Positions 1-64,000 of a DNA stretch of 64,000 nt are shown here, in pieces. Position 1 is the first letter of the stretch; the number at the start of each line of letters is the position of its first letter. Below the pieces are notes generated by a model. The model did not search any database, was not told the DNA's origin, and saw only the letters and a program-made list of their open reading frames with translations. The stretch is from Chloropicon primus. Its lineage: Eukaryota. The translations under genes and the position numbers were made by a program. The DNA lies in assembly GCA_023205875.1 (NCBI GenBank), contig CP060757.1, positions 558,001 to 622,000 on the forward strand. The letters run 5' to 3'.

Positions 1-243
1 CCTCCCCGAGGGCCTCCTCGCCCAAAAGGAGGAGCAGGAGAAGCAGCAGGAGAAGCAGGAGGAGGAGGAGGAGGAGGAGGGTTAGGTTAGGGAGGAGGAG
101 GAGGAGGATAGAGCAGCAGCAGCAGCAGCAGCAGCAGCCTTTCTTTCTTTTTGATCTAATGTGTAATCCATATACTAAAATTTTTCTTCTTCTTCTTCTT
201 CTTCTTCTTCTTGGGGAGGGAGCCCGCCTCGAGCTCAGAGAAC

Positions 244-1326
244 TCAATCCGAGTTCGCCTCGACGGACTCCTTCTTCTTCTCCTTCTTCCCAAAGCCCTT
301 GGCGGCAGCGGCGCTCTGCACCAGGGGCGTGTCCTCCAGGATCCCCTTGACGTAGACCTTCCCCTTCTCGACGAACCCGGTCTCCTTGGCGAACCTCTCG
401 ATCTCCTCCTTGTCGCACTGCAGGATGACGTCGGTCCACTTGTCGTCGTCGCTCGTCACCATCTTGACCTTGGCCTCCTCGGTCCTCGTCCCGTTGCTCA
501 TGTAGTACGCGTAGGACCCCGGGGTGAGGAGCAGCATGGTGTACCACCAGCTGCCCACGCTGGGGTAGATCGTGGAGAGCACGAGGGCGATGGAGGCGAG
601 GCCGAGGAACACGTAGAACGCCAGCGCAATCCCCTGGCCCCGGTTGGCCTCGTACACGCCCTGGAAGGTGATGACCTCGCCCGTCTCCGCGATCTTGTAG
701 TTGTACTTGGTGAAGTAGGTCGCCACGACGCTCGCGACCTCGTCCAGCCCCCCCCCCTGCGCGGGGCCGGGGACCTGGAACGTCATGCTCTTCACGGAGG
801 CCTTGGGCGCCCGCTTGACGAGGGACCACAGCCCCGGGGCCGTCAGGACGACGAGGCCGAGGGAGGCCCAGTACGAGCCCGCGTCTCCCGCGAACGTCCC
901 CAAGTCCGGGGAGGAAGGCAGGGAGGAAGGCAGGGAGGAAGGCAGGGCGTCGGCGAGGGCCGGGTCGCTCAGCGCGGTGGCGACAGCGTCCGCCGAGGAG
1001 GAAGGCAGGGCGTCGGCGAGGGCCGGGTCGCTCAGCGCGGTGGCGACAGCGTCCGCCGAGGAGGAAGGCAGGGCGTCGGCGAGGGCCGGGTCGCTCAGCG
1101 CGGTGGCGACAGCGTCCGCCGAGGACGAAGGCAGGGCGTCCGCAGACGCCGCCTCCTCCACGAGGGCGAGCAGGAGGAGCTCCTGCACGCCGAGCGCCGA
1201 GGAGCGGCTCCTCAGCCTCCGCGGGGCTCTGAGGCGCAGCCTCGACTGCGCGAGCCTCGGCCCGCCGATTCGCGTGACCGCCGCGTCCTTCCTCGCCAGT
1301 GGCGCAGAGCCAGCACCACCAGCCAT
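244..1326 (-). CDS. CCB1: Cofactor assembly of complex C subunit B CCB1 (plastid, cytochrome b6 heme ci attachment)
   Basis: 360-aa ORF with a transit-peptide-like N-terminus and a core resembling CCB1/DUF3529 (YWASLGLVVLTAPGLWSLVKRA...ITFQGVYEANRGQ...YYM...R.EE.KVKM...EEIERF..E.G..EKGKVYVKG). Confidence 0.85.
   Translation of the reverse strand: MAGGAGSAPLARKDAAVTRIGGPRLAQSRLRLRAPRRLRSRSSALGVQELLLLALVEEAASADALPSSSADAVATALSDPALADALPSSSADAVATALSDPALADALPSSSADAVATALSDPALADALPSSLPSSLPSSPDLGTFAGDAGSYWASLGLVVLTAPGLWSLVKRAPKASVKSMTFQVPGPAQGGGLDEVASVVATYFTKYNYKIAETGEVITFQGVYEANRGQGIALAFYVFLGLASIALVLSTIYPSVGSWWYTMLLLTPGSYAYYMSNGTRTEEAKVKMVTSDDDKWTDVILQCDKEEIERFAKETGFVEKGKVYVKGILEDTPLVQSAAAAKGFGKKEKKKESVEANSD
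930..1145 (-). repeat. 60-bp in-frame tandem repeat (~3 copies) inside CCB1
   Basis: Unit encodes SSSADAVATALSDPALADALP; near-identical copies visible directly. Confidence 0.9.
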
Positions 1327-1677
1327 CGTGTGAGCGATTACCTTGCCAGTTCCTCCTGTCTTCTTGTCTTGTTGTTTTGTGGGACGCGGATTGTGGGAGT
1401 GCAGATGCTGCTGCTGCTGCTACGCGGCGCGGCGCGGCTCCTCTGTGCGTGCGGGTGTCCAAAATCCCAGACGCCTTCGCTCGCGCTCCGGTGGATGCGG
1501 GGTTCGTCGCCCTCCTCCTCGTCCCGCTTGTGGCTCACAGGAGCCCCCCCTCGGCTTGTGGATAGGGCACGGCGACGACGACGGGGGGGTCCATCTCTAT
1601 ATATTCAAGAAATTGTCGTTCATCATGTTTGTTTAAGTGTAACTTTGGTGGTACACTAAAAAACCGCGTTAGCTCAG

Positions 1678-1755
1678 GTACGTCTCAGGAAGAAAAACCT
1701 CGCCACCCGACGTTGAATCTCCCACTGACATGCGAATTTCGTCCGATCTATGTAG
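1678..1755 (+). other. 78-nt D-loop intron of tRNA-Lys with spliceosomal GT-AG signals
   Basis: Donor CAG|GTACGT, branch ACTGAC (1724-1729), acceptor TGTAG|; removal restores the D-arm and acceptor stem. Confidence 0.8.
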
Positions 1756-1778
1756 TTTGGTAGAGCGCCAGACTTTTA

Positions 1779-1816
1779 CTCTTAGTACGGGGATCTACTC
1801 TCGAAAAAGTCCAGTT
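1779..1816 (+). other. Canonical 37/38 tRNA intron (38 nt)
   Basis: Starts one nt after the anticodon; intron G1814 (antepenultimate) can form the anticodon-intron pair with C32; AAAAGTC is complementary to GACTTTT. Confidence 0.85.
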
Positions 1817-2152
1817 ATCTGGTGGTCGTGGGTTCGAGCCCCACATGCGGTGTCACCGCGGCGAAACAACAGTCGCCTCTCCTCTTGCTCCGTGAGACAA
1901 AGGTTCGGTGAGAGACGTTAGTTAGACGGTCGAGAGAGAAAGAGCCGCCGGCCGTAACGCCAAAGCCGCGGCCGACGAGTACGGCGACGAGAAGACCACG
2001 ACCAGAGAGAGAGAGAGAAAGCGATGAGTTCGAGTTACCTCCTGGAATACTTCAGCCGCTGGTTGCCGCCGAGGCCGACGAAGAAGAGGAGACTGACGAA
2101 TACTGGGTCCCACGTCCGACGTTGCGACGTCATTTGAGGGAGGCCTTGGCCG

Positions 2153-3175
2153 TTACAACTTTACTTTGATCTTTGTTGATCTTTGATGATCTTCTCGTGA
2201 CTGTTCTTGGTCCGCCTCCTCCCCCTCGTCCACGTCCTGGTCCTCGTCCGCACCTCGGGGCTTGCGGCTGAGCTCGCTGTCGAAGAACACGTTGGCGACC
2301 ACGAGGATGTCGTTGAAGGAGTCCTGGAGGTACTTGTCCAATTCCCTGATGCGCCCGAACCTGTCGCGGTTGTCCCCAATCGTGATGTACTCCTGAAAAG
2401 CCCTCAGCTTCACCGCCGGGTCGTCGCTCAGATCTGTGATGCGCTGCACCGCTTCCAGGACGTCCTGGTACTCGCGGAGCTCGCTCCTCCTCCGGCCGTA
2501 CACGAGGCGCACGGTTTCGGCCATGTTCGCCCGGCAGGCCCTCGCCACGAGGGCCTCGTCCACGTGCCAGTGGCACTTGGCGCCCTTGGCGGAGGCTCCA
2601 CCGCCCTCTCGCCCCGCCTGTTGGACGAAGCCCGCGAAGAAGAGCTGGACCAGGGCGGCCCGGACCCCCTTGATGGACGCGAAGACCAGAGGCTGGATCT
2701 CCTTGGACGACAAGGGGCCGGACGTGGGGCACTCGACCCTGAGCAGCCGGAAGATCCTCCTGGGCAGCGGGCCGAGGCTCTTCCCCTCCGTCTGCACCTG
2801 ACCGAGCTTTTGCTCGACCAGGGCCTCGGCGTGGGCGAGCTGCAGCTCGGACCAAAAGCCTTGGAAGCCGAACGAGTAGCGGCCCGCGACCTTGCGGAGG
2901 AACCCCCACGAGTGCCCGCACAGGCGGCCCAGGCCGCCCTCGACCGTGGCTCTGTCCGGCAGGGCCAACGACTCCTCCTCCTCCTCGCGACGGAGCGCCT
3001 GCCAGAGCGCCTGGCAGACTTCGTTCAGGGAAAACTGGCAAGGGCCGTCCCACCAAATGCCCCAGCCCCCCGCGGCGTGCCTCCTCCGCCTGTAGGCCAG
3101 GATCAGACCCCGGAAGGCGGCCACGTCCCGCGTAGATCCCCAGATCTCGTCCCTGAAACTGAGTCGCTCCTTCTC

Positions 3176-3206
<31 letters not shown>

Positions 3207-4261
3207 TCTTCGTCGTCGTCTTCGTCGTCGTGGCCGTATTGCTCCTCGGCCCACCCCACGGAGTAATCCTCCTTGAAGCGATCGTGGAACTCCTGGGCGT
3301 TGACCCTCCACAGCACGCTGGGCTCCTTGCGCTCCCCAAAGTCGAGCTCGAACTTCTCCTCGAACATCTCGTCGTAAGCCGCCGTGGCCTTGGACCACTG
3401 CTCCTTCCTCTCCGGGACCACCTCCGCGAGGCCCTTGTGCCCCCGCTTCATGCTCTGCTTGACGGACCTCAGCTCCCACGGCGGGGGGAGCTGAGCCGAG
3501 GGCACCCTCTCCACGTAACGCCTCGTCACCAGCTTGTCGAACACGTCGCCAAAGTCGTCCTTGCCGAAGCCTAACTGGGGCTCCGCTTCATCGCAGAGCC
3601 CCTTGCTCACGTCGACCGCTTCGCTTCTGCTCAGCCTGCCGTGGACGATCAGGGTCTCCAGGACGTACTCCCCGACCTTGCCCAAGTCGGAGGACTTTAT
3701 CTCGAGCATCAAGGTCGGGAAGCTCGTCAGCACGAACGCGTAGTCCGTGTCCAGCATGTAGATGAAGTGCTTCTCCTCCACGAGCACCGGCTCCGAGAGC
3801 TCCCCGCGGGGCCTGGCGGGCAATCTCCCCTGCTCGGCGGTCTGACCCTCCTCCCGGACCACCAGCCTCGTGCACAGGTAGGTCCGAACCACGTTCAGCT
3901 TGGTGAGTATCCAGAGGGTATGCTTCACGCCCTCCTCGCAGATCTTCCCCCCGGCCTCGTCCCTCGCGTTCTCCGCGATCTCCTCGAGGGTCGCATTCCC
4001 TCTCGCGGCCAACACCCTGGCCACCGCCCCAGCCACTTTGCCGAACTTGTCCTCCACGTGAAACACGAACAACTCCAGCTCCTCCGGCGTGGCCACGCCG
4101 GCGCGCGCCGACGAAGCAGCCTGCTCCCCGTGTCCCTCGCCGTCGCGAAAAGGCGGCGTCGACGCCGGGCCTTCCGCGGGCCATTGCCTCCCGGGTTTGG
4201 CCGCACTCTTGGACTTTGGCTTCCCCTTCTTCTTCGACTTGGACGACTTCGACCTCGCCAT
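2153..4261 (-). CDS. RPC3: RNA polymerase III subunit RPC3 (C82/POLR3C)
   Basis: Winged-helix-type motifs (VEDKFGKVAGAV..VL..RG..TL; ETLIVHGRL; FDKLV.RRYVERVP; WRVN..EF; RRIFRLL); first ATG at 4261. Confidence 0.75.
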
Positions 4262-4519
4262 CTCTGCCTCGATCTCTCTCCTCTCTCTTCCCGGTTCTGC
4301 GTGCGTTTTCTTTTCTGGTCGAGACGCCAAACAAAACACGAGTCGAGCGAGGTGTCTACCGAAACGTGTCAAGACGCTTTCGTCCGCGCGCCCGTGACCC
4401 CTTCCTCCTCTCTCCTCCCTACTCCAACCCAACCGGCGAGGCGAGCGAGCGTTACAGACAAGACAGCAGCCCCTGGGGGGTTCGTTTCGATCTTTTTTCG
4501 CGATGGACAGGCTGTGAAA

Positions 4520-5509
4520 GAGGAGGGAGGGACAAGGTGGTGGAGGAGGGCAAGAAGGCTGGGAAGAAGGGGGGAGGTGCCCTGAGAGACTTCAGCAGGA
4601 GGATCCTCCTCGGCGTGCTCTGCCAGGTTGCGGCCTTCGTCTTGGGCAATGTCCAGGACAAGGTAAGGGGGCGTGGGTTGTGGGGATGGGAGCAAACAGA
4701 GGCACAGGCACACACACGCGCTGCAGTAGCAGGGTCTTCTGGGAAAAGGTTTCGTCCTCTTTTTATTGACACGCTTTGCTGTCTCTTCTCTCCTCTCCTC
4801 TCCTTTCCTTTTCTTTTCTTCCACCACCACCACCATCATCATCACAATAACAACAACGACAACGACAGAGAGAGGAAGACTCTCTCTGCACGGTGAACTT
4901 GGAGGTGCACCTGAAGAAGGGCTACGAGCCGTGGACGAAGCTCTTCGACGAGGACGCGAAGAACAGGGCGGCGATCTGCGACGAGTCGAGGACGACGGTC
5001 GCCAAGGTGAGCGAGAAGCTCGCGATCGTCATCCTTCACGGCGTGCGGTTGGCCAAGTTCAATGCGTTCGTCCAAAACAAGGATTTTGCGAAGATGGTAA
5101 AGCCCTACGTGGAGAAACACGTGCCCACTGTGACTCTGACTCTGACCATGAGAGAGAGAGAGAGAGAGAGAAGGAAAGCAGAGTCTTCCTTCCTCTTCGA
5201 GTCGATCCCAGCAGCACGCCGGGTTGGCGAGGGTCCGCCTGGCGTCTTCGCCTGCAACAGACCAAGGGCGGGGAACCACAAGGGCAAGTTGATCGCCTTG
5301 CAAAAAAAAAAACAGAATGGATTACGACCAAGCAAGCCCGATGCCGATTGTCGATGTCCCCTTGCTTCTTTTTCGTCTCCACTCTCCTGGACCTGAAAAA
5401 CCTCTCTCTCCTCCCCATGACGGACACCCCTCGAAGCCCCAAGCGCGATTTCTACGCGAAAAGGGAAAGATATTCGAGGCAAAAATTGACGGCTGGCATG
5501 ATCTGGTGA
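4520..5509 (+). CDS. Multi-exon hypothetical protein (start not resolved)
   Basis: Coding-like segments joined by GT-AG introns (e.g. 4663-4868, donor at ~5097); no recognisable domain. Confidence 0.35.
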
Positions 5510-5665
5510 CCAGGTTGTAACGCCTCATCGAGGAGGAGCAGGAGCGAAGCACAAAACAAGGTCTGTCTTTGGCGCCGCTCGCCGAGGAAGAGAGAGAGAG
5601 AGAGAACGTGAACGTGAACGTGAACTTTTGAGTTGATTGTCCAAACGATCGACATTGCGGAAGGG

Positions 5666-7930
5666 ATGATGAGGAGAACGAGCATTGCGTTGATCGCGGC
5701 CTTGCTGGTCGTGGTGACGGCGGTGCCATTGGGGCACGCCGCCACGAGAACGCTCCTGGACGACGCCGGTGACTTCAAGCAGGGAAGCGACGAGTGCATC
5801 TACCAGAACAGCACGGATTCCATCGTCAGCATCGCCACGGGCAACGAGGACTTCTCCACCCTGGTCGCCGCGCTCAAGGCCGCCGACCTGGTCGGTGCCT
5901 TTGACGACAACTCGCAGAAGGTCACCGTGTTCGCCCCGACCAACGAGGCGTTCGAGAAGTTCTTCACCGCCACCGGCCTCAAGCCCGAGGACGTGTTGGC
6001 CAACAAGGAGCTGCTGACGGAGGTCCTCAAGTACCACGTCTCCGGCAAGGTGTTCCCGGCCCCCATTGCGTCGGGGACCGAGATTCCCACCTTGGAGGGA
6101 ACCAGCTTGACCGAGGGAGCCGACGGTACGATCGCTGCGGCCGGATCCAACGCCACCATCACCACGCCCAACGTGTACGCGTGCAACGGCGTGGTCCAGA
6201 TCATCGACGCCGTGTTGATTCCTCAGGTCGCGCTCGACGCCCTCGCCGGCGCCAGCAACGACACCGAGGCAGCCCCCGCCACCAACGACACGGCCCCCGC
6301 CACCAACGACACCGAGCCAGAGGCCCCCGTCAGCGACGACGGAAGGAGGAGTCTGCTGCAGACGAGGGAGGATGCCCAGGACATCGGCGAGTTTGCCGTG
6401 GGACCTGCTGACCAGGCCATCGACGCGGTGCAGGGAGCCGAGACGGTCGCCGAGGAGGCCCAGGAAATTGCCACCGAGGAGGGAACCGCGGCCATGCCGT
6501 CCGACCCCGCCCTGGAGGAGGGAACCGCGGCCATGCCATCCGACCCCGCCCTGGAGGAGGGAACCGCCACCATGCCATCCGACCCCGCCCTGGAGGAGGG
6601 AACCGCCGTCATGCCGATCGTGGACAACGCCACGGAGGCCGGAGACGCCAACGCGACGATCCCCGTCGTGCCCGTCGTGCCCGCCGACGGTGACTTCAAG
6701 CAGGGAAGCGACGAGTGCATCTACCAGAACAGCACGGATTCCATCGTCAGCATCGCCACGGGCAACGAGGACTTCTCCACCCTGGTCGCCGCGCTCAAGG
6801 CCGCCGACCTGGTCGGTGCCTTTGACGACAACTCGCAGAAGGTCACCGTGTTCGCCCCGACCAACGAGGCGTTCGAGAAGTTCTTCACCGCCACCGGCCT
6901 CAAGCCCGAGGACGTGTTGGCCAACAAGGAGCTGCTGACGGAGGTCCTCAAGTACCACGTCTCCGGCAAGGTGTTCCCGGCCCCCATCGCGTCGGGGACC
7001 GAGATTCCCACCTTGGAGGGAACCAGTTTGACCGCAGGGGATGACAACACGATCATTGCGGCCGGATCCAACGCCACCATCACCACGCCCAACGTGTACG
7101 CGTGCAACGGCGTGGTCCAGATCATCGACGCCGTGTTGATTCCTCAGGTCGCGCTCGACGCCCTCGCCGGCGCCAGCAACGACACCGAGGGCGGAAGGAG
7201 GAGCCTGCTGCAGTTCGACGCGCCACCCACTACGGATGAGATCCCCGCCCCCGTGACGGACAACGCCACCGAGCCAGAGGCCCCTGCCGCGGACGCCACC
7301 CCTGTCGCCGCGGACGCCACCCCTGTCGCCGCGGACGCCACCCCTGTCGCGGATGCCACCCCTGACGCCGCCCCAGAGGCCTCCGCTTACAACCAGGGAA
7401 GCGACGAATGCATCTACTCCGACCACACAGCGACCCTCGTGGAGACTGCTGCTGGAGTCCCCGACTTTTCCACCCTGGTCGCTGCGCTCAAGGCCGCCGA
7501 CCTGGTCGGTGCCTTTGACGACAACTCCCAGAAGGTCACCGTGTTCGCCCCGACCAACGAGGCGTTTGACAAGCTCTTCTCCGAGTTCAACGTCACCGCT
7601 GAGGAGGTCCTGGGCAACAAGAAGTTCCTCGCTGACGTCCTCAAGTACCACGTCTCTGGGCAGGTGTACCCATTCTCCTCGCTCGCCGATGGAGAGGAGA
7701 TTGCCACCCTGCTCAAGGGCGAGAGCCTCGGAGTCAGCACAAGCCAGGTCCAGAACACCGTGTACTCCTTTGGCTTCCCCATCGGAACCACTGCCAGCGA
7801 GTCCGTCACCCTCCTCGGAGGGGCCACCAACGCCACCATCGTGCAAGGGAACGTGTGGGCCTGCAATGCTGTCATCCAGGTCATCGACTCCGTGCTGGTG
7901 CCTCAGTCCGCCATCAGCAGCGACCAGTAA
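5666..7930 (+). CDS. Secreted fasciclin (FAS1) protein with three FAS1 domains
   Basis: Signal peptide; three copies of FSTLVAALKAADL..TVFAPTNEAF..VLKYHV..NG/AV.QIID.VL; acidic Pro/Ala/Thr-rich linkers. Confidence 0.9.
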   Translation: MMRRTSIALIAALLVVVTAVPLGHAATRTLLDDAGDFKQGSDECIYQNSTDSIVSIATGNEDFSTLVAALKAADLVGAFDDNSQKVTVFAPTNEAFEKFFTATGLKPEDVLANKELLTEVLKYHVSGKVFPAPIASGTEIPTLEGTSLTEGADGTIAAAGSNATITTPNVYACNGVVQIIDAVLIPQVALDALAGASNDTEAAPATNDTAPATNDTEPEAPVSDDGRRSLLQTREDAQDIGEFAVGPADQAIDAVQGAETVAEEAQEIATEEGTAAMPSDPALEEGTAAMPSDPALEEGTATMPSDPALEEGTAVMPIVDNATEAGDANATIPVVPVVPADGDFKQGSDECIYQNSTDSIVSIATGNEDFSTLVAALKAADLVGAFDDNSQKVTVFAPTNEAFEKFFTATGLKPEDVLANKELLTEVLKYHVSGKVFPAPIASGTEIPTLEGTSLTAGDDNTIIAAGSNATITTPNVYACNGVVQIIDAVLIPQVALDALAGASNDTEGGRRSLLQFDAPPTTDEIPAPVTDNATEPEAPAADATPVAADATPVAADATPVADATPDAAPEASAYNQGSDECIYSDHTATLVETAAGVPDFSTLVAALKAADLVGAFDDNSQKVTVFAPTNEAFDKLFSEFNVTAEEVLGNKKFLADVLKYHVSGQVYPFSSLADGEEIATLLKGESLGVSTSQVQNTVYSFGFPIGTTASESVTLLGGATNATIVQGNVWACNAVIQVIDSVLVPQSAISSDQ
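5768..7190 (+). repeat. Near-identical ~500-bp internal duplication (5768-6269 vs 6689-7190) encoding FAS1 domains 1 and 2
   Basis: Direct comparison, offset 921 bp; differences cluster in one short patch. Confidence 0.9.
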
Positions 7931-8173
7931 GGGGTCGGTTGCTTTTCTTGCCGCCAAGAAAGAGATCGAATGAATGAAGCAAGAGAATTGATAAACGGCA
8001 CTGGTGACAAGAAGAGGGTCCCCTCATAAACACAGCCAATCTGTTTTTACAAATCTTTCGCAATGCTTCATCATCATCATCACCCGCGTTAGCGTCCTCC
8101 CTACCCCTCGAAAAACCAAAAAGTCTGCAAGTCTGACGGCGCAGGCCAGAGAGAGAGAGAGGGAGAGGGAAGG

Positions 8174-8620
8174 ATGAGGAAGGGCCCGGAGCGCTCGGGC
8201 AAACCCGGGCACTTGTCCGTCGAGGAGAGGAAGAGGAGGAAGAAGAATCTCCAGGAGCGGCAAAGGGCTCTGGAGAACAAGAAGGCAAGAGCGCTGAAAC
8301 AGATGGGCGTCGTTGCCTCAGGGCCAAGGGAAGGAGAGCCGAGGGAGGGCGAGGCGAGGGAGGGGAAGAGTCCACCGCCACGGCGCAGGGACCACCGGGG
8401 AAAGGCAGGCGTCGCCGACGGGGCCCAGAGGCCTCTTGGGGCCAAGCTTGGCAGGAAGACGGGGGAGCGGGACAGGAGGCTCAAGGTGAAGCACAAGCAG
8501 CAGCCTCCTCCGCATCAGAAGAAGGCCGCCGCGAAGACCAAGATGATGTACAAGAAGACGAGGAAGGGGCAACCGGTCATGAAGCACAGGATCGAGGACA
8601 TTCTCTCGAAGATCAGCTAA
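8174..8620 (+). CDS. Basic rRNA-processing protein, FYV7/CCDC59-like
   Basis: Lys/Arg-rich 148 aa ending KKTRKGQPVMKHRIEDILSKI, the family's typical C-terminal motif. Confidence 0.65.
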   Translation: MRKGPERSGKPGHLSVEERKRRKKNLQERQRALENKKARALKQMGVVASGPREGEPREGEAREGKSPPPRRRDHRGKAGVADGAQRPLGAKLGRKTGERDRRLKVKHKQQPPPHQKKAAAKTKMMYKKTRKGQPVMKHRIEDILSKIS

Positions 8621-8684
8621 AGTCAACATTCTAGGTTTCGTTTGTTTACAGCTTGTATACGGACTACGTTTGTATATGTTTATC

Positions 8685-11072
8685 TCACAGGCTCATCGCA
8701 TTGACAGTTGCGGTGACAAGTTTAATCAGGGCGTCGACGTCCTTGATGATGTTCTCTTGCTCTGGGATGGCTTTGACCGACAGGTTCCTCCTCACGTCAT
8801 CCACGAGGGGCCTTATCTTGTGCCTCAGGATCGTTTTCAGCGCGGTCCTCTCCTTGCTGTTGTTCGCGACCTGCATCTGGAGCCTCTTGTAGCCCTCCAA
8901 GACGTTCGGGTTCGTGTTCTCAGCCTCCGAGGCCATGAGCTTGCTCTTGGCCAAGTTCTTGGGCTTGCCGGGCTTGCCACTCGTGTTAGAGGCTTCGCTC
9001 GCCTTGGAACCGTTCTGCCTGACGGCCTCAGCCGCCGTCTCCTCGATGCCCTCCGTGCCGGTGGCCTTGTCCACCAGCTGCTGCTGCTGCTGCTGGGGAG
9101 GCTTGGACGAGGTCTCCGCCTTCCTGAGTTTGTTGACCTGAGCGTTCGACTTCCTGATGGAGATGAGCTCGGCGGTTCTGTGGTCCAGCGCGTCCTCCAG
9201 CTGGCGTTGGTGCTGGTCGTAGGCCTGGAGCTCCTCCTGGAGGTACAGGATCTGCTCGTCCCTTTCGTTAAGCCTCGAAGTGAGAGCGATCATGATGTCC
9301 CTCTGCTTGAGAAGAAGCTGCTTGTACCTGTCGATCTGCGCCTTGTTCTCTCCAACGTTGGTGAGCTCGCTCTCCAGCTCCTTGATCTTCATCTCGTACT
9401 CGGACCGGATCCTGTCGTGCTCCTTCTGAAGCATCTCCCTGAAGGCGTGCGTCTCTTGGATGTTCGTGGTTTGACCCCCGATGACAATCTGTCCCTGCAT
9501 GTCGGAGATCCTGTCCTCCAACTTTCTCTTCTCCTCCTTTTCCCTCAAGATCTCCCTGGACTGGGCCTCCAAGGCGACCATGGCCGCGAGCTTGTCCTGC
9601 TCGGCCTTTCGCCTCTCCTCCTCCAGCTCAAGCAGCTTCCTGCGGTCCACGAGGCCCTTTGACTTCTGCGAGAGCTCCGACCTCAGCTTCTTCAGCTCGG
9701 CCTCGTACTTCTGGAGCAAGGCCTTCTGGTCGAGATCCTCGTTCACGTAGGCGTCGTTCCTGATGTACTTGGCCCTGTGGGCGAACTTCAGGGTCGAGAG
9801 GGACTCCGCGTAACTGCTGGGCAGCGGGCTGACCGTGGCGATCATGGTGGTCTTGCAGTTTCCTCCCAAGCTGTCTTGCAAGATTCGGGTGAGTTTGGAG
9901 TCCCTGTACGGGATGTGCTTCTGTGGACCTTGAGGCCCGGTCAGGCAAGATATCACCTTTCCCAAGGCGGAGAGACTTTTGTTGATCTTCTTGCACTCCT
10001 CCAGCCTCTTTCCCGCCGCTCCCGTGACGTTCACCCTCTCCGAGCCAGCCAGGTCCACCAGGTTCAGCTTGCCCACTTGCACCTTCTTGGGGTTGGCGGC
10101 GTAGGCCCGGCCAGCCGGGCTCGCGGAAGGCGAAAGCTCCTGGGAAGACTCGCAGCTCTCCGTGGTGATGATGAAGATGGCGTGACTCCTCGACGAGAGC
10201 TCGTTTATTCTCGTCGCTCCCGTTGCTCTCCTCGCCGCACCCTCGCTCACGAGGGACATGGCCTCCCCCGGGCTCCTCACTACCCACTCCGACAAGCCCT
10301 CCACGAACAGTCCTCTCTTCTTCTCCTCCCTGATCGCCAAGTTGCTTCTGTCGGGCTTGAGCAGGTCCGAGATCTGCTCGTTGTAGATCTGCAGGTACGA
10401 CACGCGGACCAGGTACTTTTTGGACAGGGACTCGAAACCACCGGACGCTCCGCCGTTGTTCCGAATGTAGCTGAAGATGTCGTCCACGGCCCGGGGAATG
10501 ACTCCCCTCTCGCTGCTTCTGGCCGAAAGGACGCTGCCTTGCATGGTGTGGGTCTTACCACTACCCGTCTGGCCGTAAGCGAGCACGGTTCCGTTGTAAC
10601 CCTGCACAGTGGACAGGACCACGCCCTTGGCGCACGTGTTGTACATCTCCCCCTGCTTCACCTGGGGAGGAAGCACTGTGTCGAAAGTGAACTTGTACAT
10701 GTTGAGGAGACCGCTGGTGGAGTGGTTCCCCTCCCACAAGTTGACCCCGCCCTCGAAGAGGGTGACGACTTTGTTCTTCTCCACGACCACGGAAGGCCCG
10801 GGCTCGCAGTGACCCCTCAGCTGGGAGCTCAGCCTCATATGGCCGTCCTCGTTTATGCGCTTGTATATCGACTGCTCCCTCTCTATCTCCACGTCCAGCG
10901 GGGGTCGAACTCGAATGATGACCTTGAAGTTCTGCCTCGACTTGGACTCCTTCTTGGCCTCCCTCTTCCCCGCCTCCTCCCCCTCCATCCTGGCACCCGC
11001 CTCCTCCTGCCACCTGCCAGACTGGAGTGCCGCCTCTCTCTTCATCCTATCGACTCCTCCCAAGCCCTGCAT
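8685..11072 (-). CDS. Kinesin motor protein with C-terminal coiled coil
   Basis: RVRP, AYGQTGSGKT P-loop, SSRSHAIF, LVDLAGSER, HIPYRDSKLTRIL. Confidence 0.95.
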   Translation of the reverse strand: MQGLGGVDRMKREAALQSGRWQEEAGARMEGEEAGKREAKKESKSRQNFKVIIRVRPPLDVEIEREQSIYKRINEDGHMRLSSQLRGHCEPGPSVVVEKNKVVTLFEGGVNLWEGNHSTSGLLNMYKFTFDTVLPPQVKQGEMYNTCAKGVVLSTVQGYNGTVLAYGQTGSGKTHTMQGSVLSARSSERGVIPRAVDDIFSYIRNNGGASGGFESLSKKYLVRVSYLQIYNEQISDLLKPDRSNLAIREEKKRGLFVEGLSEWVVRSPGEAMSLVSEGAARRATGATRINELSSRSHAIFIITTESCESSQELSPSASPAGRAYAANPKKVQVGKLNLVDLAGSERVNVTGAAGKRLEECKKINKSLSALGKVISCLTGPQGPQKHIPYRDSKLTRILQDSLGGNCKTTMIATVSPLPSSYAESLSTLKFAHRAKYIRNDAYVNEDLDQKALLQKYEAELKKLRSELSQKSKGLVDRRKLLELEEERRKAEQDKLAAMVALEAQSREILREKEEKRKLEDRISDMQGQIVIGGQTTNIQETHAFREMLQKEHDRIRSEYEMKIKELESELTNVGENKAQIDRYKQLLLKQRDIMIALTSRLNERDEQILYLQEELQAYDQHQRQLEDALDHRTAELISIRKSNAQVNKLRKAETSSKPPQQQQQQLVDKATGTEGIEETAAEAVRQNGSKASEASNTSGKPGKPKNLAKSKLMASEAENTNPNVLEGYKRLQMQVANNSKERTALKTILRHKIRPLVDDVRRNLSVKAIPEQENIIKDVDALIKLVTATVNAMSL

Positions 11073-11657
11073 TTTCCTTTCTCAGCAGACACGCAATCCC
11101 CTTCCCTATACGAGGCGGGAGAGGACCCACCGCAGCAAGCAAGCAAAGTGTCAACAACCCCGAGGAGGCTTCGACGACGCGACACGACAGACTTCTGTCG
11201 GACACAACTTGAAGGCAGGCAAGGACAGGCAAGGAAAGGATTCTCTCTCTCCCCCCCCCCAACCAAACGGCTCGCTCGTTAATCCTAATCAATGCCAAGA
11301 CAAAAGGGGAGGAGCAGAGCAAGAGGAGAGAGAGAGAGAGAGAGGGACTTCTTCTCTTCTCTTCTCTTCTCTCAGAACAAAGGCAAACCTTTCCGCGGGG
11401 AAACAGGAGGAGGAGGAGACTGGACTGAGCTTTGGGTTTGGTTCTCTTCCTTGCCGAGATCCATCCATCCATCGTAAAGCAAAGTCCAGCCCTCCCCTTT
11501 GATGAACGGAAAAGTTTTCCTTGGGATCAGCGCTTCCAGAGGAGGAAGAGGAGGATCTGGGAAAAGCAGGATCACATGGATGGAGGGAGGGGAGGGGATG
11601 GTGATGACGGTGGGTGACGAGATGAGGGGGAGGTGAGGGGGACACGAACGCGGGGTA

Positions 11658-13526
11658 ATGCTGCTTGGAGCCTCGATCTTGTCATTGGGAAGGGGTTGGC
11701 CGACGCGGCGCCCCTTGGGAAGGGGGAAAGGACGGGGAGTGTTGGTGCCTCCTCCTCCTCCTCCTCCTCCTCTTCGGTGTCCCGGTCCCTCCTCCGTGCC
11801 GTCGTCGCGCGTCGTCGTCGTCGCGAGGGCGGACGCCAGGGAGCAAGGGAAGGAGGACTTGATCCTCGAGCCCGATTCGAAGGTCCTCTTCGTGGCGTGT
11901 CTGACGGGCCTGTGGACCGGCTCTGGAGTGGTTGCCTTGAATCGAGCCATCCATGCGGTGGAGGACGCCACGGACGCGCTGGGCGACGCGCTTCCAGGCC
12001 CCGGGGCGCTTCTCGTGCCGGTGATCGGCGGGGTGACCGTGTCGCTGATCCAGGTGTTGATGAATGGTCGTGAGGGGCTCGCGGGGAAGATGAGGGCGGT
12101 CCTCGACCCGGTTCTCGCCGCGGTCACGTTGGGGACGGGCTTCAGCCTCGGGCCGGAGGGCCCCAGCGTGGAGATAGGAAAGTCTCTGGCGAAGACCTTC
12201 AGGCGTCGGGCCATCCCGGAGAGGTGCTTCACCGCCCTGCTGGCGGCCGGGTCTGCCGCTGGAATCTCCGCGGGGTTCAACGCCCCAATCTCCGGAGTGT
12301 TCTTTGCTCTGGAGACGGTCCTGGAGAGGGAGACCTCGCAGGCGCGGAAAGCCAAGGCGGGGGACGCTCCCCCCCCCCCGAAGGAGGCCTTGGACCTCGC
12401 GGTCGTCACCCTTGCGAGCGTCCTCGCCGCAATCGTGTCGCAGATTGGGCTGGGCGCGGAGCCCGCCATGTCGATCCCAGAGTACCGGCTCGGCACCTAC
12501 GTGGATTTTCCGCTGTACCTCGTCTTGGGCTTTCTCTCGGGCGGTGTCAGCGTCGCCTTCACGAAATCCGTCTCGTGGTTCGACGAGTCCCTGGCGAGCC
12601 GCGACATTCCCAGGGAGGCGCTTCCAGTCTTCGGGGGGATCGCAATGGGCTTGATCGCTTGCTACGTCTCTCCCGAGGTCACGTACCAAGGGTTCGAGAA
12701 CTTCAACAAGATTTTGAGCGACACGGGGAGCTTCACCATTCCTGCTTTGGGTGTCATCTGCCTCTCCAAGATCGTGGCGACCTCCATCTCCAAGGCCTCG
12801 GGGCTTGTTGGAGGGATTTACGCGCCCACCCTCTTTCTCGGGGCCGCGACCGGCTCGCTCTACGGGAAGCTCCTCGACAACGTGTTTGTCGGGACACCGC
12901 TAGAGAATTTGGTCGCAGGGCAAGAGTCTTTTGCTCTGGTGGGGATGGCCAGCACCCTGTCAGCGGTCTGCAGGGTTCCGCTCACGTCCACGCTCTTGCT
13001 CTTCGAGCTGACAAGGGATTATAGCCTCATTCTGCCCACGCTTGGGGGCGTAGCCCTCTCCTTCCTGTTCGTGTCGTCCTCGGAGGGGTCCTCCCTGTTC
13101 TCCTCGCCGGCCAGGCCAGGAGAGCTGCCCGCCGCCTCAGGTGACGCGGTGATTGCCGCTGCCCCGGCGTCGGTCCCTGGCCTGGTCGTGGTTGGAGAAG
13201 ACGTTGAGGCCGCCGAGCTGCTTGGGCTGCTGGAAGACTGCTCCCGCCCTTACTTTGTCCAATATCGCGGCGGAGGAAACGGAGGTGGCCAGCGAACACC
13301 TCGCAGGATTGTGACTTCGGCTCGGGTGAGGGAGGCCCTCGTCGAGGCGACAGGGCCGATGGACAGGGCGGAAGTCGAGGAAATTCTGGCGCAGTGGGGC
13401 ACCGAGATTTTCCAGGTCGTGAGCCAAGAGGATGAAATCGGGTCCCTGCTGACGAGCGAGCCGAGCGACGAACTCTTCCTCGTGGTGGACCAGTCTTCGA
13501 ACCCAGTTGGAATTCTGCAGAAGTGA
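11658..13526 (+). CDS. CLC-family chloride channel, plastid CLC-e/f-like
   Basis: LGPEGPSVEIG, AAGISAGFNAPI.GV.FALE, GG.YAP.LF.GA, P.T..LL.FELT.DY; transit-peptide-like N-terminus. Confidence 0.9.
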   Translation: MLLGASILSLGRGWPTRRPLGRGKGRGVLVPPPPPPPPLRCPGPSSVPSSRVVVVARADAREQGKEDLILEPDSKVLFVACLTGLWTGSGVVALNRAIHAVEDATDALGDALPGPGALLVPVIGGVTVSLIQVLMNGREGLAGKMRAVLDPVLAAVTLGTGFSLGPEGPSVEIGKSLAKTFRRRAIPERCFTALLAAGSAAGISAGFNAPISGVFFALETVLERETSQARKAKAGDAPPPPKEALDLAVVTLASVLAAIVSQIGLGAEPAMSIPEYRLGTYVDFPLYLVLGFLSGGVSVAFTKSVSWFDESLASRDIPREALPVFGGIAMGLIACYVSPEVTYQGFENFNKILSDTGSFTIPALGVICLSKIVATSISKASGLVGGIYAPTLFLGAATGSLYGKLLDNVFVGTPLENLVAGQESFALVGMASTLSAVCRVPLTSTLLLFELTRDYSLILPTLGGVALSFLFVSSSEGSSLFSSPARPGELPAASGDAVIAAAPASVPGLVVVGEDVEAAELLGLLEDCSRPYFVQYRGGGNGGGQRTPRRIVTSARVREALVEATGPMDRAEVEEILAQWGTEIFQVVSQEDEIGSLLTSEPSDELFLVVDQSSNPVGILQK

Positions 13527-13661
13527 GCTTAAACCGGGGCGCGCCTTCTTGTAACATAATACTTATAACTCTTGTTTTTGACCCCAAAGCTCCTCGTTTC
13601 CCGCCCTCGTCGCCTCTTTCCCTCCCAGTCGCTTCAGATCTCCTCTTCTCCTCTTATTAAC

Positions 13662-14249
13662 TTACTGTTTCCTGTAGATCACCTCCTCCTTCCCCGCCTT
13701 CTTTGCAGCGATCCTCGCAGCAGTGAAGAGGTAGTCGCTGAGCCTGTTCATGTACTGGCCCACCTCCTTCTGGATGTTCTCCTTGCGTATGAGCGGAACG
13801 ATCTTCCTCTCCGCCCGCCTGCACGTCGTCCGAGCCAGGTGGAGGAAGCTGGCCGCAAGCCCCCCCGACGGCAGAATGAAGTTCTTCAGAGGCGGGATCT
13901 CCGCGTCGTACGCGTCGATCCACTTCTCCAAGTCTTCCGTCGGCCCCGTAGGAAACACCACCCGCATCGACTTCTTCTCCGTGGCCCTCTCCGGGGGCGT
14001 CGCCACCGCAGATCCGACGTCAAGCAGACGAGACTGGATGGCCTCCAGCTGCTCACAGAGCTCGCTCGACCCCGGGAGCGTCGCGCAGTACTCCCTCGCG
14101 ATCCCGAGTTGGCTGTTCAACTCGTCCGTGTCCCCGAGGGCCTCGAACACCGCATCGCTTTTCTCGCGCCTCTCCCCCGTGTAAAGGGAACTCGTCCCCT
14201 CGTCCCCAGTCTTGGTATAGATCTTATAGGATCCCGACGATGACGTCAT
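13662..14249 (-). CDS. MMAB: Cob(I)alamin adenosyltransferase (PduO/MMAB type)
   Basis: KIYTKTGD.G.S, G.TDELNS.LG, FILPSG, LHLARTTCRRAER, YMNRLSDYLF. Confidence 0.92.
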   Translation of the reverse strand: MTSSSGSYKIYTKTGDEGTSSLYTGERREKSDAVFEALGDTDELNSQLGIAREYCATLPGSSELCEQLEAIQSRLLDVGSAVATPPERATEKKSMRVVFPTGPTEDLEKWIDAYDAEIPPLKNFILPSGGLAASFLHLARTTCRRAERKIVPLIRKENIQKEVGQYMNRLSDYLFTAARIAAKKAGKEEVIYRKQ

Positions 14250-14482
14250 ATCCTCAAACAAACTCTTGGTCCTCCGAGGGCCCTTCCCAAAGAGACGCTC
14301 AGACAGATCCTCCCCCCTAATCTCCACCCTCCCTCGCCCTCGCCCTCGCCCTCGCCCTCTCACCCCCTTCTACGCCGGACTCCTCGCCCTCGCCCTCGCC
14401 CCTCCTCGCCCCTCGCTCTGCCCGAACTCGGCTGTTCTGACTGGCCCTTTTCCTTTCCTTTTATAACAGACCCGTGTCGGCC

Positions 14483-15973
14483 ATGACCAGTCGAGCTTGG
14501 TTGCGGAGGTCGTGCGGGAGCTCCGTGTGGAGGCGGGTTCCTTCTTCGGAGTGTCGACCGCGGCGCGGAGGTCTGTGTCTGTGGGCGACGCCTTCGCTGC
14601 GCGAGGAGGCGGTGCTCGTTCGCAGGAGGGGCTTGGTGGTGAGTGCTGGGGGGGGGGGGAGGACGACAGAGGGAGTGGGAGAGGGAGAGGGGAAGAAGGC
14701 CTCGCTTCCGTGTGCGGTTCTGAAGAAGGGCAAGGTGAACCTGTTCGAGCAGAACAGGAACCCGATAATCTATGGCGGAGCCGTGGAGAGGGTGGAGGAG
14801 GGGGAAGGACCAGGCCTCGATCCAGGAAAGCCTGTGTTCTTCTCGGATTGGAAAAGGAGGCTCCTGGGCTGGGGTTTCTACAATCCGACGTCCATGTACC
14901 GCTGCAGGATTATGGAGTTCGCCTCGGACGCCTCGTTTCGCGAGGACCTGTCCGCCGAGAGGATAGAGTCTTTCCTGGTGGAGAGGGTGAGGGAGGCCAT
15001 CGAGGCCAGGGCGAGAGTCGGGTTGCCTTCCGCGCACACGGACGTCTACCGATTGGTCAACAGCGAGGGGGACAACCTCAGTGGCCTCGTGGTGGACAAG
15101 TTCGGGAGTAGCCTTGTCGTGCAGAGCTCGGGGGCTTGGGTGGAGAGGCACAAGGCGGTGATAATGAAAGCTCTCGCGAGCGCCGTCGACGGCAGCGATA
15201 CGATCGCGTGGAGGTCGGACGTCGGCATCCTGAAGAAGGAGGGGCTCGACGTGGACGCCGATTTGGAGCTCTTTCAGGTCCATCGGGCGGACGAGGGGAT
15301 CTCCCTGCGGGAAGGGGGCGACGACGCGAGCCGGAAGGTCACCGTGACCGAGAACGGTGCTGCCTTCGCAGTTCGGATCGACATGCAGAAGACAGGTTTC
15401 TACTGCGACCAGAGGGCCAACAGGAGCTTTGTGAAAAAGGTTGCGAAGGGCAAATCTTGCCTGGACTTGTGTTGCTACACGGGCGGGTTTGCAGTAGCAG
15501 CGGCGATCGGGGGGGCATCGTCCGTCACCGGGGTGGACTCGTCCAGCACTGCGATTGAAATGGCAAACGAGAACGCGAAGCTCAACGGCGTGGACGCCGA
15601 ATTCGTAGAGGACGATATCTCGAAGTTCATGAGCAAGCACATCGAGCGTGGAGACGAGTGGGATCTCGTGGTCCTCGATCCGCCCAAGCTTTGCCCCAGC
15701 GCAAAGTTCATGAAGCAAGCGACGAGGAAGTACGAGAAACTCAACATGATGGCGATGCAACTGGTGGCGAAGGGCGGGGTCCTCGTCACCTGCAGTTGCT
15801 CCGGGGCGATGACGAGGGGCAACGCTTTCGTTCCGATGCTCACGAGGGCGGCCGCGAGAGTTGGGAGAGACGTGAAAGTGGTCAGGTTGGCGGGCGCCGC
15901 GGAAGACCACATGACGAGCCTCCGGTACCCAGAGGGGGAGTACCTGTCTGTCGTGACTTTGATTGTATCGTAA
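14483..15973 (+). CDS. RlmI-like SAM-dependent RNA m5C methyltransferase (organellar)
   Basis: PUA-like start, YRLVNSEGD.LSGL.VD, QKTGFYCDQR.NR, LDLCCYTGGF, DLVVLDPP, TCSCS, PEGEYL. Confidence 0.88.
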   Translation: MTSRAWLRRSCGSSVWRRVPSSECRPRRGGLCLWATPSLREEAVLVRRRGLVVSAGGGGRTTEGVGEGEGKKASLPCAVLKKGKVNLFEQNRNPIIYGGAVERVEEGEGPGLDPGKPVFFSDWKRRLLGWGFYNPTSMYRCRIMEFASDASFREDLSAERIESFLVERVREAIEARARVGLPSAHTDVYRLVNSEGDNLSGLVVDKFGSSLVVQSSGAWVERHKAVIMKALASAVDGSDTIAWRSDVGILKKEGLDVDADLELFQVHRADEGISLREGGDDASRKVTVTENGAAFAVRIDMQKTGFYCDQRANRSFVKKVAKGKSCLDLCCYTGGFAVAAAIGGASSVTGVDSSSTAIEMANENAKLNGVDAEFVEDDISKFMSKHIERGDEWDLVVLDPPKLCPSAKFMKQATRKYEKLNMMAMQLVAKGGVLVTCSCSGAMTRGNAFVPMLTRAAARVGRDVKVVRLAGAAEDHMTSLRYPEGEYLSVVTLIVS

Positions 15974-16038
15974 CTTGAGCACGCCAAAGACTCTATTCCT
16001 TGGTTCTTCTCTTAATTTTTTAACTTTGAGCCGGTTAC

Positions 16039-16875
16039 TCAGTGGCACTCGCTACCGTGCGGAATCTCAAAGCCACAGGCGTTGCGCGCCACGACCTTCA
16101 GGTCCATCAGGGCTTGGCTTCCCCCCAGCGAGTTCACGACATCTCCCCTGCAAAAGCAGGAGCCGTCGAACCTGTTCATGCCCCTCAAAGCATCGCAGCA
16201 CGTCAGCACAAAGGGCAGCCCGGCCTCCTCCAGCCCGGCCTTCCACGTCGGCGCGCACTCGCTGGCGGCCCTCAGGGCGAGCTGGGAGCACACGGGGAAC
16301 GCGCCTCCCTCCCCGGAGTCCTCGCGCCCTAGCGCCTTTCGAGCGGCCGCCTGCTCGTCGATGGACTCGTACACCAAGAACGCTTGGTTGGCGATCCAGC
16401 TCTCGAGAACCTTTCTGGACCTCGCCTCGTCGCCGCGCGAGAGCGCGATCTCAGCCAGGAAAGGGAAGTTGGCGGCCGCGACCCTCGACTCGGTGCAGGA
16501 GTCCGTCGATCCCAGCCCAATCTGATCCAGGTGGCACCGCCGGGCGGACGCCTCCATGTCGAAGGGGACCTCCCTCCCGCGGGCGAAGATGTGCTCCTCC
16601 CCGCGGGGGTCCTCGGCCTTGCTCAGTAGGCACGGGCACGCCGTCGCCTCGTACGCCGCGACGGACGAGCAACACCTGAGCAAATCGGGGCCGTCCGCGC
16701 ACCCCTGGGCCACCATGGCCTCCATCGTCTCGCACGCCCTCTGCCTCAGCTCCTCGAGCTGCCAGGCCACACCATCGCCTTCCAAGGCCGCCACGCTCGT
16801 CGTCGTCGCGGGAGCCGAGATCCAGGCGGCAAGACACGCCACAAGCGCGAGCGAAATCGCTCCGCGAACCCTCAT
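16039..16875 (-). CDS. Secreted cysteine-rich protein with two C..CC..CxC..C repeats
   Basis: Signal peptide after ATG 16875; two similarly spaced Cys modules (RCC..CPC..RCH; TCC..CFC..ACG). Confidence 0.7.
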   Translation of the reverse strand: MRVRGAISLALVACLAAWISAPATTTSVAALEGDGVAWQLEELRQRACETMEAMVAQGCADGPDLLRCCSSVAAYEATACPCLLSKAEDPRGEEHIFARGREVPFDMEASARRCHLDQIGLGSTDSCTESRVAAANFPFLAEIALSRGDEARSRKVLESWIANQAFLVYESIDEQAAARKALGREDSGEGGAFPVCSQLALRAASECAPTWKAGLEEAGLPFVLTCCDALRGMNRFDGSCFCRGDVVNSLGGSQALMDLKVVARNACGFEIPHGSECH

Positions 16876-18100
16876 CACCACCGGCCTCGGGAATGAATGC
16901 TGCAAAACGCCTTGCCTTGTCTGGAATGGAAGGTCCCGTCCCGTCCCGTCCAATGAGATGATCCCCTCCCCTCCGTCCCCAACGTGTGGCGTCAGGCAGG
17001 ACGCAAAGAGCCCTGGATCTGATGCCAACAACAACAGTCCCGCCCCCGTCCCTGGCCGCCCCGATGCCAGGCGTTACTGACGCAGCCTGCCTGCCTCTCG
17101 CCGATCATCTCCTTCCCAGATTTCTAAAATGCGATTTTGATTTTCATTGATTCCTAATCAGGGGATCGGATCGGCGCCGCCGGCAAGGAGGGAGGGAGTC
17201 GGAGGGGAGGCGCGGAGGCGCGGGGGCGGGGGGCGGAGGGGGGGGAAGACCTTGTCCCGCCGCCTTTCGCTCCGATGAAGCCGCCCGTGTCCTCCTCCCT
17301 TTCCTTCCTTTCCTTTCTTTCTTTCTTTTCCGCGGAGAGGAGATCGTGTCGCGGTCGCGAGGAAGGGGGGGGTAAGTGGTCCTCGCAAGCGAGAGCGAGA
17401 ACGAGAACGAGAGAGAGTGTGGTTGCTTGCGTGTCTGCGCACGCTTCGTGTGATTGCTTGCGTGAATCCTCAGTCTGCTTTATCCTCCGTACGTGTCACT
17501 CGTATCCTATCGAGCCTGAGACGTCCCGGTGACTGAGGAAAGTAAACTAGAGGCGCGGATGGGTGAGGTTGCAAGAAAAACATGATGTAAACCTCAATAA
17601 TCTTCGCTACATTTCCCCCTCAAGGAATCCTTGTGTGGTTCCTTTCGCGTTTCGACGAGACGGCCACGAGAACCAGAAGGTTCTTGCTCGTTCGCCTCCG
17701 ACAGGCAGTTCGCTGACCTTCTCCTTTCTCTCCTTGGTTCCCAACGACGGCGCACGCGACAATGCAGAACTCGCAGCACGAGCGGGCTCGCCTCGAAGCA
17801 TCGACGGACCTTCGTGCAGCTGGCCCACCCAGGGGGACGACGCGCGGGACTCTGCCTCGGAACGGCGAGTGCGTCCGTTCTTCCTCTCGACCTGCGCACA
17901 TCTCAGAGTATTGTATTAGTATTGTATTGTATTGTACAACGTCTTTCGAACATGCCTCTCCTCTTGCTGCTCGCGCGGGATCGGATCTCCTACCCTACCT
18001 CCCCCGCACCCATCCATCATCATCCATCCCACCCCCCTCCTCTCTCCCCGAGATCTTGCTGCTGCTGCTGATATTTAGTTGAGACCCCACGACGACGACG

Positions 18101-19471
18101 ATGATGATGGCGTCTTCGCTCCACGCGACGACGAGAAGGATGGCGGCAGGGACCTGCGGGAGGCGTCTCCTGTCCGAGGGTTGGGGCACGGGTGTGCGCG
18201 TCACCGGGGCGGTGGCTGGCTCCTCTTACCTCGCGGAAAGGAGCTTCTTCAGCGGTGGTGGGGAGGGAAACAGCTTTGGTGGATCCGACAGGGTCCCACC
18301 GAGTTTCATCAGGAACAGGCACCGCTTGAATCTTCCCGCGAACACGATTGTGAAGATCGTTCCCCAGCAGGAGGCTTGGGTGATCGAACGCTTCGGCAAG
18401 TTCAACCGAGTCCTTGACAGCGGCATTCACCTGCTCATCCCGATAGTCGACTCCATCAGGTACGTGCACAACTTGAAGGAGCAGACGCTGGACATTCCGA
18501 ACCAGAATGCGATTACGCGAGACAACGTTGCGGTCACCATCGACGGTATTCTCTATGTCAGGGTCGTGGACCCCTACAAGGCCTCTTATGGGGTGGAAGA
18601 TCCCCTTTACGCCGTGCAGATGCTCGCCCAGACCACCATGAGAAGCGAGATAGGTAAAATATCCTTGGACAAAACCTTTGAGGAGAGAGACTCGCTGAAC
18701 GTGAAGATTGTGAAGAGGTAAGATTATTCACCCGCACGGGGGGGGCTCTTTGCACGCGCGCTGACGCCGTTGTTGTTTGTTTTGCCTCTCTTTCTCCTCG
18801 TGCCCGACGACGCCACGCGCGCCAGCATCAACGAGGCGAGCTCTGCCTGGGGCCTGGAGTGCATGAGGTACGAGATCAGGGACATCGCCCCGCCTTTCGG
18901 AGTCAAGGCGGCCATGGAGCTGCAGGCGGAAGCGGAGAGGAGGAAGAGGGCCACGGTATTGGAGTCGGAGGGTGAGAAGCAGAGCGCCATAAACAAAGCT
19001 CAGGGAGAGAAGGAGGCCAAGATATTAGCGTCGGAGGCCAAGGCCCAGGAGATGATCAACAAGGCCGATGGAGAGGCGGAGTCTATCCTCAGGCTCGCAG
19101 ATGCGACTGCGAATGGTATCAAGACGGTAGCAAAGTCCGTTGGGGCTCAGGGCGCGGAAGGAGCTATCAAGCTTAGAATCGCGGAGCAGTACATATCAGC
19201 CTTCGAGAAGCTGGCCAGGGAGACGAACACGATCGTGCTGCCTCAGAATCTGAGCGACACGAACTCCATGGTGGCGCAGGCGATGGCCATTTACAACTCT
19301 TTTGGCAAGCAGAAAGCGGTGCTGCCACCTGGACTCCCGGCCGGTGAGGAGGGCGACCATGCGGAAGGTGAGGAGGCCCACGACGAGGGAGACGGCGAGG
19401 GAGACGGCGAGGGAGACGAGGAGGACGAGGCCCCCCAAGGACCCAAGCCTCCGTTCTCCTTGCAGAGTTAA
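18101..19471 (+). CDS. Mitochondrial stomatin-like protein 2 (SPFH); intron 18718-18825
   Basis: VPQQEAWVIERFGKF, TRDNV.V.IDG.LY, LAQTTMRSEIG, AERRKRA; GTAAG..CTGAC..CAG intron joins the frames. Confidence 0.93.
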
Positions 19472-19618
19472 GAGTTCCCGGAGTTCCCGAGATCAGTTTT
19501 CAACAACTTCCACCTAAAATATAGTTATAATACAAAAGGTTCAGAGTCGCGAGTCGTTGGAAGAAAGCGACCAGGCTGAGGCGCTGGGCGCGCCCGCTCG
19601 TTCGAGTTGCTCGGTCAC

Positions 19619-19912
19619 CTAGTCTTCCTTGGGCTTGAAAGCGTCCGCGAAGTCTTCAAACTGCTCCGGGTGCAAGATCATGCAGTCCTTGAGCTTCCCG
19701 AAAGCGTCCGAGCAGTCCGTGTCCTGGAAACCCGGTTCTTGGGATCGGATGAAGCAACTGAACGCCTCGATGAAAGGAGATCCGCATGGCCCCTCCTTCA
19801 GGTCGGACACGCAATCGCACGCCAAGGCCTCGTCTATCTTCCGCTGCACCTTCTCCTCCCTCTCCCCCTCCTCCTCCGTTCGAGAGATCTTCTCCTTCGG
19901 CCGCCCCGCCAT
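19619..19912 (-). CDS. MIA40: Mitochondrial IMS import oxidoreductase MIA40-like
   Basis: CxC followed by twin CX9C (C-GSPFIEAFS-C; C-SDAFGKLKD-C) and a HP..F tail. Confidence 0.8.
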   Translation of the reverse strand: MAGRPKEKISRTEEEGEREEKVQRKIDEALACDCVSDLKEGPCGSPFIEAFSCFIRSQEPGFQDTDCSDAFGKLKDCMILHPEQFEDFADAFKPKED

Positions 19913-20273
19913 ACCCTTCCTGCCCGCCGCGTTGGCCGAGTGCTCAAACGTGAAAGGCCTCCAGCAACTTCACTCCCCTCTCAGACAGTCCTGCTGCCTT
20001 CGTCCTCGACGAGAGAGGAGATCACACCAACACCAACACCAACACCAACACCAGCACCAGCACCAGCACCAGCAGCGAATGAATGGTTCGACGCTCGACC
20101 AGGAGATAAAGTGCGTGCGTGCGTGCGTGCGTGAGAGAGGAAGGGGGTGAGGGAGGGAGGGGGAAGGACGGGTCGGTGCGGTTGTGTTCCTGCCTTCCTG
20201 TTGTCGCGTGGGCCTTGCCTTTTTGTGTGGTTCTTCTTCTCCTTCTCCTTCTCCTTCTTCTTCGTGACGAGGG

Positions 20274-22361
20274 ATGAAGGGAAAGGGTGTGGTGAGGAGG
20301 GTCGAGGGGGTCCCAGCGAGGGAGAGTTGGGGAAGGAGGAGGACGGGGGCGAGGCGACGTGGTGCTAACGCTCACGGGAGCACGAGGACGGCGGCGCCGA
20401 ACGGAGGAACCCGCTGCTCCTCGTCCTCGTCGCCCTTGTTTTCGAGCGGCAGGAGCACCAAGCAGGCGTCGTGGTGCTTGGGGAGGGAAGCCTGCAGCAG
20501 GCGGGGTTGGGGGCTCGGCGCGGCGAGAGAGGGCGTGGACGCGGCGAGGGAGGCGAAGGACAGCTTGGTGGACGTCAGTGCCGCCGAGGCTATCAAAAAA
20601 CTTGCGTTCCTGAGCCAGCTGACCGAGGCAGAGAAAGATGAGTACGTCCGGACCGCGCTCGAGGATTTGAGGGCGAGGCTCAAAGGGTGGCCGCCCGAGC
20701 CGGAGAGGTTGCCCTCCTCGGAGAGGCTTGACGCCATCTCGGAGTCGATGAAGGACGGGTCGATCGTTCTGCGACGGTCTTACCCAATAGGCGACTTTGG
20801 GGAAACGCTGCTGGTGCTGGTGGAAGAGGTGAAGGCAGCAGAACAGGACGGTTCGGGCTCGGGGGGGAGCAGGGGGTACAGGATTCGGTTTTATGCCAAC
20901 GCGGAGAGTCCCATGCAGCTTCATTGGGGGGTCATCGGGACGAACGACAAGACCCAGTCCCAGTGGCTTCTTCCTCCGGATGAGCTGCGGCCTTACGACA
21001 CCAGCTGCACCGAGGAGGCTTGCAACACGGAGCTCGGTGGTGCCGGGGCGCTCCAGATGACCATGGTAGAAATAAGCAGCAACAATCCTGTGGCGGGCCT
21101 GACGTTTGTGCTGAAGAAGAACGGGGGAAAGAGGGGGGGCGAGGAGGCTGACCTTTGGGTGAAAGCCAATGACGGGGGCAACTTTTTTGTCCCCTTGCCC
21201 ACGGATTGGGTGAAAGCTGCTGTGAGCGAGAAGAAGGCTGCGTTGAGGGCAGGGTACCTCCTCGAGAAGATAGCCCAGGGGACAGAGGGCGTGGTCATGT
21301 ACCACCACACGTACACGATCCCTGGGGGGACCATGATCGCGATGGTGAAGGCTGTGAATGCTTCCTATCAGATAGAGATTGTGGTGGACACCGTGGAGGA
21401 CCAGTCCATAACCTTGCACTGGGGGATGTCGACCGGGAACTTCGACCTAAACCCGGAGGCCGAGATCTTGGCCGAGGACGTGAAAACGGATCAGATGGTG
21501 AACGCATCGGGGGAGTGGGTCTTGCCGCCTGAATTGTCGAGACCCACGAACACAGAGTGCGAGGACGAGGAGAACATCTGCAGCACTGAGCTCGAGCACG
21601 AGGGGGACCACAACGTGAAGAGGGCTATCATCAACGCCAAGCCCATTGCTGGGGTGACTGGAATCTCGTTTGTCCTTAAGATTGGGGAGGACTACGTGAG
21701 AAACGACGAGGGGGAGGACTTTCATATTCCAGTGCCCGCTGGAATCCTTCAGGAGCTCTCGCACGAAGCCACGAACAGTCAGGAGGTCCTCCTGCAGAGG
21801 GTCTTTGCCCTCGGCAGGGACGGCAGCCACGGCAGGGTGCTTGCCCTGGTGAGCACGCAGGCCAACAGCGAGACCATGGTGGAGTTCTTTTCTGACAGCC
21901 CCGAGCCTCTTGTGCTCCACTGGGGGGTCTCGAGGGCCCAGATGGGAGAGTGGATGCTCCCAGACGTCTCCATCATGCACGAGCCGGCAGATTCTGAAAT
22001 CATTGCGGGCAAGGCATGCGAAACGAAGTTCAATATGGCCCCAGGGCAGCTTTTGAACGACCTGCTCTCCTCCCCAGAAGACGCGGACCCGTCATCATTC
22101 CAGGAAGGGCAGGAGGGGGCTGGGGTAGCCTTCGCTTATCTACAAAGGGCCTGCCTGCGATTCAAGGCCGACTCGGACGTGATTGCCCTGCCTTTTGTTG
22201 TGCGGACAGACTTTTCTGGCACCAAGCAAATCTGGTTCAAGGACTACTGGGGGAACTACCTGCTGCCGTTGGAGAACGCCGAGGGTCCGCGGCCCGTGAA
22301 AGAAGTCGCAGGCAAGTCGGATGGCTCCCCCGCTACGGGAGTCCCGGGAGAGAGTCGGTGA
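20274..22361 (+). CDS. Plastid protein with three CBM45-like starch-binding modules and no evident catalytic domain
   Basis: Three LHWG...W.LP...C.T...FV motifs like the AMY3/GWD N-termini; transit-peptide-like start. Confidence 0.75.
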   Translation: MKGKGVVRRVEGVPARESWGRRRTGARRRGANAHGSTRTAAPNGGTRCSSSSSPLFSSGRSTKQASWCLGREACSRRGWGLGAAREGVDAAREAKDSLVDVSAAEAIKKLAFLSQLTEAEKDEYVRTALEDLRARLKGWPPEPERLPSSERLDAISESMKDGSIVLRRSYPIGDFGETLLVLVEEVKAAEQDGSGSGGSRGYRIRFYANAESPMQLHWGVIGTNDKTQSQWLLPPDELRPYDTSCTEEACNTELGGAGALQMTMVEISSNNPVAGLTFVLKKNGGKRGGEEADLWVKANDGGNFFVPLPTDWVKAAVSEKKAALRAGYLLEKIAQGTEGVVMYHHTYTIPGGTMIAMVKAVNASYQIEIVVDTVEDQSITLHWGMSTGNFDLNPEAEILAEDVKTDQMVNASGEWVLPPELSRPTNTECEDEENICSTELEHEGDHNVKRAIINAKPIAGVTGISFVLKIGEDYVRNDEGEDFHIPVPAGILQELSHEATNSQEVLLQRVFALGRDGSHGRVLALVSTQANSETMVEFFSDSPEPLVLHWGVSRAQMGEWMLPDVSIMHEPADSEIIAGKACETKFNMAPGQLLNDLLSSPEDADPSSFQEGQEGAGVAFAYLQRACLRFKADSDVIALPFVVRTDFSGTKQIWFKDYWGNYLLPLENAEGPRPVKEVAGKSDGSPATGVPGESR

Positions 22362-22458
22362 TTTGATTTTCTGTGTTTTTAGTTGAAATCTCTTAAATAT
22401 GAACGTATCAGCGTTTTTCTTTTGTACCCTTCTGCTTCACGAGACTCCTCCGCGCGTT

Positions 22459-23440
22459 TCACAGGTGCGTGAATTGCTCTGGGAACGAGTCCGAAATCAG
22501 AACGCCTTCCTCGAAGGGGATGTCTTCGACGTACCCAAACCAATAGATGACCAAGCCAGGTCCAAACCGATTCACGTACTGCTTAAACTGCTTCACTCCG
22601 TCGTTGTAGTAGAGCTCTTCGCTGCAGAAGCAAGCCTTGCTGTCTATCCAGTTGACCACCTTGTCCCCCAGCAAGAACGGAATCTTCAAGAGTGCATCTG
22701 GTGTCTTGGTCGCTCCCTTCTTTCTCAGGTCCGACTCGGTCTCGTAGGCAAGCCCGGAGGACGAGAGCAACTGGTACAGGACGGCCTCGTACTCCAAGCC
22801 CACCGCCCTCTTGACGCTTGCGACGAGGGGAGACGAGACGTGGTCCCTCTTTATGCACGCCTTCACGTCCGAAATAAGCCTAGGAATGGACCCCGAGTCC
22901 AAGAGCTTGTTCGAGTCACCCCCCTGGTGCTCGAGCAAAGGCTGCAGACAGTCTGGGTCGTTGAAGATCTTCGTCACCCTTCCCGGCACCCCCGTGACAA
23001 AGGCACTGCCGAGAAGGTTTGGGAGCAGGAGGCGAGCTAGACTGCACGGAGGAAAGTCCAGGCACTCGCTTATGGCCACCAGGCTCTCCCCTTGGCGCCA
23101 CCTTTCGCCGTACTCGTCAAGCCTCTCCTGCCTACCACAGCGAAAGCAAAAGGCCCTCAAGGTCAATCGAAAGACTCGGGCGCGAGGCGGCCTGCTCGCG
23201 CGTGGTCATGCCACGCTCCTCAGCTTACCTTCTGTGTATCCCGTAGGCTTGCTTCACCCTTGCCACGCAATCCTGGGAATATATGCTCACGAGGGTGTCG
23301 TACCGTATCCAAGGGAACTCCGCCAAGAGGGCCTTGAAGTCCGGCTGATTCACGAGCCCGCACTTCCTGTCCCCTCCACCCTTCCCCGAGCTCGTGCAGA
23401 AGAGTGCCGACCTCACTCGTTCGAACTCATCCTGCTTCAT
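22459..23440 (-). CDS. CDIN1: CDIN1/C15orf41-like (TPD domain) protein; intron 23132-23228
   Basis: GLEYE..L, E..LR..G..KTPD, V.WIDSKA.F, QF..Y.NRFGPG.VIYWFG; splice restores frame. Confidence 0.85.
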
Positions 23441-23662
23441 CGCGACAGACAAAGAGAGGCAGACACCAAGACTCCCAAGCACTTCCGTCTCCCCCCCCTT
23501 CACCCCCCCCGCCCCGGTTCGCGCCCCTCGCCCCTCGCTCTTCCCTCCACCCTTCACGCCTCGAGCGACAGCTTCGTTCGCCGCGATCGATTTATTTTTC
23601 AAACCGAGAAGAGGGCGAGGGCGAGGAAAGTGTAACGCTCGGAGGAGTCGAGTCAGTCAACG

Positions 23663-24590
23663 ATGGAGTCCACGACGGGGATACTGTATGCGTTCATGGG
23701 GAGGGGGCGGACGGTGTGGGCGGACCACCAGGGAAGCATGGCTTTTCAAAACCCACAGAAGACCGCTTCGCAGATGCTTGGGAAATTGAGTCAGGTGAGT
23801 GTTGGTGTTCAACTCGTTCGAGCCGTTTCCTTTCCTCTTGTCTTCATGTGCACGACGACGACGACGACGACGACTGTGTTCGCGAATCGAGTCGCGGGCG
23901 GGTTTTTTCTCTCTCGAGTCGTGGGCGTGCCTGTCCTTTGCTTCGCCGCCGCGGTTTTGCTAACACGCGAACGTGCGCTTTTCTCGTCTCCCCGCCGGCG
24001 TGTGCGTGCTTCGCGATCCTGCTCTTTGGGAACGGCAGGAGGGCAAGTACACGTTCCAGCTGAGCGAGGCTCGCACTGCGTACTGCCTCGTCGACCACCT
24101 CGGCGTCACCTTCGGTTGCGTCGCCAGCAGCACCGGGATGTCCTCCACCTCGGCCATGGTTTTCCTCGGTGACCTCCAGGAGCAGTTCTACTGCCAGTTC
24201 AGCGCGAGCGAGGTGCAGACGTGCGCGGAGAACACGACGCAGTTCAGGAGGTTCTCCGTCACGATGAAGAAAGCGATAGAGATTGCTTACTCTGGCGGCC
24301 AAGGCAAGATCGACGACGTGAAGAAGCAGATCGAGGACACGAGGCAAATCATGTCTTCGAACATCGACAAGGTCCTGGAGAGGGGGGAGAGGCTTGAGGA
24401 CGTCATGGACAAGAGCGAGGCGATGAAGGACACCGCAGACGCCTTCCGCAAGAAGGGCAGGGAGCTCAGGAAAAAGATGTGGTGGCAGAATATGAAGATG
24501 AAAATCATCATCGGAGTCGTCATCCTCATCATCCTCCTCCTTCTTTTCTTCGGCATCTGCAGAGGCGTGAGCTGCGTCACGAAGAAGTAG
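23663..24590 (+). CDS. VAMP7-type longin R-SNARE; intron 23795-24038
   Basis: Longin N-terminus, NIDKVLERGERLE SNARE motif, MWWQNMK and C-terminal TM helix. Confidence 0.92.
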
Positions 24591-24692
24591 TGGCCCGAGG
24601 GACGCACGCAAATACTCCCCTGCACCCACACACACCACCACCACCACCACCATCAAAAGAAAAGAAAAAAACGTCGTTGTTGCTGCTGCTTT

Positions 24693-25110
24693 TCAAGCCA
24701 AACTCTCACTTTCATATATAAACTGATCTTGGAGGTGTTGTCGAAGCTGTTCGACTGTGCACCCCACCAGCTCAAAGGTGTGGCTTCCATTCCCGGTTCG
24801 GTTCCTCGCAAACCTGGCCACAGCGTTTCTCTGGCTCTTGGCCACTCTTTGGTCAGGGTTGGCGTGGTAGAACGCCTTGAGCTCCTCCGGCGTCATCCTG
24901 GCCCTCTTCGCTGCTAGCCACTCCCTGTCCTTTCGTTTGCGCGCCGCTCGCTCCTCCGGCGTCCAACGCTCCGGAGTCTGCGACGGCCATAATATTCTAA
25001 GTAACGAAAACAGCACGATAGGACCCTGCGTTGTGTCATCGCTGCCCTCCTCGCTGCTTTCTGCTCTCTCTTCCGTTGCAAGCGCGGTTCCCGTCGCCTT
25101 CCGTTACAGC
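24693..25110 (-). pseudogene. Truncated virus/phage-type HNH (endonuclease VII-like) endonuclease relic
   Basis: TFELVGCTVEQLRQHLQDQF resembles the pre-HNH motif, but the frame ends before the WHIDH core; basic ...AMT/RMTPEE repeats in more than one frame. Confidence 0.5.
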
Positions 25111-25136
25111 AACAACTCCAATTGTCTAAAATAGAC

Positions 25137-26453
25137 ATGGCGTCCTCGGTCGGCCGGGTGGTGCTCGGAGCAAGGAGGCTCCGAGCTCGGGGGGCGGCGA
25201 CGGGGGCGGGGGGCAGGCGCAGGGGGTGGAGGGCTCGAGGGAGCCTCTTGCTCGCTCGCTGCGACGTGACGGGGAGTGAAAGGACGGGGCCGGGGAAAAC
25301 GGAACGATCGTGGAGTGAGGAGGACACGTCCACGTCCACTTCGTCGTCGTCCCCGAACGTCGTGGAGTGCTACGGGGTTGGGATGGATGTCGAGTGCGAG
25401 ATCGTCGGCGAGGAGGAGGCGCCCGTCGGCGAGGCTCCGTCGGCCGAGGTCTCTCCCTGGCAAGCGGCCCTTGGCGTTCTGAGTCTGACGTCCCCTTTCT
25501 TCTTCTGGGGCACGAGCATGGTGGCCATGAAGTTCGAGGCGATTCACACGACGCCGCTGTTTCTGGGGTCCATGCGACTGGTTCCTGCCGGCGCGGCCCT
25601 CCTCGTGTGGAGCAAAGCTTTCGCGAGCGAAGAGAGGAGGAAAATTGACGTGATCCCAAGGAAGGCAGAGGACTGGGCGAAAATAGTCACCTTCGCCTTC
25701 GTGGACGGGACGTGCTTCCAAGGTTTCCTAGCGGAGGGAATCCAGAGGACGGGCGCGGGGCTGGGGAGCATCATCATAGACTCCCAGCCCATCAGCGTGG
25801 CGATCATGGCTGCCTTGTTCTTGGGGGAGAAGGTGTCCACGAAGACCGCCGTGGGCCTCGCGGTGGGAGTTTTGGGCCTCGCAACGCTGGAGCTTCCGAC
25901 GAGCGTGTGGAGCGAGCTTCCCCTTCACTTGCCTGGCGCGGGGGTGCCAACTGGTCCGGGGCTTGCGGCAACCGGCGGGGAGGTCGGAGACCTGGGGGGG
26001 GAGCTTCTTATGCTATTGGCGGCCCAATCGATGGCCGTCGGAACTATTCTTGTGCGGTGGGTGTGCAAGACGATCGATCCTGTCGTGGCAACAGGCTGGC
26101 ACATGATCCTGGGCGGCCTGCCTTTGTTGGCCATCGCGGCTGCCACTGAGACGGAGCTCCCGCAGAGGCTGGAGGGCCTCGCGGGATCTGACTTCTTGGT
26201 CCTGTCGTACATCACGCTCCTGGGGGGTGCTGCGAGCTACGGCATTTTCTTCGTGAACGCGAACAAGGGGAACCTGACGAAGCTGAGTTCCTTGACCTTC
26301 CTCACTCCCGTCTTCGCGTGCTTCTTCGGGAACCTTCTGCTGCAAGAGACCTTCAACGCCTCACAAGTCGTTGGCGCAGGCATCACCTTGCTTGGAATCC
26401 TCCTGGTCACCGTGGAGCTCCCAAGTGCGAGGGAAGAAGGGAAAGCCGAATAG
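25137..26453 (+). CDS. EamA/DMT transporter (plastid WAT1-related)
   Basis: PFFFWGTSMVAMK, RLVPAG, FQGFLAEG, G.GS.IIDSQP, SSLTFLTP.FA; about 10 TM segments. Confidence 0.9.
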   Translation: MASSVGRVVLGARRLRARGAATGAGGRRRGWRARGSLLLARCDVTGSERTGPGKTERSWSEEDTSTSTSSSSPNVVECYGVGMDVECEIVGEEEAPVGEAPSAEVSPWQAALGVLSLTSPFFFWGTSMVAMKFEAIHTTPLFLGSMRLVPAGAALLVWSKAFASEERRKIDVIPRKAEDWAKIVTFAFVDGTCFQGFLAEGIQRTGAGLGSIIIDSQPISVAIMAALFLGEKVSTKTAVGLAVGVLGLATLELPTSVWSELPLHLPGAGVPTGPGLAATGGEVGDLGGELLMLLAAQSMAVGTILVRWVCKTIDPVVATGWHMILGGLPLLAIAAATETELPQRLEGLAGSDFLVLSYITLLGGAASYGIFFVNANKGNLTKLSSLTFLTPVFACFFGNLLLQETFNASQVVGAGITLLGILLVTVELPSAREEGKAE

Positions 26454-26583
26454 AACGCATGCAATCAGCAGCTGTGTAGTTTTGTTGTTTGCACAACAAC
26501 AAAATATTTATATATTATGAAACAATGGGGTCGAGGTTTAATGTACATGATGTGATTATATATACGGCGGTTCGTTTGGGTGC

Positions 26584-29541
26584 CTACAGCTGATCGTCGT
26601 TGAGCTGGTTCACAGTTGTTGTCTGCCTGTCTCTGTTGAACAACGGATTCGGGGTCTCCATTTTCAGCAAGCTTTTCCTCTTGGAGTTCACTTGCTGGAA
26701 GATGCTCATCATGGTATTCCTCCTGCTTCCTGCCCTTGACCTTCGGTGCGTCTTCAAGTTGGACTCCAAGGCCTTTATTGACTTGAACACGCTCGACTTT
26801 CTTGACGTTCTGACCGTCCTCATAGGGTTATCGGTGTTCCTCCCACCAGTCTCCGCTTTCTGGTAAGTCATGAGCTCTTTGTTCGGGGGACAGACATCAG
26901 AACTCAAGTCAAACATCTGCTGCACTTCCTCCTTCAGTCCTCTCCCAAGGCCGGAGGACGTGAAGGGGGTGTACGTGAAGTACTTTTGCTTGATTGTGCT
27001 CTTGATTTTCTCCATTCGACTCTCCTCGGTCCCTGAACTCGAGCCCGCCTCGCCCTTCTCCTCGCACTCGTGAAACTCGTCCCCCTCGTGCGGAAACAAA
27101 GCATTAATCTTTTCCCCCAAGCTCTCTTCCGTCTCCGCACTGAAGAAGAACTCCTCGAACGTCTTCGCCTTGTCTTCCACGTCGTCCGTGCTCAGGTCAC
27201 ACGAGTCACTGGCATCCTTGAATGACAGGCCGCCGGTTCCAGCATCCTCGAGCTCTTTGGTCCTCTGGGCGCCCCTGAAGACGCTGTACGCCGCAGCTAA
27301 GAACCAGATCCCTGCGGCGATGATGAGCAGGTTCCTGATTCCAGAGAAGCAGTAGTACATCAGCCCAAGCTGCAAGGGCGAAATGAATTTGAGGAGGAAG
27401 AAGACCATGTCCATAACGCCCTCTTGAAGCTGGCGTGGTCTCTGGGCCATTTTAAAGGCTATCACCCTGTCTGTTGCGCACTGCATCAGTATGCCGAGGA
27501 ACCCGATCAGCGGCGAGGACGGAACCATTGGCGCGAAAATTACGGCCATGCTGAGCGTCTTGATGGTGTCAGAGTACCTTATGGATAAGCTGAACTCTGG
27601 AGGCACGAGAATCTTGTCCAGGACATCTTGCGTCTTCGCGTACTGGCAGGACAGCCTGCTGCACAGCCAAGTTGGATCGAGGAGGGCAAGCATCGGCGAC
27701 ATGAATGCATCGATGAGCTGGGTGTAGAAAACCTGTTCGGCGAAGCCTCCCTCCACGTACCAGTTCTTCTCGGTAGCGGCAAGGAGAGGAATCACGCTGG
27801 TGTTCAAAAAATAGGCCGTGGAAAGTTTCATCAAGAGGTACTTTTCGGTGTCGGACCAACTGTGGCGGCGCTCGAAGCCGGAGAAGGCCCCCGCTATCAG
27901 GTGCATGACCATGTTCACAATGACAACGGCGAACGAGCTTGCCATGCTAAGTGACCGCACCCTGAACTGCTTCAAAAGCATCTCCTTGTTGTCGCTCTCT
28001 TTGTACGCGGAGCCCACCTTGTAAGCCACGAAATCACTGATGGCGTCTTCTTTCCAAACCTCAAGCTGCAGCTGGATCAAAGCACCGATCAACAGGACGC
28101 ACACCGTGCCGAAGTTGGAGCACAAGATCCTCAGCCCCTGGTTGAACCCGAAAGTGTTGGTGTTCTCCCACCTAAAGTCACTGGGCTCGGGTGCCCTCGA
28201 GACTTTGATGGTCCTGTCCTGGAACTTGGGGAACCTGGAAATGGTGTTGCACGTCGTGTACTTGCTGAAGGCCTTTGCGATCGGCCTGTTCTGGTCATTA
28301 AAGGCATTCTTGGCGAACGCCTCGTAAGAAAACGTCACCAGGGCCTGGCCCGTGTTCCTGTTCTTCCTCGCGTCTTCCATCACTTTGGCCTCCGCGGACG
28401 CGATTTCCTTCCTCAGGGCGCTTATTCTGCGGGTGATCCAATCCTTCCTGGCCGCGAGGGCTTTCTCCACCCCAAAGAAGGTTGCCCTCAAGAAGAAGGG
28501 CGCGCCAAAGTACGCAAGGGTAAAGAGGATGCCAGACACAGTCATGGTGTCCAATGTGTCCTTGGAGTGCAGGGAAATCTCCCTCTGCATCTCCTCCAGG
28601 TCCGTGATAGCCTTCTTCTTCTCGATCACGTTCCCGATCCTCGGCACTGGCACAGCCCAATGGATCGAGCCGTAGTGCCTGAAGAAGTTGTTCAGTTCCT
28701 CGAGGGTGCACCTCTTGGGGTTAATTCCAGAGATCAGCACGGTGTAGTCCGAGGCCGTGATCACCGCCGAGTTCAAGCGCTCGCCAAGCTTGTCGGACAT
28801 GATTTTGTTGCACGCCAACCACCCCGAGAACAGGACGATGCCAAATGCCATCATCCAGATGGAAAGGAAGGGAAACTTGTTGTTCTCAGCGTCGAGCTGG
28901 ATGTTGCAGCACAGCTCCTTGCTCTCGACGTGGTCACAAGGCATGTGCTTCCTGCACAGCAGGGGGTCTTCCATATTGATGTCGTTCACGCTCTGGCCTT
29001 CTCGGACGGTCACAGTGCACACGGCCGGGCAAAAGTATGGGTTGGAGTGGCCGCCCTTTACGCACAGAGACCCCGCCGAGAGCTGGGTGATCAGGTTCTG
29101 CACCTCGTACGGCCTCGAGCACGTCGCGTTCCTGCTCCCTCGAAGCGCATCCGCGAACTGGAGCGTGTAGCTCTCCTCGAACTCGACCTTGTTGTAGTAC
29201 TGAGTCACGTTCACAAAGTAGGTCACAGAGAGGACTCCCAAGATGACGAGAAACATGTTCAGGTGGTAGAAGTAGAACCCAAGGCCGACAGATTCCATCC
29301 CCACGATTTCGGGCCTGTCAAGAAAGTGGAACCGACTCTGGGTTCCGAATATTGGCAGGTGGGTGTTCGGGTCCCTCTTCACCTTGTAGAGCTTGAGTCT
29401 GTCAGCATTCTGTATGGCTTGGTTCAAGGAAAGCGCCTCGGATTTCTCTCTCTTCCTGATTTTCTTGCAGAAAAGTTTGGAGACTGACCACACGCACACC
29501 CCAAGGACCAGGTAGAGCAACCAAGCCACCGCCGCGGCCAT
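26584..29541 (-). CDS. OSCA/TMEM63 (anoctamin-superfamily)-like ion channel
   Basis: Multi-TM 985 aa; SDYTVLISGI RRM-like cytosolic loop, A.VTF, APEPSD..WEN, FERRHS. Confidence 0.75.
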   Translation of the reverse strand: MAAAVAWLLYLVLGVCVWSVSKLFCKKIRKREKSEALSLNQAIQNADRLKLYKVKRDPNTHLPIFGTQSRFHFLDRPEIVGMESVGLGFYFYHLNMFLVILGVLSVTYFVNVTQYYNKVEFEESYTLQFADALRGSRNATCSRPYEVQNLITQLSAGSLCVKGGHSNPYFCPAVCTVTVREGQSVNDINMEDPLLCRKHMPCDHVESKELCCNIQLDAENNKFPFLSIWMMAFGIVLFSGWLACNKIMSDKLGERLNSAVITASDYTVLISGINPKRCTLEELNNFFRHYGSIHWAVPVPRIGNVIEKKKAITDLEEMQREISLHSKDTLDTMTVSGILFTLAYFGAPFFLRATFFGVEKALAARKDWITRRISALRKEIASAEAKVMEDARKNRNTGQALVTFSYEAFAKNAFNDQNRPIAKAFSKYTTCNTISRFPKFQDRTIKVSRAPEPSDFRWENTNTFGFNQGLRILCSNFGTVCVLLIGALIQLQLEVWKEDAISDFVAYKVGSAYKESDNKEMLLKQFRVRSLSMASSFAVVIVNMVMHLIAGAFSGFERRHSWSDTEKYLLMKLSTAYFLNTSVIPLLAATEKNWYVEGGFAEQVFYTQLIDAFMSPMLALLDPTWLCSRLSCQYAKTQDVLDKILVPPEFSLSIRYSDTIKTLSMAVIFAPMVPSSPLIGFLGILMQCATDRVIAFKMAQRPRQLQEGVMDMVFFLLKFISPLQLGLMYYCFSGIRNLLIIAAGIWFLAAAYSVFRGAQRTKELEDAGTGGLSFKDASDSCDLSTDDVEDKAKTFEEFFFSAETEESLGEKINALFPHEGDEFHECEEKGEAGSSSGTEESRMEKIKSTIKQKYFTYTPFTSSGLGRGLKEEVQQMFDLSSDVCPPNKELMTYQKAETGGRNTDNPMRTVRTSRKSSVFKSIKALESNLKTHRRSRAGSRRNTMMSIFQQVNSKRKSLLKMETPNPLFNRDRQTTTVNQLNDDQL

Positions 29542-29694
29542 GATGGCTGCCCCTCGTCCCTCCAAGGTCCTCCTCCTCTGTCTTTTTCAAAAATCTTTTC
29601 CATGAGATAAGGGCACCAGTTTCACGGGGGGGACTGAACCCATGGACAGCTCACCTCACAAAAACGTCGAGGCACGGCGCCGAGACTGTGACCT

Positions 29695-32661
29695 ATGAGA
29701 GAAGCAGCGAGGGAAACGAGGAGGAGGACGGCGAGGTGGACCGCCACGTCGTACGTGGTGGTCACGACCGTCGTCGTGGTCGCCATCGCGACGGCTGGGG
29801 CGACCGCGGCGAGGACGAGTCCCAGGACAACTCATCACGAGCATCATCATCATCATCACCACGTGCTGAAGAATGGCGTGGGCCCGGAGCTGTACCCGTA
29901 CGATCCCGTTGCGAACGCGAGTTCGGTCGTGAAATCTGGTGACGGGAAGGCGAGGTTTACCATTCTGACGGATCGCTTGATCCGGATGGAGTACAGCGAC
30001 GAGGGAACGTTCGAGGACCGCGCTTCGTTGGCGTTCGTGAATCGAAACACCGCAGCTCCGGTGTTCTCCGTGTACCAGAATGCGAGCCTGACGCAGATCA
30101 AAACGGAGTTCGTGGACATCGAATACACGGAGGGGCAGGGTTCTGGTGCTGGCTTCGGGCCGCACAACCTGGCCGTCAACGGCCTCGGCTCCAAGAAGTT
30201 CTCTTGGAAGCCAGGTCAGGTGAACGAGGGGAGGCTGCCGGGGGCAATCAAGTCGCTCGATACGCTTGGGGTCCAGACGCTCAACTGCACCACCATTGAG
30301 CGCAACCACCAGACCGTGCACAACGAGAAGCTGCACTGCAACTGGGCCCTGTTCTCGCGAAGCGGTTGGACTGTTTTCGATGACGCAACAACCCCGATGA
30401 TTAACCCCGAGGACGTGGACGGGTGGTGGGAGGTCGAGAAGAAGAACAAGAACAAGCAGGACTTGTACTTCTTCGGCCACGGCTTGGACTTCCTCGCCGC
30501 CCTCAGGGACTACAGGACAGTTGGCGGGGTGATTCCCATGCTGCCCAAGGCCGTGATGGGGGTCTGGTGGACGAGGTGGTTCAATTACAACACCGACGGG
30601 ATAAAGGACGTGGTCAACAATTTCAGAATGTACTCCTTGCCCATGGACGTGCTCGTGTACGACATGAACTGGCACATCAAGGACGGTTCCCCCGACGGAT
30701 GGACTGGATACTCTTGGGACGAAAGGGTCCTCCCGAACCACAGCACCTTGAACAGGTGGCTGAAGAAGCAGAACTTGATGCTCTCCGCGAACCTCCACGA
30801 CGACGAGGGGGTTGGCCCGAACGAGGCGCGGTACCCCGAAGCCTGCTCCGCTGCGGGAATCGACCCGGCGACAAAGAAGACCATCCCCTTCAGCGTCGCG
30901 AACAAGACTCTGATGCTCGCGGTCGAGGATCAGGTTCTGGCCCCTTTGAAGGCAAACGGCTCTGCCATTGATTTCTTCTGGGTGGACTGGCAGCAAGGCG
31001 GGAAGGAGGGAGGCGCGCTCGGCGGCCGATCGAACCCAACCATCTGGCTGAACAAAGTGCGCTGCACCGATGCCTTGAGGCACGGCAGGGACGAGAGAAA
31101 CATGGTTTTAGGGAGGTGGGGCGGGCTTGGCAACCACAGGTATCAATTGGGCTTCTCCGCGGATATTGCTGACCAACACGTTTGGGCAGACTGGTCTCTT
31201 CTGGCGTACCAGCCCTACTTCTCAGCGAGTGGATCCAACGTTGGCTACGGCTTTTGGAGTCACGACATTTTGACAGCGGGAAACAATCCGGAGTTGAGCC
31301 TGAGGTGGGTCCAGTGGGGCGCGAACTCTGCGGTGATGAGGTTCCACGACAGGGGCCTGTCCTCCGGACTTTGCAACGATCCCTTCCAGCACCCGGGGCA
31401 GTCCGGGAGCTGTGACATCGATCTGATTTGGAAACACCCAGCACACTACTTCCAAGCCATGCGTGCTGCTCTCCAGCGCAGGGCCCAGCTTCTCCCATAC
31501 CTTTACAACGCCGTGAGGGAGGCCTTTGACACTGGCGTGTCTCTCATTCGGCCGCTCTATTACTACCACAGCGACCTGGACATGTCGTACACCAACGACA
31601 TGGAGGGCACGAACACGGCCTATTACTTTGGGCCCTCGATGATTGTCGCTCCGGTTGTCAGTCCGGTGGACAAGGAAAAGAACTTGGCTTCCACCGAGAT
31701 TTGGCTGCCCCCAGGAGCTTGGATTGAGGTTGCCACGGGAAGCGAGATCGCCTCGGGGAGCTCGGGCTCGTACATCAAGCACGCGTGGGACATCACCGAG
31801 GTTCCCACCTACGTCAAGGCGGGAGCCATAATTCCAATCTCTCTGGACGGGGAGGCGGGGAAGACGATCGGCCAGGCTGGCAACCCTTACTTGACCTTGG
31901 GCTTCGAGATCTACCCTGCTGCGACGCCCAGCAGCCAAGTTTTCGTGTACGAAGACGACGGCAAATCCTTGGGCTATCTGAAGAACGAGTATGCCCTGAC
32001 GGAGGTCAACGTCCAGCGCGGTGCGAATGGGGCGACTACGATACAGTTGAAAGGTCCGGACGTGGACAAATTTCCTTGGTGGCCCGTGCTTGCGCGTTCC
32101 TTGCGCTTCTCCCTCGTGAACTCCCCTCCAGCAGCTTCCGTCAAGCTGAGAGCTCCGCTTGGACCCAACGGCCCAAACACGTGGCAAGATCTTAAGTACG
32201 ACGACATGAAAGATGCCGTGAGGACTGCGGAGGAGCCCGGGTTCTACTACGATGGATCCACGGGAACTTTGGTGGTCTCCGCTGGCGTGGTGCGGGTCGA
32301 GAGGACGATCACGATCGAGATCGAGTTTGTGCAAACCTCGACGAGCTTGAGCAGCCTGAAGGGTGTGTTGAGCAGGGCGAACCTCGCCAAGGAGGCTCTG
32401 GACGCCGTCCAGGGAACCCCTGGATTCTTCAACGCCAAGCAGGGATCTCTGGAGAGGCTCTCATCCATGGCCGCTCGAGTGGAAGCTGATCTTGCTGCTG
32501 GCAACACGGCCAGCGCCATGGATGAGCTCAACTCTTTCACGACCCAGCATGCCGCCGCTCTCAAGGAAGTTCAGGACACCAAGGAGAACGACAAGCACAG
32601 GAAGGACTACGCTTTGGAGCTGCTGTCCACGGCAGCGGTGATCCCAGTGCCCAGCCCATAA
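29695..32661 (+). CDS. Glycoside hydrolase family 31 (secreted or anchored)
   Basis: ARFTILTDRLIRMEY, G.WWTRW, DMNWH, W.GYSWD, FWVDWQQ nucleophile, HRY..GFS.D, WSHD, RW.Q.G, YEDDG. Confidence 0.9.
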   Translation: MREAARETRRRTARWTATSYVVVTTVVVVAIATAGATAARTSPRTTHHEHHHHHHHVLKNGVGPELYPYDPVANASSVVKSGDGKARFTILTDRLIRMEYSDEGTFEDRASLAFVNRNTAAPVFSVYQNASLTQIKTEFVDIEYTEGQGSGAGFGPHNLAVNGLGSKKFSWKPGQVNEGRLPGAIKSLDTLGVQTLNCTTIERNHQTVHNEKLHCNWALFSRSGWTVFDDATTPMINPEDVDGWWEVEKKNKNKQDLYFFGHGLDFLAALRDYRTVGGVIPMLPKAVMGVWWTRWFNYNTDGIKDVVNNFRMYSLPMDVLVYDMNWHIKDGSPDGWTGYSWDERVLPNHSTLNRWLKKQNLMLSANLHDDEGVGPNEARYPEACSAAGIDPATKKTIPFSVANKTLMLAVEDQVLAPLKANGSAIDFFWVDWQQGGKEGGALGGRSNPTIWLNKVRCTDALRHGRDERNMVLGRWGGLGNHRYQLGFSADIADQHVWADWSLLAYQPYFSASGSNVGYGFWSHDILTAGNNPELSLRWVQWGANSAVMRFHDRGLSSGLCNDPFQHPGQSGSCDIDLIWKHPAHYFQAMRAALQRRAQLLPYLYNAVREAFDTGVSLIRPLYYYHSDLDMSYTNDMEGTNTAYYFGPSMIVAPVVSPVDKEKNLASTEIWLPPGAWIEVATGSEIASGSSGSYIKHAWDITEVPTYVKAGAIIPISLDGEAGKTIGQAGNPYLTLGFEIYPAATPSSQVFVYEDDGKSLGYLKNEYALTEVNVQRGANGATTIQLKGPDVDKFPWWPVLARSLRFSLVNSPPAASVKLRAPLGPNGPNTWQDLKYDDMKDAVRTAEEPGFYYDGSTGTLVVSAGVVRVERTITIEIEFVQTSTSLSSLKGVLSRANLAKEALDAVQGTPGFFNAKQGSLERLSSMAARVEADLAAGNTASAMDELNSFTTQHAAALKEVQDTKENDKHRKDYALELLSTAAVIPVPSP

Positions 32662-32900
32662 CTGTATTTGACTTAATTTAAAATTCATCTAACTAACGCC
32701 TGCACGTTACAAAACAAGCAAGTGGCGGATCCATCCATTTCTTGAGTCATCGAAGGCTGACCGCTGATCCTTCCTTGGATCCTTGCCTCTCCCCTTCCCC
32801 ATCGTCCTCGTTCCCTCCGCTTCAGTCTATCCATTTTTGCCAGCTGGCGCCTTCCCCATTTTCGGGAGAGGCCAAGGCCAAGGAGAGGAGAGAGCTAGTC

Positions 32901-33967
32901 ATGGCCGCGGGCGAGGGAGGACAACCGCCTGGGGGCGAGGGGGAGGGTCAGGGAAAGAGGACGTGGAGCTTCTCGTTCAAGAGGGCTGTGAACGTCGCCA
33001 AGGGCCTGAATCCGATACAGACCAAGGTAACTCCGACGCCAGTGCTGCGAAGACAAAACAGTTACGAGGATTTTCGTTCAATAACTGACAGCATCACGTT
33101 CTTGTGCTTGCTTTCGACGCGGGGGGCGACTCGAAGCGAGTCAGCCAGATCAAGGACGTCGCTTTTGAGAAAGTGGAGGGGACGAAAAAGTACATCCAGG
33201 ACATGGACATCTCCGGAGAGGTAGGATGCGGGTGTGCCCCTGTTCAGTTCTTCTTCCCGCTCAGATTGAAGGAAAGGCGCTTCTCCCGGTTTGCTGACCG
33301 CTGATTCGCTCTCCGTTGCGCGCGCTTAAGGTTCGGACCAGGCTCTACCGCGAGTACAACGAGAGGCTGCGTTCCATCGAGCCCGACTTGAGGAACATGG
33401 GAAGGGCCATGGGGAATCAGATGCTGGTGAGTGAGGGAGGACGTGTGTGTGTGTGTGTGTGTGTGTTTTCAGAGAGACAGACTCAGGAGTCTCTTCTTCT
33501 TGCATCTTGTCTCTTGGCATGCGCGCGTGTGTGCTAACTTCTTCTTCCCTTTGATCCGCCGCACCGGACGAAACCAGAACACTCTCCTGATCCCGATGAA
33601 CGACCCCGTCGAGAAAAAGTGGAGAGAAGGCCTAGGTAAGGACACCATCATCTTCGAAAAGGGCTTGAGTTTGTGAGTTTGAGGCGCACAGAGCTGAAAA
33701 CTGTTCCTGCTTCCCCCTCCAACACCACACACGCGCGCGCGTTCGTCTTGAATATGCATCTGATTCTTAGGTTACGTAGGCATTTATCCGGAGATGACGC
33801 AGCTCGTGGTGAAGCCCATCCTCCAACCCTTCGTCGATGGTCTCTGGGAGCCTTTCGACGGGTTCATCGGGCAGTTCAAATCGGAGCTCTTCGTCTACGT
33901 CGCGATGAGTGGGGTTGCAGGCTTGTTGACCGGGTACTTCATCGGCAAGGCGAAGAGGGACCGATAA
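32901..33967 (+). CDS. Five-exon tail-anchored hypothetical protein (exons 32901-33026, 33137-33220, 33331-33426, 33578-33635, 33780-33967)
   Basis: GT-AG introns give one continuous frame ending in a TM helix plus KAKRDR*. Confidence 0.65.
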
Positions 33968-34243
33968 AGGCGGGCAGGGAAAACGGGCAAGGGAATTCCC
34001 TCGATCCATATCGTTGTGTAATCAACATCCTACTACTACTACTTTCTGCGATTGCATTGGATCGGATTGCACCCCTCCCTCCCTCCCTTCCGTTCCTCCG
34101 ATACATCGCCCTCGCCACCCTTGGTCCAGTCCCTCCCTCCCGCGCTGGCGCTGGCTGATGTGCCGAGAGAGAAAACGCTTGAGGATTGAGGGCGGAGGGG
34201 CTCCCTTCTGGCGTGGTCGACTCGACAGGTTCGAGGCGCGACG

Positions 34244-35809
34244 ATGAAGCTCATCATCAAGCTTCCCAAGAAGAAGGAGGGGTCCGCGAGCGCCGTGGAC
34301 GAGAGGAAGACGCAGCACTCCCTGGCGACGACGAGCGGCAAGACCACTGCGGAGCAGAACGAGGAAGCTGCTTTTGCTTATGGCTGGGGCGACTTGGACT
34401 TGGCGACGAAGGTCAAGTCCCGGAAGAGGAAAGCGACGGTGAAGACGGTGGCGACGAAGCTCGGGGAGGGCCTCGTGACCGTGGAATCCTGCGGCGGCGG
34501 GGACGCGGGGGAAGGGAAGAAGGCCAAGAAGGCCAAGAAGGCCAAGGGCAAGAGCAAGGAGGACAAGAGCCCGACGACGACGAAAATAAGGTTCCAGGTG
34601 GCGGACGCCAGTCGCGGGAAGAGCGGCGGGGCGGCCCTCCCGTCGCACCCCCGACCCGACGGGTCGAAGGTCGTATCGAACAAGCCGAAGAAGAAGAAGG
34701 GCGTGAGCTTGAAGGAGCGCATTGCCACCAAGGAGAAGATCAAGGGGGTTCTCTCCCTGATAGATACAATGGACGCGAACGAGATATTCAAGCACCCGGT
34801 GACGGAAGCGATCGCACCCGGGTACTTTTCCATCGTGAAGGAGCCCATCTGCTTGAGCGAGATCCGCACAAAGCTGGAGAACAACCACTACACCGCTTGG
34901 GAGGTGTTCTGGAAGGACTGCGTCCTCCTGTTCACGAACGCGATGAGGTACAATTCCGACGAGTCTATCTTCTACAAGACGGCGGAGGACATGCTCAAGG
35001 AGGCGGCGAGGGTCGCGAGGGACGCCTCCGGGGGCCAGCTTGACGTGAGCGACGTGCTGCAGCTGAAGGGCGCCTCTCTTCTGGGGCTTCTGGGGGACAG
35101 GAAGGGCAGCCCCAACAACGGCCTCTGGCACAGAAGGACGGAGTCGAACTTCTCGGGAAGCATTTTCTCGGGGGCTGACGCGCAGGATCAGAACCAGATC
35201 CAGAGCAAGGGGAACGCCGCATCGTCCGCCGGCGCTCCTTTGGCGGGAAACAAGGCCATGGACAGCCACACGAGGTTGAAGATGCAGTACGACTCGAAAA
35301 GCGTGATCAAGTACGCCCTGAGCCGGAGGGCGACGTTCAAGCCCCCTGAAGAGGACAGGGTGATGGGGCTGCTCCGCAACATGACGAATGGCGAAGGCCT
35401 GCCCTTCACGGACGGGGCCAAGCACGTCAATATCAGGAACGGCGTGAACAACACGGCGTACATGGCCAGCCTGAAGAAATTCTGCCAGGGCCTGCCGAAG
35501 GTGGCCTCGAACTTCATCTATGAGATGGCGGCCGAGAAGATCTCGCCAGGCATAGCGCAGAGGGCCAAGGAGAGGAAGGCGCAGGAGCTGCAGAGGCAGA
35601 GGGAAAGAGAGGCCGGCGGGCTGGAGGGGAAGACCGCCGCGGAGACCAGCGATGCCAAAAACACCTCCTCGACGGGGACTGAGAACGGGGTGAAGGAAGA
35701 GGACGGGAAGGCCAAGGGTCTCGCGGAAGCTCCCCCGCAGAAGCCCATGATGGTGGAGCCCCACACATCGCCACCCTTGCCGACCATCAAGGAGGAGGGA
35801 GGGCCATAG
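34244..35809 (+). CDS. Bromodomain-containing protein
   Basis: IF.HPV...IAPGY..IVKEPI.L..I...Y......D..L.F.NAM.YN. Confidence 0.88.
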   Translation: MKLIIKLPKKKEGSASAVDERKTQHSLATTSGKTTAEQNEEAAFAYGWGDLDLATKVKSRKRKATVKTVATKLGEGLVTVESCGGGDAGEGKKAKKAKKAKGKSKEDKSPTTTKIRFQVADASRGKSGGAALPSHPRPDGSKVVSNKPKKKKGVSLKERIATKEKIKGVLSLIDTMDANEIFKHPVTEAIAPGYFSIVKEPICLSEIRTKLENNHYTAWEVFWKDCVLLFTNAMRYNSDESIFYKTAEDMLKEAARVARDASGGQLDVSDVLQLKGASLLGLLGDRKGSPNNGLWHRRTESNFSGSIFSGADAQDQNQIQSKGNAASSAGAPLAGNKAMDSHTRLKMQYDSKSVIKYALSRRATFKPPEEDRVMGLLRNMTNGEGLPFTDGAKHVNIRNGVNNTAYMASLKKFCQGLPKVASNFIYEMAAEKISPGIAQRAKERKAQELQRQREREAGGLEGKTAAETSDAKNTSSTGTENGVKEEDGKAKGLAEAPPQKPMMVEPHTSPPLPTIKEEGGP

Positions 35810-35952
35810 AGGGGACGGAAGGCCGGTCTCGGGCGGGTGTCCCACTTTTTCCTTTGGGGAAGGGGGGGACGAGGCTTTGGAGACTTTTGATTAGTATCTT
35901 TGTATTATATATATATAAATGCAATGCTATGCAATCTTGGGGATCTGTCGCT

Positions 35953-35999
35953 TGCCCGAGCGACCGGCCTGCCCGAGCGACCGGCCTGCCCGAGCGACC
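35953..35999. repeat. 17-bp tandem repeat TGCCCGAGCGACCGGCC x~2.8 upstream of CTP synthase
   Basis: Seen directly; head-to-tail copies with no spacers. Confidence 0.9.
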
Positions 36000-36167
36000 A
36001 GCACTTCCCTTGGCGACGCCGTGTGCCCATCACCATGGTGTGGGGATCTCTTCAATTTCTCAATTTCGGGCTCATTGAGAGGAGAGAGACGCCGACTTCG
36101 CCGGCGTTCGTGGCGAGGGAGAGGGACCGGTCGAGAGGGGAGCAGAGGGAGAGGAGAGCAAAGCACC

Positions 36168-37941
36168 ATGAAGTACATATACGTCACGGGTGGTGTTGTA
36201 TCGGGTTTGGGTAAGGGCGTGACGGCTTCGTCCATGGGAGTTCTTCTCAAGTCACTTGGGCTGCGCATCACGAGCATTAAAGTGGATCCGTATTTGAATG
36301 TCGACGCCGGGACGATGTCTCCCTACGAGGTAAGTTCGACGGTCTCCTTCGCTGTTGTGCACGCCGGGGGAAAACTGACGCGTGAGGGACGCTGCCGTTC
36401 GCCTCGTCTTTCGACACAAGCACGGCGAGGTCTTCGTGTTGGATGACGGTGGAGAGGTGGACTTGGACCTTGGCAACTACGAGCGTTTCATCGGAATAAC
36501 CCTGACGAAGGACCACAACATAACGACGGGAAAGATATTCCAGGCCGTGATCGAGAAGGAGAGGGAGGGCGCTTTCCTTGGGAAGACGGTGCAGGTCGTG
36601 CCTCACCTGACGGACGCGATCCAGGACTGGATCGAGAGGGTGGCCCACATACCCGTCGACGGCTCTGGGCAGACGCCAGACGTGTGCATCATCGAGCTCG
36701 GGGGCACCGTTGGTGACATAGAGTCGGGGCCTTTCTTGGAGGCCCTGAGGCAGTTCCAGTTCAGGCACAAGGCGCACGACGTGTGCTCGGTTCACGTGAG
36801 CCTCGTGCCGGTTTTGGGCGTTGTTGGGGAGCAGAAGACGAAGCCGACGCAGCACAGTGTTCAGGTTCTGCGCTCGGTGGGAATTTCACCCAACTTCCTG
36901 GCGTGCAGAAGCAAGGAGCCCCTGGAGGAGAGCACCAAGGAGAAACTCGCGCTGTTCTGCCACGTGCCGCCGACCCACGTCATGAACCTCTCCGACGTCT
37001 CGAACATCTGGCACGTGCCCTTGGTGATGAGAGACCAGGGAGTGCACAAGGCCATCTGCGAGCAGCTGCAGATCACTCCGCCGCACGCCCTCGACATCGA
37101 GCGGTGGGAGGAGAGGGCCTTGAGGTGGGACAGCCTTCAGGACACCGTAACGATTGCCGTGATCGGCAAGTACACGGGCCTCACCGACTCTTACCTTAGC
37201 GTCATGAAGTCCCTGCAGCACGCCGCCATTGCCGCGAACAGGAAGCTGAAGATAACCTGGGTCGAGGCCTCCGACCTGGAGGAGCCCATGAAGGAGACGA
37301 GTCTGCAGAAGTACCAGACGGCTTGGAAGGCCGTGGAGGACTGCGACGGAATCTTGGTCCCCGGAGGTTTCGGTGGCAGGGGCACGGAGGGGAAGGCAGC
37401 CTGCTGCAAGTACGCAAGAGAGACGAAAAAGCCGTTCTTCGGGATCTGCTTGGGCATGCAGGTCGCCTGCATCGAGTTTGCCAGGAACGTGCTCGGGATG
37501 GAGGGAGCGAACAGCACTGAAATCGATCCCGCCACCCCCCACCCGGTGGTCGTGTTCATGCCAGAGGGCTCCACGACGCACATGGGCGGGACAATGAGGC
37601 TGGGCAGCAGAAGGACCTTCTTGCAAGAAGCCCAGTGCCTCAGTGCCCTGCTGTACCAGAAGATGGAGTACATTGACGAGAGGCACAGGCATAGGTACGA
37701 GGTGAACCCGGAGATGATCCACTTGTTTGAGGAGAAGGGTTTCAAGTTTGTGGGCAAGGACGAGACGGGCAGGCGCATGGAAATCATCGAATTGAAGGGC
37801 CACCCGTTCTACGTTGCTTGCCAGTTCCATCCTGAATACAAGTCCAGGCCCGGAAAGCCGAGCGCTTTGTTCTTGGGGCTCATCCTTGCTGCCAGCAAGC
37901 AGTTGCACCACTACATGTCCGGCTACGAATCGGAGGCGTGA
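36168..37941 (+). CDS. pyrG: CTP synthase; intron 36330-36420
   Basis: [67 protein letters not shown]. Confidence 0.97.
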
Positions 37942-38010
37942 TCGTATCCGTGTGGGGGGGGACACACACATGATACTTGTACATATTACTTTACTTGCAA
38001 CCGTTTGCTT

Positions 38011-39408
38011 TTACGTGGAGGGCTTCCCGTTCCTGCTTCCCAGAACCTTGCACTGTCGCTTGCACACTGCCTCCTGCTCGGGCCCCTGCTTCGACTTGGT
38101 GTAATCAAGCTCCAAGTACTTCGAACACACGGCGAGACAAAAATCCTCGTACGACGTGAACCTGAAGAGCTCCCAAAGGAAGATGTCTCGGAATCCCTTC
38201 TTGTCGACGTAGGACCGCGCCTGGCCGAGCTCGATGTTCGCCTTGGAGTGAAGAGCGCACTTGGTGAACTCCTCGATTGTGGAATCGTCAAACGGGTTCA
38301 GCCCGTCCACCTCGCACGCCCCCAAGTACGTGTCTTTCAGCATCCTTTTGCACCTTCTCGCAAAGTGAGACTTTGTGCAGACCTACGTGAAAGAGCAAGA
38401 AAAGAGACAAAACTGCGAATCAGTATCGACCTCTGCGACCGAGGGGAAGGAGCTTACCTCGGCGTAGTGGCTCGTCAGAGGCGGCCACAGGGAATTGGAA
38501 GTCGCAGCGAATGTGGCCTCGGTGTTCAGTATCCCGTGGAGCGCCCCGCTCGGGACGTAGATGACATCCCCGGCCTTCACCTCCCCCTCGTATATGCGGA
38601 CGTCCTGCAGCTCGGGAAACTCTTGGACGTCCGGGTCAAAGATCTCGAGCGCCTTCCCGCTCGGCGACAAGATCCGGCCGCTCCCAAAGCCCCCCCGGTC
38701 CACCCCAAAGTGCTCAAGGTTGTCTTCGAAGGCGATGACTCTGAACCTCTTCGTGCCGGCGTAGACCCCCAGCCAGAAGGGCATGAGCATCATGTCTATG
38801 TGAAGCTCGCTTCGACTCCACGCGGGGCCCATGAAGATCGTGGGCTGAGCGTAATTCCTGAAGGCGCCGCCCGTTGGCAACGGCTTGGACGCTAGTCCCG
38901 GTACCAGCATGTCGTGCTGCAGCGCCGGGCACATGAACGGCATTCCAAACGTCGCTGAGGTCGCGTACCTGAGCTCCTCGTTCGACGAGTTCTTGACGTA
39001 GCTCGCATAATAATCCTTGATCCGCATGAGCTTCTCGTCCGTGTGGCCCGCCCACGAGGACACCTCCTTGCTGTACACCACGGTATCGATGTAGGAGTCG
39101 CGGCACACTTGGGCAACGTACTCTACCACGTTGTCCGCGCGCATCAGGGGCTGGCCGTGGAGCGCGCCCTTGACAATCACCGGCTCCTTCGCGTGCCGCA
39201 GGAACAAGTCCAAGGGGCTCACGTCGCTCGCAACCTCGGTGATGGGCACGAGGTTGAGCTTGAGCCCGTTCATGGTCCCCTCGTCCGCGTCGAAGCTCCG
39301 GCTCAGCATCACGTACGTCCTCAGGGAAAAGATGGACTTCAGGACCAGGCACAAAACCACCCCGTAAGTCGCGTAGCTCACCATCCTCTCCCTCACCTTC
39401 TTGGCCAT
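38011..39408 (-). CDS. JmjC/cupin-fold 2OG-Fe(II) oxygenase with N-terminal TM anchor; intron 38383-38457
   Basis: EPVIVKG, IFMGP..S.SELHID, GDVIYVPSG.LH.I.N; Cys-rich C-terminal exon. Confidence 0.8.
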
Positions 39409-39874
39409 CGCGCCAACACCGTCCTCCCCCTCTCCCGGCCCCTCTCTGTGGACTCCCGGCCTCTCTCTCTCTCTGTGACCTCCCCGAGGCCTCAAATGGG
39501 TCGAGTGAGGTGTCCACGGAAAGCCCGTGAGTCGCACCTTCCACCGTGTCGGAGTCCCTTCCCTCCTTCCGCTGCACACCCTCCGCAGTCGCAGTCGCAA
39601 TCACCAACCCACCTCAACCCCCCGTCGGCGGTTACGGTTTTCGATGGGCGCTTCATCTGAAGCGAAGAGCAGAGCCTGTCAAGAGGAAGGCGAAGAGGCC
39701 GGGAGGGGGGGAGAGGTGGGGGGTAAACTGGAGGCAGGGGGCGCGATGTAGGGCCAGAAAACAGAGGGAGGTGTCGACCTCGTTGGATCGTTGTGCACGA
39801 CGGGCGACACGCAGTTTGATCAAGACGAGACGGACCAAGCGGACCCACCAAGCCAGACGAGCAACCAAGCAAAG

Positions 39875-40163
39875 ATGACATTGTTTTACGCCATGTTCCT
39901 GACCCCCGTGGGTCTGATCGCGCAGCTGAGGTCGAAGACCATCATCGCGATACCGCTGTGCCTCCTCGCGATCGGGCTCCAGTCGGGGCTCGGGGACGAG
40001 ATCCTGTTCCAGGAGTACACGCTCGGGGGGGTCCTGTGCAACGCCATGACGTTGGTGCTCCTCTCCCTGGCCTTCGCGATAAGGCAGACGAACGTGTACA
40101 AGGTAAGGCGAGGCGGTGCCGGATCTCCCGCCCCAGAGCGCCAGGACTGACGCACCCTCTCTT

Positions 40164-40195
<32 letters not shown>

Positions 40196-41002
40196 TCTTT
40201 CTGCGTTGCGTTGCGTTGCGTTGCGTTGCGTGTGTGTGTGCCCCCCGCGCGCGCCTCTCCCTCGCAGGAGCTGAGAGACAACTTGAAGGAGCGCCCCTGG
40301 TGCACCAAGGAGACCTGCGCCGTGTCGAACGACGCGATCAGCGCCACCGTGTGCCCGTTCTCCGGCCTCGGCGCGAGCATGAGATGCCCAAACTGCTACA
40401 CGTGCGTGAGCAGCCCGGCGTACCACTTCGAGGACAGGTTCCACGCCTACGGAAAGCAGTACGTGATCAACTGGGAGAGGGCCAAGGACGTGATGATGAC
40501 GAGCAAGGACCCCACGATCGGCAGGCAGCTTCTCGACGAGGTCCTGGACTACAGGTGCAACCCTTACTTCGGCACGGTGACGGACTGCTGCGTTGGCTGC
40601 GCCCTGTCCGACAGGAACTACTTCGCGTTGGACATGCTTTTGGTCATGACCTCCGTCTACTCGCTGATCCTCGCCTCGATTCCGTACGTTCTCCCGGCGT
40701 ACGTGAACGCCAAGGGGATCCTGATGTTCCTGTCCTGCGCGTCCATCTTCCTCGCGAGCTGCTCCATCCTGATCACCACCAAGATCCTTTGCACTTCCTT
40801 GTACTTCTGCAAGATCTTCCCCGACTTGAAGTTCAGGTACCAGGTGGACATGGAGGACCACTGGTTCCTCAGGAAGCTCGTCGCGTTCATGCTGGGAAGG
40901 AAGGGCGCGGTGGCGGTCTCCAACAACTCCCTGCAGAACCAGATTCACAACGAGAAGGCGAAGTTCGTGTCCCTTGCTGCAAAGCTCAAGGCCCTGAGAT
41001 AG
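39875..41002 (+). CDS. Hypothetical membrane protein; intron 40103-40267
   Basis: Hydrophobic helices flanking a Cys-rich loop; GTAAG..ACTGAC..CAG intron restores frame. Confidence 0.7.
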
Positions 41003-41087
41003 CGCCACCGCCCGCCGGAGGACGGCCCGCGAGAACCGGAAAAAAAATAATCGTTTGTGTGATTGATGAAAGAGTCACGTACGTCCC

Positions 41088-42074
41088 TTACTTTATTCGT
41101 TTGCCGCTGAAGAGTTGCGTCAGGACCCTCTGCACCGTCTTCACCATCACGGGAACGAACACTCTGACAAAAACTTGTGTGAACACACTTGAAATCATCC
41201 TGACGAGGGGGGACGGCTTCCTGCTCGCCGGACCTCCTTGGCCACCGCCTGTCCTCCCCCCGCTGGGAACTTGGGTCTCCTCCACGGTGCGCGATATCAC
41301 CCTGCCCCTGCTGTCCTTAGTCGTGGTCGTGACCCTCTCCATCGTGATGCCGCTCCTCGAGACGAAGGTCTCCCGCTTCCTGTCGGTGTAGCTGTTTCTC
41401 TGCGATCGCATCTCCTCTTGGTGCTCGAAAATCCGCCTGAACTCTTCTGGCTTCATCCCTCCCCTGAAGACGAACGCCCCCCCCTGCCGACGACCTTGCT
41501 GCTGCTGGTGGTGGTGGCGAAACATGTTCTCCATCTCTCTAAAGATGTGCTGGGCAGCTCCACTGCCGAAGAACTCCTCGAAGATCTTGTCCGCCTCCCC
41601 GCGGGTGAAGTTGCCCCCGCCCCGTGAGCCCGGGTAGGTATACTGGTACTGATAGTTCGCCCCGGCCCTGCCCCTCTCCCGCCTTGCTTGGGTTTGACCC
41701 CTCGCACCATAGCCACCGACCCTTCCCTTGCCAGACGATATGTTGCTGTACGCTTCCGATATTCGCTTGAACTTGGCCTCCGCCTGCGCCTTGCTCGGCC
41801 CGTTGTGCCGATCCGGGTGCCACTTGAGCGCCTCCCGCCTGTACGCCTTCTTCACCTCCTCCTTGGTCGACGACGGGGACACCCCGAGGACATCGTAGTC
41901 GGAGCCACCCCCAGCAGCTGCTGCTGCAGAGAGCCCACGCGCTTGTCGACACAACGTCGTCGCAGGGCGGTCCAACGCGAAACTCCGCAGGCACCGGCGA
42001 GCCAGGAAGGTCAGGGGCAACAGTGACGACACCTCCGTCCCCCTCACAACTCTCGCCCACCCTATCCACCCCAT
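41088..42074 (-). CDS. DnaJ (Hsp40) domain protein
   Basis: [31 protein letters not shown], followed by a G/F-rich region. Confidence 0.9.
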
Positions 42075-42364
42075 TCGAACCAAACCAAACCAAACAACAC
42101 GCCTTCCCTTGTCCCCGTCTCTGGTCCAGGGACAGATCCCTTCATCCCAAGGAAAGTTTTGTGACCACCCGTTATGGCGATGCTTGCAGCAGCGAAAGCG
42201 TCCACGGTCCCGAACCCACTTCAGTCCCTGACGACGAAGATGAATCCATTGAGTCCGGACCCTGCGGAAGCGATGCCTGCGCGGCTGGAGCTGGGCCGGA
42301 AGACATCGAGACGGGCGTCGGGCATCGTGAGGAGAAGAATGAGGCAGCCGAGTCAGCCAAGCCT

Positions 42365-43045
42365 ATGCATCGAAAGGTCTTGGATGCTTTCCTGAAGATG
42401 GACCTTGGGGACAAACTTCTGGCTTTCATCGGGGGAGGTTGTCTCGCGGCTGCCGTCGTATGCCTGCTCACGAGCAAGCTGGTCAGCATCGGGTTCTTCG
42501 TCGCATTCCTCGCCATCATGTGGTGCTTCAAGAGGATCAACACCCTTGAGTTGTACCGAACCCTTGCGGAGTCTGTGACCAACCTGCAAGAGGAGAACGA
42601 GGACCTGAAGGGCCACGTGGGCAACCTTGAGAAGCAGAACAACGAGCTGGAGCAAAACGTCGATGAGTTGGGAGAATTGAAGGAAGATTTGGGAAGAGGG
42701 AGCGTGGGCAAGGAAGGCAGCAGCATGTCAACGAAGAGCGAGAAAGGCGAACAAATGTGCAAGAACCTGACGGACCTGATGTACGGGAAGTACAAGAGCG
42801 AGAACCAGCGACACAAGGAGCTCCTGGAGCAGCAGAGCGACTTTCACTTTTTCCAGATCTTGCAGCACTTCGATCAAGACTATAACGGGGCCATCGCAGG
42901 AGAAGAGATTGATGCTCTGATAAAATACCTTGGAAACAAGTATGGCGAAGCGTTTGACGAGGCCGTGATCAGAGGCATGGGCTCGACGATTCCTATGAAG
43001 GGCCTCAAGGAAGTTCTGATGAAGATACCAAAGGCTGTAGTTTGA
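42365..43045 (+). CDS. Membrane protein with coiled coil and EF-hand-like motif (frame open upstream to 42023; true start uncertain)
   Basis: Two TM helices, heptad region, FDQDYNGAIAGEE. Confidence 0.65.
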   Translation: MHRKVLDAFLKMDLGDKLLAFIGGGCLAAAVVCLLTSKLVSIGFFVAFLAIMWCFKRINTLELYRTLAESVTNLQEENEDLKGHVGNLEKQNNELEQNVDELGELKEDLGRGSVGKEGSSMSTKSEKGEQMCKNLTDLMYGKYKSENQRHKELLEQQSDFHFFQILQHFDQDYNGAIAGEEIDALIKYLGNKYGEAFDEAVIRGMGSTIPMKGLKEVLMKIPKAVV

Positions 43046-43119
43046 TATGATATTTAGTTTTTAATACAACACGGGGGACGCGCAAAGAGTTGCAAGCGTG
43101 GTAAACGACTGCCACCCGC

Positions 43120-44091
43120 TCACATGGGAGAGGGCGGCTTCAAGCGGCTCAGTGTCTCGGGCAAGGGGGCGCCGGCCATCTCGCACGCCGTTTCGACGAT
43201 GGGGTTGAAGTGGACGGACTTTTTGCGTTGTGGGCTCTCGTTGTTCTGCTGTATGACGCCGCGTGGTGACAACGTCAAAGGGTTGGGAATCCCCTCCTCA
43301 TACTCCTGAATTGACTTCTTTGGAGCAGGCCTCGTGACCTGACCTTGGTCGACCGAGTTCCTCGTGTAGCGTCGTTGAATCGAGCACAGCTGCATTGCTG
43401 CAGGATTTTTCGCCATCTTCTCGGCCTCCAAGATCCCTTCGTTCCCCTCGTGGAACACGACGAGGAACTTGAGTGCCTTCATCAGCCGCGAGTGCCTGGT
43501 CGCCAAGAAAGCGAAAGAGAACTTCTTTGCCCTGAACCTCCGCGTGAGCTCGGAGCACCTTCTCTCCATCTCGACGTTCTTGAAGTGGTCCACGAGGACA
43601 TACAGCAGTGAGCACCCAAAGAGGAATATCATGACAGCGACGATTATGCCGATCTCCATCGTTCCCTTGGCACTCCCGGAGCCTTGAGCCTTGTCCACCG
43701 TCTGGTAGATAAGCAGTACGATTGTAGTCAGCCCCAGGAGCGAGACCACGGCAGGTACAAAGTTGTGCAGGAACGGCAAATTAATGTGGTTCTTCAGTCC
43801 CTCGTTGAGGAATGCTCGGCACTCCTTCCACTCCTCCTCCTCCATCTTGCCGTGCAAGCCTGGGAGTTCGCAAAAGCACGGAACAGAAACTGGGTTCCTC
43901 CTGTCTTCCGCACTCTCAAACCCGGACACCGGGACTATTGTCTGCTTCTCGTCAGTGACTGGGACTGGGACTCCACTCGCACTCTCATTCTCTTCGTCGT
44001 CCAAAAGCTTCTTCGAGTGGTAGACCGGCCCGTACGCGTACAACTCCTTGGGAACCAAGTGACGTACGAACCCTGCTAGCAACGTTCTCAT
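43120..44091 (-). CDS. Hypothetical two-TM protein
   Basis: 323-aa ORF from ATG 44091 with two hydrophobic helices. Confidence 0.65.
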   Translation of the reverse strand: MRTLLAGFVRHLVPKELYAYGPVYHSKKLLDDEENESASGVPVPVTDEKQTIVPVSGFESAEDRRNPVSVPCFCELPGLHGKMEEEEWKECRAFLNEGLKNHINLPFLHNFVPAVVSLLGLTTIVLLIYQTVDKAQGSGSAKGTMEIGIIVAVMIFLFGCSLLYVLVDHFKNVEMERRCSELTRRFRAKKFSFAFLATRHSRLMKALKFLVVFHEGNEGILEAEKMAKNPAAMQLCSIQRRYTRNSVDQGQVTRPAPKKSIQEYEEGIPNPLTLSPRGVIQQNNESPQRKKSVHFNPIVETACEMAGAPLPETLSRLKPPSPM

Positions 44092-44417
44092 GATTCCACA
44101 CTTCTTGACAACGCAACACAACACAACACAACACAAGCCAAGACGAAGACCACTTCTTCCAGCTTCGAAGCTGTCGCGCCACGATTTCGAACGGCTCCTA
44201 TGAAGGGGAACAGAGAGAGAGAGAGGTGAGGTGACGAGGAGGAGGACGAGGAGGAGCGAAGGTGGGGTGGTGAGAGGAGGAAGGGGAAGAAGGATCGCCT
44301 CGTTCTTCACTCGCCTCACGCGTTCTTGTTCGAAAAGGAATGCCGTCCTGGGACTCGGGATTCAGTAACTGATTGGAATCCTCGTTTTGTTTTTTGGTGT
44401 TTGGGTTTGGCGTAGGC

Positions 44418-44447
<30 letters not shown>
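44418..44447. repeat. (GT)n microsatellite (one of many; others at 184-212, 52184-52213, 59501-59533)
   Basis: Seen directly in spacers and introns. Confidence 0.9.
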
Positions 44448-44448
<1 letters not shown>

Positions 44449-44572
44449 GAGGGACTGAGGCGAAAGAACATGTCGTGGCCTTGCAACTTGCGTGTCGATC
44501 GATCTTGTGAAGGTCCGTGGCGGCGGAGATGTGCAACGTTCTCATAGAAAGGTCGGCGAGGTGCTCTGGAGA

Positions 44573-46378
44573 ATGGGGACCGACGAAGGAAAGAGCGTCG
44601 AGCTCGCGGCCGGAAGCCCGTACGGCCTTGCGAACCGAAAAGATAAGCTGAGGGCTGAAAGCGCGTACGACCGAATCGATATCGAGCACGAGAACGAGCC
44701 GGAGGCCTCGACGTCTCAGGATGACACTTTTCTCCTGCCACACAAGCGAAGGGGGGAAGAGGAGGAGGCGCGGCCGCGTGGCTCTCAGTGGGTGTACTGC
44801 GGGTTTCTCCTCGCCGGTCCGGCCGTGTTCGGCCTGTCCTTCATATCCCGCGGCAAGGAACTGCCGACGGCTGCGCTCGTGCTTTGGGTCGCCTTGTGGT
44901 GGGTCACTGAAATCTTGCCTCTGGGCCTGACAGCGTTCGTGCCCGCGGTGGTCTTGCCGCTCATGGGGGTGTGCAAAGCGACCGAGGTCACCGCGTGCTA
45001 CATGAACCCCACAATCATGCTGTTCGTCCAGTCGTTCCTCCTTGCGAGCTGCGTTCACAAGTACAACCTCCACAAGAGGGTGGCTCTGAACGTCATGCTG
45101 ATCACGGGGACCAAGCCGGGAGGGATTCTCTTGGGGTCGATCATGATAACGGCGACGCTGTCCATGTGGATGAGCAACACCTCGACCTCAGCAATGATGG
45201 TCCCGCTTGTCATGAGCTTGTACGAGACCCTGATCAAGAGGGAGAAAGACGAGGAAGCGCCGCTGGAGAGATCGGGAGAGAACGGGGGGGCAACGAACTC
45301 TGCGATTGGGAATGGGGACGAGCGCAGAGGCTCAGAGGTCAGCAGCAGCGAGGACGTTGGGAGGAGGAGGAAGGACGCCGAGAAATTCGGCAAGGGCCTG
45401 ATGCTTTCGGTCGCGTACTCGGCTTCGATCGGGGGGACTGCCACGCCAATAGGCACGGGTCCCAACCTCGTGCTCATGCAGACCTGGGAGAACACTTTCG
45501 GCGAGAGTCCAGGCTTCCTGAGCTGGCTGGGCTTCGGGTTCACCTACGCCGCCCTGATGCTTGCCGTCCTTTGGACGTACCTGTACTTCTTCTTCACGAC
45601 CAAGGAGCTGCCGAGGGCGACGGACACCCAGCTTCGATCCATGCTCAGGGACCTCGGGCCGTATTCGTTCCCGGAAAAGGTGGTGACAAGCTCCATCTTG
45701 ATTGTCATGTTCCTGTGGATGACGAGAAAGAAGCCGCTTTGGGGTTGGGGGGATGCCCTCAAAGCTGGCGGGGCCTCTGTGCACGACTACATGCCCGTGA
45801 TGGCCGCGGCAATCCTTCTGAGCGTGGTGCCGGAGACCAACCCCTTTGGGAGGAAGGGAAAGGGTCTGGGCAGGAAGGGAAAGAAAATTTTAGACATGTC
45901 AGCCTTCAGAGACGTTTCCTGGGGGGTCGTGTTTCTGCTCGGGGGAGGGTTCGCCCTGAGCCTGGGGATAGAGAGGAGCGGACTCATGGAGAACATCACG
46001 TCTGCCCTGGAGTTTCTCAAGGCTCACGTGGGCAAATTCGTTTTCCCTTTGCTGATCGCGAGCAGCGTCACTTTCGCGACGGAATTTGTATCGAACGTCG
46101 CCATGAGCACGATCATTCTGCCGGTTCTCGCGAACATCGGGGCTGAGACCGCGAACCTTGGGCTGATCCCCGCGGCTCTGGCCTGCAGCTGCGCGTTCAT
46201 GCTCCCGTCCGCCACCCCCCCAAATGCCTTGGCTTATGGCAGCGGTCTGCTGAGCGTGTACCCCGACATGGTTTGGAGTGGGTTGGTGATGAACGTGACG
46301 GGAATCACCCTGATAACTTTCTGGAGCGTGTTCGTCGCTCCGATCTTCTTTCCGGAGAACTCGACCGGGCCGGGCTAA
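44573..46378 (+). CDS. SLC13/DASS family di/tricarboxylate or sulfate transporter
   Basis: WWVTEILP, LSMWMSNT, AYSASIGG..T..GTGPN, LLGGGFAL, TEFVSNVA, AFMLP.ATPPNA. Confidence 0.93.
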   Translation: MGTDEGKSVELAAGSPYGLANRKDKLRAESAYDRIDIEHENEPEASTSQDDTFLLPHKRRGEEEEARPRGSQWVYCGFLLAGPAVFGLSFISRGKELPTAALVLWVALWWVTEILPLGLTAFVPAVVLPLMGVCKATEVTACYMNPTIMLFVQSFLLASCVHKYNLHKRVALNVMLITGTKPGGILLGSIMITATLSMWMSNTSTSAMMVPLVMSLYETLIKREKDEEAPLERSGENGGATNSAIGNGDERRGSEVSSSEDVGRRRKDAEKFGKGLMLSVAYSASIGGTATPIGTGPNLVLMQTWENTFGESPGFLSWLGFGFTYAALMLAVLWTYLYFFFTTKELPRATDTQLRSMLRDLGPYSFPEKVVTSSILIVMFLWMTRKKPLWGWGDALKAGGASVHDYMPVMAAAILLSVVPETNPFGRKGKGLGRKGKKILDMSAFRDVSWGVVFLLGGGFALSLGIERSGLMENITSALEFLKAHVGKFVFPLLIASSVTFATEFVSNVAMSTIILPVLANIGAETANLGLIPAALACSCAFMLPSATPPNALAYGSGLLSVYPDMVWSGLVMNVTGITLITFWSVFVAPIFFPENSTGPG

Positions 46379-46465
46379 CAAATCAAGCTCCGTCACAAGT
46401 TTTTGTAATCGATTTCGTCGTCGCTGTGTATTACAAAGAATGCGGAACAACCATCCCGGGCGCGC

Positions 46466-47902
46466 TCACAAGGTCTTGAAGACCTCCTTGGCAGCCGCAA
46501 TGGTGAACTCGATGTCCTCGTCGGTGTGGGCTAAAGAGGTGAATCCAGCCTCGTACATGGACGGGGCGAGGTAGACTCCCTGCTCGAGCATTCCCCTGTG
46601 CCACCTACCGAACTTCTCCGCGTCGCTCGTGGCCGCCTCCTCAAAGTTGTTGACCGGGTTGGCGTTGAAGTAGAATCCGAACATGCCGCTGATGTTGCTT
46701 CCGGTGACCTCATGCCCTGCCTCCCTGGCAGCATCCATGATACCGTTGATGAGCTTGTTGGTGATTCTCTCCAAATGCTCGTAAGCCCCTGGCCTAGCAA
46801 GGATTTCCAGGGTCTTGATCCCCGCGGTCATGGCGAGGGGGTTGCCCGACAGGGTTCCGGCCTGGTACATGGGTCCCGCGGGGGCCACGGTCTGCATGAT
46901 CTCCTTCTTGCCGCCGTAGGCTCCGACTGGCAGTCCGCCCCCGATAACCTTTCCCATGGTGGTCAAGTCGGGAGTGATTCCAAAGTACTCCTGGGCGCAG
47001 CCCTTTGCGATCCTGAACCCGGTCATGACCTCGTCGAAGCACAGGAGAGCTCCCTCCTTCGCGGTGATCTCCCTCAGACCCTCTAGGAACTCCTTCTTTG
47101 GGGGGATGAAGCCAGAGTTACCCACGACTGGCTCCAAGATGACTCCCGCGATCTCGCCCTTGTTGGCCTCGAAGATCGCCTTGACCTCGTCCAAGTCGTT
47201 GTAAGTCGCGCACAGCGTAGTCGCAGTGGCGCTGGCGGGGACTCCGGGGGAGTCGGGGAGGCCGAGGGTGGCGACGCCGCTGCCGGCCTGAACGAGGAAG
47301 GAGTCGGCGTGCCCGTGGTAGCACCCGCTGAACTTGATGATCTTCTCGTTCCCGGTGTAGGCCCTCATGAGGCGGAGCACCGAGAGGCAGGCCTCGGTTC
47401 CGGAGGACACGAAGCGGACCATCTCCACGGAGGGTACCCTCTCGATCACGGCCTTGGCCATGGTGTTCTCCAGCTCGCAGGGCGCGCCGAAGGAGGACCC
47501 CTTCTCGATCGCGGCCTTCAGGGCGTCGTTCACCTCGTCGTTGGCGTGGCCCACGATCGCTGGGCCCCAGCTCCCCACGTAGTCCACGTACTTGTTTCCG
47601 TCGGCGTCAAAGGCGTAGGCCCCCTTCACCTTGTCGAAGACGATGGGCTGCCCACCGACGCTCTTGAAGGCCCTGACGGGGGAGTTCACTCCGCCGGGCA
47701 GCAAATCCTGGGCCTCGGCGAAGATCCTCTCGCTCTCCGCGGTGTTCAGCACGGGCGCCGCGGCGGCCTGGACCCTCTTGTTCGAGTGGGCCATCAACTT
47801 GGTCTGCCTCCTCGCCACGGTCCTCTGCTGCACCACCGCATTGGCCTGCTGCACCGCCTTGGCGCTCCCGCACTTCTGGCTCATTCTCGTCAACTCCTTC
47901 AT
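46466..47902 (-). CDS. hemL: Glutamate-1-semialdehyde 2,1-aminomutase (plastid)
   Basis: [56 protein letters not shown]. Confidence 0.97.
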
Positions 47903-48600
47903 GCTTGCTGCTCCTGCGTCGTCGTCGTCGTCGTCGTCGTCGTCCTTGGGTGAGAGAAACAAGAGAGAGGCAGAGAGAGAGAGAGGGAGGGAGTGAGAGA
48001 GAGAGATTGCAGACGAAGACGAGGCTTTTGGTTCAGTCCCAAGTCCCTCCCTGTCGGACGATCGATTCCTTCTCTTCTGAGAAAAAAACGAAAACGAAAA
48101 CGGAAGCGAAGGAAACCAGGTAGCGGGTGGGCTCGCCTCGATCCCTCCGCGACCTCGTGCCACCACCGTGCCTCGTCCCTCACCTACCTCGCTGGTCCGT
48201 CGGCTCTGCTGTACACGTCCTCGTCCTCCACTTGGCCGCTTTTTTTTCTTCTGGATAGGACAAGAGCCAATGAGAGACCAGATCTTGAGATCGGCGGAAG
48301 AGGAGGCTGGCTGCAGGAGGGGGGACGATCAAGAGGGCAAGGCAAGACGGGGAAGGAACAGCAACAGCGAAAGGAAGATGGAGCTAAAGATCGTGACAGC
48401 CGATCTATGCGTTGTTAAGAATGCCTCTCGGTGGATGGATGCCACTCGCGTCGAATCATCAGAGGAATCAATCACTCCAGGCGAAGGACTCCGGCAGTCC
48501 TCCTCCTCATTCCGGGAAAGAGTCGCTCTGCTGGAATTCAATCCTCTCCCCCTGCTAAATTCGTCCCGCAATAGTCGATGCCGTCTCTTTCATCATTCTC

Positions 48601-48803
48601 CTCTCAGTCCTCGCGCTCTCCAGCACCATCCGATCCACGCACCACCCCTTTGAGCTCCTTCGATAGGTTACAGCCAAGCCCGCTGCTGTGGAGGCCTGAG
48701 CGTGTTGCAGGGTTCGAGCCTGTTCCCACGACCCTGCCCCTCTTCCTTCCTTGTCCTCCACTCGCCCCTCCTCCACGGAAACGAAGGAGACCTGAAAAAA
48801 CAA
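48601..48803 (-). pseudogene. Internally deleted partial copy of the sulfotransferase gene at 58035-59288
   Basis: 48639-48794 matches 59025-59180 (1 mismatch seen); 48601-48635 matches the parent's 3' end (~58032-58073). Confidence 0.85.
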
Positions 48804-49206
48804 CGAATCCCTCCGTGCGTTACTCTTTTCCAAGCAATAATGATAATGACAACAGGATCCGTCCGTCGTGTCTCTCCAGCGACGACTCGACTCGAAAGAG
48901 CAAGAGATTCCCCTTCTTGTTCTTTGTTCTTCCGTCCTCTCCTCCTCTCCCCCTCCTTGATCGCCCTCCTGCCTCATCCACAATCTCAACCGAGAGAGAG
49001 AGAGCAGACTTCTGGTTCAGGACCGGGCCGGACGGACTGAGGGACTTGTTGAGCCGCGAGCCTTGGCATCGCGCGAGGAGGCAAGGCTTCCCATCGTCGA
49101 GCTTTGCTGCTGCTGTGACGTCGCTCGCTCGACTCCTTTCGCGAGAAGGTCACAGGAGAAGGCACCGGGCGTCGACGGAAGCTTGGAAGGTTTTGGGTTG
49201 CAGAGT

Positions 49207-50592
49207 ATGACGACGACGACGACGACGACGATGGTGCAGTGCTCGCGAAGCCGTTGGGGGTGTCCGAGGGGAGGGTTCAGGGGCGCCTCGTCGGTCGCCG
49301 CGCGATCGGCGGCGCAGGGCACGAGCCCCCGACTGACGGCCGAGGACGTGGCGGGCATCAGGAGGGAGTTCCCCATCTTGGAGAGGGAGGTGCACGGGGA
49401 CAAGCGGCTGGTGTACCTGGACAACGCGGCGACGTCCCAGAAGCCGAGGAGGGTTCTTGGCGCAATGGAGGACTACTACGCGGACTACAACTCGAACGTT
49501 CACAGGGGCGTCCACGCGCTGAGCGCCAAGGCGACGGAGAGGTATGAAGAGGCCAGGGACAAGGTGGCCCGGTTCGTCGGCGCCGAGTCTTCGCGGGAGA
49601 TCGTGTTCACCAGGAACGCGAGCGAGGCCATCAACCTCGTGGCTTACACTTGGGGGGAGGAGAACCTGGGGGAGGGAGACGAGGTCGTGCTGACGGTCGC
49701 GGAGCACCACAGCAACATCGTTCCCTGGCAGATCCTGAGCAGGAGGAAGAAGTTCACTCTCAAGTACGTCCGCCTCGACGAGGCGTCGCAGACCCTGGAC
49801 CTGGAGGGCCTGGGGGAGGCCATCGGGCCGAGAACCAAGCTCGTCACCGTGGGGCACGTGAGCAACGTCCTGGGGTGCGTCAACCCGGTCGGCGACATCG
49901 TGGCCCTGGCGCGGAGCGGGGGCCACCCGGGGTGCAAGGTGCTCCTGGACGCCTGCCAGTCGGTGCCCCACATGCCGGTGAACTTCAGCGAGCTCCAGGT
50001 GGACTTCGCCGTGTGCTCGGGCCACAAGATGTGCGCTCCCACCGGGATAGGCTTCCTGTGGGGAAAGATGGAGGTCCTCGAGGCGATGCCGCCTTTCATG
50101 GGAGGGGGGGAGATGATCCAAGACGTCTTTGAGTCCCACAGCACTTTTGCCAGGCCGCCGGGGAAGTTCGAGGCCGGTACCCCGGCCATCTGCGAAGCGA
50201 TTGGCCTGGGGGCCGCTTGCGACTACCTGAGCGACATCGGGATGCACCGGCTCGAGGAATTCGAGCTGGAGATGGGGACGTACATGTACGAGGAGTTGGA
50301 GAAGAACATCGAGGGGATCGAAATTTATGGCCCGAGCCCCAAGCAGGCACCGAGGGCCGCGCTGGCGGCCTTCAACGTGGAAGGGCTCCACGCCACGGAC
50401 ATCTCGATGATCTTGGACCAGTACGGCATCGCGGTGAGGTCGGGCCACCACTGCACGCAGCCTCTGCACCACCACCTCGGCATCAACGCCAGCGCGAGGG
50501 CTTCGCTGTACATGTACAACACGAAGGAGGAAATAGACCAGTTCGTCGCGAAGCTCAAGGACACGATCGACTTTTTCGGACAGGCTTCCTGA
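49207..50592 (+). CDS. sufS: Plastid cysteine desulfurase (SufS/NFS2)
   Basis: [47 protein letters not shown]. Confidence 0.96.
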
Positions 50593-50734
50593 GAGAGAGG
50601 GGGGGGAGAGAGCACGACGGGAGGTTTTGCGCATTAGTGCTCGAAAATTTGTTACAATTGTTAATTCTTGTGTGTCTTTGTCTTTGGGGGAGGACCAAGC
50701 CAGCCAGGGTGTCGTCGTGGTCCTCCTCGTCGAA

Positions 50735-51589
50735 CTAATATATTGATACAGCGCCCTCGGGCACGGTAAGGTTCTCCTTCGTCTTCGGTTTGTGGCTCAA
50801 TTTCGAGAGCTTGTTCTTCTCGTCAAACGCAAACGTGCTGTCGAACTTTCCAAACTCCACGTGCTCGATCGCGGCCCCGCAGAGCGGGCAGCCCATGTTC
50901 TGCTTGCACAGCCCCGTGGCGCACTTGGTGCAAAGCACAGCGTGCAAGCAAGGGTGGAGCCTGGTCTCCCTGTGATTCTCTAGACATACAACACAATAGC
51001 GGTTCTCCTCGATCAGGCCAGCCTTCTCCAGATCTGCCAGCGACTTCTCCATATCCCCAAGCTTTTGATAGATGGAGGACCTGAGCTGGTAGGCTTCGAT
51101 GTGCTCTGGATACTTCTCCACCAGCACGGTCAGGTCACTCAGTGCGTCGTTGAGCTCTCCCTGCTCCTTGTAAATCGTGGCTCTCACGAAGTACGCCATC
51201 TGCAGGTACGTTCCCAGTTTAATGGCCACGGTCAGGTCTTCCACCGCCTTTCCGAGCTCTTTCAATTTGTAGTACGCCAGGCCCCTCTCGAGGTAGACCC
51301 TCTCCAAGTCCTCCTTGTAAAGCAAAGCCTTGGAATAAGCTTCAATGGCTTCTGTGAAGTTCGACTTCTCAACGAGAGCATTCCCGTGCAGGAGGAGGCG
51401 AGTCGCCGTCTGCTCCGCCGTCACAGCGGGGTTCTCCTCGTCCCTCTGTCTGTAGCTAGAGGTCGTCCTCGTCCTCACGTAATGCCCGTCGAGCCTCCCT
51501 GCCGAGTTATAGTGCACCTGCCTGCCCGACATGTTGTACCGGGCATCCTCAAAGGCGCTCTCCCCGTGCTGTGAAATTCCGCAACCCAT
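50735..51589 (-). CDS. TPR-repeat and C3HC4 RING protein with putative N-myristoylation/palmitoylation (MGCG.S)
   Basis: TPR helices; CVVC..LHPCLHAVLC..C..CPLC. Confidence 0.85.
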   Translation of the reverse strand: MGCGISQHGESAFEDARYNMSGRQVHYNSAGRLDGHYVRTRTTSSYRQRDEENPAVTAEQTATRLLLHGNALVEKSNFTEAIEAYSKALLYKEDLERVYLERGLAYYKLKELGKAVEDLTVAIKLGTYLQMAYFVRATIYKEQGELNDALSDLTVLVEKYPEHIEAYQLRSSIYQKLGDMEKSLADLEKAGLIEENRYCVVCLENHRETRLHPCLHAVLCTKCATGLCKQNMGCPLCGAAIEHVEFGKFDSTFAFDEKNKLSKLSHKPKTKENLTVPEGAVSIY

Positions 51590-52180
51590 TCTTCACTCTC
51601 CTCTCCTCTTTCACGCACGCACGCAAACACACACACACACACACACAAGAGAGAGACAACACTATCCGTCCGTCCGTCTCACCGTGTTCCTGTCCCTCTC
51701 CCCCCTTCTCTCTCTTCCGTGGACTTGGTTGTCCAACCCGATACCTTCGACTCTACCAGAGCCTTGTTTGCATCATATGCCGCGGAGGCACCAACACCAC
51801 TCGAACCCGCTTGCCCTTGCGCTTGCGCTTGCCCCTTCCCTCACGACCTGGGTACCTGCACTCACGACTCCAGTCCCCTTGTCCTCGTCCTGCACCCTCT
51901 CAACGGCTAATCTAATCTGTCGCTCTTGACAATCGTATACATCGTAGAATCGTATAAAGATGGCGCGAGGACTCGGGGGGGGAGAGACGTTGTTGGACCT
52001 CGGACATTGACATCAAAGATCAAGTCTCTTCGACAGATGACATCAATTCTCCTCAAGAATTGTCGCTCCTGCTCCTGCTCTGGCTTGGCTTGGCGTTTCG
52101 ATTCGCATGGGGGAGGGCCGGCACTACAATCGAAGGTACTTCAGTAACGAGGCGGCAAAAACCCAAGAGGTGGGCTGGCG

Positions 52181-52216
<36 letters not shown>

Positions 52217-52275
52217 TTGTGTTGTGTTGTGTTGTGTTGTGTTGTTTCGATTGAAGGGTTGTTGCTTTTGTTAGG

Positions 52276-54435
52276 ATGTCGCTAGCGAGTTTGGAGTTCC
52301 ACGAGCGAAGCGTGCCCTTGGGCGCTTTGGCTTGCGCGGAGCTTGGAGGCCTCGGAGGCAAGGTGGAGCAGGTGTCGAGGAAGGACGTCAACCCGAAGGA
52401 TCCACCCAAGTTGGTGGTGAAGGCCGACGGAACGAGGTTCGAGGGAGCGGCGACGTGCCTCAGGTACTTCGCCAGGGCGGGGAGCAAGAAGTCCCAGCTG
52501 TTCTTGGACGGCCACCCGGTGGAGGGGACGCAGATCGACCAGTGGATCGACTGGAGCGTCGTGCTGAAGCCAGGCCAAGGCCTGCCGGAGCTTCTGAAGC
52601 AGATCAATGCCTTCGTTTCGACGAGGACTTACCTCGTTGGTGGCGTGCTGACTCTCGCCGACGTCGCGATCTGGGGGACCCTCGCCTCGATGCCGCTGTG
52701 GGTGAACAAGCTGAAGAAGGACAAGAGCCTGGTAGGCTTGGTGAAGTGGTACGACACTTGCAGCGCCATCCCGGAGTTCGCCAAGGTGCTGAGCGAACAG
52801 AGCAAGCCCAAGAAGAGCGCGGCCTCCGCGGACGGAAAGAAGGCCGATACCGGTGGAAGCTTCGAGATCAAGCTCACCGGTGCCGTGAAGGGGAAGGTGG
52901 TCACGAGATTCCCACCGGAGCCCTCTGGATACCTCCACATTGGTCACGCCAAGGCTTGCCTCCTCAACCAATACTTTGCGCAGCACTACGAAGGCAAGCT
53001 CCTTCTGCGGTTCGACGACACGAACCCCTCCAAGGAGAAGGACGAGTTCGTCGAGAACATCTTGCAAGACCTGAAGAGCTTGGGCATCGAGGCAGACCAG
53101 ACGTCCTACACGTCTGACCACTTCCCCCAGTTGCTTGACTTGGCGGAGAAGATGATCAAGAAGGGATTCCTGTACGCGGACGACACGCCCGTCGAGAAGA
53201 TGAGGGAGGAGCGCATGGAGGGCATCAACTCCGTGAGGAGGGACAGGTCAGTGGAGGAGAACCTCAAGATCTTCAAGGAGATGCAGGACGGAACCGAGGA
53301 GGGCCAGAAGCACTGCATCAGGGTGAAGCTCGATATGCAGAACCTGAACAAGGCTCTGAGGGATCCCGTGTGCTTCAGGTGCAACCTGACCCCGCACCAC
53401 AGGACGGGAACCACCTACAAGGTGTACCCTACGTATGACTTTGCGTGTCCTTTCGTCGACAGCTTCGAGGGCGTCACCCACGCTCTCAGGACGAACGAGT
53501 ACAAGGACAGGGAGGACCAGTTCCAATGGATTCTCAAGTTGCAGAGGGAGGTGCTCCCAAAGCTGCCAAAGGTGAACATCTGGGAGTTCTCCAGGCTGAA
53601 CATGGTGAACACCGTGATGAGCAAGAGGAAGCTCCAGTGGTTTGTCGACACGGGCAAGGTGAGCAGCTGGACCGACCCCAGGTTCCCCACCGTCCAGGGC
53701 CTCCTCCGCAGGGGTCTCACCGTGCCTGCGCTTAGGGACTTCATCCTCCAGCAGGGTGCAAGCAAGAACACCACCAACCAATCGTGGGACAAGATCTGGA
53801 CCCTGAACAAGAAGCTCGTCGATCCCGTCTGCGCGAGGCACACCGCCGTGATCAGCGAGAAGATGGTCCCCGTCGAGCTCGTCAACGGCCCAGCGGAGCC
53901 TCAGGTCGAGACCGTGCTGAGGCACAAGAAGAACCCTGCCACGGGAAAGAAGTCCATGACGAAGTTGAACCGCATCCTGATTGACTATGCAGATGCCAAG
54001 GTGCTCAGCAAGGGAGAGGAGGTCACCTTCATGAGCTGGGGGAACTGCTTCATCGAGGACATCAAGGTCAACGGCGCTGGAGAGATCACGGGACTCGTGG
54101 GTAAGCTGAACCCTGGCGGAGACTTCAAGACCACCAAGCTCAAGCTCACTTGGCTTGCGGACATCCAGGACAACGTCAACGTGCGCTTGGTGTACTACGA
54201 CCACCTCATCACCAAGAAGAAGATTGAGGAGGGCGACAACTTCGAGGACCTCGTGAACACCAAGAGCAAGGTGGAGACCATGGCGATCGCTGACGGCAAC
54301 TGCAGGAACCTGCAGAAGAGCGAGATCATCCAGTTCGAGAGGAAGGGCTACTTCATCGTCGACGAGCCTTACATGAAAGAATCCAAGCCTATTGTCCTGA
54401 ACTACATCCCAGACGGAAGGACCAAGGGGAAGTAA
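52276..54435 (+). CDS. Cytosolic glutamyl-tRNA synthetase
   Basis: GST-like N-terminus, TRFPPEPSGYLHIGH, RFDDTNP, YPTYDFACP, VMSKRKL, QFERKGYF. Confidence 0.96.
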   Translation: MSLASLEFHERSVPLGALACAELGGLGGKVEQVSRKDVNPKDPPKLVVKADGTRFEGAATCLRYFARAGSKKSQLFLDGHPVEGTQIDQWIDWSVVLKPGQGLPELLKQINAFVSTRTYLVGGVLTLADVAIWGTLASMPLWVNKLKKDKSLVGLVKWYDTCSAIPEFAKVLSEQSKPKKSAASADGKKADTGGSFEIKLTGAVKGKVVTRFPPEPSGYLHIGHAKACLLNQYFAQHYEGKLLLRFDDTNPSKEKDEFVENILQDLKSLGIEADQTSYTSDHFPQLLDLAEKMIKKGFLYADDTPVEKMREERMEGINSVRRDRSVEENLKIFKEMQDGTEEGQKHCIRVKLDMQNLNKALRDPVCFRCNLTPHHRTGTTYKVYPTYDFACPFVDSFEGVTHALRTNEYKDREDQFQWILKLQREVLPKLPKVNIWEFSRLNMVNTVMSKRKLQWFVDTGKVSSWTDPRFPTVQGLLRRGLTVPALRDFILQQGASKNTTNQSWDKIWTLNKKLVDPVCARHTAVISEKMVPVELVNGPAEPQVETVLRHKKNPATGKKSMTKLNRILIDYADAKVLSKGEEVTFMSWGNCFIEDIKVNGAGEITGLVGKLNPGGDFKTTKLKLTWLADIQDNVNVRLVYYDHLITKKKIEEGDNFEDLVNTKSKVETMAIADGNCRNLQKSEIIQFERKGYFIVDEPYMKESKPIVLNYIPDGRTKGK

Positions 54436-54626
54436 ACAATTTAAACAATCTTACAATTTCCAACACTTCTTCCGACAAGCTCGCCTTGACCAGACTCTTC
54501 TGCTCGGATCCGAGGAATATTTCACTGGCTCGGCGAAGCATTTTGGCACTTGGAGGCCAGGCACCAACAACACAAACAAGGGGTCCTTCGCCACTCGTCC
54601 ACCACCGACGACTCTCCCTCTCTCTC

Positions 54627-55490
54627 TCACGTGATCGGCTTCCCGCGGACGTCGAAGTTTCCCCTCAGCCTCTTGAGCCGCTCTTCTCTTGCAACCTCGG
54701 CCACTCGCCACTCTCCGAGGTCGACGCCGCCCTTGGCCCGGGGAGAGCGAGGCCCCGACCCGCTCTCGGGACGAACGTCCCTCACAAGCTTGGCAGGACG
54801 CCAAGAGTTGCTCTCTGCGTTGATCGCGAACTTCGTCGACACCAGCGATATCTTGCGAGGAATGAACTCCAAGAGCACGAACCTCTCATCGTTCGGCCCA
54901 CTTTGGAAGAAATTCCACAGCACCCAGTTCTCCTTCCAGATCCCCTCGTGCACGGCCTTGTAGAAAGGCCCGTCGCTGCGCCGGACTACGCTGCAGACTT
55001 CCCCTTGCATCACAAAGTAGTTCCCGGATCTATCGTAAGCGCCGATGCTGCACTTGGGGTCCTTGTTCAGCTCGGCAACCTTCTCGGTGTGCACATTGGT
55101 CGCGATCCAGAGCCGGTCGCACCAGTTGGCCGACGAGGCGTCGGAACTTTTGACCAGCTTGGGGGTCAAGTGAATCGACACCGGTCTGCCGTTCGGGCCC
55201 AACCTACCATCCTCACTCGCCGTGAAGAGCATGGCGATCCCATCCGTTGCCTTCCAGACGTCGAGGGCCGCCTTAAGGATGTCCGGCGCGGTGTGGACCG
55301 CCCCTGCGCCCTCGCAGGACGCCATCACGATCCGCAGCGCCTTTGGCACGAGGACCTCAGGACTCACAATGCGAGTCCGATTTCGCTCCCCGCTCTCCTG
55401 AACCCAGTGGCGCGTGACAACCATCGCGCCACCGGCGAGTCCCACCGCGGCGAGGGCTCGGCTCGACCTCGCAAACCGCTGCCACATCAT
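54627..55490 (-). CDS. Pyridoxamine-phosphate-oxidase-like FMN-binding split-barrel protein
   Basis: LWIATN...KV.EL..DP.C......YFV.QG...; F..GP.D..FVLLEF.P; presequence-like N-terminus. Confidence 0.65.
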   Translation of the reverse strand: MMWQRFARSSRALAAVGLAGGAMVVTRHWVQESGERNRTRIVSPEVLVPKALRIVMASCEGAGAVHTAPDILKAALDVWKATDGIAMLFTASEDGRLGPNGRPVSIHLTPKLVKSSDASSANWCDRLWIATNVHTEKVAELNKDPKCSIGAYDRSGNYFVMQGEVCSVVRRSDGPFYKAVHEGIWKENWVLWNFFQSGPNDERFVLLEFIPRKISLVSTKFAINAESNSWRPAKLVRDVRPESGSGPRSPRAKGGVDLGEWRVAEVAREERLKRLRGNFDVRGKPIT

Positions 55491-55525
55491 CTCAGCAATC
55501 CCTCCTCTCGCACTAGTGTTGTCTT

Positions 55526-55765
55526 TCAAGTATACTGTTCCAAGCCGTGATGGTTCCACTTTTCCCCCTCCTTCTCGTCCTTCTCCTTCCTCTCGTTCTC
55601 TGCCGTGTCCAGAATGTCGTTCGAGAGGAGGCTCTGGTGGTTCGCTCCCGAAAATACCAGCGTATCGTCCGGCAGCGTCTCCCTCTGCCAGGCCTCGTCA
55701 ATCACCCCAAGAATCACTTGCTCCTCTGTCAGGAACAAGTCATTCCCCTTCTTCATGTCACTCAT
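55526..55765 (-). CDS. APC13: Anaphase-promoting complex subunit 13-like
   Basis: 79-aa acidic ORF with ID..W..E.LP.D and a C-terminal EKW...GL. Confidence 0.7.
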   Translation of the reverse strand: MSDMKKGNDLFLTEEQVILGVIDEAWQRETLPDDTLVFSGANHQSLLSNDILDTAENERKEKDEKEGEKWNHHGLEQYT

Positions 55766-56255
55766 CGTCGTCGTTGGTCCATCCCCTCCACAGCGTCTTT
55801 CCTCTCCACAAAACGCTCGAACGAAAGACAAAGCGAAACAGATCCGACCCTTGCGCCTGCGCTTCCCCTCCCAACACCCTCGTCGTCGTCGTCCTCGTCG
55901 TCCTCGTCGCCTCTCCCTCCCTCGAACTGGCTCCTCGCTCCCGCGGGATTCAAATGATGGGATCCCAAGGACAAGCTGCCTAGTGACAGAAGCAAAGGCA
56001 AAGGCAGGACTGCCTTGGACAACACCGCGCCAGGTGAGCGGGGACCCGATCCAGGAGGGGAGAAGAGTGTGGCGCGACTGACGTCTTCATTGTTTCTCCT
56101 TGCTTTTCGCTGCTTTTCGTTGTTTTCGTCAACGGAACAGGTGAAGGAGGTCAGAGGAGGTTGGGAGGACAGGGAGGTGTGTGGGTGTGGGTGTGTGTGA
56201 ACAAGGAAGGTAGGGGGCGGGGCACTGCGCGAGAGAAAACACTTCGGGGGCGAAT

Positions 56256-58006
56256 ATGATACTTTCGAAGAGTCGGGTTGCGCCGACGGCGAACAAGGTG
56301 AGGGCAAGGGGAAAGCTTCAGAGGGTTGTTGTCGACGGAGAGAACTGACTGAACTCTCTTTTTCTTTCGCCCCTCCCGTCTGACCCCGCCAGCCCTCGAG
56401 CAAGAACCAGGAGGCTAAGCTGCCCGCGTTGGACGATTTCCTGTCGTCCAGGGACTACAAGGGCGCCATCACCTTGCTGGAGTTCCAACAGAAGCCCGAG
56501 GCCGACTTGAGCCTCGAGGACAGCGAGCACATGCTGTGGCTCGCCTACTCGTACTTTCACTTTGGGGAGCACGACAAGGCCCTGAAGATCTACAAGCAGC
56601 TCCTCGATGTTTCGAACGAGAACTGCTCGGTTTACTCCACATACATAGCGGCTTGTTTGTACTACGTCGGCAAGTATGAGGAGGCCGAAAGGTACGCCCT
56701 GGAGGGGCCAGCCTCTCGCCTGAGGACGAGGCTTCTGTTTCACATCGCGAACAAGCAGAACGACGAGACCAAGCTGATGGAGTACCACCAGCAGCTGACC
56801 GACAGCATCGAGGACCAGCTTTCTCTGGCTGCGATGCACTTTCTCAGGACGCACTACAACGAGGCCACCGACATTTACAAGAAGCTCTTGCTGGACAACA
56901 GGGACTTTGTCGCCCTCAACGTGTACATCGCCCTTTGCTACAGCAAGCTTGACTACTATGACGTGTCCCTGGAAATTCTTTCCGTGTACCTGCAGGCGTT
57001 TCCCGACTCGAGTTTTGCTGTGAACCTCAAAGCATGCAACCAATTCAAGCTCTTCAACGGCCGGTCAGCGGAGAACGAGCTCAAGGTGCTCCAGGACTAC
57101 GGCAAGGCTCTCATGGAAGACAGCCTGATCAAGCACAACTCGTGTGTCTTCAGAGGCGGAGACAACGCAATGCAAGTTCTCCCGAAGCTCATAGACCTGA
57201 TTCCCGAGGCGAGGCTGAACATGGTGGTGTATCACCTGAGAAGCGGCAGCATCGAGGAGGCCTTCAAGCTCGTCTCCGACATCGAGCCGAGTAACCCGCA
57301 GGAGTACATCCTGAAGGCGATCGTGCACGCGATCTTAGGCCAGAACAACGTGAACCAGGAGCAGATCAACGCGGCGCAGCACAACTTCAATCTTGTCGGA
57401 GGATCGGCGAGCGAGTGCGACACCATCCCCGGAAGGCAGTGCATGGCGAGCAGTTACTTCTTGCTCAAGCAGTTTGAGGACGTGCTGGTGTACCTCAAGA
57501 GCATCAAGTCATACCTGGCCAGCGATGACAGGTTCAACTGGAATTACGGCATTGCCCTGGCGGCAAATGGAGAGTACGAGGAGGCGGAGGAGGCCCTTCT
57601 GCAGGTGCAGAACGAGGATTTCAAGGAGGACTACTGCTACTTGAGCTGGCTGGCGAAGACCTACATCGCCAACGGCAAGGCGAGACTGGCTTGGGAGCTC
57701 TACCTGCGGGTGGAGTCGAGTGACGACTCCTTCAACCTGCTGCAGCTCATTGCGAACGAGTGCTACTCTGCAGCAGCGTACTACTTTGCTGCTAAGGCCT
57801 TTGACGTGCTCGAGAGGTTAGATCCTAATCCGGACTACTGGGATGGGAAGCGCGGCGCTTGCATTGGGGTTTTCAAGGACATCGTGGAAGGAAAGGAGTC
57901 CAGAGAGCTGATGAAAGACATCAAGTCCATGCTGAGATACACCAGCAACCCCCAGGTCGAGTACATCTTGAAGACGATGACCAAGTGGGAACAGAGCAGC
58001 TATTGA
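56256..58006 (+). CDS. IFT56: Intraflagellar transport protein IFT56/TTC26 (DYF-13); intron 56298-56392
   Basis: Exon 1 MILSKSR; LDDFL..RDY.GAI.LL, RLLFH, EDQLSLA, DTIPGRQCMAS, AKAFD.LERLD..P.YW.GKRGAC. Confidence 0.93.
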
Positions 58007-58034
58007 ATATATAATATGTATATCGTCCATTCTC

Positions 58035-59288
58035 TCAGTCCCAAGTCCGCGCGCTCTCCAGCACCGTCCGATCAATGCAAGGATACCCGCAGCCGCGGTC
58101 TCGGTCGTAACAGTTGCTTTCGGCCTTCTCTGGCTGAGCCACGCCCTCCGAAGTGCACTGGAACACCGTTTTCTCCAAGCACTCCTCTTCAACCCTTTCC
58201 TTGAGCTTCCTGTACCTCGCGAGCGCCTCGTCGAACTTGGGCCTCCCCCACGCCTCGATGGACTTGTCCAGACTGAGGCTGGCGGCCTCGTGGAGCAGGT
58301 AGTCCCCGTAATTCTGCGCGTACCAACTTGATGAATTCAGGTAGAGTCCCACCTTTCTGGAAACGAAGCTCGGTGCGATCCGGAGACATTTTCCGAGCCA
58401 AGGAAAGTAGTGATATCTATCGTGGACTTTTGAGCTGACCGTCAACAAATCGCCCACGTCGATACCGAGGAGCAGCCCCAGCATCACCACGGATTCGTCC
58501 ATGCGCTCCACCACGACCATGAAATCGTAGTCACGAAGGATTGCCTTGACCCTCCCCGTCAATGCCACCGGATTCCGCACTCTCGTTTTGTGCTCCCAAG
58601 TGAAGTACACCCAATCCTTTGCGCCAGGCTCGCGGAGATCCAAGTACCTCGTCTGGAAACCCCCCTGCCCCTTCGATACGGCCCCATACTGGTGGTCGGT
58701 CGTGTGGCTCAGCCAATCAAGCACGTTCTCGTCGGTCGGATCCAGTCCTTTCTGCGTGACCCCAACCCAGAAGACCCGGGAGACCGCACGATTTGCTGGA
58801 TCCCTCACCGAGCCCAGCAGGAAGGATCGCGCTTTGTCCCTCCTCGCGTACTTTTGCGCCTCATTGGTGTGCTCGTTACGAAAGTCCTCGCACTCGTTTT
58901 CAATCGCTATTCTGTGCACGATGCTCGCCAACGTGGAGCTCGCGCTCTTGGGCACCTTCACGTACAGCAAGCCTCTCGGTATAGCCGCCGGCGATCCGTC
59001 CGGGGGATACATCGATCTGCGGGTGCACCACCCCTTTGAGCTCCTTCGATAGGTTACAGCCAAGCCCGCTGCTGTGGAGGCCTGAGCGTGTTGCAGGGTT
59101 CGAGCCTGTTCCCACGACCCTGCTCCTCTTCCTTCCTTGTCCTCCACTCGCCCCTCCTCCACGGAAACGAAGGAGACCTGGAAAACAACAAGTCCAGTCA
59201 CAGCGAGGAGCACGACGAGGCCTACCACCGCATCCCTCCCCCTCCTCCGGCCCCGCACTCGCCACCTCCTCGTCATCGCCATCGCCAT
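58035..59288 (-). CDS. Golgi-type (type II membrane) carbohydrate sulfotransferase
   Basis: N-terminal TM; 5'-PSB YVKVPKSASST; 3'-PB SVRDP..RAVS; YDF....ERMDES. Confidence 0.8.
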   Translation of the reverse strand: MAMAMTRRWRVRGRRRGRDAVVGLVVLLAVTGLVVFQVSFVSVEEGRVEDKEGRGAGSWEQARTLQHAQASTAAGLAVTYRRSSKGWCTRRSMYPPDGSPAAIPRGLLYVKVPKSASSTLASIVHRIAIENECEDFRNEHTNEAQKYARRDKARSFLLGSVRDPANRAVSRVFWVGVTQKGLDPTDENVLDWLSHTTDHQYGAVSKGQGGFQTRYLDLREPGAKDWVYFTWEHKTRVRNPVALTGRVKAILRDYDFMVVVERMDESVVMLGLLLGIDVGDLLTVSSKVHDRYHYFPWLGKCLRIAPSFVSRKVGLYLNSSSWYAQNYGDYLLHEAASLSLDKSIEAWGRPKFDEALARYRKLKERVEEECLEKTVFQCTSEGVAQPEKAESNCYDRDRGCGYPCIDRTVLESARTWD

Positions 59289-59354
59289 CGCCCACGTTTC
59301 GATTCGTCTGTCGCTTAAACTCCGTTCGAAAAATCAGAAGCTCGCGCGCTCTCT

Positions 59355-59497
59355 ATGCTCGTGCGAAGAGGCTTCGGAAGGTCCAGGTTCCTCCGGAGAG
59401 GCCTCACGCGCAGCCTTTCAACAGCAGCGGAGTACCTAGGTATGCCTCGTGCACCCGTCGTCACGTCGTTGCTTGGTTCCTGACACACCTGTTGTTC

Positions 59498-59536
<39 letters not shown>

Positions 59537-60899
59537 TCTTGCAGAGAGCCTGGTGAAGGTGAATTATGAGACGAGCGTCGACAGGAGCGGTCTTCGCGAC
59601 AATGAGGGCCCCTTCGACTCGGTGAACCTGCTTCTCGAGGCCCTCGGGCGGCCGCAAGAGGCTCTGTCGGTCGTTCACGTCGTGGGTTCCAAGGGAAAGG
59701 GCGGGACGTCCTCCATCCTTTCCGGCATACTGAGCCGGTCGGGGCTTCGAGTGGGGACCTACACCAGTCCCCACGTGGTGTCGCTCGGCGAGCGCGTTCT
59801 CATCGATGGCGAGGATTGCGAGGACGGGCGCCTGCTGGAGCACTTTCGCGACCACGAGGCCGAGGTCCTGAAAGTTCAGGGGCAGACCGGTTGGAGGCTA
59901 AGCCACTTCGAGGCTCTCACGGCGTTGAGCCTCAAGTATTTTGCGGACAGGCAAGTCGATCTCGCTGTCGTGGAGGCTGGGTTGGGCGGGGTGAAGGACG
60001 CCACCAATGTCTTTTCCAATGCCAGGGGCCTGAGGCTGGTTGTCGTGACGCCCCTGGAATTGGAGCACACGGACGTGCTGGGGGAGAGGTTGGAAGACAT
60101 CGTGGCGGCCAAGGTAGGCGTCGTGAAGAGGGGCACCCCTCTTGTGGTCGCAAACCAGTCCTCGAAAGCCTTGGAAAATCTCGTGGCGGAGGAAGCAAAC
60201 TCCCTTGGTTGCGGCCGGGTGATGAGGACTTCCGTCGAGTGCCAGGTGGCGTACCATCACAGGGATGACGACTCGGGGCGGCGGGACTATAGCTTTGCTG
60301 TGAGAGGTTCGCCGTCCTCCCGCAGGGAATTGAGGCAGGCGAGGCTACCGAAGTTTGTTGTTGACAATGCCAGCACAGCCCTCGTGGCGGCTGAATTCTT
60401 GGCAAGCGGCTTCGGGATCGACATTAGGGACGAGGACGTCGAGGGGGCCCTGAGAGATCACCAGCTCCCCGGGCGATTTCAGATCCTTCCTGGCCGGGGG
60501 GGTGGCGCGATCGTGCTGGACGGCGCGCACACTCCGAAATCAGCAAAAGTTCTGGTCGACACGCTGATTGATTTGTATCCCGGGCGCGAGTTCGTCTTCG
60601 TGATCGCCATGGCAAAGGACAAGGACGTCGGTTCTTTTCTGGCAGAGGTTGCGAGAGCCAATCCGAAGAAGGTTGTTTGCACTTCGGCCGACGAGCACAG
60701 CAGGTCCTGCCACCAAGACGAGATCCTAAAGTCAGCACAAGCTCTTGGACTCCCTGCCGTGGCCGCCGCTGACTTTCAGGAGGCCCGGGCGCTCGCAAAG
60801 GCCAAGGAAGGTGACAACGCGCTGCTGGTTTACACGGGAAGCTTTCGGACGGTCGCGACGTTCCTCAAGCAGTCCCCCGTTCGACAACAAAACGCATAG
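59355..60899 (+). CDS. folC: Dihydrofolate/folylpolyglutamate synthase; intron 59440-59544
   Basis: VHVVGSKGKG, G.YTSPH...ER, FEALT, VVEAGLGG..DATN, EH...LG, PGRFQ, LDGAHT. Confidence 0.92.
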
Positions 60900-60969
60900 G
60901 GAACAAAAACGACTTGTTTATTATTCAATGTTTTTTATATACCTGTATTACAAGCTTAGCTGTAACATA

Positions 60970-61725
60970 TCAAATGGAACGAGCTACCTTGAGAGAGGCG
61001 TAAGCGTCCGAGCAAGCGTACTTGATCTTGCAGTAGTCGAGATCTTCCCGCTCCCAGTTGCCCAGCCTCACCCTCGCGTCCTTGTCCATCCGCATGTTCA
61101 GGAAGAACATCGACAAGTCGTTCAAGCTGAAGCGGAGCTTGTTGTTCCCGTACCTTTTGACTATTCTCGCGTTCTGAGAAGCGAGGTGGCAGACGTCGAT
61201 GGCGTTCGATATTCGGACGCCCGTGTCCTTCGCGAGCTTTATGACATCGGATCCTATGTTGACCCCGTACTTGTTGATTTGGTCGCTCGTCAGAATCCTC
61301 ACCAAATTCTCGCTCAAGCCAGAGTGGTGGATGTGGAGGAGGAAGCACAGGAACACCCCCTTGCTGCTCTTGCACTCGACCTCCTCATCCACGTACCTCC
61401 AAGGCAAGTCTGCGAGCGAACCGAGCTCTTCCACCGTGAAGCAGAACTGAAGCAAAGCCGTCTTCCCAATGTTTTCCGGGCCCTTCTTGAAGAGAACTCT
61501 CCACTCCATGTCGAAACCCAACTCGGTCACTGCAGATTCTAAAAGTTTTTTGCAAGCCGCTTCAACCTCATCCCTCGTCTTCAAGTACAAGTACCTCCCT
61601 TTGAAGCTCAAGAGCTTCGGGATCGCCTTCTTCTTCTTCGATATCGTCGAAGGAAGGGCTCTGCCCCTCGGGGACTGCCTCCGCTTCAACGGGCTCGCCT
61701 TGCTCTGCGCTCGAGTCACAGCCAT
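60970..61725 (-). CDS. Werner-syndrome-like 3'-5' exonuclease (DnaQ/DEDDy)
   Basis: LGFDMEW, ALLQFC, K.GVNI..D..KL, R.GNWE..L....YA..DAY. Confidence 0.88.
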   Translation of the reverse strand: MAVTRAQSKASPLKRRQSPRGRALPSTISKKKKAIPKLLSFKGRYLYLKTRDEVEAACKKLLESAVTELGFDMEWRVLFKKGPENIGKTALLQFCFTVEELGSLADLPWRYVDEEVECKSSKGVFLCFLLHIHHSGLSENLVRILTSDQINKYGVNIGSDVIKLAKDTGVRISNAIDVCHLASQNARIVKRYGNNKLRFSLNDLSMFFLNMRMDKDARVRLGNWEREDLDYCKIKYACSDAYASLKVARSI

Positions 61726-61775
61726 TTTGACGACAGATGAGCGTGGGTGAATAAGTTTAACGGACGAGCTTCGCT

Positions 61776-62852
61776 ATGGTGTCGCGCGACTACTTGCTGC
61801 AAGAGGTGAGGAAGAGAAGGTTCGGCAGGAGGAGGAAGTGGCAGGGGAAGCGATGGCTTGCCGCGGGCGCTGCATTCGTCTTGCTCGCCACCGTGTTCTA
61901 CCTGAACACGCGCGTGAGCCCGGCGGAGCTCGAGAGGAGAAAGCTCGTCATGAACGAGAAGCTGAAGCTGGTCCACGGGGTGCTGAGGAACCAGGTCTTC
62001 GAGATCGACGTGCACGACATGCCGGTCTTGCTTCCGCTGTTCAGAAAGTTCGAGTCCTACCAAAAGTTGTTCGTCGAGGGGTTGGACATGGGGGACTATG
62101 ACGAGAGCTGCGGCTCGGCGTTTCGAGACGCTACGAGCCCCAAGCTCGATTTCAACGAGACCTTTTATCGCGAGAAGGAATACCAGCTGCATTACTACAA
62201 CATAAACAGAACTGGGGAGCTCGCTTCCCCGGTTTGCGACAGGGAGGCCCCGCTCGGGTGCTGCTTCAATTGCCACTTGCCTCGAGGTGGGTGCTGTCTG
62301 TGCGAGTACGACGGAAAAGCGAGGGTGGCAGACCTGCTTGAGGGGCAAAAGCACCTGCAGGTCCGCTCCACGACAGCCAGGGGGTTCAAGCTCGCCCCGG
62401 TTTACGGCAAGCCATTGGCCAAGCTCTACGGGAAGCTGATGAGGAAGCTTGGCTGCACAGTCAAGGGGAAAGCATGGAGCAGGCTCCTCGCCGTGAAGAA
62501 CTTGTCCTACTTTCCTCCCGGGGGGTTCTTGATGTGGCACACGAACAGGTTCGACAACAACGCCGTCTCGTTTCGCGTGTACCTGTACTCCGTGGACAAG
62601 GATGGACTGTCGTACCTCAAGTACGTTCATCGGAAAGACCAGACGTTGAAGAAAATGTTGGACTTCCATGGCGCCGTGCGGATCTTCACCAACACGATGA
62701 GGGATGGGCACGGCGAGGAATCTTTCCTTTGGCACACCGCAGCGAGTGAGGGGGCGCACCGCATGTCCGTCGGCTTCGAGATTTACCCCGAGCAGATCGT
62801 CTCGATTCTGGATTCCTGCGAGCTGTGCTGGGAGAAATTCTTGAATATCTAA
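61776..62852 (+). CDS. Type II membrane protein with C-terminal 2OG-Fe(II) oxygenase-like domain
   Basis: N-terminal TM; YFPPGGFLMWHTN...FLWH...RMSVGF. Confidence 0.6.
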   Translation: MVSRDYLLQEVRKRRFGRRRKWQGKRWLAAGAAFVLLATVFYLNTRVSPAELERRKLVMNEKLKLVHGVLRNQVFEIDVHDMPVLLPLFRKFESYQKLFVEGLDMGDYDESCGSAFRDATSPKLDFNETFYREKEYQLHYYNINRTGELASPVCDREAPLGCCFNCHLPRGGCCLCEYDGKARVADLLEGQKHLQVRSTTARGFKLAPVYGKPLAKLYGKLMRKLGCTVKGKAWSRLLAVKNLSYFPPGGFLMWHTNRFDNNAVSFRVYLYSVDKDGLSYLKYVHRKDQTLKKMLDFHGAVRIFTNTMRDGHGEESFLWHTAASEGAHRMSVGFEIYPEQIVSILDSCELCWEKFLNI

Positions 62853-62880
62853 ATAAATAAGAAAACAGGCGGTGTTTCAT

Positions 62881-64000
62881 TCAAAGACTGGCGTTATTGC
62901 GTGCGAGGTTCACCACCACCTTTCCCTGAGATCGTCCCGAGTGCAGGTGCTCGACTGCTCCCACAACAGACTCAAGGCCCTCAAAGTTCGTTGGGTCCAT
63001 CGCAACTTTCAGCTGACCCGACTGGTACAAACTGACCAAATTTTGCAAGTGACGAGAAAACCTTTTTGCGTGGTGCAGCAAGAAGAAGCCCTCAACGCTC
63101 CCAGATTTCCAAAGGAGCTTCTCGTTCACGCCCTTGTGCATGCTTGGCTTCCACCCGGTCGTGTAATTCCCCCCGCCGATCTGGCCAATCACCAGAAGTT
63201 TCCCACCTATTGCGAGGTTGTTGACAGCGTTTTCGAACATTTGCCCACCCACGCCGTCGTAGACCAAGTCCACCCCTCGCTTGTACTCCCGCCTGAGAAC
63301 CTTTCCCAGGTCCTCCCTCTGCGGCCCCTTGTACTGCACGATTCGATCGGCTCCCAAGCTCCTCAGAAGATCGGCCTTTTCTGGCGTTCCGCACGTTGCT
63401 ATCACATGCTTGCCCGCGACCTTCGCCAGCTGGACAGCGAATTGGCCGGTTCCACCTGCTGCCGCCGTGACAAGCACGGTCTTCCTCCTCTTCATTCCCG
63501 CAACCTCCAATGCAATGCTTGCGGTCAAGCCACTCGTGAGCAAGGCGACCATTTCTCCAGAGGCCTCCGGTAACCTGATCAGGCGGGAGGCCTTCAGTAT
63601 TCCGTACTCCGAAAAGGCTCCATACTCCAAAGTGGCGACCGGGCTCCCCAACGGAGGAATCGCTGCACCCGCACCCCTTGCGACAACGACGCCAACACAC
63701 TCAAATCCGGCACCGAACGGAAGCATCTTCTCCGCTTTTTTCCCAAAGTACCTCCCCGCGCTGAAGTTGCTGTCGCTCGCATTGACCCCGCAGAAGAGCC
63801 TCCGCACGACAACGTGGCCATCCGGGACAACCTGTGGCATGGGCTCCATCACGATCCTCACCGCATCTCTGAACTGGTCCGAGAGCCTCACGACCTTCAA
63901 GGCGCGAAACGTCTTTGGGAGTCCCGCGATGGGCACGGAATGCTCGCTAGCGGTCGCAACTTCCGAGACCTTCGCCGGCGCAACGTAAGGGCTGAGCCTT
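62881..64000 (-). CDS. MDR-family NADPH oxidoreductase (PTGR3/ZADH2-like), 5'-partial
   Basis: GVNASD.NF..GRY, GFEC.G, LLTSGLTASIAL, VTAAAGGTGQFAVQLAK, GKVVV; frame open to the window edge. Confidence 0.9.
   Translation of the reverse strand, partial: RLSPYVAPAKVSEVATASEHSVPIAGLPKTFRALKVVRLSDQFRDAVRIVMEPMPQVVPDGHVVVRRLFCGVNASDSNFSAGRYFGKKAEKMLPFGAGFECVGVVVARGAGAAIPPLGSPVATLEYGAFSEYGILKASRLIRLPEASGEMVALLTSGLTASIALEVAGMKRRKTVLVTAAAGGTGQFAVQLAKVAGKHVIATCGTPEKADLLRSLGADRIVQYKGPQREDLGKVLRREYKRGVDLVYDGVGGQMFENAVNNLAIGGKLLVIGQIGGGNYTTGWKPSMHKGVNEKLLWKSGSVEGFFLLHHAKRFSRHLQNLVSLYQSGQLKVAMDPTNFEGLESVVGAVEHLHSGRSQGKVVVNLARNNASL

Follow-up and report, generated by a model that had tools for sequence, protein, structure and literature searches.

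How does a tRNA gene whose 5' end is separated from the rest of its body by 78 nt give rise to a working tRNA? This question is raised by a locus of the green alga Chloropicon primus at 1663..1852 on the plus strand of the window, by which we mean the whole 64,000-nucleotide (64-kb) stretch of DNA analyzed here (contig CP060757.1, positions 558,001 to 622,000). A first-pass annotation had described the locus as a tRNA-Lys(UUU) gene that carries an apparently spliceosomal insert in its D-loop in addition to a normal tRNA intron, and all of its coordinates were reproduced.

Structure of the gene and of the restored tRNA

Exon 1 (1663-1677, plus strand) covers tRNA positions 1-15 and supplies the 5' strand of the acceptor stem, U8, the 5' strand of the D-stem, A14, G15, and the start of the A box. 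It is followed on the same strand by the 78-nt insert at position 15/16 of the D-loop (1678-1755), with a GTACGT donor, an ACTGAC branch motif (A1728), and a TAG acceptor. Exon 2 (1756-1778, plus strand; positions 16-37) contributes G18 and G19, the 3' strand of the D-stem, and the UUU anticodon at 1775-1777. A canonical 38-nt tRNA intron at 37/38 (1779-1816, plus strand), called as such by ARAGORN, separates it from exon 3 (1817-1852, plus strand; positions 38-73), which holds an intact B box (1831-1841), the T arm, and the 3' strand of the acceptor stem. The C32:G anticodon-intron pair proposed for the 37/38 intron can form, with C32 (1773) facing G1814, the third-last intron base.

The assignment of the 15 nt at 1663-1677 as the missing 5' end is borne out by what they complete, namely the acceptor stem (7/7 pairs), U8, the D-stem (4/4 pairs), and A14. 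In a cloverleaf-completion scan, 1663 was the sole plus-strand position in the 64 kb to supply a fitting 5' exon. Upon in silico removal of 1678-1755, ARAGORN reports a tRNA-Lys(ttt) of 74 nt that is interrupted by an intron of 38 nt, which is the call that the first-pass annotation had anticipated for the spliced sequence. Its expectation that standard finders would miss such a gene also holds for ARAGORN, which makes no tRNA call on the unspliced locus, and for Rfam at the gathering threshold, which returns no match across the whole window. A relaxed Rfam scan recovers the 3' fragment alone (1753-1844), at 23.2 bits against a threshold of 29.

The restored body forms 21/21 stem pairs (one of them G-U), agrees with 18/18 conserved positions, and keeps the tertiary pairs 8:14, 15:48, 19:56, and 54:58. 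It is identical at 53-67 of 74 bases to 15 intronless Lys-UUU genes of viral contigs, the closest of which differs from it by compensating acceptor changes. The cloverleaf, invariant bases, UUU anticodon, and B box of a cytosolic tRNA-Lys(UUU) gene are all present, and the gene is real and probably functional.

Because AG stands at both insert junctions, cuts at 13/14, 14/15, and 15/16 are equivalent and yield an identical product; GT..AG ends are obtained in the 15/16 register only. The hexamer CTCAGG at the border of exon 1 and the insert (1673-1678) is repeated 11 nt further on inside the insert (1684-1689), perhaps as a trace of origin. A circularly permuted or split tRNA gene was ruled out, the exons being colinear within 190 nt. 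Elsewhere in the window, an ARAGORN call of tRNA-Ser at 12121-12295 was rejected for want of a B box, and the low-threshold ARAGORN list (229 calls) was treated as noise.

Splice signals within the insert

The insert begins GTACGT after CAG, contains ACTGAC with the branch A1728 27 nt before its end, and ends in TAG, exactly as the first-pass annotation had it. The comparison set for these signals was drawn from Logan contigs of four runs (X1-X4), whose type we guessed to be RNA. Six GT-AG introns between 28000 and 47500 are missing from the contigs, and silent stretches have no cover; the runs are thereby shown to be RNA of this organism. These six introns (five from a joint table and one from split contig pieces) served as the reference and as the training set (n=6).

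All six reference introns begin AG|GTA and contain CTRAY, and three of the six hold ACTGAC. The claim that the insert shares the grammar of the window's mRNA introns stands for two of the examples given for it, 36330-36420 and 40103-40267, both seen spliced in RNA contigs; the third, 18718-18825, lies outside the interval covered. The branch A of the insert is at intron position 51, the reference values being 38, 48, 49, 62, 77, and 128, and its distance to the intron end is 27 nt versus 7-117 nt in the reference introns. The TAG at 1753-1755 contains the insert's sole AG downstream of A1728, and the acceptor is likewise the first AG after the branch in 3/6 reference introns. From branch to acceptor, the pyrimidine share is 0.58, near the low end of the range in the six (0.53-1.0).

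The donor CAG|GTACGT matches the U1-pairing consensus at 8/9 positions and ranks among the top 100 of 6926 GT sites, of which just 9 have CTRAC 30-80 nt downstream. With its C at +4, it scores 5.9 bits on the six-intron matrix versus 10.7-14.1 for the reference introns; leave-one-out scoring gives 5.5-6.4 versus 5.9-12.8. By criteria set post hoc, donor, branch, and acceptor motifs occurred together in 1/200,000 single-base shuffles of the insert, and the product of the three separate motif rates in the shuffles is ~2e-5. The insert folds no better than its shuffles (z -0.03). With respect to Introner-type features, the 64 kb holds no second copy of the insert, and the junction repeat is the 2-nt AG only. 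The insert shows three sequence features of a U2-type spliceosomal intron.

Group I and group II self-splicing introns were rejected as candidates on the basis of the 78-nt length, the lack of an Rfam match, and the lack of a stable fold. As a separate observation, the introns 18718-18825, 36330-36420, and 40103-40267 have their branch A 47-49 nt from the 5' end, while the distance from branch to acceptor runs from 42 to 117 nt; the donor-to-branch distance is possibly fixed in C. primus.

Comparison with archaeal tRNA introns

A bulge-helix-bulge could not be built at the insert junction, in line with the first-pass annotation: the three equivalent registers form 1, 1, and 2 of the 4 central pairs. 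The flanking intron helix has 0-1 pairs versus 2-8 in 13 archaeal controls. These controls stem from a background scan that retrieved 16 prokaryotic loci (L002-L017), from which the 13 archaeal Lys-UUU genes were kept and 3 loci without an upstream exon were dropped. Their intron sits at the same 15/16 site, with a central helix of 4/4 pairs in 10/13 and 3/4 in the other 3. None of the 13 control introns starts with GT and none holds CTRAC, and the 78-nt insert exceeds their range of 17-51 nt. The archaeal 15/16 introns also end in AG; the terminal AG is therefore weak evidence, and it is the GT donor and the branch motif that carry the argument. Slipped bulge-helix-bulge registers with a 4/4 helix (3/81 tried) were rejected, as the product would lack G15-G18 or keep 8 bases too many. 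Judged by its sequence, the insert belongs neither to the bulge-helix-bulge introns nor to the self-splicing introns, and the gene is no permuted tRNA. The archaeal genes form a set of their own: 13 tRNA-Lys(UUU) genes from Micrarchaeota, Nitrososphaerales, and others with bulge-helix-bulge introns of 17-51 nt at 15/16, several of them with more introns.

Transcription and genomic surroundings

Contigs covering the tRNA gene came from X1 only, X2-X4 being without cover of the locus. An unstranded 230-nt X1 contig over 1658-1885 (depth 13, 0 differences) retains both introns, and no spliced junction at the tRNA appears in the contigs of any of the four runs. Its left end falls exactly at 1658, 5 nt before the mature 5' end and at an A after a pyrimidine, as expected for a pre-tRNA start; X1 cover is absent at 1475-1608. 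We annotate 1658..1662 (plus strand) as a putative 5-nt 5' leader with A1658 as the candidate start, on the strength of this contig end. The contig could instead be antisense, arising from read-through of the RPC3 3' UTR or from a minus-strand transcript ending in the U-run 1663-1658. An insert-free form is not expected among the contigs, because leader and exon 1 together make a 20-nt tip, shorter than a 31-mer.

The insert splits the A box and leaves the B box whole. Immediately upstream lies the sequence TGGTGGT.CACT.AAAA (1646..1662, plus strand), a candidate start-site or gene-external promoter element; its core, GGTGGTNCACT, occurs exactly once in the window. The same motif, in the general form TGGTGGT.CACT.WAAAA, precedes 10/19 tRNA genes of a giant-virus tRNA cluster (L328:2015-4292), ~8 nt farther from the mature end; contig L328 also encodes Erv1/Alr, a gene typical of giant viruses. 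The motif is found before tRNA-like sequence in L319, L371, and five phage-like contigs as well, and in the latter five it may be part of a hairpin. The host lineage and the virus may share it as an element of tRNA promoters or start sites. A literature search on it found nothing, and no upstream element is named for chlorovirus tRNA clusters in the accessible part of PMC7589089.

After the gene, no T4 run occurs on the plus strand until 2808. The absence of a T-run terminator is unusual for Pol III, and Pol II transcription or read-through is possible; algae have fewer T at such terminators, according to a portion of a review (PMC13578239). Directly 3' of the tRNA, in the usual place of a T-run terminator, lies a dispersed repeat of ~67 nt (1858..1924, no strand assigned), within which the right end of the X1 contig falls. 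Several X1 and X4 contigs match this repeat and then continue into other sequence. It has no second copy within the window and no significant fold.

The left neighbor is CCB1 (244..1326, minus strand; Pfam PF12046), with 81% identity to a cluster containing a Chloropicon roscoffensis protein. To the right lies RPC3/RPC82, a subunit of RNA polymerase III (2153..4261, minus strand; Pfam PF08221, with PF05645 below the cut-off), whose 3' UTR points toward the tRNA gene. The gene order CCB1, RPC3, FAS1-domain protein, hypothetical protein, and kinesin equals that of the published C. primus protein table. This table, which is protein-only and in which the rRNA tag is off-series, has no locus tag between CCB1 and RPC3.

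Other features of these surroundings were recorded in passing. RNA contigs show a second, diverged copy of RPC3/RPC82 with many substitutions and two replaced stretches, and the gene may be duplicated. The part of CCB1 encoding the N-terminus contains three 63-nt tandem copies (934-1143), and an X3 contig jumps from 907 to 1060 in this gene, through either repeat collapse or a length variant. Two 161-nt copies that are 99% identical (48639-48799 and 59025-59185) carry a B-box-like GGTTCGAGCC and have no Rfam match; a SINE-like or Pol III element is possible.

Searches for orthologs and other Lys-UUU genes

A metagenome scan with a pattern of exon 2 plus a 37/38 intron not starting with A retrieved 37 loci, none of them Chloropicon-like; orthologs whose anticodon stem has changed or whose intron starts with A would escape this pattern. 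By inspection, the 37 comprise 34 archaeal-type and 2 giant-virus-like tRNAs, all with whole D-loops, and 1 chance match. Scans of viral contigs for a GT-branch-AG insert at 15/16 gave 0 and 3 hits, with no true match, as the 3 were chance matches or tandem tRNAs. The CCB1 locus was not found in viral contigs. The tRNA-Lys(UUU) genes at L396:1319-1404 and in L399, which resemble those of giant viruses, carry a short 37/38 intron and are close kin of the L328 copy, which has no intron.

In five ORFs of the window, AAA, a codon that a CUU anticodon cannot decode, accounts for 13/185 Lys codons; with AAA codons in use, a Lys-UUU tRNA is needed. For Chloropicon genomes, PMC12301720 gives 39-46 tRNA genes, annotated by means of tRNAscan-SE. 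A published anticodon list for Chloropicon was not found: PMC7678280 has no Chloropicon row, and the term "tRNA-Lys" is absent from the file of PMC12301720 and from the PMC6731263 supplementary files examined (14 of 20, file 16 in part).

Proposed maturation and alternative explanations

The central proposal of the first-pass annotation, that one tRNA matures through two splicing machineries, is supported by sequence and analogy: the signals fit a U2-type intron, a bulge-helix-bulge is missing, and the body is intact. We assign a probability of roughly 75% to a maturation in which the spliceosome would remove the insert first and the tRNA endonuclease would then remove the 37/38 intron. Transcription would start near A1658, probably by Pol III (by ~2 to 1 over Pol II), and the upstream element would aid it, given that the insert breaks the A box. 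U1 would pair with CAG|GUACGU and U2 with the branch region at A1728, the first AG downstream (1754-1755) would serve as acceptor, and the insert would leave as a lariat. The tRNA splicing endonuclease requires the mature domain of the tRNA. As the cloverleaf would fold only after removal of the insert, the endonuclease would cut at 37/38 second, an order that agrees with the partial account available for Cyanidioschyzon merolae, in which removal of the 37/38 intron comes last (PMC3978253). RNase P, RNase Z, and CCA addition would finish the tRNA for AAA codons. The intron itself may have been gained at an AG proto-splice site supplied by tRNA positions A14-G15.

The alternative that weighs most against this maturation, although we consider it unlikely, is that a spliceosomal-type intron or small element recently entered a spare or silent Lys-UUU copy or allele, from which it is poorly or never removed, with an uninterrupted gene elsewhere supplying the tRNA. 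RNA seen in the unspliced form only would agree with such a copy, as would the broken A box, the missing T-run terminator with a dispersed repeat directly behind the gene, and the failure of the metagenome scan to find an ortholog. C. primus is, moreover, described as mostly diploid in part of PMC12301720, so an insert-free allele is possible. A silent copy, however, is hard to reconcile with a 74-nt body without decay and with the intact C32:G pair of the second intron and upstream element. The 39-46 tRNA genes per Chloropicon genome would also leave little room for spares, and the unspliced RNA loses force since the spliced form, with a tip of 20 nt against a 31-mer, could not show in contigs.

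Considerably less probable is that a tRNA splicing endonuclease of relaxed specificity cuts the insert as an ectopic tRNA intron, comparable to those of Cyanidioschyzon and the Guillardia nucleomorph, with the GT, branch, and AG signals coincidental. Sen2 and Sen54 homologues are annotated in C. primus, the archaeal Lys-UUU introns occupy the same 15/16 site and also end in AG, and algal ectopic D-loop tRNA introns exist, some without a defined bulge-helix-bulge by a passage of PMC3978253. The same source, again in part, says that green algae have almost no ectopic tRNA introns. Coincidence would have to produce three splice signals at a joint chance of ~1e-5, and the endonuclease would have to act on a junction with a central helix of at most 2/4 pairs, a flanking helix of 0-1 pairs, and no significant fold, in an insert of 78 nt where the archaeal set has 17-51 nt. 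An assembly artifact or chance juxtaposition of a tRNA fragment and unrelated sequence is already largely refuted and is very improbable: no independent DNA run is listed, but the RNA run X1 has a contig that spans both inserts with 0 differences, and exon 1 is unique in the 64 kb.

A broader form of the two-machinery maturation is more tentative, and we place it somewhat short of even odds. The gene would be the sole tRNA-Lys(UUU) gene of Chloropicon, so that the reading of AAA would depend on the spliceosome. The upstream element, common with the giant-virus tRNA cluster, would drive tRNA genes, free the A box, and admit mRNA-type introns, and more such hidden genes would lie behind the low tRNA counts (39-46).

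Relation to known systems

The closest natural parallels lie in other noncoding RNA genes. U6 of Schizosaccharomyces pombe is a Pol III RNA whose intron is removed by the spliceosome, and mRNA-type introns are also found in U6 of other fungi and in U1, U2, and U5 snRNA and rRNA genes, as described in part of PMC5855946. Like them, the Chloropicon insert is a short intron with a canonical 5' site, branch, and 3' site in a gene for a small structured noncoding RNA. The interior of the fungal U6-type introns is unconserved, and they are possibly species-specific gains (PMC5855946, in part). Unlike U6, the host tRNA does not act inside the spliceosome; because it works elsewhere, the insertion site is not accounted for by reverse splicing at the active site. 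The tRNA gene differs further in that the insert breaks an A-box promoter, maturation calls for removal of a second intron that is cut by proteins, and the host is a green alga.

A pre-mRNA intron engineered into a yeast tRNA gene was reportedly removed by the pre-mRNA pathway in work by Koehrer, Vogel and Domdey (1990, EMBO J). The intron there is of the same kind and also in a tRNA, but that gene was a laboratory construct, whereas the one here is natural. This reported experiment, S. pombe U6, and the capping of yeast pre-tRNAs together suggest that spliceosomal splicing of a tRNA is feasible. On the last point, yeast Pol III pre-tRNAs can be capped, as stated in a portion of PMC13451320.

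Ectopic introns of archaea and C. merolae offer a different likeness, as they too combine a D-loop 15/16 intron of tRNA-Lys(UUU) with a 37/38 intron. The insert nevertheless departs from the archaeal introns in being longer, in having no bulge-helix-bulge, and in possessing a GT donor and branch motif (absent in 13/13 archaeal). For C. merolae, upstream elements have been proposed to serve those tRNA genes whose A box is broken, according to part of PMC3978253.

The literature searched, which was covered mostly at listing level and thinly for subscription journals, yielded no case of a spliceosomal intron in a natural tRNA gene. A recent review calls nuclear tRNA splicing spliceosome-independent in the part available (PMC13149111), and "spliceosom" does not occur in the available part of a 2026 review on tRNA genes of photosynthetic organisms (PMC13578239).

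Implications

If the proposed maturation is correct, a natural tRNA would depend on the spliceosome, and the supply of this one tRNA would be tied to the capacity for mRNA splicing. It would also mean that splicing can act on a probable Pol III transcript whose first exon is 20 nt long, and it would weaken the idea that noncoding RNAs gain such introns only close to the spliceosome's active site. Chloropicon is cultured and fully sequenced, which makes the proposal testable. As split genes of this kind are invisible to ARAGORN and to Rfam at threshold, the counts of tRNA genes in compact algal genomes may be too low.
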